Positions 1 to 64,000 of a stretch of DNA of 64,000 nucleotides are shown in pieces. Below the pieces are notes generated by a model. It did no database searches. It saw only the letters and a program-made list of their open reading frames with translations, and was not told the DNA's origin. Within the stretch, counting starts at the first letter, position 1, and the number at the start of each line of letters is the position of its first letter. The DNA comes from Octopus sinensis (lineage: Eukaryota): the NCBI RefSeq assembly GCF_006345805.1, contig NC_043007.1, positions 31,992,001 to 32,056,000 on the forward strand, given 5' to 3'. The translations under genes and the position numbers were made by a program.

Positions 1-108
1 GTTCACAATGAAAGCTAATAAACTGTTTCCAGGCAAAGATAACCGAGAATGTCTGGTGTGGAACAGAGCCAGGCTGCAGTAACATCATATCCTAATTTCT
101 TTACTGAA

Positions 109-380
109 TAAGTGGCAGTCCATCGGTTACAGTGACAAGGGTTCCAGTCGATCTGATCATGAAATTAATGTGCAAGTGGCTGAGTACTCCACAGACGTGT
201 GTACACTTAATATAAGTGGCAAGGCTGGTCCTTTGAAATTACAGGTACAACTCATTTTTACCAGCCGAGTGGACTGGAGGAATGTGAAATAAAGTGTCTT
301 GCTCAAGGACATAACATGCTGCCAGGAACTGAACTCATGACCTTACAATTACGAGCCAGATATCCTAACTACTAAGCCAC
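109..380 (-). mobile_element. Family-C related SINE
   Basis: Reverse complement of the 51140-51460 element; tRNA-like head gtggcttagtagttagg...gagttcagttcc. Confidence 0.75.
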
Positions 381-1185
381 TTTCTCTTTACTGGGTGAGG
401 AATCCCACAAAATACAGAAAGACAGAAAATTCCTATTATTAACTCTAGCGAGGTCATTGCCAGTACCGCCTGACCGGGCATGTAAAAGCACCCACTACAC
501 TCTCGGAGTGGTCAGCGTTAGGAAGGGCATCCAGCTTTAGAAACTCTGCCAGATCAAGGAATTGAAGCCTGGTGCAGCCATCTGGTTCGCCAGCCCTCAG
601 TCATTCGTCCAACCCATGCTAGCATGGAAAGCGGACGTTAAACGATGAACGAGATGGAAAAACAATATAAATAAATAAATAACCATCCTACACAAGAACT
701 GGGATTAGAAATTTGAATTTCTAACACCTCTATTTCTGTGCTTGCATGAGTAAGATGGAATTTATTGAGGTAGGTTTTCTATGGCTGGATGCCCTTCCTG
801 TTGCTAACTTTCATCCGTTTCCAATCAAGGTAACAACATTTCCCCATAACCAGACATATTTGCCAAAGTTGAGTGGAAACAAACAAACATCACTTATATT
901 AATAATCATGTGGTACATGGGTATACACATGGACAGACACGGATACACACACACACACACACTTATGCATACACATGATGGGCATCTTCAGTTTCCATCA
1001 ACCAAATCCACTCACAAGACTTTGGTCAACCCGGGGCTATTATAGAAAATGCTTGCCCAAGTTTCCACACAGTGGGACAGAACCTGAGACCCCATGTTTA
1101 AGAAGAAAGCTTCTTAACCACTCAGCCAGGCTTTTATGTTTAAACTATCAAATTTTGAAATCAGAAAAAAAAGAATATATATCAA

Positions 1186-1406
1186 CCCTTTAGCATTTAA
1201 ACCAACCATATGTGACCCAAATATTCTACTTGTTTTATGCTCAAACCTACCGGATCTGGCCTCTTACACATACCCCACAATGCCATTCTAAAAATATATA
1301 CAATCACATCATCAAAATTTCAAAGCTCCAAGATAATGGATGATTAATACAAAACTGATTAAATAAGCACCAGATTTGACAGAGTAATCTGAATGCTTTT
1401 AAAGGG
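1186..1406. mobile_element. piggyBac-like MITE family 2
   Basis: Termini ccctttagcatt / aatgct...aaaggg with TCAA on both sides; homologous copies at ~15232, ~17181 and ~63742. Confidence 0.75.
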
Positions 1407-2030
1407 TCAATTTACATCTGTTTTAAATAGAGAAGGGGTTTAGGGATGACAACTAAAGGTCGAATTGAGAAATATATATTCTACTGCAAATTTTAATATA
1501 TAAATATTAGGTTATCTAATCAATCTTGGGGCTTATTGGAACGGCAGACAATCACATGGAAATGGTGGCTTGCAAAACAATTCATTACCACAAAATTCCT
1601 TTGTTTAAAAAAAATACATTAAGGCATGTAATGATTAAAAAATGTATTTCTTTTTAACTGCTCTGTATCGACATATTGATTTTCAAGCAGTTAATCCTTA
1701 CCATTCAATCCATATACAATCTACAACATTCAAAAGTTATGGATTAAAAATAAAAATCTCTCCACAGTAGTTTCTAAGTTCTTATGTCCTCAATAGTGAT
1801 TTGTCTTAATTTGCAGAAGAATAAATACAAAAAAAAAAAAAAAGAAAAAAATAAGTTGAATATTCTGTTTTGGCAATAACTATTAACATCGTTGTTACCA
1901 TTAACTACCATTAATTTCATCAAGTTTCATCTCTACTTTTTTCAAGTGGACATAGATTGTTTTGTCGGAACGTTTGTTCTTTTTCACTCTGCAGCTAGAC
2001 CAGTCTCCATTTACAGAAAAAAACATGATA

Positions 2031-2465
2031 GGCGCAGGAGTGGCTATGTGGTAAGTAGCTTGCTTCTCAAATACATGGTTCTGGGTTCAGTCCCACTGCG
2101 TGGCATCTTGGGCAAGTGTCTTCTGCTATAGCCTTGGGCCGACCAAAGCCTTGTGACTGGATTTGGTAGACGGAAACTGAAAGAAGCCTATCGTATATAT
2201 GTATATATATATATATATGTGTGTGTATATGTTTGTGTGTCTGTGTTTGTCCCTCTAGCATTGCTTCACAAGCGATGTTGGGGGGACAAACAGACACACA
2301 AACACACACACATATATATATATATATATGTATATACGATGGGCTTCTTTCAGTTTCCATCTACCAAATCCACTCAAGGCTTTGGTCGGCTGGAGGCTAT
2401 AGTAGAAGAAACTTGCCCAAGGTGCCACACAGTAAGCTACTTACCACACAGCCATTCCTGTGCCT
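2031..2465. mobile_element. Tail-to-tail inverted pair of family-A tRNA-derived SINE halves
   Basis: A plus copy (ggcgcaggagtggctatgtggtaagtagcttg...) turns around at gcattgctt-cac-aagcgatgt (2267-2269) into a minus copy. Confidence 0.85.
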
Positions 2466-3164
2466 TATAAGATACTGTCAAGCAGCAGAGGGGTGACAAA
2501 CACACACACACACACCCACATGATGGGCTTCTGCACAGTTTCCGTCTACCAAATTCACTCATAAGGCATTGGTCAGTGTGGGGCCTTAGAAAAAGACCTT
2601 TATCCAAGTTTTTGCACAGTGGGACTGAACATGAACTGATATGGTTGCAAAGCGAGCTCCTTAGCCACAAAGTCATGCCTGTGCCTCACAAGAAATATAA
2701 GGAGACATCACAATCATGAAAGTAAAGAATCATCATCATCATTTAACGTCCACTTTCCATGCTGGCATGGGTTGGACGGTTCAACTGGGGTCTGGGAAGC
2801 CAGAAGGCTGCACCAGGCCCAGTCTGATCTGGCAGTGTTTCTACAGCTGGATGCCCTTCCTAATGCCAACCACTCCATGAGTGTAGTGGGTGCTCTTTAC
2901 GTGGAAAATAAAGAAAGACGAAGTTAGATTGAGAATGATTGAGAAGAGAAGCAGCAAGTGATAGAATAAGGGAGGAAAGGTGAGTGGTTGTCTTGGTAAT
3001 CAGTGGGAAGCAGGAACGCGAGAGACATGATGCATACCCAGCAAACCGAATCTGCAACACAAGTTTTAATCTAGCCATAGATTTAGGTTGGAATCAATAA
3101 GCTGAAAAGGAATCAGCTTTGCTGCCAGGCTGGCTTGTCATCAAGTCAATACATTTTTATTAAG

Positions 3165-3545
3165 GAGGTGCAATGGCCCAGTGGTTAGGGCAGCGGACTC
3201 GTGGTCATAGGATCGTGGTTTCGATTCCCAGACCGGGCGTTGTGAGTGTTTATTGAGCGAAAATACCTAAAGCTCCACGAGGCTCCAACAGGGGATGGTG
3301 GTGATCCCTGCTGTACTCTTTCACCACAACTTTCTCTCACTCTTACTTCCTGTTTCTGTTGTACCTGTATTTCAAAGGGCCGGCCTTGTCACTCTCTGTG
3401 TCACGCTGAATATCCCCGAGAACTACGTTAAGGGTGCACGTGTCTGTGGAGTGCTCAGCCACTTACACGTTAATTTCATGAGCAGGCTGTTCCGTTGATC
3501 GGATCAACCGGAACCCTCGTCGTCGTAACCTACGGAGTGCTTCCA
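3165..3545 (+). mobile_element. Full-length family-C tRNA-derived SINE
   Basis: A-box tggcccagtgg and B-box ggtttcgattccc, body ending gtcgtcgtaacc...ggagtgc. Relatives at ~109-380 (-), ~46500-46670 (-) and ~51140-51460 (+). Confidence 0.85.
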
Positions 3546-3789
3546 CCACATTTTTATTACATCATCAGTGATGACCTAAGGGTCCATCAAGGGCCTCGGG
3601 ATATTCTATAATTAGTAGGAGACTATTTAGAATTGAAAGACACTTGTAAAAGGAAGATCGGTGGAGCTGATGTCACATGGTAACAACATATGCGGTAGGG
3701 ATAGTAATATGGAGTATTTGATATTTGGGAATTCATAATAAATGATTCAACATTATCCAATGATAGGAATTAGCTGAGATTATTGATAT

Positions 3790-4170
3790 TCTTTTACTTG
3801 TTTCAGTCATGTGACTGTGGCCATGCTGGAGCACTGCCTTTAGTTGAGAAAATCAACCACAAGACTTATTCTTTCTAAGCCTAGTACTTATTCTATTGGT
3901 CTCTTTTGCTGAACCGCTAAATTATGGGGACGTAAACACACCAGCATCGGTTGTCAAGCGATGTTGAGGAGACAAACACAGACACACAAATATATATATA
4001 TATACATATATGTGACGGGCTTCTTTCAGTTTCTGTCTACCAAATCCACTCTCAGGTCGGCCTGAAGCTATAGTAGAAGACACTTGCCCAACGTGCCACG
4101 CAGTGGGACTGAACCCAGAACCATGTGGTTCGTAAGCAAGCTACTTACCACACAGCCATTCCAACGCCTA
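3790..4170 (-). mobile_element. Full-length family-A SINE
   Basis: Tail cttttacttgtttcagtc...ggccatgctggagca, internal (TA)n, tRNA-like head gtgggactgaaccc...cttaccacacagcca. Confidence 0.85.
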
Positions 4171-5244
4171 TAGTGACATTAAATTTACAAGTGAGGCGCA
4201 AGTGTGGCAAGACGTTTGCTCCCTAGTGACACAGTTTCAGGTTTAGTCCCTCTCCTTGGTACCGAAGGCAAGTGACTTCCATAGCCCCAGATTGACCAAA
4301 GCCTTGTTAGTGAATTTGGGAGATGGAAACCAACAGACACCTATCATCATCATCATTTAACATCTGTTTTCCATGCTGGTATGGACTGGACAGTTTGACT
4401 GGAGCTGGTAAGTCCAGGGGCCACACCAGGCTCCAGCCATTTGTTCTGGCAGTGTTTCTACAGCTGGATGCCCTTCCTAATGCCAGCCACTTTACAAAGT
4501 ATATTGGGTGCTTTTTATGTGACACCAGCACTGGCATCAATTCTGCTGTGATGGATGGGTCTTCTTTAATACAGCAAGGTACATGATATCTGGGTCCTCT
4601 GTCATACATATGTGTGTGTGTGTTACAGTCCCCTTGCTTTGACGTGACTAACCCATGCAAGCATGGAAAAGTGAACATTAAACATCCTGGAAAATAAAAG
4701 TGACTGAAGCATGAAAAAATACTTAAGATTGTAAAGTTATTATCTTTGAATGGCTAATGGTGAACAAGAAAGTTCCTGATAAAATTTTTAAAAAAAGCAA
4801 AACAAAACAGAATAAAAAAACAATCAACATTATGATAATAATGTAAAGTCAAAGTAAACTCAGGTAAAGTAAATGAAAACATTCATTACAATAAGTTAAA
4901 ATTTCTTTATACTTACTTACATGGGAATACTTTCCCTCTAGTGGTTCATCCCCCCGACCCATCTTTCTACATACGCACCAGTTTTCTGATGGACAACTGA
5001 CTGCAGTTGATAATTAGAGAATGTTTACTTAGAGTTAAGATGACATTCTGCAGCTGTGTTCTTGAAAGGAAGTAGAAGTCTTTTTCCAATGTAAGGTAGC
5101 TGATTTCTCAAAGCGGTTTAGTGAGTGGGAGGAGTGACTTAAAATCACGGCTACACAAACCCATGTGCCTTCCTGTTTATTAAGTCACACTCTAGAATCT
5201 AATTTGGATCTCAGATTTGGTAACCAAAGTTTATTAATGAATTC

Positions 5245-5630
5245 ATCATCAGCATCATCATCAGCATCAGCATTTAATATCCGTTTTCCATGCTAGCATG
5301 GGTTGGATGGTTCGACCGGGTCTGGGAAGTGAGGAGGCTGCACCAGGCAGTGTTTCTACAGCTGGATGCCCTTCCTAACGTCAACCACTCCATGAGTGTA
5401 GTGGGTGCCTTTTACGTGCCACAGGCACAGGTGCCAGGGGAGGCTGATAGTGGCCACGATCGGTTGCTGCTTTTTACATGCCACTGGCACAGAAGCCAGT
5501 CAAGGCGGTGCTGGCATCGACCACGTTTGGATGGTGTATTTTTACGTGCTACCGGCACAGGTATCACAACTGCAATTTCCATTTGATTTTTATTTTGATG
5601 TTGATGTTCTTGACTCAATAGGTCTCCATT
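5245..5630 (-). mobile_element. Family-D retroposon with internal ~55-bp tandem units
   Basis: Repeated ggtgc(t)ttttacgtgccac units; homologous to 49894-50370. Confidence 0.8.
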
Positions 5631-6071
5631 GTAGACATTTGAACAATTTGTCATGGCTGTGTGGCTAGGAAGCTCCCTTTGCAACCACATGGTCTCAAGT
5701 TCCATCCCACTGCATGGCATCTTGAGTTTGTGCTTTGTACAATACTGATCTTGAATTAAAGGGTCGTAAAGTAAGATTCTAAACAACATGGCCATGCTTG
5801 CACATATATGTACACAATATATTTTAACACTTTCAATATTTCTCACGAAATACACTGCCAGTGTCTTTTTTAATTACGAAAATTATCAAAATTTGATGGA
5901 ACTTGATAACAAAAGTAACTTTACTGCACCAAATAATTCTGTGGAATGAGAAAACATTATTCAATCTTTGAGCATTCCATTTTCTTTTCTGTTATATTTT
6001 AAGTCAAAAAAGTCAGATTCAAATCAGTGGTGCCAAATAAGCAGGGCCAAAATGTCACCCATTATAAATAT

Positions 6072-6302
6072 CTATTTCTTTATTGCACACAGGGGGCTAA
6101 ACATAGAGGGGACAAACAAGGACAGAAAAAGGGTTTAAGTTGATTATATCAACCCCAGTGCATAACTGGTACTTAATTTATCAACCCGGAAAGGATGAAA
6201 AGCAAAGTCGACCTCGGCGGAATTTGAACTCAGAACATAACGGAAGACGAAATACCGCTAAGCATTTCGCCCTGTGTGCTAACGATTCTGCCAGCTCACC
6301 AC
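6072..6302 (-). mobile_element. Family-B SINE (B1 tail)
   Basis: tatttctttattgc...aaggatgaaa.gcaaagtcgacctcggcggaatttgaactc...gccagctc, repeated about ten times in the window. Confidence 0.85.
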
Positions 6303-6484
6303 CATATAAATATCACCTTTAGGAAGAGGTTTTAGAGGCATGCCATTGCTATTTTATCTTAAAATGGGATGCTGTTGAATCATGAAATCCATGGTTACAA
6401 ACAGAAAACATGTCTAACAAAGTAAAAGAATGCAAAAGGAACTCGAGGAATTAATTACAAAAATAGCAAATGTCTGTGAATTAC

Positions 6485-7613
6485 CTTGTGAAAGAATAGG
6501 AAAATCCAAAAACTGTCCGATTTGGTAAATTTCCATAGCTTCATCAGCATGAGTGATATGCCCTCTTCCTGCTACCATAGCTTGCACTTCACTAAGACTA
6601 CACGTGCTGGTACTTCCACGCACTATTAAAGATAAATCTACCGAGTCCATATAGATTGCATGCAATAACACACGAGCATACCTCCTTGGAATGACCGATT
6701 CATCAAGCACTATGCGTGTAGGTGTCTGTAATGTCCGTTCAGTGATCTCTTCACCTGATCGCGCACGCCGCAACAGAAGGTTACGGAAGAAAGGAGATCG
6801 CGCAGCCAGAATTGCTTTATGGCATTTAAGTTCGTGTTTTCTTGATGAATGATCTCCTGAACTAGAAGCTTCGGAACTTAAATTTTCCTGGCTTTCGGAA
6901 CCAGTCGTAAATACCAAAGTAGCATCACTGTAGTTACCAGTGTCCAACATCATTCGCAAGTCCTGCTCCAGAGGGTTTGGCATTCCAAACTCATCCGTAA
7001 GCCGCATGATAATCTCATCATTCTCTAACTGAGAACCTTCAAGAATAAATTCTTCAGTGTATAGATATCGTAAAAGAGCAGAGAATAGAGGGACATCAAC
7101 CCCAGGAGTTTTTAATTTGATCGGTACTTGTGCTCCATATTCCTGGAATTGGTTCAATAAATCATGGAAAAATGGACTACGGGCAACAAGAAGGGCTCGA
7201 TGAGCTGGAAAACATGCCCCTCGATAAATCAAATCAACGTCCGTACAGTATTTGTAATCAAAAAGGTTTGAGAGATCTTGACGAATGGAGTTGGCCAACG
7301 GTCGGGCCAAGTTTGCAGCAATGGCAAGTTCCTTAAGAATAGCAGCCGCTTCATATTCCTCTACCAAGCAGCTGAGATCCCGAATAGACCAGCTGCAAGT
7401 TAATTCCCGCAAAGCTTTGGAGTAATCAACTGCTCGACTGTGGCGCCGGACTCTGATCAACTTTTTCCTTAGTGTGGCAAACTTGGACGCTTTCTTTTTC
7501 TTCTCTCGTGCCACCACATCTCCCTCATTGATCACATATCCATGGGACATGCGAGTCAATGTGGAGGATCGAGAAGATGGCTGCAATCGATCGGCTGAAA
7601 CATTGGCACCCAT
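6485..7613 (-). CDS. BTBD7: BTB/POZ domain-containing protein 7, first coding exon (tandem BTB domains); partial CDS continuing beyond the left edge of the window
   Basis: The long ORF reads MGANVS...REKKKKASKFATLRKKLIRVRR...DLSNLFDYKYCTDVDLIYRGACFPAHRALLVARSPFF...HELKCHKAILAARSPFFRNLL...IVLDESVIPRRYARVLLHAIY...EAMEIYQIGQFLDFPILSQG, which I recognise as BTBD7. Splice acceptor tttcattttcag|aaattcc puts the exon start at 7645. ATG 7613 is in atcATGG context. The donor is caag|gtaatt at 6485/6484 (phase 1). Confidence 0.93.
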
Positions 7614-7615
7614 GA

Positions 7616-7633
7616 TCACCTTTTCAGTTCCAT
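7616..7633 (-). promoter_or_regulatory. 5-codon uORF (MELKR*) immediately upstream of the BTBD7 start
   Basis: ATG GAA CTG AAA AGG TGA tc ATG GGT: out of frame, stop 2 nt before the main ATG, inside the coding exon's UTR part. Confidence 0.55.
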
Positions 7634-7787
7634 AGCAAGGAATTTCTGAAAATGAAAAAAAAAAAAAGGTATTATGAATAATAGAAATATCAGAATAAAT
7701 TTCATTTATAAATGTTAACAACCAAAACTTTTAATTTCAAAAAAAAACAAAAGACAAAGCATAAATTTATATATGTATATATATATA

Positions 7788-8090
7788 TCATCATCATCAT
7801 CATCATCATTTAGCGTCTGCTTTCCATGCTAGCATGGGTTGGACGGTTCAACTGGGGTCTGGGAAGCCAGAAGGCTGCATCAGGCCCAGTCTGATCTGGC
7901 AGTGTTTCTACGGCTGGATGCCCTTCCTAACGCCAACCACTCCGTGAGTGTAGTGGGTGGTTTTTACGTGCCACCTGCACAGGTGCCAGACGGGGCTGGC
8001 AAAACGGTCACGGACGGATGGTGCTTTTTACGTGCCACCGGCACGGGGGCCAGGCAAGGCTGGCAACGGCCATGATCGGATGGTGCTTCC
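7788..8090 (-). mobile_element. (GAT)n-tailed RTE-type retroposon 3' end (family D)
   Basis: catcatcat...ttccatgctagcatgggttggacgg...ggatgcccttcctaacgccaaccact. Further copies at ~450-650, 2730-2905, 4343-4600, 11085-11255, 12103-12280, 21063-21260, 30110-30205, 38866-39057, 45170-45365 and 47160-47248. The RTE affinity is inferred. Confidence 0.8.
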
Positions 8091-8600
8091 AAACCTGGAA
8101 GAATGGCCAAAAGTTCAAATACTTAAGTTTTAATTAATAACAGAGAATTTAAAAAATTCCAAATAAGTAGCCTTGCTTCAAATGTAGCAAAGAAGTTGAC
8201 AGGAACTGAAGACTGTGTACTCAATACAAGCAATGGGGACACAAAAAAAAATTAGAAAAGAAGAGATATATTGAGATCTCTGACACACTGACAGGGAATC
8301 AAGCTTTCTGCTGCATTGAATGTACAAGAATATCCAACAGCTAAAATCAAAAAGGCATCAACTGAAACGGGTAAGAGAAATTACTTTACTGGTTTGGACA
8401 AGCAATGGAAATGGATGTCGAGTGCTGGCTGAAAGAATACCATGTAAGTATCCATCCTCGGAAAAATATGGAAAGTGGTGAGGATAACTCTCAGGATGCT
8501 GGTCATGACGGACAAGATGAACAGAGAATGTGAAGGGTATAAAATCCTGTAAAGCAGACCCATCCAACCCACACCAGAACGGAGAATAGATATGAAATGG
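8090..8600 (+). mobile_element. Decayed LINE (RTE-like) 3' fragment
   Basis: Degenerate PRKIWKVVRITLRML-like C-terminal motif followed by a catccaaccc..cag tail resembling family D. Confidence 0.45.
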
Positions 8601-10424
8601 TAAAAGTTCAAAGAGCAAGATAGTGCATATGGAACTTTTAGTCCGGAATGTAAACATAAATGGATAAAGTTAATGTTGTTTATGTTTGGTTTTAATTATT
8701 GCAACTTGAAGGGAAAACCAGGGAACACCAAAAGCATGTAATTGTTTGGAAGAAGGGGTTAGGAAATATGCTATTTTAGTGGAATGGTGGGGTGATGAAA
8801 AAAGTGAGTTTAGGCAACAGCAGGGAAGCTTAGTTCAAAGAAGAGGTTCTTGTAGTAGTGGAAGGAAAGGTAATGAGAAGACACACCTCAACTGGAAACG
8901 AAGACAATGAAAGGTAGAAATGATAAAGACTGCAACAAGATCTTGAAAGTATGTATATATGTATGTATGTGTGATAAGAATATAGAAGCTGAGAGACATA
9001 AAATAAATAATTTCTCATGGTGGAACACAAAGTAGATAAAGCTATAAATAATAGTGTGTAAATATTGGGTTAAAAAAACCCTTGGCAGGAAAAAGTTGAA
9101 GGCTGTCTGTGGGATTTGAACCACATCTTCTGTAAACATGACAGACATTCTACCATTGTACCAAAGCAATCCTCTAAAATTCTTTATCGATTTTATAAGC
9201 TTTGTTTTCACCAGCAAGGATCGTATGTTGTTTACATTATACCAATCTTCAAATTGTAAGCAAATTAGTGGTGGATTTATAGAATCTTCAATCTCAGAAT
9301 TAGCTTGAAGCTTGAGAATTGCGATGCACAGTTACATATCCTACAAATAACTGCAAGCAAGCAAAGATTCGTACCAACCCAAGAAAAGATTCGTTCTCAT
9401 CTGACTGGGTTACTGGTTCATAGTCAATTCCACTCTGGAGCTAAGCTTAAAAGTGAACTGGAAAGGAGCCAAATACACTTAAAACCCTCCAAATTGATTC
9501 TATAGAAAGACTCACTCCAAGATATTTTTCTATCCGCAATGCTACAGCCATTCACATCACAAGTTCTGACAAGCCATCTTTCTTGTATACATCTATTAAC
9601 TCTTAATTCCAAATTCCCAGTTCTTACCGAAATCCTTTTTCTCCAGTAACTGCAAGACTTCTGGCTACAATCCCAATGCCACGTTGTTCCACAGAACCAC
9701 ACTTTTTAAATGTGTTATGTGTATTACTCGGCGAAAAGATGATTGTTTAAAATGTATTTACTGAAACATTATTAGTTTGATGATGATGATGATGATAGCA
9801 AAAGAGAGAGAAAAAAAGCCTCCAGTTTTGAAAAAGGTGATAATATAGTATCAATACATATTAAGAAAGAATGATTAATAACTTGACAAGAATTTTGTTT
9901 ACATACAAAATAGCAGAAATAGCAAACCCTACCCTCCCTACGGCAGTTTATGCAACGAAGGAGAACAGTTATTTCTGTTTGATGTGTCTGACATTAAAAA
10001 TATAGCAAATGAAAATATTTATTTAAAGCTTTCTGTTATACTGTTTGACACTAAGTAATTCCCGCCACATTAAGAGATGTCAAGAGGTGAGTTCTTTAAT
10101 CTTATCAGACTAAGAGGAGCCAATCTGCAGTTGAAAGCAGGAGGCTCTGTCTGTCTAAAGCATTAAGATTGCCAAGAAAGTTGCTAAAAGACAGACATTC
10201 TCCAAGTCTTGTCGAGAAGCTCAAAAATAGAGTTATGGCTTCAGTTTTTCTTTTATCTTTGCAAAACAAAATTATTTAAAGAAATATTTTAATTTCCAGA
10301 AAAGCACTTTAGTCCATAAATTAAAATCTTGACTGAAGAGGAAAATAAGGATAAAAATACATTTTAATTCACTTTTCTCTCAATAATTAACAACTCCGGT
10401 AATATATAAAACAATTTAACAGGT

Positions 10425-10780
10425 ATGGCTGTGCAGGTAAGAAGCTCAGTTTTTAACTATATAGATTTGGGTTCAGTCCCACTGCACAGCACCCTGAGCA
10501 ACTATCTTCTACCATAGCCCTGGGTCGACCAATGCTTTATGAATGAATTCGATAGACAGAAATTACATGGAAGCCCTTTAGATACATGTATGTGTGCACA
10601 TCTATGTACAAGTTGTGTTTGTCCCCCTCCACCATTAGACAACCGGTGTTGGTTTGTTTACATCCCTTTAACTTAGCAGTTCAGCAAAAATAAATACTGA
10701 AGTTGATTCGACTAAACATTTCAAGGTGCTGCTCCAGCATGGCAGCAAGTCTTACGATTGAAACAAGTAAAAGATAAAAG
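10425..10780 (+). mobile_element. Family-A SINE
   Basis: Head gggttcagtcccactg and tail gctccagcatgg...gaaacaagtaaaag. Confidence 0.8.
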
Positions 10781-11252
10781 AAAGATCAATAAAGAATGCA
10801 GACCAAAATGCAGTGGACTGATTGGGTGTTCGTTATTTATTAACGAATGTTTTACCTTGTTTCAATTTGATATTTCTAATATGGAAAGTGGCGACCTGGC
10901 AGAATCGTTAGCACACCAGGCAAAATGCTTAGCAACATTTCATCTGTCTTTACATTCTGAGTTCAAATTCCGCTGAGGTTGACTTTGCCTATCATCCGTT
11001 TTTTTTTGGCGGGGGAGGAGGAGGAGGAGGAGGGGGGTCAATAAAATCGGTACCAGTTTAATACTGGGATCAACATAATTGACTTAGTGGTTGGTGTTAG
11101 GAAGGGAATCCAGCTGTAGAAACATTACCAGATCAGATTGGAGCCTGGGTGAAGCCTCCTGGCTTGCCAGTCCCCAGTCAAACCATCCAACCCGTGCCAG
11201 CATGGAAAACAGACGGTGAACGATGATGATGATGGTGATGATGATGATGATG

Positions 11253-11286
<34 letters not shown>

Positions 11287-12989
11287 ATGATTGTGTGTCT
11301 GTCCTCACCATCATCGCTTGACAACCGATGTTGGTGTGGTTTACCTCCCAGTAACTTAGCAGTTTGGCAAAAGGGACTGATAGAATAAGTACTAGGCTTA
11401 CAAAGAATAAGGTCCTCAAGTCGATTTGTTCACCTAAAAAGGTGGTGCTCCAGCATGGCCACAGTCAAATGAGGGAAACAAATAAAAGAATAAATAGATA
11501 CCCTTCCTAATACAAATACTAACAGCGAAGTAGCATCCATTGACAACTTGACAGGCTGAAATAAGCAGAGTAATGTGACTTACAAATTGGCTGTAACCAG
11601 ATTTGCCCTTGTGACCTTGTGGACGGTCACATGTTAAGTGTATAATCATCTAGATGTGCACCATTAAGTTCACTCAAATAGAAAGACTTGCTTTCCTATA
11701 AAAGGTTACGGGAAAGGGGATGCGGTATTTATGAAAATGTTTTTACGTTTAAGCATGAAAGAAACTCTCTGAGATTCAACAGAATTATATAAAAACATTG
11801 ACTGAAGTACTTAAATTATATCCGAGAAAACAGCTTTTCAATTAGAAGAGATCAAGAGGAATGAATGTAGAAGCTTAGGAACATGGTTGTAGATATGTGT
11901 AGACAAATATGTGAACACTACACAGAATTAATTAGAGTAGGAGAGATCTATTGAGGAAACAGAAATGGGGGGAAAGAGAACTTACAGAAAAATAGTGCTT
12001 TAAGTGAAGAAAAAATTTTTTTAATTGTAATGGTTATGAAGACCAGTGATGGAAATCATCCAATGTTGATATTGAGAACGTATCAATATTAGTTTTAGTC
12101 AAATCATCATCATCATCATCATTTAATGTCCGCTTTCCATGCTAGCATTGGTTGGACGATTTTGACTGAAGGCTGGCAAACCAGATGGCTGCACCAGGCT
12201 TCAATCTTGATCTGGCAGAGTTTCTACAGCTGGATGCCCTTCCTAACGCCAACCAGTTCGAGGGTGTAGTGGGTGCTTTTACCAAAATGAAAAATATACA
12301 AAAATACAAATAACCACAAATAACTGATACACAAGCGAACATAGAATTCTCAGTTGATAGCAGAGATATTTAAAACTGAACAAAAATGCAGAAAATTAAT
12401 TTTAATTAGGATAGTAACCATACGTAGAGTAGTTTTGAAAATAATTATATTATTCATAACGAGATTGAGAAATGTATCCTATTCCCAGAAACTAAGTTTC
12501 CAATTGTAATATCTTTCTCTGTATACTTGGGAAAAGAAAGGACATGTGCACACACAAACCACCAGATAAAAATCAGCAAATGGCATTTCTTGGCACAAAC
12601 TCAAGAGTTTCTGATAACAGGATATATTTATTCTTCAACTTTGCCATAAGTAATAGCTATTATATCATCTTCAGTATAGATTTCAACAGGTATAGAGGTA
12701 ATTGCTATCATTAAGTTTTCTTCAGATACTGCCATTTAGAAGGTTATACCATCATCATTTCAATGTCCTCTCCCACCCCAAAATTGTAGAGGTTGGACAA
12801 GTCCCAAAGCACCTCAACCACTTTACAGCATAGACTGGGTGTCTTTTATCAGACCACAAGCACTGGTGAGGTTAACCACAGCAGGACTAAAGAGTCCCAT
12901 TTAATCTATTGGTTTTCACTGTGAATTATTGCCCTCTTGGAAAGATTGCTTTAGATGTTGCCTGTAGGGTCCACGACCCCTTCATTTAC

Positions 12990-13659
12990 TCTTATTGTTT
13001 TGTTTCACTCATTTGACTGCAGCCATGCTGGAGCACAGACTTAAAGGGTTTTTTAGTCGAGGAAATCACCCCCAGGACTTATTCTTTGTAAGCCTGGTAC
13101 TCATTTTATTGGTCTCTTTTGCCAAACCATTAAGTTACGGGGACGTAAACACACTAACGTCAGTTGCCAAGTAATGGTAGGGGGACAAACAGACACAAAG
13201 ACACACACAAATATATACATATATATTGGGCTGGTGCATAATAATTATTGCGGTTTTTTTTCAACAAAAACGTCTTTAAATGATTGTTCCGGAGCATATT
13301 CACCATCTACTTCAATTACTGCTTCCCATTTGCTTGGGAGACGGTCAGACCATCATTTAAAGATGTTTTTGTTAAATATTGTTATTGTTTTTGTTGAATA
13401 AAATGTTGAAAAAAAGCTCCAATAATTATGCACCAACCTAATATATATATACTTTTCTACTATAGGCACAAGGACTGAAATTATTGGAGGGGAAGGGTAG
13501 TCAATTAGATCGACCCCAGTACACAACTGGTACTTAATTTATCGATTCCAAAAGGATGAAAAGCAAAGTCAACCTCAGCAGAATTTGAACTCAGAACAGA
13601 AGGACAGACAAAATACTGCCAAGCATTTCGCCTGGCATGCTGGCATTTCTGTCAGCTCG

Positions 13660-13709
<50 letters not shown>

Positions 13710-13795
13710 TGCTTCTTTCAATTTCTGTCTACCAAATCTACTATAGCCTTGATCAACCCAAGGCTATAGTAGAAGACACTTGCTCAAGGTGCTGG
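12990..13795 (-). mobile_element. Family-A SINE hosting a nested mariner MITE and a family-B SINE (13452-13662)
   Basis: The SINE 3' half at 12990-13220 resumes at ~13705 after two insertions in its (TA)n tract. Confidence 0.8.
13226..13441 (-). mobile_element. Internally deleted mariner (MITE-like), nested in a SINE microsatellite
   Basis: TA-flanked TIRs ttgggctggtgcataataatt / aataattatgcaccaacctaa. The interior minus strand encodes a mariner C-terminal remnant RLPSKWEAVIEVDGEY. Confidence 0.85.
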
Positions 13796-14678
13796 TCCTT
13801 ATGAGTCAGTGAAGGGTCATGGCTTAGTGGTTATGGTGTTGCATTTATGATCACAAAAGTGTGGGTTTCGATTCTCAGATCAGGCGATACGTTGTGTTCT
13901 TAAGTAAAACACTTCATTTCTTGTTGCTCCAACCCAATCCAATCTGCTATAAATGAATAATCCTGCGATGGATTGGTGGCCCATTCAGGAAGAGTTTTGT
14001 GATCTTAGTCATTTATATACCATGGAGACTGAGTAACCAGCTCCATGAGGCCTAGGACCTACATCAGTGCTTTAATTTACTTACGATTACACTCAAATGT
14101 CGTTTGTCTTATCTTTATTCTTTCACATATCCACATAAATTCTATTTTTGTTGATATATATTTTATTCATTATATCAAAGACTAGATTTCATACTATTCA
14201 AGATGTTAACCATCAAACATCTACTGGCACTATGTGGTTCAAATCCTGTTGGACTGACTTAGATTTTAACCCTTTCAGAAATAATTAAAAAATTAAAAAA
14301 TTAATTTGGTAATGAAAATCTAGATTATATTTGTCATGGTGAATTTTAGGTTATTCTTACATTTTTAATTAAGTTAAGAGATTGTAATTAAAACTGACTA
14401 GAGTTATTAAAAAATAATTACAGTAACTGTGACAAAATACCACAATGAAGAAATTAATTCAACAGAACAAATGTTTTTGCATATCATACATATAAACCAG
14501 GCCTCCTACACTGTAACAATATATTTCTAATGAAAACTTTCTACGTTAATTATAATCAAAATTATAAATAAGATTGTTATAAAAACATGCAAATATATTA
14601 TCATATGCTTAACAAATCAGGTCCCCAAAAAGTAGGGAAATGTAATTCTTCATTATTGGTATACATGCACTTGATTAA

Positions 14679-14908
14679 CCCTTTTGATACCAACCCGGCC
14701 GAAACCGCCTCTGGCTCTGTAGTACAAATGTCTTGTTTGTATTGAATTAAAAGTATTGAATTAAAATCTTCCACCAAACCTTAGTCACAATTTATGTTCC
14801 CAACACTAGCTTAATGATAGCTAAGTTCTTTTGTTAAATTCTTTGTTATATTTAAATTTGATTGAATGAAACACAGAACATCTCAAAATAAATACGGTAA
14901 CGAAAGGG
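14679..14908. mobile_element. piggyBac-like MITE family 1, copy 1
   Basis: TTAA TSDs, termini cccttttgatacc / ggtaacgaaaggg; near-identical copy at 24632-24854. Confidence 0.85.
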
Positions 14909-15231
14909 TTAAACAAGATTATAATAAAGGGAGCTGACTATGGAATATAAATGGCAGGGAGAAAGAAAAATCCCTGCAATGCTCCTAGCTGAAACAATAG
15001 AAATGATCCCCCTATAATTTGATTCATATGAAGAGAAAGTACCAATCTTGAAGTTCAAAAGCAGAACTGTTTCTGTTGCAGAAGCAATACGGTAATAATA
15101 TCGGTTAAATGCAGGCTGCCATACTGAATATGATGAGCTGAAAATAATATTTAATCACCTGAAATAATAACCATAATGAGAGGTAAATTTGTTGTTAATC
15201 AAAATTCTTCTCCCAAGGGGCAAGAAAAACA

Positions 15232-15449
15232 TTAACCCTCCTGCAGCTAAACCTGCCATATCCTGCCCAAATAATCTTCTTCGTTTGTATTCAAGTCAGC
15301 CATATACAGCCTACAATGTCATTGCAAAAGCGAATAACCATGTCGTTGAAATATTGAGAAAATATTTGAGAAAATGCAAGATTAATTCAAGACAATGTGA
15401 ATAAGTAGACATTACATTTAAAAGAGTAATCTGAATGCTAAACGGTTGA
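15232..15449. mobile_element. piggyBac-like MITE family 2 (diverged)
   Basis: ttaaccct...gagtaatctgaatgctaaacggtt, with internal homology to 1186-1406. Confidence 0.65.
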
Positions 15450-16054
15450 TATCACTTTTGAGCAATGATTGTATTAAAAATAAACACCAAGAGAAGTGCT
15501 ATATTTTAAAAGTGTTCTAGGGGTACTTAACTTTATGGGAGTTAATGTAGCAAAGATCCAAAGAGGTAACAATGAAACTATTATTTTAAGTGGTTTATAA
15601 GGTACTTGAGGCCCTTTGACCTGTAGTCATTGAGTTCAATAGGGCATTTTTGATGAAGAATTCCTAAGGCTAAAACAGTTAATAATGTCCTTGGGAATTT
15701 TTATACACAGATGACACTATACGTAATCTGAAGAGACTTTTCTCAATGCCTTATAAAAGTAACGATTATAATTAGCAACTAATTGTACAATCAAGAAATT
15801 ATAGAAGAAATTGCTTTTGCTTAATATGTTTATAAACACAAAGACAACCATAAGTTGGGAAAGAGTTCAGTTGAAACCATTAGCTCCATAATTACACACT
15901 AATAGTAAATGGATTTATTGTTAGACACCTAATGACCAGAGAGAAATTAACTTGACGAACAAAATGTGGAAGGTCTTCCAGGTTAATTATTTACAATTAG
16001 AAAATCCTGCCCATCTACTCCTGACACAATTTCCTTTTAATTTTCTATTGTAAG

Positions 16055-16172
16055 CACAAGCATGGTTAAGAAGCCTGCTTAGAAACCATGTGGTTTGGAG
16101 TTCAGTCCCACTGTGCAGCAGCTTGAGCAGGTGTGTTCTGTTAAAGCCCCAGGTTAACCAATGCATTGAGTG

Positions 16173-16216
<44 letters not shown>

Positions 16217-16410
16217 CCTTTGTTCCCCACTGCCCTGCTTGACAACCTTTGTTGGTTTGTTTACAACCCCATAACTTAGTGATTTGGGCAGAGAAACTGA
16301 TAGAATAGGTACCAGACATAAAAGAAAAAATTAAGTGCTGTTGTCAATTTGAGGTTGTGCCCCAGCATGGTTGCAGTCCAACCAATGACTGAAACAATTA
16401 AAAGATTAAA
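16055..16410 (+). mobile_element. Family-A SINE with (GA)n
   Basis: Head gttcagtcccactgtg and tail ccagcatgg...gactgaaacaa. Confidence 0.75.
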
Positions 16411-17180
16411 CTAAAAATATTTGTCAACTTCATTAATTAACTACAATGCTCTAGCAATTAGTTACAACTTTGGATCAAAGAAAACCCATTTTGTGCTGGT
16501 TGTTTTTATCCTCAACGTTGACTTGTGGTTCAGTTATTTCATGTTTAAGAATACATTACAAATAGCTGTAAATGTCGCCATAGAATAAACTGTTCAAGCA
16601 AAACTGGGTTTTCTACAAACAAGATAAGAAATTATTTTGATAGTCTGTTCTAGTTACACACTTGCTGGAAACATAATACGGGACTTCTTCTAAATGTAAT
16701 TCAAATGTTTGAGATTAATGTAATTCACCTTATCGCTGGCGATTACAGATAAAGCCATTCTTAGCTTTATTTGCAGTGGAAAATGTGTTTCGCTATAGTT
16801 TAATCTATTTGAGGAATAAACATGAGGAAGTGGATATGAATAAAGATGAAAAGTCTGTTGTAGGTTGTGGTTATACATAGAAAATTAATGAAGCATGGTA
16901 ATGACTAATTTCTTGCTGTGTCAAAGAGGGCAGGGGTAGATAGGTTTCATGATTGGTGTTTTTAGTAGATACTAAAACCTACCGCAAGACATTGTCGCTG
17001 GATACAAGTAAATACTTGCATACAGTATTAACAAACTGGAACAAACCAACTTGAGCAACACGACATCAGAATATCAGTTTACCAAATGAAGTTACAATTG
17101 ATCAAATGGCGGAGAAGGACAGAGTTTCCACTGACAAATATGCTGTACAGAAACAAATACAAAATAAAAAAAAAAACAGT

Positions 17181-17802
17181 TTAACCCTTTAGTAAACCAA
17201 CCATATCCAGCCCAAATATTCCACCTGTTTTATGTTGAAACTCACTAGGTCTGGCCTATCACACCTATCCTAAAATGTCATTCTATAAATAAACAAAACA
17301 AAAAGCACCTGTCGAGCATTTGGCCTCTCGGAGGCAATGTGACTGATGCCAGTGTCGCGTAACTGGCACCTGTGCCGGTGGTGCGTACAAAGCACCTTTC
17401 CAGTGTTGGGCCTCACGGAGGCAATGACAAGTGACTGAGACCTTTGGCATTAGGCCATGCTTGAGAAGAAGACCCATCAGGCCAAGTGAAATTGTAGTCA
17501 TGGCAGATACTGGTGTAATGTATCCATTACACTCTTGGAATGGTTGGCATTGGGAAGGACATCCAGCTGTAAAAGCCATGCCAAATCAGACCGGAGTCTT
17601 GTGCAGCTCCTCAGCTTGCCAGCCCTGATCAAACCATGCAGCCCATGCCAGCATGGACAACCGATGTCAAACAATGATGAGGATGATGAACAATCACATC
17701 ATCAAAATCTAATCTACAACATAATGCATGAATAATTATTCAAAACAATGTGAATAAATCAGTATTACATTTGACAGAGCAAACTGGATGCTAAACGGCT
17801 AA
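17181..17802. mobile_element. piggyBac-like MITE family 2 interrupted by an RTE-tail retroposon (~17300-17690)
   Basis: The 5' half ttaaccctttag...aatgtcattcta and the 3' half caatcacatcatc...gatgctaaacggctaa flank a (GAT)n-tailed element. Confidence 0.7.
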
Positions 17803-18342
17803 GCAATCACGACAAAACTAAATTAGTACAAAAGTAAAAACTCGACTGAAAGCAAACAAATAAGGCTTTCATTTTGGAATTTGACAAGTTCCTCCTAATG
17901 CCTAAACATAATAATGGCTGTTACACCAGTTTTAAACTAACTCATTATTTGTTTTCACTTACAAATCTGATCCTTAATAATACTAATGTCTTCTGTGAAT
18001 TGGAATTTGTTTTCCTTGGGGTTGTGTCAACTGTAACCTTGTCATCAGGTAGGCTAAGCATTTAGCACCTGCTGGGTTGCTTTGGGTAACCCTTTTTTGA
18101 GAAGCAGGCTGCATGAGACATGGCTCACTATCAGACAGGCTACACTACTAAAAACAATTTTTCATTAGACATGCCATGCAGAAAGCCCTTTAGGCTAGAG
18201 GTTGTTGCTCATCTTACTAACAATCAGGATGACTCAAAAGGCAAAAAGTTCTCTCTAAGACACAGGGAAACAAATCATCTCCTTAGATTGATTATGAATC
18301 AACTTTCCAATTCATATTCTGGTCATGTCACTTTGCACTGTA

Positions 18343-19620
18343 TTAGGTTGTTCCTAAAGTAATGGCCGTGTTTTGAAATGCAATTTTATCATAGTATTTT
18401 GATTATATTTTAGGTGAATTTCGACATACTTAATAACTGATGTATACTCTTTAATGATTTTCTACTTATTTCAGACAGAAAACATTCTTGAAGCACAGGC
18501 GCCCTTAATTATGAATACGACAAAAAAGGGCCTTTGCTAACTTTTCTTGCAGGAGTTCAAGCTAACACACAATGCCTCCCAAACTACTGCCAATATCAAC
18601 AGAGCACGAAGAGAGGGGTCCACAAGTGATCACACAGTACAAAGGCTCTCATCACTACTTCGCACAGTACGAAGTGGTGATGAGAGACTTGAAGATGAAG
18701 AAGGTTAAGGACAGTCATGCAATCTTGACAATGAACAATTGAAAGCAAATGTTGAACAAAACCCAGGTCAAAATGCCAGAGAAATGTCTCAGGCACTTGG
18801 TGTCGGTATTGCAACAGTCTCATGCAATCTGCAGAAGATTGGTAAGATGAAAAAGCCCAATAAATGGGTATTGCATGAGCTCAATAAAAGTCAAAAAGTT
18901 TGGTGTTTTGAAGTGTGGTCAATGCTCTTTCTGCAAAACACCAATGATCCTTTTCTTGACTGAATAGTCACTTGTGACAAAAAGTGGATCTTATATGATA
19001 ACCATAAATGATCAGGTCAACGGTTTAATCGTGATGAGCCCCTCAAACATTTCCCAAAGCCAAAGTTGCATCAGCAAAAGATTATGGTAACTATCTGGTG
19101 GTCTGCAATTGGTGTTGTCCATTACAGCTTTCTGGAATCCAATCAGAGCATTACAGCAGAGGTTTACTGCAGTCAAATCGCTGAAATGCACGTTCACTTG
19201 CAAAATATGAGACCTGCATTGGTGAATCGGTGTGGCCCAATTCTGCTCCATGATAATGCAAAGCCACATGTTGCAAGAATGATGCCGCAGAAACTCACAG
19301 ACTTGTGATATGAGACTTTACCATATCTTCCATATTCTCCTGATTTTTCACCCACTGACTACCATTTTTTTAAAGCATTTAAACAAATTTTTAATTGATA
19401 AAACTTTCAGGTCCAAACCAGAGATGGAATCAGCTTTCAAAGATTTCTTACCATCAAAGCCAATAAGTTTTTATCAATGAGGCATAATCTCATTGATTGA
19501 TGGTAGAGATGCATAGATGTTCACGGCTCATACTGCAACTAATCAAAACATTTCTACTGTTAATTTTTCCAGAATAAAAGTACGTTTCTGAAATCGGTCA
19601 TTATCTTTGGAACAACCAAA
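18343..19620 (+). mobile_element. Full-length (~1.28 kb) decayed mariner transposon
   Basis: TA-flanked imperfect TIRs ttaggttgttcctaaagtaatggccg / cggtcattatctttggaacaaccaaa. Transposase motifs WVLHEL, VTCDKKW, HQQKIMVTIWW, LLHDNAKPH and PYSPDFSPTDY are broken by stops and frameshifts. Confidence 0.92.
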
Positions 19621-22249
19621 TAGATATAGTTTAGCAAGTTCTAAAGAATAGAGTACATAATACTCATTAGTTTGAATCAAGAATTAATCACAAAACATTT
19701 TCTGAAACATCATTACTTAATGTCCATTTTCTATACTGTTGGATGGTTTGACAAGATTCACTGAACTGCAAAACTGCAAAGAGCTTCAATGTCAGTTTTG
19801 GAATGATTTCTACAGCTGGACATTCTTAACACAAACCACTTTACAGCATGTACTGAGTGCTTCTTCTATGCCACCACCACTAGAGAGGTTGCCAAGCAAA
19901 TTGCAAGAGAGAAAAGAACAAGAAAAAAAAAAGAAAAAAAAAGAGAGAAAAATAATAAAATAGAAAAAGGTCAAAATAATACAAAACAAACTCTGTGACT
20001 TAATGACACCTCTCACCTAAAGTAATAGGAATGTAAGTTTAAAAAATACAAACAGGAAAAAAAATATGGGAAACTTTAGGAATTTGATAACACAAGAGAA
20101 GGGATATTAATTAAAACTTATAGGATATGCTTTTAATATTACATTGCTCCATTAACAAAATATATTGTCTATTCATAAAACCCAGCTTGAGTAACAAGAT
20201 TTCAAAGAAGAAATATGACTAAACTTTGTAGTAGCTAATTGTATGAAATTCTCAAAAAATGCTTTAGCTTCAATTACTCTATATATAGATTATGAAAGAC
20301 TGCATTGAAAGAGATTTCAATAAAACTTTGAAGGCAAGTAAAAAAAGAATGAATGAATAAAGACCAGGCCAAAGAGAGCAAAACTGATAGTCACCACGGT
20401 GAATAAAGAAAGGACAGTCAGCCCTGTTCCTTAACCTAGATTTACAAAAAAAAAAAAAAGAATCTTATGCGCAAATATGTTTTTTAAACATACGATAAAA
20501 AGAAATGAGCTGGTATTTTAAATATTTCATATGGAATTAAGAATGCTTCAATGATTAGAGAAAACCCATGTGAAGATATGCACATGACTACCTAAGAATA
20601 AAGATAGGATGTTAAAGGGGGAAAACATAGTACTTATTGAACCTACGCATGGTGAATGCTCAAGCAAACAAACCAACAGAGTTCCAGTTGTTTATTGATT
20701 TTTGGTTCCATAACATCCTTGTAAATTTATGCCCACATTATCTCAGACATCCCGTGTCTCATTCTTATCCTGACATCAGTAATTTGAAGAATAAATAAAA
20801 TAGATAAATAAAACAAGAATAAATAAAATAAACAGTACATGTTGTAGTGAAACAGTGGAATCTGAAGTAATTAGTGGTGTTTCATATTGGAAAATTGTAG
20901 ATGAATATCCCAGGACAACTGCAGAAAAAGAAAAGCTTTATAATTTCCTGTTTCTGATGTTAACATTGGCACTACATTTCGTAATTAAAAACAAAAAAAC
21001 TATTGTTAATCAATTCATTAAGCTAGAAGTATTTAAAGAAAAATACATTTCTATGTAGCAAATCATCATCACCATCATCATCATCATTTAGCATCTGTTT
21101 TCCATACTGGAATGGGTTGAAATGGTTTGACTGCAACCAGTAAGCTGGAGAGCTGCACCAGGTTCCAATCTGATTTGGTCTGGTTTCTACGATCGGATGC
21201 CCTTCCTAATGCCAACCACTCCAAGAGTGCAGTGGGTGCTTTTTACATGTCACCAGCACACACACACCCACACACACACACGATGGTATGCTTCTTCCAC
21301 CTTAAACTTTCCCTGAGCATCAACAGACAATCTATAAAATGCTATGAAATAAAAACAAAAGAAATCAACCCTTTGTCTTGTCTTATGTATCACATGTGAT
21401 ACCCAAGATGTATTTCCCTGACATTCGTACATCATATTCCCAATTTTTTTCTATCATCGGAGTAACTTGGGATTTATGAAAGGAAACTTAGACCATATGA
21501 AACAAGAGTTAACTAAAAACCTGAAAACAACCATGGATATAAGGACAAACTCATTAGACAAGCAAAGGTTTAAAGTTAGACTGGATTTCAAGCTAGAACG
21601 CAAGTTTCTGTCCACTTATTATTCTTCTCTTTCTCTTCACACATTCACATTTAATGCATAAAAATGCATTTTTTTTTTGTTTGTAACTTTCTGCCAAGAT
21701 AAAATGCTGGCAGTTTTTATTTTGTAAACATTTTGTTTTTAATATTAGTTTTAAAACTTAAGCAATTTATTAAATTGGAGAAGGTTGTCAAAAATTTGTA
21801 TTTGGCAGGGGGAAGAAAATAAACTTTTTCAATTTTCTTTGACTATAGCCATATATTAAAAAAAGAGAGAAGACTGCCAAAAATGATGTTTTTAAATTAA
21901 AGCAATTTATTAAAATGTATAAAAAAAACTGTGGGTCATTGACCTCAAGAAAAATCTGGAGCTGGTCAATTTATAAGTTGGAAGTATCTTTTTAATATGA
22001 TGCTTAGAGGTATTTCCTGCTTCTATACGTTCTGAGTTCGAGTTCTGCCGGTCTCAACTATGCCTTTCATCCTTTCGGGCTCGATAAAATAATAATAATA
22101 ATAATGAAATTATTGTATACAGTGCTCAGGTGCACCACAACAGTGATCATATATATCTTAAAATTTTTTATTTGTGACACTGCTCCAGTGTGACCGTAGC
22201 TGCATGGCTGAAACAAGTAAAAGAGTATTAGTCCAAAAATGTTTAGTGT

Positions 22250-23640
22250 TAGCTTTCTCTACTTCAATTCTCTTGATAAGTGTAAGCATTGTCATATAGG
22301 CTATCAAAATTATTGTTCTATTGAAAGATTGGCGCTAATTCCTTCACCCAAGAAATTTGGCTGTTTTGGTAAATCCAATTCACTTTGGCTGTGGCCTGTT
22401 CACAGCCCAATTTCAAAAGACAAGAAGCACCTTTGATGTCTATGCTTAACAATGCCAAGCCATGGTCTTCCAAAATATTCCAAAAAGCTCACATAGCACC
22501 GTTTCCTTTTCAGTGTATCCACAGATCCCACAGGTTCATCATATGCACTGCACATAATTCCCAAGTGCTTAATAAAGTAAATTCTGGATTGAAATGTTAA
22601 CCTGCTAACCTCAAATGCTGAATTTGAGCCAGACACATTGGCTAAAGGGAAAATAGCAACAACTCACTACAGTTACCATTGGAATGCACTTTATTCCACT
22701 GATTATTACAGCTGTTTCAAAATCTACTGTAAGTGAATCAGAACAAATATTTCTTTCTTTAAGGTAGTTAAAAAAGGTATCATAGGTGAATTCTGCATTG
22801 CAGAAAAATAGGGACAAACTTTTACTTTCAGAAACAACAACATGAAGAGTATAATACTTATTTCTTTATTGCCCACAAGGGGTTAAACATAGAGGGGACA
22901 AACAAGGACAGAGAAAGGGGTTAAGTTGATTACATCGACCCCAGTGCATAATTGGTAGTACTTGATTTATCAACCCCGAAAGGTTGAAAGGCAAAGTCGA
23001 CCTCGGTGGAATTTGAACTCAGAACGTAACGGCAGACGAAATACCGCTAAGCATTTCGCCAGGTGTGCTAACGTTTCTGCCAGCTCGCCGCCTTACAGTA
23101 TAATACTGCATTCTAAAAGGCGGCGAGCTGGCAGAATGGTTAGCACACTGGGCAAAATGCTTAACAGTATTTCGTCTGTCTTTACGTTCTGAGTTCAAAT
23201 TCCGCTGAGGTCGACTTTGCCTTTCATTCTTTCGGGGTCGATAAATTAAGTACCAGTTGCGTACTGGAGTCGATCTAATCGACTGCCCCCACCACCAAAT
23301 TTCGGATTTTGTGCCTAGAGTAGAAAAGAATACTGCATTCTAATGTGTGCAAGAAAATGCTTCATCACAAACACTTCGTTGCTAAAACTTTAACAATTAT
23401 AATTATTGAATAAGCATAAATATCCGAACTTTCTAACAAAACTTCGTCAATTCTTATGACTAGCACTAAATCATTTCTGTCAGTTTTGTTGCTTTTCATT
23501 CATCAAAATACTGTATGATAACGAGTCTTTGTGCAGGTATACAACTGTTAATTACAGGTGTTGCTTCAGCTGAATGCACTGAGAAATGCTTTATGTTTTA
23601 AATTGCTTCTGAAGTAGAGATACGATTTGGATTTGACAAA
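22250..23640 (-). pseudogene. Decayed Mutator-like (MULE) transposase interrupted by two SINEs
   Basis: Minus-strand remnants QYYTLHV (reconstituted across the SINE insertion), TYDTFFNYLK, TVDFETAVI..CYFPFSQCVW (MULE DFE...CxFH motif) and FLEYFGRPWLG. Boundaries are approximate and no TIRs were found. Confidence 0.7.
22859..23328. mobile_element. Head-to-head pair of family-B SINEs (B1 minus 22859-23093; B2 plus 23118-23328)
   Basis: TSDs agtataatact (22848/23097) and aatactgcattctaa (23102/23329). Confidence 0.9.
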
Positions 23641-24631
23641 CGTAAATAGTTAACTACCATTATCTTTTACTCATTTCAGTCAATGCTGGGGCAATCAATT
23701 CTAGTACTTATTTATATAGGTCACTTTTGCTGAACAACTGTTACAAGGATGTAAACAAACCAACACTAGTTGTCAAGTAGTGGAGTGGAGAAACAAACAC
23801 ACACACACACACACACACAGAGTATGTTCCACACAGTCTCCACCAACCAAATTCACTCATTGGTTGGTGTGGGGTTATAGAGGACACTTGCCCAAGGTGC
23901 CACACAGTGGGACTGACCCTGAAACGACATGATTGCAGTGCAAGCTTCTTACCTACTCATCCACGCCTATGAGAAATCTTTTAAATAACATCACAACAAT
24001 TCCACAATCCCCACTTTGCTGTCAGAACATTTTTCACATCTTCAATAAACACCATTTTTCCTCATTTTTTTTTCTCAACAACATCAACAACTTGTACTTT
24101 AAACAAAAGCCCCGTTGTCCTTGTTACTACTTACAAATTCCATTTAAACGAAGTGGGAAGGAACTGAATAACAATATTTAACAATGTTCTACATTCTAAA
24201 CTAAAGTAAACTTCACAATTCTGAAATAACAAAACAGTGGAATTGTGTTTTATGCAACGAGGAAGAAGAAGGGGTCTTATGTTTCAAACACTTGGTCTTT
24301 CTTTAGCTTTCATCTTTTTACTTGTTTCATTCATAATACTGTGGCCAAGCTGGGGCACCACCTTGTAGGTTTAGTATTCATTTTCTGAGCCTGGTGCTTA
24401 TTCTATTGCCCTCTTTTGCCAAACAGGGAATTAAACAACCTGTCCCTGGTTGTCAAGAGGTGATGGGGGATAAACACAAAGCACACGCAATGGGCTTCCA
24501 CACAGTTTCTGCCTACCAACTTCACACACACGGTATTGGTCAGCCCAGGATTATAATAGAAGAGTGTATGACACCTTGGATCGCACAATGAAAATCCTCT
24601 CACACATACAACTACTGCCAACACCCATTAA

Positions 24632-24854
24632 CCCTTTCGTTATCAACCCGGCCGAAACCGACTCTGGCTCTGTAGTACAAATGCCTTGTTTTCATAAGTT
24701 TTGAATTAAAATCTTCCACCAAACCTTAGTCACAGTTTATGTTCCTAACACTAGCTTCAATGATAACTAAGTTATTTTACTAAATTCTTTGTTATATTTA
24801 AAATTAATGGAAAGAAACACAGAGCATCTCAAAATAAATACGGTAACGGAAGGG
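24632..24854. mobile_element. piggyBac-like MITE family 1, copy 2
   Basis: TTAA|ccctttcgtta ... ggtaacggaaggg|TTAA; homologous to 14679-14908. Confidence 0.85.
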
Positions 24855-25635
24855 TTAAGCCAGTCAAAGTCATGAATTTCATTTGACAAAAAAAAAGTAG
24901 GAAATCATTTTAATGGTTCCGACACACCAGGCAGCAGAATTCTGACTTAGGAAAGATTGATTTTTTTTTTTATTATTATTTTCAATGTAGATAATGTTGC
25001 AAATAACTGGAGTAACACTGAAACATTTTTGAAATGCTCATAGCTGTAAAAATTAATAATAAAGTCAAAGTAGAGCACCATATTGTTTTGAAATCCTTGT
25101 AGTATAAATCAACTTCAATTTAACCACTTCAGACTGCAGAAATTGTCAAGATGAAAATGTTTCCAAACTGTGGCCATGCTGGAGCACCACTTGACAGATG
25201 CGAATAATTATTAGAAATCCAAACTGTTTTTGTCATCATCACCACTTGACATCCGCTTACATGGAATTTGTTGGGGAAAATTTTCTATGGATGGAAGCTC
25301 TTGTTGCCAACTCTCACCTGCTTCCAAGCAAGTGGATATTTCCCCAGCCAAACATATTTTCCATGGAAGACTGAGAATGATCAGCACTGCTCGTATGACA
25401 GTGATGCTCATTTACAACCATCACATAAAAGAAAGGTAGACACAAATACATTCACCCATTCACACACATGCACGATGGGCTTCTTTCAGTTTCTGTTTAG
25501 CAGATCCACGCACAAAGCATTGGCTGACCCGGGGCTATAGCAGAAGCCAACTGCACAAGGTGCTGCACAGTGCAACTGAGTCCAAGACCACACAACTGGG
25601 AAGCAAGTTTTTTAACCACACAACCACACCTGTGC

Positions 25636-25672
<37 letters not shown>

Positions 25673-28214
25673 GAATCTTATTTAAAATTTTTACTTTTGT
25701 AAAACTTTTGCTCGCCAATGTTTATTTAAGCAACATATTTAACTGTTTTACCATGCGCTTAGCTGTTTGGTTAGGTAAGTCAGATAGCTGTTTTATAGTC
25801 GTTGCTAAGGTGTTTAGTTAAGCAAATTTTAAACATTTGCTTGGATTGTAGGAACATGTTTTTAAGGTGACCTCCTAATATCAATACTTCATCACAAAGC
25901 AGCAAAGAACATTATCAAAACAATTATGTACATATGATTAAAGGTAAGGAGCAACAGAATCACTAGCTCTAAGCCTAAACGATTTCAAGAATTCAGAAGT
26001 TCAGAATTAAATAATTCCTATACCAAATAAAAGAAATGAAGACCAAAAAGATTATGAAAGCAGATGGAAAAAACAAATCATAAATATTTTTCTTGTCCTG
26101 TAATCTAACAAAAACATTAAATTTCTAAATCTTAAGGTATTAAGTCGACTCTTATAGCCAGCTGATATATTCTTCAGAATGATCTCTGACCTTATGTAAT
26201 AGCATTTATCTGCTTTGGATGTTAAGAATTTCATAAACTGGAAGCAGTACTTTCTAAGGAGCTTTCTGTTTCCTTTACAAATCACTTAAGTTCCTTCCTC
26301 TTGCTGATCCCGATTATGCATTTCTGACCCTTTAACTTTCCGGTTAAAAGTATTCGTCTTAATGAATGAAATTATTTTAATAGATGGAGATGTGGATTTA
26401 GGGTTAGAAGTTTGCTTCCCAACTAAATAGTTTCAAGTTTAGTCCCACTGTGTGGTAGAAACCCAACATGTGTGTGTTACTGTCCCCTTGACACTATGTG
26501 ACAGCTGTAAACAAGGGTCAGTGTCATGCAAGTCCTGTCCTTCATTTCAGATCTTCTGTGAAAACATGTCTGGCTACAGGAAAATATTAACTTACTTGGA
26601 AACAAGTATGGGTTGGTGCCAGAAAGGGCATCTGGTTATTGAAAATTTGCCATGCAAGCAAGGAAAAGTAACACGATGATGATGATGAAGATGATAAGAA
26701 GTTCATTTCCTAATAAAGAATGCAATTCATAAATTGTCACTTAAACATGAAAAATAAAGTTCAAGAGAAAATTTTTCAAAGAACATTGGAATTCAGCCAA
26801 CAGTACGACAGAGAAATAGTCGATAATTTTTTTCATTTTTTTGTTCATAGCACTGAAAGCATATTCAAAATTAAAAGGCATAAATTATGTTTCAATAAAA
26901 ATTACTTTACACCAAGAAATGTAAACTAAAAAAACCAGTTACATCGAAACACTTTTTTTCATCTAAAGCCAAAAGTACCTCCCTTCATCTGACTTGAGCA
27001 ATCGTGTTTAAAAGGCCTGAATCTAATTTCCTTATCTACAGTCTCAACAACACAGTTTGAAATTTTCTTTCGTTTTAGTAGTCAGCTGTGAAGGCGAGTG
27101 GCCTAGTCATTATAAGGTGCTGCATTCATGATCATAAGATCGTAGTTTCGATTCCCAGTCCGGGCAGTGCATTATGTTCTTCAGTAAAATGCTTCATTTA
27201 ACATTTCTCCACTTCACTCAGCTGAAAATGTGTTTCAGCAACAGATGGGGAGTTGATCCCGTGATGAAACATCATCCTGTCCAGTGGTACCTGTTGTAAT
27301 CTTGTAATCTCAATCACTTATATGTCATGTAAGCCAGGCTAAGTTCCATCCTTATTTAGTGCTTGGACTTAAGATATACCAAAGAAATTAGTAAACGGTA
27401 AACTATGATGGAATGATAAATATACACTTATGTTTTTAAACAGTATTTATACAGATTACAACCAGATTCATGCAACATTCAACACTATGAATTTCTAATC
27501 AGAATTGATAAAACAAGACACTGTTTATAATGAAGCTCTTCAATATTGAAATCATTTGAAATCTGGAGAGCAAAAAAAAAAAAAAAAAAAAAAAAAGAGG
27601 GGGGTATATTCATTGAAATAAGCTTGTTGTTTGATTTTGATACAACAAATAAAATCAATAGCCACTAACTAACAGCAGCCAGAATTTTGAAGTCGTTACT
27701 AGTTGTACCTCGGTGAAAGGATGGGGGATAAAAGAGTAGAGGATGAGTAAAAGTGAAAGACTGTTGGCATTAATCATCTCGGAATGAGACAATTTGGTGC
27801 AGCTCTTTGGACACACATGATTTGGCACAGCTGACTGGAAATTCAGCCGGTTTTGGCAACAGAACCAACCGCAGTCACACACATATATATGCGCGTATGT
27901 GTGATCAGAAGCTTGTAGAGAAAAACTGACAGAGAGAGAGAGAGAGACAGAGATATTACAAGATATATTAATTGAACACAACTGATTTAAACACATTCCG
28001 TCTGATGCAGATAAAGAGAAATACACTCGAGAGAGAGGGGGGGGAAGAGAATGAGAGAGAAACATTAAAGCACCTGATGTCAAATAAGTTGGTGTCGAAT
28101 CAGAGATGACAAAACAGCTGTTCCAAAACATCTTCTACTCGAAAAATTAATCACATCCTGTTCGTACACAGAGATACGTGACTCAAATCTCAATGAGACC
28201 TATGCAACACATCA

Positions 28215-28610
28215 GCTTTCTTTTACTTGCTTTTCTTTTCTTTTTTTTTTTGTTTAGGTCATTTGACTGCAGCCATGCTGGAGCACCACCTTTAGTCGAA
28301 CAAATCGACCCCCAGGACCTATTCTTTGTAAGCCTAGTACTTATTCTATAGGTCTCTTTTGCCAAACCACTAACTTATGGGGGCATAAACACACCAGCAT
28401 CAGTTGTCAAGCGATGGTGGGGGAACAAACACACACACATATATATACGACAGGTTTATTTCAGTTTCCGTCTACCAAATCTGCTCACAAGGCTTTGGTC
28501 GGACCGAGGCTATAGTAGAAGACACTCACCCAAGGTGCCATGCAATGGGATTGAACCCGAAACCATGTGGTTGATAAGCAAACTACTTACCACACAGCCA
28601 CCCCTGCACC
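28215..28610 (-). mobile_element. Full-length family-A SINE
   Basis: Colinear with 3790-4170. Confidence 0.85.
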
Positions 28611-28819
28611 TGTTTATGATCAGTTAATTAACGAAGTCAGTTTTGGCAAGGGACGCTGAAACCTTGCATGGGTAACACATTGTGGGAGATCAAACCCAGT
28701 GACAGGCTAATGTCCTACCCATCCAAGGAGAAAAATATTTCTTATGAACCTAAAACTTATAGACTTGGAACGAAAGCTAATTCTATGAATTGCTCTGCTT
28801 ATCATAAATGTATCTTCTA

Positions 28820-29230
28820 TGTTTTACTTGTTGCAGTCTTTGGACTGTGGCCATGCTGGAGCACCACTTTGAAAAGTTTAGTCAAACAAATGGAACCCAG
28901 TTCTTATTTTTAAGCCTGGTGCTTATTCTGTTTCCCTTTTTTGCTGAACTACTAAGTTATGGGGAGATAAAGAAACCCACACTGGTGGTTAGGTGGTAGT
29001 AAGGGACAAAGACACACACACGCACACATAGATATACACATGATAGGTTTTCTCTTTCTCACACATACACACACACACACAGTTTTTGTCTATCAAATCC
29101 ACTCACAAGGCTTTGGTCAGCCCAGGACAATAGTGAAAACACTTGCCCAAGATGTCATGCAGTGGAACTGAACCAAAAGACCATACGGTTGGTAAAACAA
29201 ACTTCTTACCACACAGCCACGCTGGAGCCT
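28820..29230 (-). mobile_element. Family-A SINE
   Basis: Colinear with 28215-28610 but more diverged. Confidence 0.8.
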
Positions 29231-31452
29231 ATAAAACTATGATCTCATGAGACAGATTACATATGAAGATATTTTTTTCATGACTTCAGCCGAATTTTTG
29301 ATAAAGCTATGCCATGTATTTTAATTATAAATTAAATTTGAAGAAAAATTACAAAAAACAAAAAAGGACAAGAAATAATATGTCAAATACTTTCTAAATA
29401 TAAAATCTAACCCCCACCAAGAATATAAACCTGAACACTGCTCCCCTGTAACATGTAAATTATTTTATCAGATAAACTGCAAAAATAGTTTCATATGAAA
29501 TGCCTCCAATAAATATCTCTGAATGTGTATGTGTTCTCGCTGAGTAAGGAAATATTCTTGTACTATGAACTGAGATGTGCCATGAGAGCCTAAGACAAAG
29601 AATTTGATGAGTGCCTCAAATGCTGGCCTCACAACATCCAATGTAGAATATTGCAAAAATTTTGCACTTTAACTTAGTGATTATTTTAACAGTTCTTCAG
29701 TAAGTACAGCGAAAGCTATGTTTTTGCCTATGTGGTTCTGACTGAAATCAAAATGTGTCTGCAGTTGTCTCCTGTGCTTGCTGCCAGAATTAAAATAATA
29801 TGAAACACTGACTAAAATTGTTTATTCCTCAACTGCATATTTATTTTAAATTAGTTTTTTAATGAGTCACACATTAAATATGCTAACACTAACATACTGA
29901 AATGCTGATGTTTCAGCATGTGATGGGCCATTACAAATCAGCATCAACAGATGCACAGGGACGGCTGTGTGATTAAGAAGCTCATTTTCAAACCATGTGG
30001 TTCCAGGTTCAGTCCTACTGTCTGGCAACTTCGGTCAAGTGTCTTCTACTTAACTTTTTCAGTATCAATGGGTACCTTATAAATGTGCTAATATGATCAT
30101 TAATTATCATCATCATCATCGTTTAACGTCTGCTTTCCATGCTGGCATGGGTTGGACAGTTTGACTGGGGACTGGTACAGGGGCTAACCAGGCGGTACTG
30201 GCATCAAAAAAACAATATTAAATTTATTTAAATAATTAAATGAAATATAGAAACCTGTAAATTAGTATATATGATACAAGCTTATTATTTCTGGAGATGT
30301 ACTTGCATAGCAAGTAACTTGATCTGAGATCATGTGCTGGAACGAAAACAATTGCAGTGTGGAAGGTGTTTGTAAGCCATTTAAGAAACACACAAAAACC
30401 GTTAAATTCACTTCAACATTTAAATTTAATTTGTCAAAATATTTTCGTCGCTTTGAGACTGCGACCTGTTCACTGACAAAACTTCCTGTACTGTGCAAAG
30501 TACCAACTAGTCTGTGTAAGGCGTTAGTACACAAGTCTGGTGACTGCAGGAATTTGAAGTTACTGCTCATAAATTATAGCAGATTATATAAGGTTCTGGG
30601 TCATCAGTGTTCAGAAAATCAGCGTTTTAGATGTAGTATTTAAGTTTTAAATGATTAGAAAAAATTTTTAAGATAAAACAAGAAAAGAAAAAATTTTTTA
30701 ATCTAGAAAAATGTTTATATTACCAAAAGAGAAGGAAGTATAGATAGAAATTTCATTGTTATTGAATTCAGCAAGTTTATCTGAGATATCTGTAACAGGC
30801 TGGCCTGATTCATTCAGTTATTAATAAGTTTTAGTAGAAGAAGAAGAGAGCTAAGAAAATTAAACCTCTTATCGTTAATAAAGTCTAGCAACTACTGATC
30901 TCATGACTACTAATAACTAAATCCCCTTAGTAAACAGATTAAGTCCCCTAATTATCAGCCTTATCCCTTATATCAAGTGCAGCATCAAGCGTGGTGGTGG
31001 TGGTGGTGGTGGTAATGGTGTGAGGAATGGGAAGGAAACTGTATGTATATGAAATATAATTTCTTTGAGGAGATAAAAGTGAAGTTTAATATATAAAAAA
31101 AAAAACTATGAAAAAGAAAAAATCTACAAATACGTATATCAGAGCAAAAATTAGTGAAACCTAATTTGATGCTAAATCCGTTGGACAATGTCAATGACTT
31201 GTCAACCAAATGTATATCAAGATGGCAGCTTCATTTGTTAACCTAAGTAGTGGCAGGAGAAAATTACTTTATTATGAAGAAAGGACACAGATTTGGGACT
31301 CTTTATTATTACACATCACCAGACAAAGGGAGGGGGGTGCATTTTTTTAAAAACCATGAATTAAATCAACTGATGTCACAAAAAAAAATGTTACACAAAA
31401 CACATCAACGTGTGGATGTGCATATGTGAGTATATATATATATGAGGGGGTA

Positions 31453-31823
31453 CTTTTCTACTCTAGGCATAAGTCCTGAAATTTTGGGGGAGAGGGCCAG
31501 TCGATTAGATCGACCCCAGTACGCAACTGGTACTTAATTTACTGACTCTGAAAGGATGAAAGGCAAATTTGACCTCGGCGGAATTTGAACTCGGAACATA
31601 GCAGCAGACGAAATACCTATTTCTTTACTGCCCACAAGGGACTAAACACAGAGAGAACAAACAAGGACAGACAAATGGATTAAGTCAATTATATCGACCC
31701 CAGTGTGTAACTGGTACTTATTTAATCAACCCCAAAAGGATGAAAAGCAAAGTCAACCTCGACGGAATTTGAACTCGCTAAGCATTTCGCCCGGCATGCT
31801 AACGTTTCTGCCAGCTCACTGCC
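31453..31823 (-). mobile_element. Family-B SINE dimer (B1 followed by headless B2)
   Basis: Two tandem bodies with different tails. Confidence 0.85.
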
Positions 31824-31828
31824 TCACA

Positions 31829-32195
<367 letters not shown>

Positions 32196-32684
32196 ATCAG
32201 CAAAGCTTTCTAAATAGAAAATGAAAGTTTGGTGGTCGTTTGGTGGTGAACTACTAACTAGAAGGTCGTAAATTGAAATGCTACACAAAACGGTCAGCAC
32301 TTCACCACTTAGTAAACACTAGTAGTCTGCTATTAGTCCAATGCAAAACAAACCACTCCTTTTACATGAGTGGAGTTTCTGAAAGCGAATCACCTCCAAC
32401 ATCCCAAATTAAACACAAAATTCAGAACAAGAGAAAACTAGGCGAATCAATAAATATTCAGGCTACAACCATAAAGTCACTTGGCAAGAAAGAAGAAACT
32501 GCATCAGGTCAAAATCATTTAGTAATATATATGCAGGAGAGGCTGTGTGGTAAGAAGCTTGCTTACCAACCACATGGTTCTGGGTTCGGTCCAACTGCGT
32601 GACAACTTGGGCCGACCAAAGCCTTGTGAGTGGATTTGGTAGACAGAAACTGAAAGACGCCCTTCGTGTGTATGTGTGTGTATA

Positions 32685-32726
<42 letters not shown>

Positions 32727-33479
32727 TTACTTGGAAAAGGATGCGTGGCGTTATATATATGTGTGTGAAAAGGTTGCAAGACGCAAAAAAAATTAGGAAA
32801 ATAAAAATAATAAGTGGAAATTTTACCAGTAAGTGTGTTAAATTATAAGGCACAAAAAGAAAATAACTCTCCCCAGACACAACAGTACATACACATATAT
32901 ATAAATAAAATGGTGATATACATATGTATGTGTATATCAATTTTATTATTACTTTATATTCACTAATTTTAATTGAAATGTGTGGATGTAGATAAGTGTA
33001 GTAATAAAAATACTTAGTATCGAATGTTTGAAGAATATTAATGATATAAAATTAAAAGCTAACTGGTTGAAATTGTATTTTAATCTGATGTCTAGTAAGC
33101 TACTGATTACCAAATGGTAGAAGAAGACTTATAGAGATTATGTCTTAAAAAATAATCCTTTTACAGATAAAAGTCAAACTGAGAAAGGATTTCATCGGAA
33201 TAATTTATGAGTTGAAGGCTGTAATGGAGAGTTCTGTCATTTAGTGTTCACGTCTGCACACTTTCACAATTCAGACAGAATTTATTGAGGAGGATTTTCT
33301 CAAGCTGGAGGCCCTTCCTGTCACCAACCTTTACCTGTTTCTAAGCAAGGTAATATTTCCCCCATGGCCAGACATCTTTTTCATGTTAGACTGAAAATGG
33401 ACATCACTTGTATGATGGTGATACATGCTTACAACCATCACATGATGTGAAGACAAAGAAATGCGCAGACACAAACAAT

Positions 33480-33533
33480 ACACACACACACGCACGCACA
33501 CACATATATGTATGTATATATATGTATGTGTGC

Positions 33534-33585
<52 letters not shown>

Positions 33586-33786
33586 ATATCTATATATATA
33601 TGTGTGTGTGTGTATATATATATATTGATGTATGTATGTATGTATATATATATATTGATGTATGTATATATATATATGATGTATGTATATATATATATAT
33701 ATGATGTATGTATATATATATATATATTGATGTATGTATATATATATATATTGATGTATGTATATATATATATATATTGATGTATG

Positions 33787-33839
<53 letters not shown>

Positions 33840-33874
33840 GTATGCGAGTGTCTATATATATATGTGTGTGTGTA

Positions 33875-33941
<67 letters not shown>
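33480..33941. repeat. Compound microsatellite/minisatellite: (TA)n/(TG)n with tgatgtatg units, then (CAT)n
   Basis: Directly visible. Confidence 0.95.
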
Positions 33942-33942
<1 letters not shown>

Positions 33943-34057
33943 GTTTAACGTCCGCTTTCCGCGCTAGCACGGGTTGGACGGTTTGACCGGGTCTGGGAAG
34001 CCAGGGGCCGCACCAGGCTCCAGTCTGAATCTGGCAGAGTTTCTACGGCTGGATGCC

Positions 34058-34696
34058 CTTCCTAACGCCAACCACTCCGTGAGTGGATTGGGTGCTTTTT
34101 ACGTGCCACCTGCACAGGGGCCGGAGGGTCCGGCATCGTCACGATCGGTTCGAGCATTTTAACGTGTCAGCGGCACATGGGCAACGAGGTCCGGGGTACT
34201 TTGGGGATCCGGGGTACTTAGAATGAGTAGGGGGTATGTGGAATTGCTGCAGAAAGCAGCCCGGGTCTTTGTAGTCACAGCATTTATCATCACTGAGTAA
34301 CGTAATTAGGTAGAGGAAAGAAATACAGATATTCTAGAGTTGAGTTGGGGAGGGGGAGGTCCAGTTGAGGCGGGTAATATAGGAGGGCAACCAGTGGGGA
34401 AGGTTGGGGTAAGGAGGAACGATGGCAGGAAGGGTTGGTGTAGGTTCCTAAGAAATCTTCCTAACGCCAACCACTCCGTGAGTGGATTGGGTGCTTTTTA
34501 CGTGCCACCTGCACAGGGGCCGGAGGGTCCGGCATCGTCACGATCGGTTCGAGCATTTTAACGTGTCAGCGGCACATGGGCAACGAGGTCCGGGGTACTT
34601 TGGGGATCCAGGGTACTTTGGGGATCCGGGGTACTTAGAATGAGTAGGGGGTATGTGGAATTGCTGCAGAAAGCAGCCCGGGTCTTTGTAGTCACA
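34058..34696. repeat. Local direct duplication (~220 bp) within a retroposon
   Basis: 34058-34279 is repeated at 34457-34696; the second copy has one extra gggtactttggggatcc unit. Confidence 0.9.
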
Positions 34697-35178
34697 TATA
34701 TATATATGTCAATGACAAGCTTCTTTCAGTTTCCATCTATGAAATCCACACGGAGGGCTTTAGTTAGGCCAGGGCTACAGCAGAAGACATTTGCCAAAGG
34801 TGCCATGCGGTGGGGCTGGACCCTAAACGCATAGTTGGGAATTCAAACTTCTCAAAGCTCACAGCCATGTCTGATGCAGAAACACAAACTGGAACATGAG
34901 TTAGAAACGAAAATAGAATTCTGACTGAACCCATGACAGAGCTGGAGTAAATCTGATGCTGACAGCGAGAGAAAGAACAATGGTTTTGTGCAAGATGATA
35001 CTGAGGAGCATGTCGATGCATAAACATTATCTTTGGACTCACCATAACAAGTTAATATTACGGTTGTAGAGATAAAACAAAACTTAGCACAGACAGTTTA
35101 TTGTTTAATCAGGCAATTTTTTAACTTGAATTTTTCTAATTAGCAAAAATGTGACCTTTGGTTTTGTGGCCTATTGTA

Positions 35179-35744
35179 TAGGGTTGTTCAGAAAGTTTGT
35201 GCTGATTTTTAAAGGAAAGAATAAGGTCAATAAATACCTGCCATTACATTTTTAATCAACCAAATATGAACCATTTTATTGCACAATGCGTCTCCATCTT
35301 TCCTTTAACTTGAAAATACCCTCTTCCCAGAACTGAGGTGGTTTCATGGCAAAGAATTCATCAAGGTATCTTTTTACGTCATCCGAGGAATTGAAATTTT
35401 TACCATTAAGACTATTCTTCAGAGACCTGAATGAGTGGAAATCCGAAGGAGCAATATCTGGTGAATATGGAGGGTGGGGTAACACATCCCAGCCAAGCTG
35501 CAGCAATTTTTGTCTGGTTCCCAAAGCATCAAGTGCCAAAAATGAACTTTCTTATCTTCCATTTTAAAGGGTTACAAAATTAACACAGGTTATAGGAATA
35601 GAAACCTTCTTCCATGAAAAGATAGCTTAAACTGTGCTCTAAATGGAGGTGTAGTCAAATCCTATTTTATGGACCCAACCATGTTCTAAAATAAGTCAAA
35701 AGGTAAGCTACTATAAATCGGCACAAACTTTCCAGACAACCCAA
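35179..35744 (-). mobile_element. Internally deleted mariner element
   Basis: TA-flanked TIRs tagggttgttcagaaagtttgtgctgattt / aaatcggcacaaactttccagacaacccaa. ORF 35539-35276 contains LGWDVLPHPPYSPDIAPSDFH...GIFKLKERW. Confidence 0.92.
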
Positions 35745-37789
35745 TAAAATTCTGTTAATGACATTGTCTTGAATATTAATGTAAATTCACATAATTTTCT
35801 ACTAAACTGAATGTTAATACCAAAGTAGTTAATGGTGTTAGTAATACACTAGCACCTATAATTCATAATAATACAAATATCTGAATTTTTTAAAACCCAG
35901 CATCTCAAGCAAGCATAAAAAATAGGAATGACATAAGAGGATAAAAAATTTAGTTTGGAGATGGATCAAAAAGAAAATAATGACTAAGAAAATTTAACAA
36001 CACAATACATAACTAGTTGCAATAGATTAAATTCTTAAAACTCATTAAACTATGTTTCTAAATTTGGTAACATCAGCTGCCAAGTTTATACACAAGTTTA
36101 CAGTTAATATATTTTGTATTTCACATCTAGAATCTGAATCTGTAAATAGTTGGAGATTTATCAACTACACAGTCCAGATACTTAATACACACAGACAGCT
36201 GCCAGTGTAATTTCCTTTCCTGCCATAAACATTTTGAAAAACAAAGGAATATATAAATATCAAAGAGCTATTTCAGAACACAGTCCAATGAAACTTTCGG
36301 TTATAAATGTAAAAGAGAAATGCAGAAAGCAATTCATTTAGATCAGAATGATTTGAAAACTTTATTTTTAATCAATCAGGGAAAGTGCATCAAAAAAACA
36401 TATACTGGCACCATTTGCGTGCATGTGGTTGCAGACCAGGTTTCTTTCTCTTTAATAAACAAAATGCAATACTAAGTGAATTAGCATACCAAAGACAAAA
36501 ACAATTTAGATATATCCACAACCAATCTGTTGCAAAGCACATTTCACCTTTTATACACATGCAGGTCACTCTACAAACCGCATTCTCAAATTATTACTGA
36601 TTTCTATTTTCCTACAGTCTGGCAAAAATTATTTTACAATTTATTATCTGAGAAAAATCTAGACTGCTTGTTTTGCTATTTTCAATCATTAATTTCTAGA
36701 TTTAACTTTTAGATTTTAATAATTCTTATGATTTTGATTTTGAAAATAGGAAATGTACTATTTTGATATAAACACTCTGCTGAATACCAATTACTGCACT
36801 TGATGGCATAAAAGGTGCATATTAGACACACCCTAATTTCAGCAACACATATTCCAGGAAAAAGTTTTTCTTGAATTAAAGCATGTAATATAGGCCCAAC
36901 TTCACATATAGGGCTTGTGGTGATATTTTTGAGACATGAAAATATAGAAATCAAAGTACATTGATACAAGAGGGACAAAAAGCCAACGCTTTATAACCTA
37001 AAATATTTTCCAGAGATACATTGCATAGCTTGGATGCAAGACGAAAATATTAAATTATAGCTCAACATATTTTAGACTCATACAGCTTGCAGTGAGGGCC
37101 TCCATTCATCAGTCATCAACTAAGAATTTCAGTTCCTTCTGGTAATATTGCTCTCTCTCTCTATCTCAGTCAGTGCCATGTAGCATTGATACTATCAGGA
37201 AATATCTAAGTGCTTTGGCAGTAGCACACTTCTCCCCCCCCCCTCATATTATGCAACTAACCAATGATTATTGTTTTAATATTTACAGAAGATTTCATTT
37301 TCAGTTTTGGCCGTTCTCTCAAATGCCTCTATCATATCCATGATGAAACCATTTCTGCTTCTCTCTGTAGGGCACAAACCACTGCTCTGCTTTTCCTCCC
37401 AAGCTCAACGATAAACCAGAGAGGAAATTATGCAATCACCCACAAACCTACACCATCTCACCTCCTCAACAGGATCTGCTGTACACTGCCATCCTCTTAC
37501 CTTATGCACCTAGAGAAAGAGTTCCTCGTATTTCAAGCACTATTAGCTAAAAACTACACTACATCACTGCTTTGCACTTCTAGACAAGCCACGTCAGTCA
37601 CTGAACTAATTTAGCTGAAAATAAGTTACTCTCTATCTTTCAAAAAAAATGAGGAAACAGTCACATATTTTTCCTATATCATTGCCAACATCACTCGGCT
37701 TGTATCCAGTATTTTTTCCCCTCATATCTTGATCCCATGGAATTTATTCTCCTAAAGCTTCTCAAGTCTTCTTCAGTTTGTATCTAAGG

Positions 37790-37983
37790 CGATGAAATGC
37801 TTAGCGGTATATCGTTACGTACTGAGTTCAAATTCCGCCGAGTTCAACTTTGCCTTTCATCCTTTCGAGGGTCGATAAATTAAGTACCAGTTACGCACTG
37901 GGGTCGATGTAATCGACTTTATCTGTTTGTCTGTCCTTGTTTGTCCCTTCTATGTTTAGCTCCTTGTGGGCAATAAAGAAATA
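37790..37983 (+). mobile_element. Family-B SINE (5' truncated)
   Basis: gaaatgcttagcggta...ttgcctttcatcctttcg...gggcaataaagaaata. Confidence 0.8.
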
Positions 37984-40079
37984 TAATATGATTGTTTCCT
38001 GCCACCGAATCAAAGTCGCCCGCATCCCCCAACCCACAGCATCCACCTGCACAGCACCACCACCCAACCAACCGATGCTGTCAGTTCATGCATGTATTTT
38101 TGATTCGTCATCACTTTCTTACCCTAAACCTTATTTGTACCTCTTGTAAAAATATAGCGTACGAAAAGAAAGAAAACCTTGGCAAAGGGCTTCTTTAGAT
38201 CAACACAACAAAATTAAATATACACTTGCTTGATTTGCTTAGTTGACTTACTAAACAGATGGCAAAGATATTTTTGAGCTTCAGCACTGAGCAAAGTGCA
38301 AATGTGTTTTAGTAAAAGTTGAGTGACTTTTTACACAATATGACCCTGATCCTTAAGATAGTTTGATCTGAGAATCCCTCTCCGTATTGAACCAATTCAA
38401 TCTAAAGATTCCTTCTTCAGCCAGCTTTCGTATATTTTCTTATTGTCATACAGTGCTACTATCAATTACATTATTTTCCTGTTTCCTCCACTCATGTTTG
38501 TTTTCCCCATCTGTTTTATTAACCTGCATTTTACACTCTTCATTTTCTCTCTCAATATATTCACAAATCTTGTTACTATTACCAGTTGTGTGTGACCAAA
38601 TATACCTGCTCTAAAGCTTTACACTCTACATTTCACATACACCTTCCCACTTATTTATTATGTTTATTTTCTCTACATTAACTTTTCTTTTCACTGATGT
38701 TATTCTATGCCAGACGTGGTGACTATTATACAGTTCTCAATTAACACAGTCCATTACTTGATATCCATTTGTAGCTCCCACCTCTTCCCTTACATTTTCA
38801 AGGCTTGCAAAAATCACACACATCCCAGAAATTTCAAGTTTCATTTCTATTTAAGAAGCAATTAATCATCATCATCATCATCCTTTAACTCCGTTTTCCA
38901 TGCTAGCATGGGTTGGACGGTTCGAGTCGGGTCTGGGAAGCCAGGAGGCAGCACCAGGCTCCAGTCTGATCTGGCAGTGTTTCTACAGCTGGATGCCCTT
39001 CCTAATGCCAACCACTCTGAGAGTGTAGTGGGTGCTTTTTACGTGCCACCGGCACAGTAAATATGTCATAATATATGGCATTTTTGATAAATTTTCCAAG
39101 TCTAAGACATATAGTTTCTTTCAGCTTTATCCAACATCTTATACATAAAAGAGTCTTGCTAAGCACAAACCATTTACAGTTGCAAAATAAAACACTGAAA
39201 GAATATTATTAATTCTTCAAACAAACCATCAAGTTGTCTATTTATTTAGCTTCAGGTCAACCCTGATCAATCAAACCTATAACCAAAAGCATTCCAGTTG
39301 TGGCCTCTTCATCATTTTAGGTAGGTAGGACTACACTATATAACGCACCCGTTCCGTCATGAAAGACGATAGGGTGTAATTTGAGGGTGTCTTGGCTGCT
39401 ATTTCTAACAGGCTGAGCGACCACATAGACTTTTTTGCATCAACTTGAAATTACTAATTTTAAACAACAACTGTTATAGTGCTGATTCTTGATACTAGAA
39501 CCAAGGGTTTTTACAAACATTTGAGGACCACACAATAACATGATCAAAGAAAGGGCTCTATATGCTTATTCTATACAAACAACTACATTTTCATCTTTAT
39601 TACTATCAATCAAATTACTTTTACCAGTTATTTTTAAATTTCTGTCAATAGCTTCTTGATCTGTGTTACAGAGAAAAGCCTGTGGAAACCAGATTAAATT
39701 TGTAAAAGACAAAATCAATTCTTATTCCAAACTGCCTCATACAACATAGCTTAATGTGGCTTATGCTATTTTCTTTACGATATAGTTTTATAAATAAAGA
39801 CCTTTCATTTAATAGAAACTGCACTGAAAATTGCCTCAGGACACTGACACTATAAATTAATATTATCAAAGCATTCTTTTGAGAGCTGTATTCCTTTAGC
39901 AAAACACATTCTCGGAGATCAAACCACTCACAAGTCCCAACATGATGTCTAATGATAACTTTTGGACAGGATTAATTTCATGTGGCTAATGACTCCACAA
40001 ACTGTTGACTGTTAAGCATGGAAATTGAGCCAATCAAAGGAAAAGATGACCGACGCACAATGAATTACGTCTTTGTATC

Positions 40080-40690
40080 TTTTATTTGCTTTGGCCAATG
40101 GGCTGCGGCCATGCTGGAGCACTGCCTTGAAGTTTTTAGTCAAACACATCAATCCTAGTGCTTATTTTTTTAAAGTTTGGTACTTATTCTATGTGTCTTT
40201 TTGGCAAACTGTTAAGTTACAAGAATGTCAATAAACCAACTCTGGTTGTCAAGTGGTGGTGGTGGAGACAACTACAGACACATACACACTCGTGACAGGC
40301 TTCCATACAGTTTCTTATTTCTTTATTGCCCACAAGGGGCTAAACATAGAGGGGACAAACAAAAACAGACAAAGAGATTAAGTCAATTACATTGACCCCA
40401 GTGCGTAACTGGTACTTAATTTATTGACCCCGAAAGAATGAAAGGCAAAGTCGACCTCGGTGGAATCAGAACGTAATGGCAGATGAAATACCACTAAGCA
40501 TTTCACCCAGCATGTTAACATTTCTGCCAGCTCACCGCCTTTCATACAGTTTCTGTCTACCTAATTCACTCACAAAGCATTAGTCAAACCATTGCTATAG
40601 TAAAAGACACTTGGCCAAGGTGATGTGTAATGGGCTTGAACCAGAAGCAGTGCGATTGCAAGCGAGCTTCTTAACCACACAGCCATACCT
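40080..40690 (-). mobile_element. Family-A SINE with nested family-B SINE (~40313-40541)
   Basis: catacagtttct is duplicated on both sides of the inner element (TSD). Confidence 0.8.
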
Positions 40691-42220
40691 TATTTGTTTC
40701 TAAAATATATAATAAACTGTCATATTATGTTTTTGTATTCAGTCTGTATTTGGGACATCGTGATTTACTGAACTGGTTGCAAATGGCAACAAAAGAACTT
40801 TGATGAATGACCACACCAACTGACTGTTTAACCAACACGTTAAATAAACAATTGATTAGTTGGATATTTAATCAACTGACTAATAAAAAAAGAAATAGAA
40901 TTGAAACTGTGCATATGTTATTATTATTATTATTATTATAATTGGTGAGCCAGCACAAAGTGGTGAACAGGTAGAATCGTTAGCATGCTGAGTATAATGC
41001 TTAGTGGCATTTCACCCATCACTAATGTTCCAAGTTGAAATTCCTCCAAGGTCGACTTTGTCTTTCATCTTTTCAGGGGTCGATAAATTAAGTACCAGTG
41101 AAACAAATTTCAGGCCTTGTACCTATACAGGTCTTCATCAACATACAACGGATCGAAATAAATAGTTCAGTTGAAATCTAATGGATTTAATTTCTTAGAA
41201 ATTAACCCGTCTACAGATGATGTCAGCTAACAAATGCTTCCCTAGGTTTGGTTATCGACTGCCACTGTGTTGGAAGACTATCCTGTCACAGAGACATTGA
41301 AGCAACCTCATATTTGTTTATAAGACAACTGCTTGAGACTCCAAACTTTTGAATAACGCCAGTATAATGGTATAATACAGAATGCTGTGTGTGACTTTTA
41401 CCTGAGAAAGCATCTTAAGAATGTAAGAATATAAAACAAAGCTATGTAGGCCTATAGGCCTACTTATGACCAGTCAGTTGGAACCAGTTGTGGTCATAGG
41501 CCAATGAAGGCCTGTAGTAGAAAGGATTATTATTATTATTATTGGCATCATGACTCTCCCAAGGCACAACAGAAATAAACTATCACTTTTTCTATTTTAA
41601 AAGTATTAGTTTAATTCTATCTCCAGTAAAGATATTCACCATAAAAATTTAACCATTCTTTTCTCTGCTGGTTGATTACATAAAGACAATCTCATCAATA
41701 GTTAAAACCACATAATACCATTTCTTTTATTCTTATCACACCATACTATGAAATTTAATTCTTCTATCATTTCTATAAAGTCCTCAATACGAACAGTGCG
41801 TGTGTGTGCCTGTGTGTGAATTCAAAGCATACAGATTTACTCGAATGGAGGTATGCTAATTTTTCCAAGAATTCAATTTATTTGAGAGAAATTTATATTT
41901 ATTCAATCTATTAAAAACAGCAACTAGCAATGATAAATGCCCATTCAGTCAGTCTATTGTATCCAGAAAGCATGTTTATGGCTCTCAATAATTAAAAAGA
42001 ATGTTGCAAAAATTATACCATTATTCTTCATTGTATTTTTTCTTGCTTTTTGATCGCCCCCTTTGTACATTTTCCCGTGTTAATTTTGTGATTATTTCCC
42101 CCCCAATCTGTTAATATTTTATTTCTGTTTGCTGTCTGTGTTGCATACAACTGGTTGCTATGAGCTATTAAATTCATCTATTAAATAGTGACTGGGAACT
42201 TTTCAGATCACTTCAGATCC

Positions 42221-42620
42221 TCATCATCGTTTAACATCCGTTTTCCATGCTAGCATGGGTTGGACGGTTTGACTGAGGTCTGGAGAGCCAGCAGCTGCAC
42301 CAGGCTCCAATCTGATTTGGCAATGTTTCTACAGCTGGGTGCCCTTCCTAACGCCAACCACTCTGAGAGTGTAGTGGGTGCTTTTTACGTGCCACCAGCA
42401 TAGGAGCCAGTCAGGTGGGCCTGGCATTGATCATGTTTGGATAGTGCTTTTCACGTGCCACTGGCACGGAGGGTACTGGCAACAGCCATGTTCGGATGGT
42501 GCTTTTTATGTGCCACTGGCACAGGAGCCAGTCAGGGGTTACTGCTATCAATCACATTTGGATAGTGCTTTTTGCATGCCACCGGCATAGGAGCCAGTCA
42601 GCAGGTATTGGCATCAATGC
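42221..42620 (-). mobile_element. Family-D retroposon with four internal tandem units
   Basis: gtgcttttt.cgtgccac.ggca.aggagccagtca is repeated. Confidence 0.8.
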
Positions 42621-43363
42621 CAGAAATTTTTAAAACTACTTAGATGAAGATATGAATGTCAGTTCATTAAATAAAACTATGACTATCTAATTCTTTTAGT
42701 GGTTTCAATCATTGGATTGCAGCCTTTGAATAATTATACCAACCTTAGTACTTAGGTTGGTGTTTAATTTATCAATCAGTGTTTATTGAATGGCTAAGTT
42801 AACTCTTCACGTGGAGTTATCTTCCACTAAATAATAAATACTAAAGGGAATGTGCACCAATTCACTCAAAACCAACAGACACAAATTTAATAATATTAGA
42901 AATGATTCATACCAAATTGCAAGAATAGTTCATTATGTAAAGGACTTTTGGCAGACAGCTCAACAAGTATGAAAAAAATTCATATCAGGAGCAGTAATAT
43001 AATGAAATATATTAGACTATATATATATATATATATACATATATATATAAATTCACAGAATGTTAACAAAATAAGTGGCTTTCATTAAATAGTATGTTCC
43101 GAAAACACAGTATCTTATAAACACAAACAAAACAAATGGAAAACACACACACACATGCAGAATGTTGCCAGATCCTCTTCATATTTTCAGTTTATTCCGT
43201 TTGTGCTTATCTATAATATATATATATTTTGTTGTACTTCGGGATGGTCTTTTCATTCATCATTATTTTTTTTGTTTGCCAAATAAATACACACACACAC
43301 ACTATATTTCTTTTTTTCTTCAATCATTTATTGTTGTAATTTTATTATTTTAATGTCTGTCCA

Positions 43364-43410
43364 TTGTCTGGAAATATTTCATCACACGTCTGTGACCTCT
43401 TCAGCGACAC
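43364..43410 (-). ncRNA. Minimal type-I hammerhead ribozyme-like motif (Penelope-associated, possibly degenerate)
   Basis: Minus strand: GUGUCG-CUGAAGA-GG-UCACA-GACG-UGUGA-U-GAAA-UAUU-UC-CAGACA, with a palindromic GAAAUAUUUC stem III. Confidence 0.5.
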
Positions 43411-43508
43411 TTTTTGTTTCAGAGTGTGATATATATATATAATCAAAATAAGCAACAAGTATATCTGCGGTAATTTGGTATGATCGTTTCATGCTACTTC
43501 ATTTTATT

Positions 43509-43616
43509 TAGTCTAATAAAGGGGCATATAAGCCCTCAACGAAAAAAGGCTTTCTTATCAGCATGGGAAAGCCTTCTTTTTTCTGTCGAGGGCTTATATG
43601 CCCCTTTATTAGACTA
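43509..43616. repeat. Inverted repeat with 29-bp perfect stem
   Basis: tagtctaataaaggggcatataagccctc / gagggcttatatgcccctttattagacta, plus an inner aggctttc/gaaagcct stem. Confidence 0.9.
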
Positions 43617-43735
43617 TTTTCCTTAGTCACTGCATGGTGATCGCCATAAGCATTAAGCTTATATAAAAATACCATTATTATTATTTACAGGATTGTAAAA
43701 ACGGTGCCTTATAAAAAAACCATTTGCACTGAAAG

Positions 43736-43780
<45 letters not shown>

Positions 43781-44399
43781 TGTCAACAGAGATTAGTACA
43801 TTTACATATTTGGGGGTTTTTTTTTATATTTCTACAGTCCCTTATATACCATATTTCGTTTAAATTTGTCCAACGCATGCTTCTGTTGCACAGAAAACTA
43901 GCAATTGCATTTACATCCAGTTTTTATTTTTTCAACTGGTTAGCAGTCTATGCAACTGTATTCAAGGACCATCTGCAGATGTGGTTCAAAGCAGACCAAA
44001 TGTATGTAGGCTTGGTTGATGTCGTTTTGCTAGATTACCATACTTTTTGAGGGAAAAGAATGTGAGGAGGAGACTTGGAAATCTGATATGGCTATAAAAA
44101 CTACTCTATGGTTGATCTCATCCTGACTTTAAGTTTAAGTTTGAAATGAGAGCACTTGACTTTTAAGTAGGTCAAAGTGTATTTTTTCAACCCTAGCCTG
44201 TGGCCCAACATCAAGTTCTTGTGTTTTTTACTTTGAATCATCCACAGGTATCTTCCATTGAATGGTTTATATATAATGTCTGTGCGTCACAAACATTCTT
44301 TAAATGTTTATTTTACACTTTAAATTCTATCACATCTAAACAAGTTTTTTCTCCACCCCCACCGCCCTCCACTCACTCAACTATCATTCTCAGCAGACT

Positions 44400-44765
44400 T
44401 GGTCATAAAGCTCACTTTGCAACTACGGGGTCTTGGGTTAAGTTCCACAGCGCAGCACCTTGGGCAAGTGTTTTCTACTACAGCTCCAGACTGACCAATG
44501 CTTTGTGAGTGGATTTGATGGACAGAAACTTCATGGAAGCCTATTAAGAGAGAGAGAGAGTGTGTGTGTGTGAGTGTGTGTTTGTAAACTCCAACCCAAT
44601 GTTGGTTTGTTTATGTCCCCATAACTTAGCAGTTTGGAGATCGATAAAACATGTACAGACTTGAAAAGAAAAGGACTGGGGTTGATTTGTTCAACTAAAC
44701 CCTGCAAGGTAGTGCTCCAGCATGGTCACAGTCCAAAGCCTGAAACAAGTAAAAGCTAAAAAAGA
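44400..44765 (+). mobile_element. Family-A SINE
   Basis: cagcaccttgggcaagtg...gctccagcatgg...gaaacaagtaaaag. Confidence 0.75.
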
Positions 44766-47126
44766 GATTCTCTGTCAAAGTGATACGGAAGTCACAACAA
44801 TTTTTCCCCTGCAAAAGAGATACAAATACACAATTGAAAAGCTATTAAGAAGATCATTTCCTTACTTAGAGATTACAAAAGTATTGTTAACTTTTTCTCA
44901 GTTGATTGAATGGAATAGTCTTTGTTTGGTCCAGGTCAGCCATGACTGAACATAAATATAATCGAAAGCCTTCCAACCATGACTGTCTTTAGTCAGACTT
45001 CCTCATTTCTCTTTTCCAACTTTAGTAATTATGTATCTCCTCTACAGTAATACACTTGTTCTGGTCCCTCTATCCTACTTTAACTTCTTACTGCCTTGCA
45101 TAAAAACCACTTCCTTCAATAGTATTTCCCCACCCCAGTTGAGGGCTTTGGGCTTGCGACTTATGGAACGACCTCACTGCTGCTGGTGCCACATGAAAAA
45201 CTCTCAGTACCCTCAGTGAAGTGGTCAGCATCAGGAAGGGGATCCAGCCACGAAAACCACCCCAAATCAGACAGTGGAGCTTGGTGCAGTCCTTTGGCTT
45301 GTCAGCTCCAGACAAACTGTCCAACCCATGCCAGGATGGAAAAACAGACATCAAATGATGACGACCTGACCTTACACTTCCAAGGAGTTAGGGTGAAATC
45401 CGAGGGAAATTAGACTGCTATTTCTTGCATGCCAGCCAATCAAGTAGAGGTATTCTCGCTGGTTCAGAAATGGACAAATGGACTTGAAATTATTATTATT
45501 ATTATTGTCATTATTATTATTCAGATAAAAATCAATAATGTTCCTATATTTAAATTTTATGTTACACAGAATAAACACTCAATCCATCCATATCACTAAT
45601 AACAACCATAATTTGCTTTTGAAGTAAAAAACAAATTATAATGATGATAGTGATGATGACGATAATAATCATGGTAGCTGTAACAGAATAACAAGTGGCA
45701 AAACCAATTTGAATCAGCTTTAGTATCATACACTACTCCATTACACTATGACTCACAAACTTTACTCATGTGTGTTTCCACCTTTCCGATTGATTATTTG
45801 ATACAGCACAAAGGTTCAAGCAAGCTAATGGATTCTTATATGAAAGCAACTACACTCGTAAACACAAGTCAAATCAACTCTCTTTATAATACGTCGGGAG
45901 ATTGTCCATATCAAATATACATTCTCATGAATAATATCTATAAGATCCGAGTTACTACTTTAATAATGAATAACAGAGAAACATAATGGTACGGAGGAGA
46001 CAAAGTTTGGTGATGGCACAAATATTGTATTAAACTATTTATTAGTGGTTTAAACAAAAAAAAAAAAAAAATACTGTTTAGTAGGTTTCGTCATTATTTT
46101 AATGTCCACTTTTGCATGATCGCATGGGTTCGATGGAAATTACTGAGGCAGATTTTCTATGTCCAGGTGCCTTTCCCATTGCCAACCTTTACTGTTATCA
46201 AAACAGGTGGTATTTACCTGCGGCCAGACATGCTCACACAAAATAGGAAAGACAATTAACACTGCTTGTATGACATTTGCTACTAGGAGGCAATGTCAAG
46301 ACCAAGAGACACACACACACATACAAATGCTGAGACCCCCTTCGGTCATGACTGACCATGGGATTGTACCTAAAAAGTTACCCTCCCAGGCACAAGTCCA
46401 GGCAAGGCTGTTTATTGAAGACTCGCAGTCGCCCATGCATACCAGCCTCGCCTCTCCACGCCACCAGTGTTTTCCAAGGGAAAGGCAATGGCCCATACAG
46501 CTTGGCACCTGTGACGTCACAACTCATTTCTACAGCTGAGTGAACTGGAGCAACATGAAATAAAGTGTCTTGCTCAAGAACACAACATACAGCCTGATCT
46601 GGGAATTGAACTCACAACCTCACGATCGTAAGCTCAATGCCCTTAACCACTGAGTCATGTGCCTTCACACATATAAATACACACACATACACACAACGGT
46701 CTTTTTCCAAATCCATCTACCTAATTCACACACAATGCTTCAGTTGGCCCCGTGCAAAGAAGACATTCACCCAAGGGGCCACACAGTGAAACTAAATTCA
46801 TAATCCTGTGGTCGGAAAGCAAACTTCTGCGTCTCTTCTATAATTGAAACATTTATCCCCATTACCAGAAAAGGGTAAACTGTACCAAGTGGGAATTTGG
46901 CAAACAAAAACTGTCAGTTTCCATAATCACCAAAAACACTAACAACATTTTAATAAGTCTAACTCTGAAGAAGAGTGCATATCAATCTGGTGCTTAGGTT
47001 AGAAATTGAACCCATAATGCTCAATATATTATTCATACATGAAACCAATTTAACCTTCATATACAGCAAAATATTTTTCTTATGTATATACATACACACA
47101 CATGTACATAAGTATGTGTATGTATA

Positions 47127-47157
<31 letters not shown>

Positions 47158-47427
47158 GGGCCTGGTGCAGCCTTCTGGCTTCCCAGACCCCTGTTGAACC
47201 ATCCAACCCATGCTAGCATGGAAAGCGGATGCTAAATGATGATGATGATATATATATATATACGGGGTTAGAATCCAAGCTGAATTCCATCCAATATGAA
47301 AATAGATGTGTGTGTGTGTGTGTATACACACACATTAAATCTTGTATAATATTTAAATGTCTATATCCCTTTGTATAAATACTTTTCTATATGCATAACA
47401 TGGAACACACGCACACTTACATATATA

Positions 47428-47449
47428 TATTCTGAAATATAACAGTCAT

Positions 47450-47497
<48 letters not shown>

Positions 47498-47519
47498 ATG
47501 ACTGTTATATTTCAGAATA
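47428..47519. repeat. Perfect 92-bp palindrome centred on (AT)n
   Basis: tattctgaaatataacagtcataaaa-(AT)n-ttttatgactgttatatttcagaata. Confidence 0.95.
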
Positions 47520-47964
47520 AAATTTAGGAAATAAATTAAATCTGATCATAAATTTATGAATATAGATGCATGTACATATGTATATACATGTATATTACAT
47601 AATTTTCTATGTGAAGCAAATTTGAATATTCTAACAAAAATCCATTATAATTGTTTCTATCTTTATATCTTACAAGTAAATAAATTTTTATTCTCTTCTT
47701 ACATCCATTTCCTTTCCTAGTTTCATCTTTTTCTTTCTATTTTATTATCTTTTCTTCTCTATTCTTTTTCTCCCTCTGCCACTCTATATTCCTGATAAAT
47801 TACAATATCTGTTTATAGCAAATTCTTCCCAATAAAAGCTTATAATTTTTAAAATCTTTGTCTGAAGAGTCAGTTTTGGAGATCCTCTACATGTTCTCTA
47901 CATATATATAATTATGAATTTATATTATTATTGTTACTATAATGGTAATAATATTCATGGTGTA

Positions 47965-48394
47965 AGGCAGCAAGCTGGCAGAAACGCTAGCATTCTGGGC
48001 AAAGTGCTTAGCAGTATTTCGTCTGCCGTTATGTTCTGATTCCAAATTCTACCGAGGTCAACATTGCCTTTCATCCTTTCGGGGTCAATAAATTAAGTAC
48101 CAGTTACGCACTGGGGTTGATGTAATCAACTTAATCCCTTTGTCTGTCCTTGTTTGCCCTTTCTATATTTAGCCCCTTGTGGGCAATAAAGAAATAAGAA
48201 ATATTAGCATGCCAGGCAAAATGCTTAGCAGCATTTCATCTGTCTTTACGTTCTGAGTTCAAATTCCACCAAGGTCAACTTTGCCCGTCATCCTTTCAGG
48301 GTTAATAAACTAAGTACCAGTTGCGTACTGTAGTTGATCTAATTGACTGGTCCCCTCCCTAAAAATTTCGAGCATTATGCCTAGAGTAGAAAAG
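47965..48394 (+). mobile_element. Family-B SINE dimer with 15-bp TSD
   Basis: aatattcatggtgta occurs at 47950-47964 and 48395-48409. Confidence 0.9.
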
Positions 48395-48511
48395 AATATT
48401 CATGGTGTACTTCCTATACTGTAATGAAACATATGTGTAACATGGAATTAAAAATATACCAAATTGGACAGTCTTTATGTATATGTGTGTGTGTGTGTGT
48501 GTATATATATA

Positions 48512-49397
48512 TTGGACTAGTTTCGTAGCATGCCAACAAATGGCAGCACACTCAAGGTTGCATGTGCAGTGAGAGCTAGCAGTGACCTTAATGAGGTAGT
48601 ATGCCGAGTGACATCGTTGTTTACTTTGCAAGTTGTGAAATTTGTGTTTTTGTGATCATGTGTATGCTGTAGTCTGTGATTTTGTCAAGGACAGGAACAA
48701 AGAGCCGCCATGAAATTTAGGAAGTCTGCTACAGAGACATTGAGCATGCTTTGGTAAGCTTATGACAATGAGGCAATGGACCATACACAATGTTTTGGAT
48801 GGCACGAGCATGCCAAAAGTGGAAGAAAGTCCTTGGAAGCCGATGAGCAATCTGGAAGACCTGCCATAAGCGTCCCCTCCAGAAATGTGGTATTGTGCAT
48901 TGAGAATTCATCCCCCCAGGGCCAGACCGTCAATCAAGAGTTCTACTGTGATGTTTTGAAGCATTTGAGGGGGGACATCTGGTGAAAGCAACCAGATCTG
49001 TGAGTGCACAGAATTGGATTCTTCCCGACAACAATGCACCCTGTCACCGAGCTCTCCTCACTCGTGAGTTTCTTGCCAAAAACATGGTATCATTTCCACA
49101 CCCATCCTGTTTGCCAGATTTAGCACCTGCAGACTTCCATCTCTTCCCCAAGATGAAAAGGCAGCTCAAAGGTCACCATTTTAACACCATTGTCGAGATC
49201 CAGAGCAAATCACAGACGGTCCTCAACTTGCTTATGGAAAATGACTTGCAGGCCGGATTCCAAAAGCTACAGGAATGCTGGGACTGATGTATTGCTGTGG
49301 AAGGTGACTATTTCAAAGGAGATGATGTTAAAACTCAGGTAAATAAGCTATTTTTTATTAAACATAACGAGTCTGGGAACTTTTTGATACCACCTTG
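48512..49397 (+). mobile_element. Decayed, internally deleted mariner-like element (different subfamily)
   Basis: Fragments SGRP, QGQTVNQEFYCDVLKHLR, WILPDNNAPCH and FPHPSCLPDLAPADFHLFPKMK. The right TIR gggaactttttgataccaccttg is followed by TA; the left TIR is truncated. Confidence 0.88.
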
Positions 49398-49893
49398 TAT
49401 ATAGTGTATATAATATGTGATTTATTGGAGTTACATGGAACTTGTATTGTTGCTAGGGACACTATAGGAACACAGTATGGCTGTGGTTAAGCTGTTAAGA
49501 GTTGGGGGCAACACTGTTGTGTTTCTGAGATTAGATATTACTAGAGTAGTATGCACTGTATGAACTCAAAACTTCTATCTATGCTTGCATTTCATTTAGC
49601 ACAGTCTCCAATTACTTTTAGGTAACACACACACACACGTACCCTTTGATAGAATTTTATTCACTAATGCATTAACAAAAGGTTCATCTTTTATCTTTTA
49701 CTTGTTTCAGTCATTGGACTGTGGCCATGCTGGAGCACTGGCTCAAAGAGTTTAGTTGAACAAATCACCCCTCTTTTTTTAAAAGTTAGGTACTTAATCT
49801 ATTTCTTTTGCTGGACTACTAAGTTACAGGGACATAAACAAACCATCACTGATTGCCAAGCAGTAGTGGTGGTGGGAATAAAGACACAGACAC

Positions 49894-50370
49894 ATCATCA
49901 TCGTTTAACGTCCGTTTTCCATGCTAGCATGGGTTGGACAGTTTGACCAGGGTCTGGGAAGCCAGAAGGCTGCACCAGGGTCCAATCTGATCTGGCAGTG
50001 TTTCTACAGCTGGATGCCCTTCCTAATGCCAACCACTCCATGAGTGTAGTGGGTGCTTTTACATGCCACCAGCACAGGGGCCAGGAGGCTGGCAATGTCC
50101 ATGATAAATTGGTGCTTTTTACATGTCACTGGCACGGACGCCAGTCAAGGCGGCACTGGCATCGGCCACATTTGGATGGTGTTTTTTACATGCCACCGGC
50201 ACGGGTATCACAACTACAATTTCCATTTGATTTTTGTTTTGATGTTGACGTATTTGACTCAATAGGTCTCCTGAAGCACAGCAGGTCACCCTATGATCCA
50301 AGGTAAGCCCAGCAGGCCGTCCTGCAAGCCATGAACTCACTTCATTTGCATATATGCAAATATGAGCTAA
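49894..50370 (-). mobile_element. Family-D retroposon (long copy)
   Basis: Colinear with 5245-5630. Confidence 0.8.
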
Positions 50371-51139
50371 GAGAAATAACTCAAAGTGACCAATGGCATG
50401 TATACACACACATACACACTATGGGTTTCCACACAGTTTCCATCTATGAAATTCACTTGCAAAGCAATGGTCAGCACAGGGCTATAGTCGAAGACACTTG
50501 CCTAAGGTGCCACACAGTGGGACTAAACCCGAAACCACATGTTTGCCAAGCAAGCTTCTCAACCACAGAACCATGCCTGAGTCTACATCAAAATTCCAAC
50601 AGTGTAAAATATCTCACCAGGGACACAGGGAAAAAAAAATGCCAGTAATAAAGATCAATGCAGAAAAACTACAGCACTTTATGTTACTCTAGATCAGATA
50701 TTTTCAGCAACAAAAAAACAATATTACTTGTTAGTGTTATGCATAAAATTGATTTCTCGCACTAGCAACTAGACACCAATTTGTAAGACAAGCGCAGAGT
50801 TAATTAAATTAACCAGCCCAAAACAAACGAAATAGTTGGCTTAATGATCTCAAAAGGAAAGAACTAGAACTAAATACATGGCAGTGCTCCACTTTGCCAG
50901 CCATTCCACCCCACCAGCACACATATTATATATATATATACATATATATACATATGCACGAGAATCTGTGGTTTCACCCAAAATGGAGGTGAACACCATT
51001 CCGCCATGTGTTCAGCTTGAAAAAGTGTTAGGATATTAAGATAGCCTTAATACACAGACAAATTCTATCCACCAATGTTGAGCACTCGTTTTCATAATTC
51101 GATATTATATATATGTGTGTGTGTAGATACATATATATA

Positions 51140-51460
51140 AAGGTACATGGCTTAGTGGTTAGGTGTTTAGCTGACGATCTTAAGGTTGTGAGTTCAATTT
51201 CCAGTGATGCATTGTGTCCTTGAGCAAGACACTTTATTTCATGTTTATCCAGTCCACTCAGCTGGCAAAAATGTGTAGTACCTGTATTTCAAAGGAACAG
51301 CCTTGTCGCACTCTGTGTCATGCTGAATCTCCCTGAGAACTATGATAAGGGTACACGTGTCTGTGGAGTGCTCGGCCACTTGCATGTTAATTTCACGAGC
51401 AGGCTGTTCCATTGATTGTATCAGGTGGGACCCTCGTTGTCATAACCGATGGAGTGCTCC
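51140..51460 (+). mobile_element. Family-C related SINE
   Basis: tggcttagtggttagg...gagttcaatt head; 3' body shared with 3360-3540. Confidence 0.8.
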
Positions 51461-51472
51461 TATGTATGTATG

Positions 51473-51512
<40 letters not shown>

Positions 51513-53693
51513 CATATATATAATCATTATTTAATGTTCACTTTTCTTTGCTGGCATGGATTGAACAGATTGTATCGAGGCAGATTTTCCTCCAGCCAGA
51601 TACCCTTCATGGGCTTCCTTCTGTTTCCATATACCAAGTTCCCTCACAAGGTATTGGTCAGCCAGTGCTACAATAGAAGGTGCCATGCAGTGAGGTTGAA
51701 CCCAAAAGCAGAGGGGTTAAGATTTAAACATATTAACCACACAGCCACACCTTTATTAGTCATTTTACATTTGTTTTCCATGTTGGCATGAATTGGACAA
51801 GCTGTCGCAGTCCAGGTCAGTATTTCTAATTTCCACCCTCCAAGACAGGTCAAACAATACCTTAGTAAATTTTAGTAACACTGTTTGGTTGCTTAGGATA
51901 GGAACAAAGGTTTTTGTTTTTGGTTGTTTTTTGTAGCAGAAGATGTATAGCCAACTGAATATTACTGGTATATTTTAATCACCAATAACAAGTCAATTTT
52001 GGCCACATTGTAATTCAGGAAACAGAGGAACAATGTAGAGATTTATAATACATAGCTTATGCCAGTTCTGCCAAATGTTCTAGTTTTTGGTAATTTTAAG
52101 ATATAACCTCAGATAACTGCAACACTATTCACAGAGATTGGGGGAATATTTTTTACTATGAGAAGTGATAAGGTGAGAGAGAGAGAGGGGGGTAGAAAGA
52201 TCTGTAGAAGTTATTATCAAAAGCAACTATTTCTAAACTGTTAATCAAGTTAGAACTTTCACTAAGATAAGGAACGGGAACCCCTGCCTTAACTTGTCTT
52301 GAGAAATGGAAAATTCATACGCAACAGAAATGAAACAGATGAAGAAAGCCATTAACAATTACAGAGATAAACTGAAAGTAATTGAGATTTGGTTTCCAGT
52401 TTTCTTAAAATTTTAATATAAGCATGACGGAGATTACTTAAACTGCACCAAAGCTTAGAGGAATGTTTCATATCCTTTTCATTTGTTATATTTAATTCAG
52501 TTGCTACATGACTAATAGCAAATCAATGCAAGTTCTGTTTCACACTTTTAATAAGATTTGCCTGTTCATTGTCATCTAGTTTAGATGGAGCCAAAAAGGT
52601 CTTAAGAAAAAAAGAAAAGAAAAAAGAAAAAAAACAGCTTGCTGAGCAAGCTGTAAGAACTAAAATAACTGCCGAATATCAAACTAAAAGCCTTACCTCA
52701 TTTGGCCTTTCTCTTTCTAGACTTCGTTTGATTTCAAAACTTGCCAGAAATCAATAATTAATGTGGTGGGTGCATGTCCATTCAATTCTACTTCGCTCTC
52801 CCCACCACCACCTTAAAAAAAAACTGACCTTGTACTTAAGAAATAATTTATATTTACTGTTAACTACAAACTGTATTTGGTCTCAGATTTTTAATAATGC
52901 TTGGGTCAACTCCACTTTTCTTTCGGATCAATAAAATATGCACCGTATTTACTCAAGTATATGTCATGTCACACCCTTAATTTAATGTTAAATCTTGATA
53001 GAATATTTTTCTCCTTTCGTATTCAAACTTGATGGCAGCCTCTTGCTTGTTCCCCAGTTTTTTTTCAGTTAAAATCAAGTGTAAAATTGTGGGACTTACA
53101 CACATGTAAATACAGTATCAGTAAGAGAATTCCTAAGAAACTTTAGTCTCGAGCCTATTAAAAAGATTACCCCAATTAAGAGGTGGATACTAGAAATTAT
53201 GCAATAAACGAAATATTAAATTTAATTTCTCAACTTGCAAACTGAAGCGTCCTTGAAAGAAAATTCGATAAAATACCAGTAATATATTTAATATCGATTC
53301 AAGTCAACTGGCACACCTCCACTGTAAAATTTGGCCTTAATCTTATTCAATAGCGTGAAATCAATAAATAGTAAATGGCATTTCCTATAACTTACGATGT
53401 TTACGCGATTGGGAAAGACATAAATGTTTATAAATTTCCGATACCTTCAGAAATAAAAAAAAATCTTCCTGCCTAGTCAAAACGAATCGATATTAAGGGG
53501 AGAGTGGTGCATCAAAAAATATAGGTTTGTGTGTGTTTTGGGAACAAATATAATTGCACAGACGAGTACTCAATACTAGACATAACGAAAGATTCTGATC
53601 ATTTGAAGTCAGGAAACGTAAAACTCGGAGTAACGGCGAAATTTTGCGCTCTCTCATGTGTGTGTGTGTATATGTATATATGTATATATATAT

Positions 53694-53741
<48 letters not shown>

Positions 53742-53850
53742 TTAGGGTATCTACGAGATGCCATGATCTGACTTTAAAACCACCTAAATTGTCCATATAT
53801 CAACACGATGTATGTATGTATGTATGTATGTATATATGTATGTATATATA

Positions 53851-54004
53851 CTGTTGTGTCTGAGGAGAGTCATTTTCTTTTTGTGCCTTATAATTTAACA
53901 CACCGGTAAAATTTCCACTTCTTTTCTTATTTTAAGAAATTTAACCAGTGTGTGTGTTACATTATAAGGCACAAAAAGAAAACGACTCTCCCCAGACACA
54001 ACAG
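53851..54004. repeat. Inverted repeat (~63-bp arms) of a dispersed element
   Basis: ctgttgtgtctgaggagagtcattttctttttgtgccttataat / attataaggcacaaaaagaaaacgactctccccagacacaacag; the same arm occurs singly at ~32818-32885. Confidence 0.85.
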
Positions 54005-54061
54005 AATATGCTTCAACACACAAACTCACATAAAGAATCTTGCAAACCAAATACCAAAACG

Positions 54062-54130
<69 letters not shown>

Positions 54131-54154
54131 ACATATCATGTGGGAGGGGATATG

Positions 54155-54194
<40 letters not shown>

Positions 54195-54239
54195 GTGGGA
54201 GGGGATATATATATATATAATATATATATATATATTTAT

Positions 54240-55388
54240 ATGTATGTATGTATCCTCCCACACAAAAACAATAGTAGCTACAAAGAAACAAATACATTTT
54301 CAATAAATTAGTATATTTCTAAGCAACAGTATTTGTGGATCTTGTGTTTCATAACACAACAACACAATAAATAAACCAGACACGCACAACTGTAATTCTG
54401 CCGGAACTCCAGAGAACCGAATTGTTGTGGATTTCCGAAATAGAAGCGGAGATCACTTGGAACAATTTGTACAAAAGTACTTCGTCATTTCAATGTAAAC
54501 AAATGAATGTTTGTGACGAGTGGCACCAGTAGAAAACGAGGAAAGTGCTTAGAATAAATTTAGAAAGAAATTCGAAGTCTGCGACAAGATTTACCGATTT
54601 TATCCCTCTTTGGAAGAATCCTTCAAGATGGATGATGGAAGGAGGCGGCTTGGAGAGAGTTAATAGTTGTGTTGGAAAGAAGGATCAATACTCGCAGACA
54701 AATGGGGAAAAAGGACTAGAATAAATAATATAGATCTTTTTTTTTTTACCATATTCTTCTGTAGATATATTTATGAGGAAACCCAGGTTACAAAAAACGG
54801 AAAACAATTACATAAAGATCTTTGCGCATAGAATATATAATGACATCCAGGATTTTTTTTATAATTAGGAAATTATTTTCCAGATAATTATAAACTGGGA
54901 AAAGAAATATTTCAATATTTCTTGATATTAAATTAAGTGGATTTTATTCTGAACACCTGCCGGTCTAGTTTGATTGTTTTTTTTTTTTCTTCTTTTGGCC
55001 AATAAATACTGGTTTTTATTATTATTCGTTTTCTTTTCTGTATATACTTGTCTATATTTGACAAGACATATACAGAAGTAATTTATTTCAATGTTTAAAT
55101 ATTTAATGAGAATTAAGAAATTACAGAAGTAGTCCGCTTCTATATTAAAGGGGAATACTGAATAACAAATATACACATTATATATATATATGTGTGTATG
55201 TATATATATATTTATATATATGTGTGCGTGTGTATATATATATTTATATATGTGTATATATATATACATATTTATATATGTGTATATATATGTGTGTGTG
55301 TATATATATATATATTTATATGTGTATATATATGTGTGTGTATATATATATTTATATGTGTATATATATATATGTGTATATATATATT

Positions 55389-55419
<31 letters not shown>

Positions 55420-56649
55420 TATATATATTTATATGTGTATATATATTTATATATATATATATATGTGTGTGTATGTATATATATATATATATATATATTT
55501 ATATGTATGTATGTATCCTCCCACACAAAAACAATAGTAGCTACAAAGAAACAAATACATTTTCAATAAATTAGTATATTTCTAAGCAACAGTATTTGTG
55601 GATCTTGTGTTTCATAACACAACAACACAATAAATAAACCAGACACGCACAACTGTAATTCTGCCGGAACTCCAGAGAACCGAATTGTTGTGGATTTCCG
55701 AAATAGAAGCGGAGATCACTTGGAACAATTTGTACAAAAGTACTTCGTCATTTCAATGTAAACAAATGAATGTTTGTGACGAGTGGCACCAGTAGAAAAC
55801 GAGGAAAGTGCTTAGAATAAATTTAGAAAGAAATTCGAAGTCTGCGACAAGATTTACCGATTTTATCCCTCTTTGGAAGAATCCTTCAAGATGGATGATG
55901 GAAGGAGGCGGCTTGGAGAGAGTTAATAGTTGTGTTGGAAAGAAGGATCAATACTCGCAGACAAATGGGGAAAAAGGACTAGAATAAATAATATAGATCT
56001 TTTTTTTTTTACCATATTCTTCTGTAGATATATTTATGAGGAAACCCAGGTTACAAAAAACGGAAAACAATTACATAAAGATCTTTGCGCATAGAATATA
56101 TAATGACATCCAGGATTTTTTTTATAATTAGGAAATTATTTTCCAGATAATTATAAACTGGGAAAAGAAATATTTCAATATTTCTTGATATTAAATTAAG
56201 TGGATTTTATTCTGAACACCTGCCGGTCTAGTTTGATTGTTTTTTTTTTTTCTTCTTTTGGCCAATAAATACTGGTTTTTATTATTATTCGTTTTCTTTT
56301 CTGTATATACTTGTCTATATTTGACAAGACATATACAGAAGTAATTTATTTCAATGTTTAAATATTTAATGAGAATTAAGAAATTACAGAAGTAGTCCGC
56401 TTCTATATTAAAGGGGAATACTGAATAACAAATATACACATTATATATATATATGTGTGTATGTATATATATATTTATATATATGTGTGCGTGTGTATAT
56501 ATATATTTATATATGTGTATATATATATATATTTATATATGTGTATATATATGTGTGTGTGTATATATATATATATTTATATGTGTATATATATGTGTGT
56601 GTATATATATATTTATATGTGTATATATATATATGTGTATATATATATT

Positions 56650-56690
<41 letters not shown>

Positions 56691-56880
56691 TTATATGTGT
56701 ATATATATTTATATATATATATATATGTGTGTGTATGTATATATATATATATGTGTGTGTGTATATATTTATATGTGTGTGTGTATATATATGTGTGTGT
56801 ATATATATATATGTGTGTGTGTATATATATATTTATGTGTATATATATATATTTATGTGTATATATATATAATATATATA
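54240..56880. repeat. Tandem duplication, period 1263 bp, bounded by TA/TG microsatellite
   Basis: tatcctcccacacaaaaac occurs at 54251 and 55514; unique segments ~54240-55180 and ~55503-56443 appear identical. Confidence 0.95.
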
Positions 56881-57683
56881 TGTATATTGAATTTCTTGTA
56901 ATGAATTATAAAATAATTAGGGTATTTAATATCAAGGGATACACATCAACTGCTTAGTTTAAATAAATAAGGAACTGACATTGACAAAAAAGAAATTTCC
57001 ACACAATGACTGGGTAGTAATTTTTGTTCACCACCATGATATTAGGGTTAGTAATAATGAGTCGATGTGGCAGAATTAGGTTTATTTAACCCCTGAGAAC
57101 GACGAATAGGAAGGGAAAATGAAAAATCGATGGAGACGTGCACTTAATAACTAGGGAAGGCCCGGCGCCAAGGTGGAGGAAGGAAGGAGCCGCCGAGGGG
57201 AAAAGAAGTTGATAGCAGAAATTGGGGGCGGTGAGGTTACTATAATGAAAGGAATAACAATCTGCCCTTTAAAAAAATATCTGAGGCGCAGATTTTTCAC
57301 ATAGTTTGATGTGAGAATCTGCGCTATTATAAAATGATACAACATAGCAACGGAATAAATGGTTTTTAGGCGATCTCGAACGGTAAATGACATATAATGA
57401 GGGATCAGTGTGATAGAGTGTGTTCGTTGCAAAGTGCTCCCTCATTTCCTCAATGGGCTCCCAATTAATTATTGTCATTAAAACAAACAAAATAATTAAA
57501 ATACTGATCTGTTCCTTTCTTTTAATAACAAAAAAAGGCCTGAAATATTTTATTGCAAAGATCATTAATAATAATAATAATAATAAGTGAGAGAGTAAAA
57601 ACGTAGCTGAGGTTTCTATTTTTTTTTTTGTTGAGAAAATATAATAAATAGAAATATTCTATAATACCGACGGAAAATACTTG

Positions 57684-57838
57684 GTGTGTGTGTGTGTTTG
57701 TGCGCGTGTGTGCGTGTGTGTGGGTGTGTTTCTGTGTGTATTTGTGTGCGTGTGTTTGTGTGTGCGTGTGTGTGTGTGTGTGTGTATTTGTGTGCGTGTG
57801 TGTGTGTATATTTGTGTGTGGGTGTGTGTGTGTGTGCT

Positions 57839-57871
<33 letters not shown>
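57684..57871. repeat. Imperfect (GT)n microsatellite just inside the candidate first intron
   Basis: Directly visible. Confidence 0.95.
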
Positions 57872-57873
<2 letters not shown>

Positions 57874-57973
57874 GGTATATTACTTCAAAGGCGAAAGCTA
57901 TGAAGAAACAAAACAAGAAATAACAACAGAAAACATTGTAGATCTATAAAATATTATTATTGGTATTACTTAC

Positions 57974-58565
57974 CAAGTTTAGATTGCGGTATTCCTGGCC
58001 GTGGTTCAGTAACAGTTCCACCACGAGATGGTAAAAAAAAAGGACTTTGTTGTATATAGAAAAAAAAGACAGTCTGATGTGAAAATTAAGGTGGGGATGT
58101 AGCAACGAGCACTGCTCGGATTTCGATTTGGTCTCTAATATAAAGTAGCAGGTTAATTCCAGTTCATAATATTCGAGCTGAGAGATTAGGTGAGTATTTC
58201 GGCAATTTCAGGCTTTAATAATTACATTGACAGCGGTTCATTTCCTCTTTCAATCTGCGAGGAAGGAGAGTTGTAGGGGTCATGAAGCTGTCAGACAGTC
58301 GCAGGGGTTTATCAACAGCCAGCCACAGACCAACGCACGAAATCGGCAAAAACATCTTCTCTGAGGCATTCGTAAACCAGAGACAGGTCCGTGCAACAGC
58401 CACAGACGTTCCCATCACCGTCAGCCATTTTTCTGTTTACTTGTAGTTTCTTCTTTCCCTTTTTGGCCAAACTCTCTCCCTGCCGTTAAGATGTTGCTTT
58501 TTTCTATTTTACTTTTGCTTTTAGCTAGAGTTCCCCCTCAACTCTAATCACAACTATCACCCACT
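57974..58565 (-). other. Candidate first (leader) exon of BTBD7
   Basis: Repeat-free, CpG-retaining island ending in a consensus donor ttg|GTAAGT (57974/57973) on the BTBD7 strand. An Inr-like TCAGT lies at ~58565 and a YY1-like AAAATGGC at ~58430. Splicing to the 7645 acceptor is inferred, not shown. Confidence 0.5.
58312..58428 (-). CDS. Candidate 38-aa small ORF/uORF MADGDGNVCGCCTDLSLVYECLREDVFADFVRWSVAGC
   Basis: Translated by hand (below the ORF-track length cutoff). Strong Kozak context aaaATGG, complex composition, tandem TGA TAA stops, located within the candidate leader exon. Confidence 0.4.
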   Translation of the reverse strand: MADGDGNVCGCCTDLSLVYECLREDVFADFVRWSVAGC

Positions 58566-58640
58566 GAGTCGGCAGTCAGCAGCAAATGAACAGATATAAA
58601 TATGTCAACTATTTGACATATAAATATGTCAACTATTTAC
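58560..58640 (-). promoter_or_regulatory. Candidate core promoter with a 21-bp direct repeat and TATA-like/TGACA motifs
   Basis: ATATAAATATGTCAACTATTT occurs at 58594-58614 and 58618-58638. TATTTATA (minus strand) lies ~30-37 bp upstream of the Inr-like TCAGT at 58565. Confidence 0.35.
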
Positions 58641-60136
58641 TCGTGAGTCCAAAATGATATTAAAAAAAAAGAAGGTTCGAATAAATGGTTTTATGTAGAT
58701 CTATAAGTAAATCTTTACGCTATTTATTAATTTACACGCAAAATAATATCCGTTATTATTCTTTATACATTAATCATAGCGACCGGAAAAGGAAAATATT
58801 CAGCCCGAGATTATCAATAAGAGCAGACATTAATAAAAACTTCTTTGCAATCAAGGTGAAACTTCGGTTCCTGTGAACAATGTCTGTTCTATTAAGAAAC
58901 AGTGTACGGCAGTCTTTATTAATGGCTCAGAAACATGCTGCTCCCAAAGCCAGTCTTATATCAGGACCTCCAAGAGTCAAAATTTCAAAAGTGGTAAGTT
59001 TTAATCCATCTCTGAACGCCCCGCTTTGCTTTCAAATTGCGACAGGTCATTGTTTGAAGGACACCGAACGGAATGGGGAGAATATTGGGGGGAAAAAAAA
59101 CCCAGATTATTAAATATTTCTTCGTTAACAATTGGGTAAAGCATTCTTTAATAATAGAATTAATCAATTTAGGACTTTTCTTTTCATCTTATTTCTTAAT
59201 CTACCCGTTTAATACCAGGGTCAACGCGGATGTTCCACACAGTGAATATATTCCAAAATTTTCATTCAAATTCAGTTTATTTTTACTAAAACTGTTGTTT
59301 AATGTTTTGGATCTTTATTTAAGCAATATTCTCTAATTCATCTTTGATCTTTTCATTATTTAACTTCGTATAATTTTACAGTTGAAAATCCTTTTGTTTC
59401 TAAGGTGAAAATATAAACCACTGCATCCACCTCGGCTCATTTTCACATCATTTCCTCATTCCTTGGGCTGTAATAATAATTTTTTCTTATCTATGGATGT
59501 TAATATGCAATTGAAAATTTTGATATCTAGATAATATGAATAAATAAAAATTAAGAAATTCTGAAACGGGACACTGGTTCGTTAATGTGAAAGGGCGATC
59601 GCCTTGTAAAAAAAGGGAAGTTGCTAAACCTATTTGATGTGTCCGTTTGTAGTTTGTTTTTAAAAATAAACTAATTATAATAATATCACAAATAGTCTTT
59701 CAGTTGAATAAACGGTGGGTATTTTCTGAATGTTGATTTTGGTCCTAATCCTTTCCAAAGCAAGGTTTTATTTGAAGGGCATCAGTCAGTTTATAGTGTT
59801 GCTGTTATCCAAGGCTCCGACGCTTTTCTTTCAAATGTGTCGCAGAATCGACATCAATCGCCAATCGAGGCACTTTTTTCGTTAGAGAAGCGCTCGAAGC
59901 TGTGTCTCATAAAAATAGTAACAGACACAAATGGTCGACACTGTTTTTTTTTTTATTCTTTATTTTTAGAGGAACTCAAACGATGTCCAAACACGACAAA
60001 CACGTGGAAGCATTTGAAGAATATATTTTAGCGTCGCCCTACACGTGACTTAGTGACAGAACCATTCTTTATTCATTTCCGGTTGTATTAATTCTTATTT
60101 TTTTAAATCATTCGGAAACCAAACGTAAAGTTCCAA

Positions 60137-60442
60137 GGTACTTCTAGCGAACAGTGGTCCCGGTACGCGCATCCGCGCTGGCTAGTCGTAAGTAGTCGAT
60201 CCTACAACGACTTGGCGCGTATCTTTGTATTTCAAGGCTGAATACATATCAAAGGAAATTAAATAATATTTTTCGAACAAAGTAAATAGAACGCAAAGTA
60301 AATCATTTTTTAAACTAATTAAATAAACTATTTTTTTATAAACAAACTAAGGTTAGGGTTAGGGTTAAAAAGTCGTTGTAGGATCGAGTACTTACGACTA
60401 GCTAGCGTGTGCGCACAGGGACCACTGTTCGCTAGTAGTACC
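60137..60442. mobile_element. Unclassified MITE with ~75-bp TIRs and internal TTAGGG repeats
   Basis: The left arm ggtacttctagcgaacagtggtccc...gtcgtaagtagtcgatcctacaacgactt is the inverse of the right arm aagtcgttgtaggatcgagtacttacgac...gggaccactgttcgctagtagtacc. ggttagggttagggtt lies at 60351-60366. Confidence 0.8.
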
Positions 60443-61433
60443 AACTTCCAATATTTAGAATAGGAATTACAGGACGCCAATGCACAATAGAATGAATATT
60501 CAATCTGTCAGTTAAATGCTAACGCTTTTTTTTAAAAAATAATAAAGCCATTTGCATTGTATATCATTGCCTCTCATTATTTACATTCGAGTTAGAGGTT
60601 TACTTTGTCTTTCATCCCGTCGAGGTCGACGAAATACTCACCAGTTGAGGACCGGCTCCCCCATGAAATTCCACGCCTTGTGCTTAATAAAGTAGAAAAG
60701 ATTATCTCTTTAAGATAAGCGTGTCATCAGTAAGTGCAGATCTTGCCCTCGTCTTAGGCCATGGCCATAATCTGCTGTCAGCTTGCTAGAAATAGTAGCC
60801 AGAGCCCATCAAATCTCGCTCTGTTTAGTCTTGAAATAAAGGAAAGACACATTGGACAACGATGTCTTTGATATATTTAGGGGTTAATATAAAGCGTTAC
60901 GCCTATCAGAAAAAAAAAAAAAAATGTGTGTAATAGGTGTAAAACAACTTGCTCTAAACGACTATGATCGTAGCTGAAATGCTTTTTCTGCCATGAATCA
61001 TTCAATCGGGATTAAACCTAAAGAGGGTAAACAAAAGGTGGCAGAAACGTGGACACTGAAGATGGATGTCTAGACTGCACCCCATACAAGTAAACTTCCG
61101 CATCTCAGGTCAGGATGTAGTATGATCCTCAACCAGGTGGGAGCATTTAATATTTGTAATGATATTGATTTGTATGGGGCGTGTCTAGTCATTTGATACC
61201 GAGTACATAAGCTGCAAAGATGAAACGCTACCCAAAACCCAGCGCGAACATCCTAGAATACATCCAAAGAAGTACAACCATTTAATTCTTTCTAATCTTT
61301 TACTGCGTTTGCCCTTCTCGAAAATCCCATTCTTGCCTATGTTTTCCCTGCAGAATTTTATGATTGAGCAACAGTCGTCTTCTCTAATCACTGAGAGCCT
61401 CCAGTGCTTGTGGACGACGCCCCTTATCATATA

Positions 61434-61830
61434 CTAGCAGTATCGCCCGGCGGCGTTGCTCGGGTTTGTTTCGCCCCTTTAGAATTGGAATTTTTGAAAA
61501 GTAAAAATTTTGCATTATGTAGCTTGTTATTCTCTTTTAGTGAACATTTTCCAGGTTGAAATACACCGAAAAATGGCGACACAGCAGTCAAAAAAATCAT
61601 TAAAAAATAGGGATTTTCATAGAAAAAAATCACCTTTTTGATGTAAATAATTTTTGGTGTTAACATGGTCCGATTTGAATTTTTCCTTCTACAGAAGGAA
61701 GAGCAAGCCTTCTTCTATCATACTCTCAATTTTGGTCAACTTGCGCCGCAGGGTCTCAGAGGAGATAGTGTTAGTTGAAGGCTACCAAACCTGCCACACA
61801 CAGACAACTTCAGCTTTATATAGAGAGAGA
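61434..61830 (-). mobile_element. Non-autonomous Helitron
   Basis: On the minus strand it starts A|TC(tctctctatataaagctg) and ends CTAG|T, with a GC-rich subterminal hairpin cccgagcaacgccgccggg and no TSD. These are canonical Helitron hallmarks. Confidence 0.8.
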
Positions 61831-63741
61831 TAATACAGAGTAACAATTGACTGTATTTGATGGCATCCAATACGCATTCCCTTCTCCTTCCCCAGAAAAA
61901 TGTCTCCAAAAATCACCCCGGATCCTCTATGCAAAGTTGGGTCTCTCGTGCTTTAATGCACTAAAATAATTTTTCCCCCGTACGTCTTGTATGCCATCAA
62001 ATATGATATTAGGAATTACTTCATGTGGGTTCATAAATGGAAGGTCCTTTGGTCAATTGACATTCAAATGTTTATATTCTTTCTTTTAATTTAAGGCGTA
62101 GGTTTGAGCAAACAGGTGACGCCATATATTTGAGGGGGTTTACTAGACCTTTTTTTTCTTTCTTTTTACTACAATTTGAGAAACTAAACTTTGGTCCATT
62201 CCTAAAACTTGTTCCTTGATGAATTATTTACACAACACAATTCTGAATTATCTTTTTAATTTGAAATTAAAAACTTGCATATTTGATTAGATTCTCTCGG
62301 ATTTTGAAGAAAAACATTGTTGTTAAGATCAACTGAACTACCTACTCGTTAAATTAGCGTAAATAGCTTAATGTTCTCGTGCCAAATCAGTGACACGGTT
62401 GGACTTCTGAATTCCAGGCTTCCACGCAGTTTTCTTCTCTTCGATTTCACTTAGTCGCTTTGAAGGATCTGTTATAAGACATTTGGTAAAAAAAAATGCT
62501 ATACTGAAGGGTTGAACTCAAAATCTCGTGATTATAAAACGAACTTCTTGATCATTTGGCCTTCTCCATTTAGTTCGATATAAATATATCGATTTTTTTT
62601 CCATTGTACATTCGAGACAAGATTTAGTTTTGTATTGACAATGAAAGCTGGTTGTCTCCCCTGGCACTGAATTTATTCTAAGAAAAAATTATTAAAACTT
62701 TTAAAATACATTTTTCTGAGATGTTCGTCCTTTCTCATCCTTTCGTTAGGCGCATGGATGCATTTTTTAATTTTTGGATCCTTAAAAAGCAAGTATTTTC
62801 GAGTTGCTTTAAGTAAATAAACAGCAATATCCATGGTGAAAATAAAGAGACTTGTTATGAATAATTTGATCACCTTCCAAGGTTTCACTTCTGCTGAGGG
62901 GCACCGATTTTTATTTTTAATGTTCTGAACATTAAATATAGGTTTACATATAAAACTGATAATCAGGAGAATGGCTTCATAGAATTATGTAAGCAACGGG
63001 CGTGGCTGTGTGGTTAGGAAATTGCTTCTCAGACACATGGTTTTCGGTTCAATCCCATTGCCTGGCACCTTGGTCAATTGTCTTCTACTATGGTCCTGGA
63101 CCAATCAAAAGCTTGTGAATGTGTTTTGTGTCTTCTGATCTTGATACTGAGTGATAGCTGTAAATGAGTTTCACGGTCATGCAAGCAATGTCACTCATTT
63201 CCAATATTCCACAAAAACATGTCTGGCCATAGGGAAATATTACCTTGCTTGGATACAGGTAAAGGATGGCAACAGTAAGTGCAATCCCATGGTCATTCAT
63301 GATTGAAGGGGGTCTTTACTATGATTTACTGATTACTTAGCATTTTTAAGGGGGTAAATGAAATCTAGTTGACTCGGTTTTTTACTTCTACAATTAGATG
63401 TATTACTTTTAGTGTTGTTTTAGAACAGTGAGTTTTAACCTGGATAACAGCATACCTACTGCCCTTCAGGTTGTGAGCTTACAAGAGGGATGGGCGAAAT
63501 TTTTCTGAAACTAGACACAATGTTTATACATTGACTACATTTTAAAAAAATCTTTGGTTGAAAATATAAACAGGACATTTTGTTATCAATGAGCTAAAAC
63601 ATGACTGATGGTGTATAATTTCATAACCTAAGTCCTCATTTTCTTTAGTATTTTCTATAACTTTATCATACGGAGCACTTGTCCATGCAAATGTCTAACA
63701 GGAGACCCATGCTGGATTGGATACTATAAGATAATTCTATT

Positions 63742-63950
63742 GAAACCGACCATATCCGGCCCAAATATTCTTGTTTTTTATGTTTTATGTTCAAACAGCC
63801 AGATGTGACCTATCACACCTGCTCTACAATGTCATTCTAAAAATAAGCAGTTATATCATCAAAATGCCAAAGCTACGAGACAGTGCATGATTAATTGAAA
63901 ATAATCAATTAGCATTACATTCAACAGTAATCTGAATGCTAAAGGTTTAA
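63742..63950. mobile_element. piggyBac-like MITE family 2 (left end truncated)
   Basis: aaaccgaccatatccggcccaaatattc...taatctgaatgctaaaggtttaa matches the other copies. Confidence 0.7.
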
Positions 63951-64000
63951 TCAAGATAATCTTCTGGGAATTCTTAACAGTTTGCATTGATTTAAGCAGT

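What the first reader, a model, noticed from the sequence alone, without database searches (positions are those of the whole stretch)
58312..58428. Cys-rich 38-aa microprotein/uORF in the putative BTBD7 leader exon
Seen: the first ATG after the Inr-like site is in strong context (aaaATGG) and opens MADGDGNVCGCCTDLSLVYECLREDVFADFVRWSVAGC*. This non-repetitive peptide has a CGCC cluster, an amphipathic-helix-like LREDVFADFVRW segment and a terminal Cys. It lies in a repeat-free, CpG-retaining island upstream of a perfect GTAAGT donor. Inference: the BTBD7 mRNA could be functionally bicistronic (microprotein plus BTB adaptor) or under peptide-dependent uORF control. I do not recognise the peptide, and it is shorter than the ORF-track cutoff.
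Basis: partly seen in the sequence, partly recalled or inferred. Interest (0 to 1): 0.75.

Follow-up and report, generated by a model that had tools for sequence, protein, structure and literature searches.

The report
Real BTBD7 uORF, microprotein function unproven
This octopus gene's front exon is really spliced onto the BTBD7-type coding exon and carries a 38-codon upstream reading frame that is kept in one relative, but its peptide changes as fast as the non-coding DNA beside it, so it likely just dampens BTBD7 production rather than making a functional microprotein.

Summary
The ORF is real: 58428-58312, minus strand, strong start context, single copy. The exon holding it is spliced 57974->7645 onto the BTB coding exon in 4 of 8 runs laid. 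One homologue was found among 1.84 billion proteins: 27 of 38 residues identical, with the same start, stop and frame. The translated upstream flank of that homologue is as well conserved: 7 of 36 codons changed, against 10 of 36 in the uORF (rate ratio 1.5, 95% CI 0.6-4.2). So peptide-level selection is not shown. Weak hints for it remain: conservative replacements (p about 0.03), codon periodicity (p 0.03) and an in-frame gap. The Cys richness and the amphipathic helix do not exceed shuffles. The uORF is one of 9-10 upstream AUGs, in a leader that shares a bidirectional promoter with a COX8-like gene. Best reading: an ordinary, likely translated, repressive uORF (0.65). A conserved-peptide uORF or microprotein is not excluded (0.2). 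Ka/Ks could not be computed because no DNA of the homologue was obtainable.

The parts
58312..58428 (-). 38-codon uORF (first strong-context AUG of the leader), followed by a second in-frame stop at 58311-58309
   Evidence: homologue P0003 with the same start, stop and frame
57974..58647 (-). First (leader) exon of the BTB gene; 3' end exact, 5' end approximate (58567-58657 candidates)
   Evidence: contig pieces and loose ends; Inr-like words
57968..57973 (-). Splice donor GTAAGT of the 50.3-kb first intron (57973-7646)
   Evidence: loose ends at 57974 equal exon 2
6487..7645 (-). Exon 2: 32 nt of leader, then the main AUG at 7613 and 375 codons with two BTB stretches (likely BTBD7)
   Evidence: Pfam BTB E 1.6e-22; Atlas hits include a BTBD7 cluster at 0.88; weak BACK match in a downstream exon
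7616..7633 (-). 5-codon uORF in strong context whose stop ends 2 nt before the main AUG
   Evidence: present in all four spliced loose ends
58215..58415 (-). Overlapping 66-codon uORF in another frame (also G-3/G+4 context), with internal AUGs at 58355, 58283, 58241; further small uORFs start at 58369, 58227, 58167 and 58619
   Evidence: no homologue found for this frame
58429..58551 (-). AUG-free, A-rich leader upstream of the uORF; homologous in P0003 with two frame-shifting indel sites; used as the internal control
58594..58638 (.). 21-nt direct repeat with 24-nt spacing and internal inverted repeats, in the shared promoter
58780..58993 (+). Exon of the divergent COX8-like gene (AUG 58880, donor GT at 58994); also receives + strand splices from donors at 58190 and 58643 that lie inside the BTBD7 leader
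   Evidence: joints and loose ends; splice sites; next exon at L002:3354 matches Pfam COX8 at E 0.007, below the curated cut-off

Best explanation
The 38-codon frame is an upstream ORF in a leader exon that is spliced onto the BTB (likely BTBD7) coding exon; it is likely translated and likely lowers BTBD7 output by capturing scanning ribosomes, whatever its peptide sequence. Shown: the ORF, the splice, 9-10 upstream AUGs in the spliced leader, 370 nt between the uORF stop and the main AUG, and a last 5-codon uORF ending 2 nt before the main AUG. Inferred: most ribosomes start at 58428 (A-3, G+4, after an AUG-free stretch). BTBD7 is then made only by ribosomes that leak past or reinitiate and also bypass the later AUGs. 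Selection, if any, would act on having a start, an open frame and a stop here, and on leader/promoter DNA shared with COX8, not on the residues.
For: Splice to exon 2 in 4 of 8 runs laid, from 4 studies; the genome-sized run X19 runs on unspliced. Uniform contigs of X7 and X14 run from the BTB exon through the uORF. Start, stop and frame are kept in P0003. Replacement rate uORF/flank is 1.54 (95% CI 0.59-4.2), and a ratio of 0.5 is rejected at p=0.02. Ten replacements is what neutral change at 0.10-0.15 per site gives (means 6.7-9.7). Codon choice is not like the BTB exon's (P=0.93). Cys count and hydrophobic moment are within shuffles. No deeper homologue was found. About 43% of fly genes have upstream AUGs, whereas conserved-peptide uORFs occur in about 0.3% of transcripts (PMC2276209, abstract and section 5 part 1), so the prior favours an ordinary uORF.
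Against: Replacements are more conservative than neutral simulation (mean BLOSUM62 +0.1 against -0.9, p 0.024-0.036), while the flank's are not (p 0.42-0.63). Changes cluster in the middle (p 0.04). Position-specific base bias is present (p 0.03). The only gap in the ORF is in frame, while the flank has two frameshifting sites. The flank is not a neutral yardstick: it is shared promoter/leader DNA, my alignment of it allowed free frameshifts, and I dropped 10 of its 46 residues. All of this pushes the ratio up. Translation itself and repression are not shown.
Confidence: 0.65

Rival explanations
1. Conserved-peptide uORF or bicistronic microprotein of limited (octopod or coleoid) range: the 38-residue peptide is under moderate purifying selection and either stalls the ribosome in cis or acts as a small Cys-cluster/helix protein.
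For: Start, stop and frame kept; this would happen in 30-44% of neutral simulations before counting indels. In-frame gap. Conservative replacements, p about 0.03. Invariant ends: 12 of the first 14 and 11 of the last 13 body codons unchanged. Periodicity p 0.03. Double stop. 0 of 6 close-relative variants fall in the uORF (P=0.32). The leader may be more constrained than the COX8 intron (3/674 against 3-5/171, p 0.10-0.01, from a contig of depth 2.4), which would make the flank an underestimate of neutral change.
Against: No lower replacement rate than the flank. The homologue was found by a protein search, which can only return open frames. About ten statistics were tried and none of the p values near 0.03 survives correction. 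The Cys pattern is not fixed. No family, fold or Atlas hit. The human Ribo-seq catalogue in PMC10032668 lists no BTBD7 ORF although it lists chr14 neighbours.
Confidence: 0.2
2. The ORF is a by-product of a GC/TG-rich patch in conserved promoter-leader DNA and is of little regulatory consequence: other AUGs or start sites matter, or much RNA over this patch belongs to antisense COX8 leaders.
For: Three frames are open over this patch: 38 and 73 codons on the minus strand, 71 on the plus strand. Half of leader shuffles contain an ORF this long. + strand spliced leaders from 58189 and 58642 into COX8 exist, and in X1 the uORF-bearing contig joins COX8 rather than BTBD7. The contigs are unstranded.
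Against: In X7 and X14 an unbroken contig links the uORF to the BTB exon. By the scanning model (established knowledge), a strong first AUG is hard to skip. Start and stop are kept in P0003.
Confidence: 0.15

Closest known systems
Sequence-independent AUG uORFs of animal 5' leaders (about 43% of Drosophila genes have upstream AUGs; PMC2276209 section 5 part 1)
   Same: AUG-initiated short frame wholly inside a spliced leader, several such frames, main AUG downstream
   Different: The first strong uORF is relatively long (38 codons) and is positionally kept in a relative; the leader overlaps antisense COX8 leaders
Conserved-peptide uORFs (CPuORFs; PMC2276209; ESUCA, PMC7530721 passages)
   Same: Length in range (15-179 aa in the fly table), homologous uORF with the same start and stop, not fused to the main ORF in the junction seen here
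   Different: Ka/Ks below 0.5 and conservation in two or more other orders are not shown; the replacement rate is not below that of the flank
Bicistronic mRNAs with a leader-encoded microprotein (e.g. MOCS2, named in PMC2276209 section 5; ASDURF/ASNSD1 recalled, no call)
   Same: Small ORF in the first exon, large ORF starting in exon 2
   Different: Those peptides are conserved across distant taxa and match protein families; this one has a single close homologue and no family or fold match

Membership tests
uORF | AUG-to-stop frame upstream of the main AUG on the same spliced mRNA | tested here: met
   splice 57974->7645; unbroken contigs in X7 and X14 (strand not shown by contigs)
uORF | Translated by ribosomes | not testable with these tools
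   no Ribo-seq or proteomics available; strong context only
uORF | Represses or gates main-ORF translation | not testable with these tools
   needs a reporter assay
CPuORF | Homologous uORF upstream of the homologous main ORF in other taxa (two or more other orders in ESUCA) | tested here: inconclusive
   one homologue of unknown organism; its link to BTBD7 is inferred from the homologous flank only; none further
CPuORF | Ka/Ks significantly below 0.5 | not testable with these tools
   no DNA for P0003; close-relative runs have 0 differences in the uORF
CPuORF | Peptide conserved beyond surrounding nucleotide conservation (proxy test against the flank) | tested here: not met
   10/36 against 7/36 codons changed, ratio 1.54 (0.59-4.2); the flank may itself be constrained, and conservative replacements point the other way
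CPuORF | Not an alternative coding exon fused to the main ORF | tested here: met
   stop lies 338 nt before the donor and in another frame than the main AUG; fused forms above 146 aa in other species were covered only by the 50% representative search
Known microprotein families | Sequence or fold match | tested here: not met
   Pfam 0 families; Atlas best 0.80, chance level, none for the homologue; PDB sequence E>=0.9; Foldseek E 6.8 on a low-confidence model
BTBD7 (main ORF) | Two BTB domains followed by BACK | tested here: inconclusive
   two BTB stretches; BACK E 0.004, under cut-off, in 1 of 2 downstream exons scanned; BTBD7 cluster at 0.88; orthology by tree not tested

The most novel reading that the evidence does not exclude
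BTBD7 mRNA of octopods is bicistronic: a lineage-restricted 38-residue Cys-cluster/helix microprotein under moderate purifying selection is encoded in a leader that lies antisense to COX8 leaders at a shared promoter. It would be a cephalopod conserved-peptide uORF that my searches found in no paper.
Probability: 0.2. Interest if true: 0.55.

Novelty: new member of a known kind. Interest (0 to 1): 0.3.

Why it matters
As an ordinary uORF it adds little: it marks BTBD7, a regulator of branching morphogenesis and E-cadherin in vertebrates (search listing abstracts of PMC10102955 and PMC4189533), as a likely translationally dampened gene in octopus. If Ka/Ks proved low, it would be a young, lineage-restricted microprotein or peptide-dependent uORF in cephalopods. 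My searches found no paper with both BTBD7 and uORF (0), and no cephalopod uORF study among the 15 listed. The head-to-head BTBD7-COX8 arrangement with overlapping antisense leaders may be the more durable observation.

Tried and rejected
No RNA holder listed on record; the runs used are guessed RNA or unlabelled. 57000-57923 had no cover in 4 of 4 runs, and X20 and X24 did not cover the leader; none of this is used as evidence. Protein word-index searches: the 40-residue frame gave no candidates; the two-row alignment gave only P0003 among 28 candidates; the overlapping 73-codon frame gave none. P0002 and P0004 are long repeat proteins matched by composition and were rejected. Metagenome contigs: 599 pattern stretches, 0 confirmed; C-terminal pattern 0. 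Own genome: only the locus itself; the other 6 matches had E 0.58-9. Rfam: 3 matches at E 1.2-4.5, far below gathering scores. RNA fold of 58290-58450: z -0.18. AlphaFold model of low confidence (pLDDT 65, pTM 0.35), Foldseek nothing. An N-terminal extension of BTBD7 was rejected (stop before the donor, other frame). Amphipathic helix and Cys richness were rejected as special. Earlier findings by place, sequence and BTBD7/COX8 words: none. The supplement of PMC7530721 (animal CPuORF lists) could not be read and might list a vertebrate BTBD7 uORF; its main text has 0 occurrences. The paper id tried is not held. No complex prediction was run, as no binding is claimed.

Full report
Observation. 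Window 58428-58312 on the minus strand translates to the 38 residues given. It starts in AAAATGG context and ends TGA TAA. The stretch is single-copy in the genome by DNA and by profile (the locus at E 6e-35, six others at E 0.58-9).

Transcript. Eight public runs were laid, none on record as RNA. Four of them (X1, X15, X7, X14; four studies) have a loose end at 57974. Its 30 letters equal the start of the exon at 7645 (printed): 30/30 in X1 and X15, 29/30 in X7 and X14 (compared by eye). X5 stops at 57974 with 7 unlaid letters. X20 and X24 do not cover the leader. The genome-sized run X19 continues unspliced from 57881 to 59500. In X7 and X14 one contig runs from the BTB exon through the uORF to 58647 and 58595. 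Contigs are unstranded and give no start site. These ends also flank a 24-nt-spaced repeat with hairpins, so they may not be true 5' ends.

Main gene. Exon 2 opens 375 codons from 7613 with two BTB stretches. A downstream exon gives a weak BACK match (1 of 2 exons scanned). Atlas neighbours include a BTBD7 cluster at 0.88. The name BTBD7 is likely, not proven by a tree.

Leader anatomy. From 58647, the spliced leader is 706 nt and has 10 upstream AUGs, 9 in exon 1 and 1 in exon 2. The 58428 AUG is the first in strong context. A 66-codon frame starts 13 nt later, also with G-3/G+4. Its own stop is at 58215. The last uORF (7633, 5 codons, strong context) stops 2 nt before the main AUG. The 38-codon uORF stops 370 nt before the main AUG and is in another frame, so it is not an N-terminal extension.

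Surroundings. A divergent gene lies on the plus strand: AUG 58880, donor 58994, next exon at L002:3354, which matches Pfam COX8 at E 0.007, under the cut-off. Two + strand splices into 58780 come from donors at 58190 (X15) and 58643 (X1). Some COX8 leaders therefore begin inside the BTBD7 leader and overlap it antisense. In X1 the uORF-bearing contig is joined to COX8.

Chance. In 3000 dinucleotide shuffles of each of three leader lengths, 46-53% hold an ATG ORF of 38 codons or more and 7-9% hold one in strong context. Only 0.7-0.9% have it first, strong and that long; this last criterion is post hoc. Cys count P=0.23 and Cys cluster P=0.058. Hydrophobic moment P=0.17. Position-specific base bias P=0.03, but likeness to the BTB exon's positional bias P=0.31 and to its codon choice P=0.93 (the training set is that one exon). 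RNA folding z=-0.18.

Homologue. phmmer over 1.84 billion representatives gave 3 hits at E<=0.001. Two are long repeat proteins. P0003 (83 aa, Logan, one contig, organism not given) has 27 of 38 residues identical, the same Met, the same last residue and a one-codon gap. Its first 46 residues are a gene caller's read-through of upstream leader. They align to window 58551-58429 across two frame-shifting sites, so it is very likely the orthologous leader. That it precedes BTBD7 is inferred. No further homologue was found.

Selection test by proxy. No DNA of P0003 was obtainable, so I compared codons whose residue changed. Flank: 7 of 36 (residues 1, 8 and 25-32 dropped as start or indel zone). 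uORF: 10 of 36 (start codon and gap codon dropped). Fisher p=0.58. The rate ratio is 1.54 (95% CI 0.59-4.2); ratios of 0.5, 0.3 and 0.2 are rejected at p 0.02, 0.001 and 5e-5. Neutral simulation at 0.095-0.146 changes per site gives 6.7-9.7 replacements and keeps start, open frame and stop in 30-44% of runs, indels not modelled. The protein search could only find open frames.

Results against my reading. Replacements are more conservative than neutral (p 0.024-0.036; flank 0.42-0.63) and cluster centrally (p 0.04). The ORF's gap is in frame. The flank is promoter DNA aligned with free frameshifts and may be constrained. Close-relative contigs show 3 differences in 674 leader bases against 3-5 in 171 COX8 intron bases (p 0.10-0.01, depth 2.4, possibly errors). 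If true neutral divergence were 0.3-0.5, Ka/Ks could be 0.3-0.5. Of 6 variant sites in the leader among close relatives, none lies in the uORF (P=0.32). About ten statistics were tried, and the three near p 0.03 do not survive correction.

Structure. AlphaFold on the two-row alignment gives helices 15-21 and 24-37 at mean pLDDT 65 and pTM 0.35. There is no fold, PDB, Pfam or Atlas match.

Mechanism. Most likely, scanning ribosomes initiate at 58428, translate 38 codons and mostly leave. BTBD7 is made by the fraction that leaks or reinitiates and also bypasses later AUGs, notably the one ending 2 nt before the main start. That long uORFs reinitiate poorly is recalled, not checked. [quoted passage not shown] Translation and repression are inferred, not shown.

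Literature. BTBD7 + uORF: 0 papers. A six-term search listed 30 papers, none with BTBD7. BTBD7 + COX8: 2 papers; in the one I searched, both names stand only in a gene list (PMC6834745 passages). The human Ribo-seq catalogue in supplement file 2 of PMC10032668 has no BTBD7 row but has MOAP1 and TMEM251 on chr14 (supplement searches). CPuORF criteria are from PMC7530721 (passages; supplement unreadable) and PMC2276209 (abstract and section 5 part 1). PMC10102955 was searched by passage for 5' leader data, and none was found.

Verdict. A real uORF in a real spliced leader, kept in one relative; most likely ordinary and repressive (0.65). A conserved-peptide uORF or microprotein is possible (0.2), and an inconsequential by-product less likely (0.15). 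New member of a known kind; interest 0.3.

Noticed in passing
window 58780-58993 (+) and L002:3354-3449 (+): A two-coding-exon COX8-like gene (69 codons) lies head-to-head with the BTBD7-like gene, about 130 nt from its leader. Human COX8C is recalled to lie next to the BTBD7 promoter; PMC6834745 only shows both in one chr14 interval list. This may be an old bilaterian microsynteny.
   Followed up: partly
window 58160-58189 and 58082-58642 (+), spliced to 58780: Alternative COX8 leaders start inside the BTBD7 first exon (GT..AG joints in X15 and X1), giving sense-antisense overlap over the uORF. One variant would carry a 54-codon + strand ORF from 58282.
   Followed up: partly
window 7633-7616 (-): A 5-codon uORF in strong context ends 2 nt before the main AUG and is present in all four spliced loose ends; it may matter more for BTBD7 output than the 38-codon one.
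   Followed up: partly
window 58594-58638: A 21-nt direct repeat with 24-nt spacing, each copy with a TATAAA word on the + strand and internal inverted repeats, in the shared promoter; contig ends of three runs fall at or near its edges.
   Followed up: no
window 7613-7599 (-): The main ORF begins with Met-Gly and has Ser at position 6, the pattern recalled for N-myristoylation; not tested.
   Followed up: no
window about 54500-55430 and 55750-56530: Identical translated frames occur twice 1263 nt apart (54533/55796): a tandem duplication or an assembly artefact in intron 1.
   Followed up: no
window about 18700-19480 and 48750-49340 (+): Broken frames resembling mariner/Tc1 transposases (recalled motifs) in intron 1.
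   Followed up: no
window 58965-59500 (+/-): Run X15 has contigs across the promoter (58160-58806) and into COX8 intron 1 (depth 22-36): unspliced COX8 RNA or a longer BTBD7 leader.
   Followed up: no
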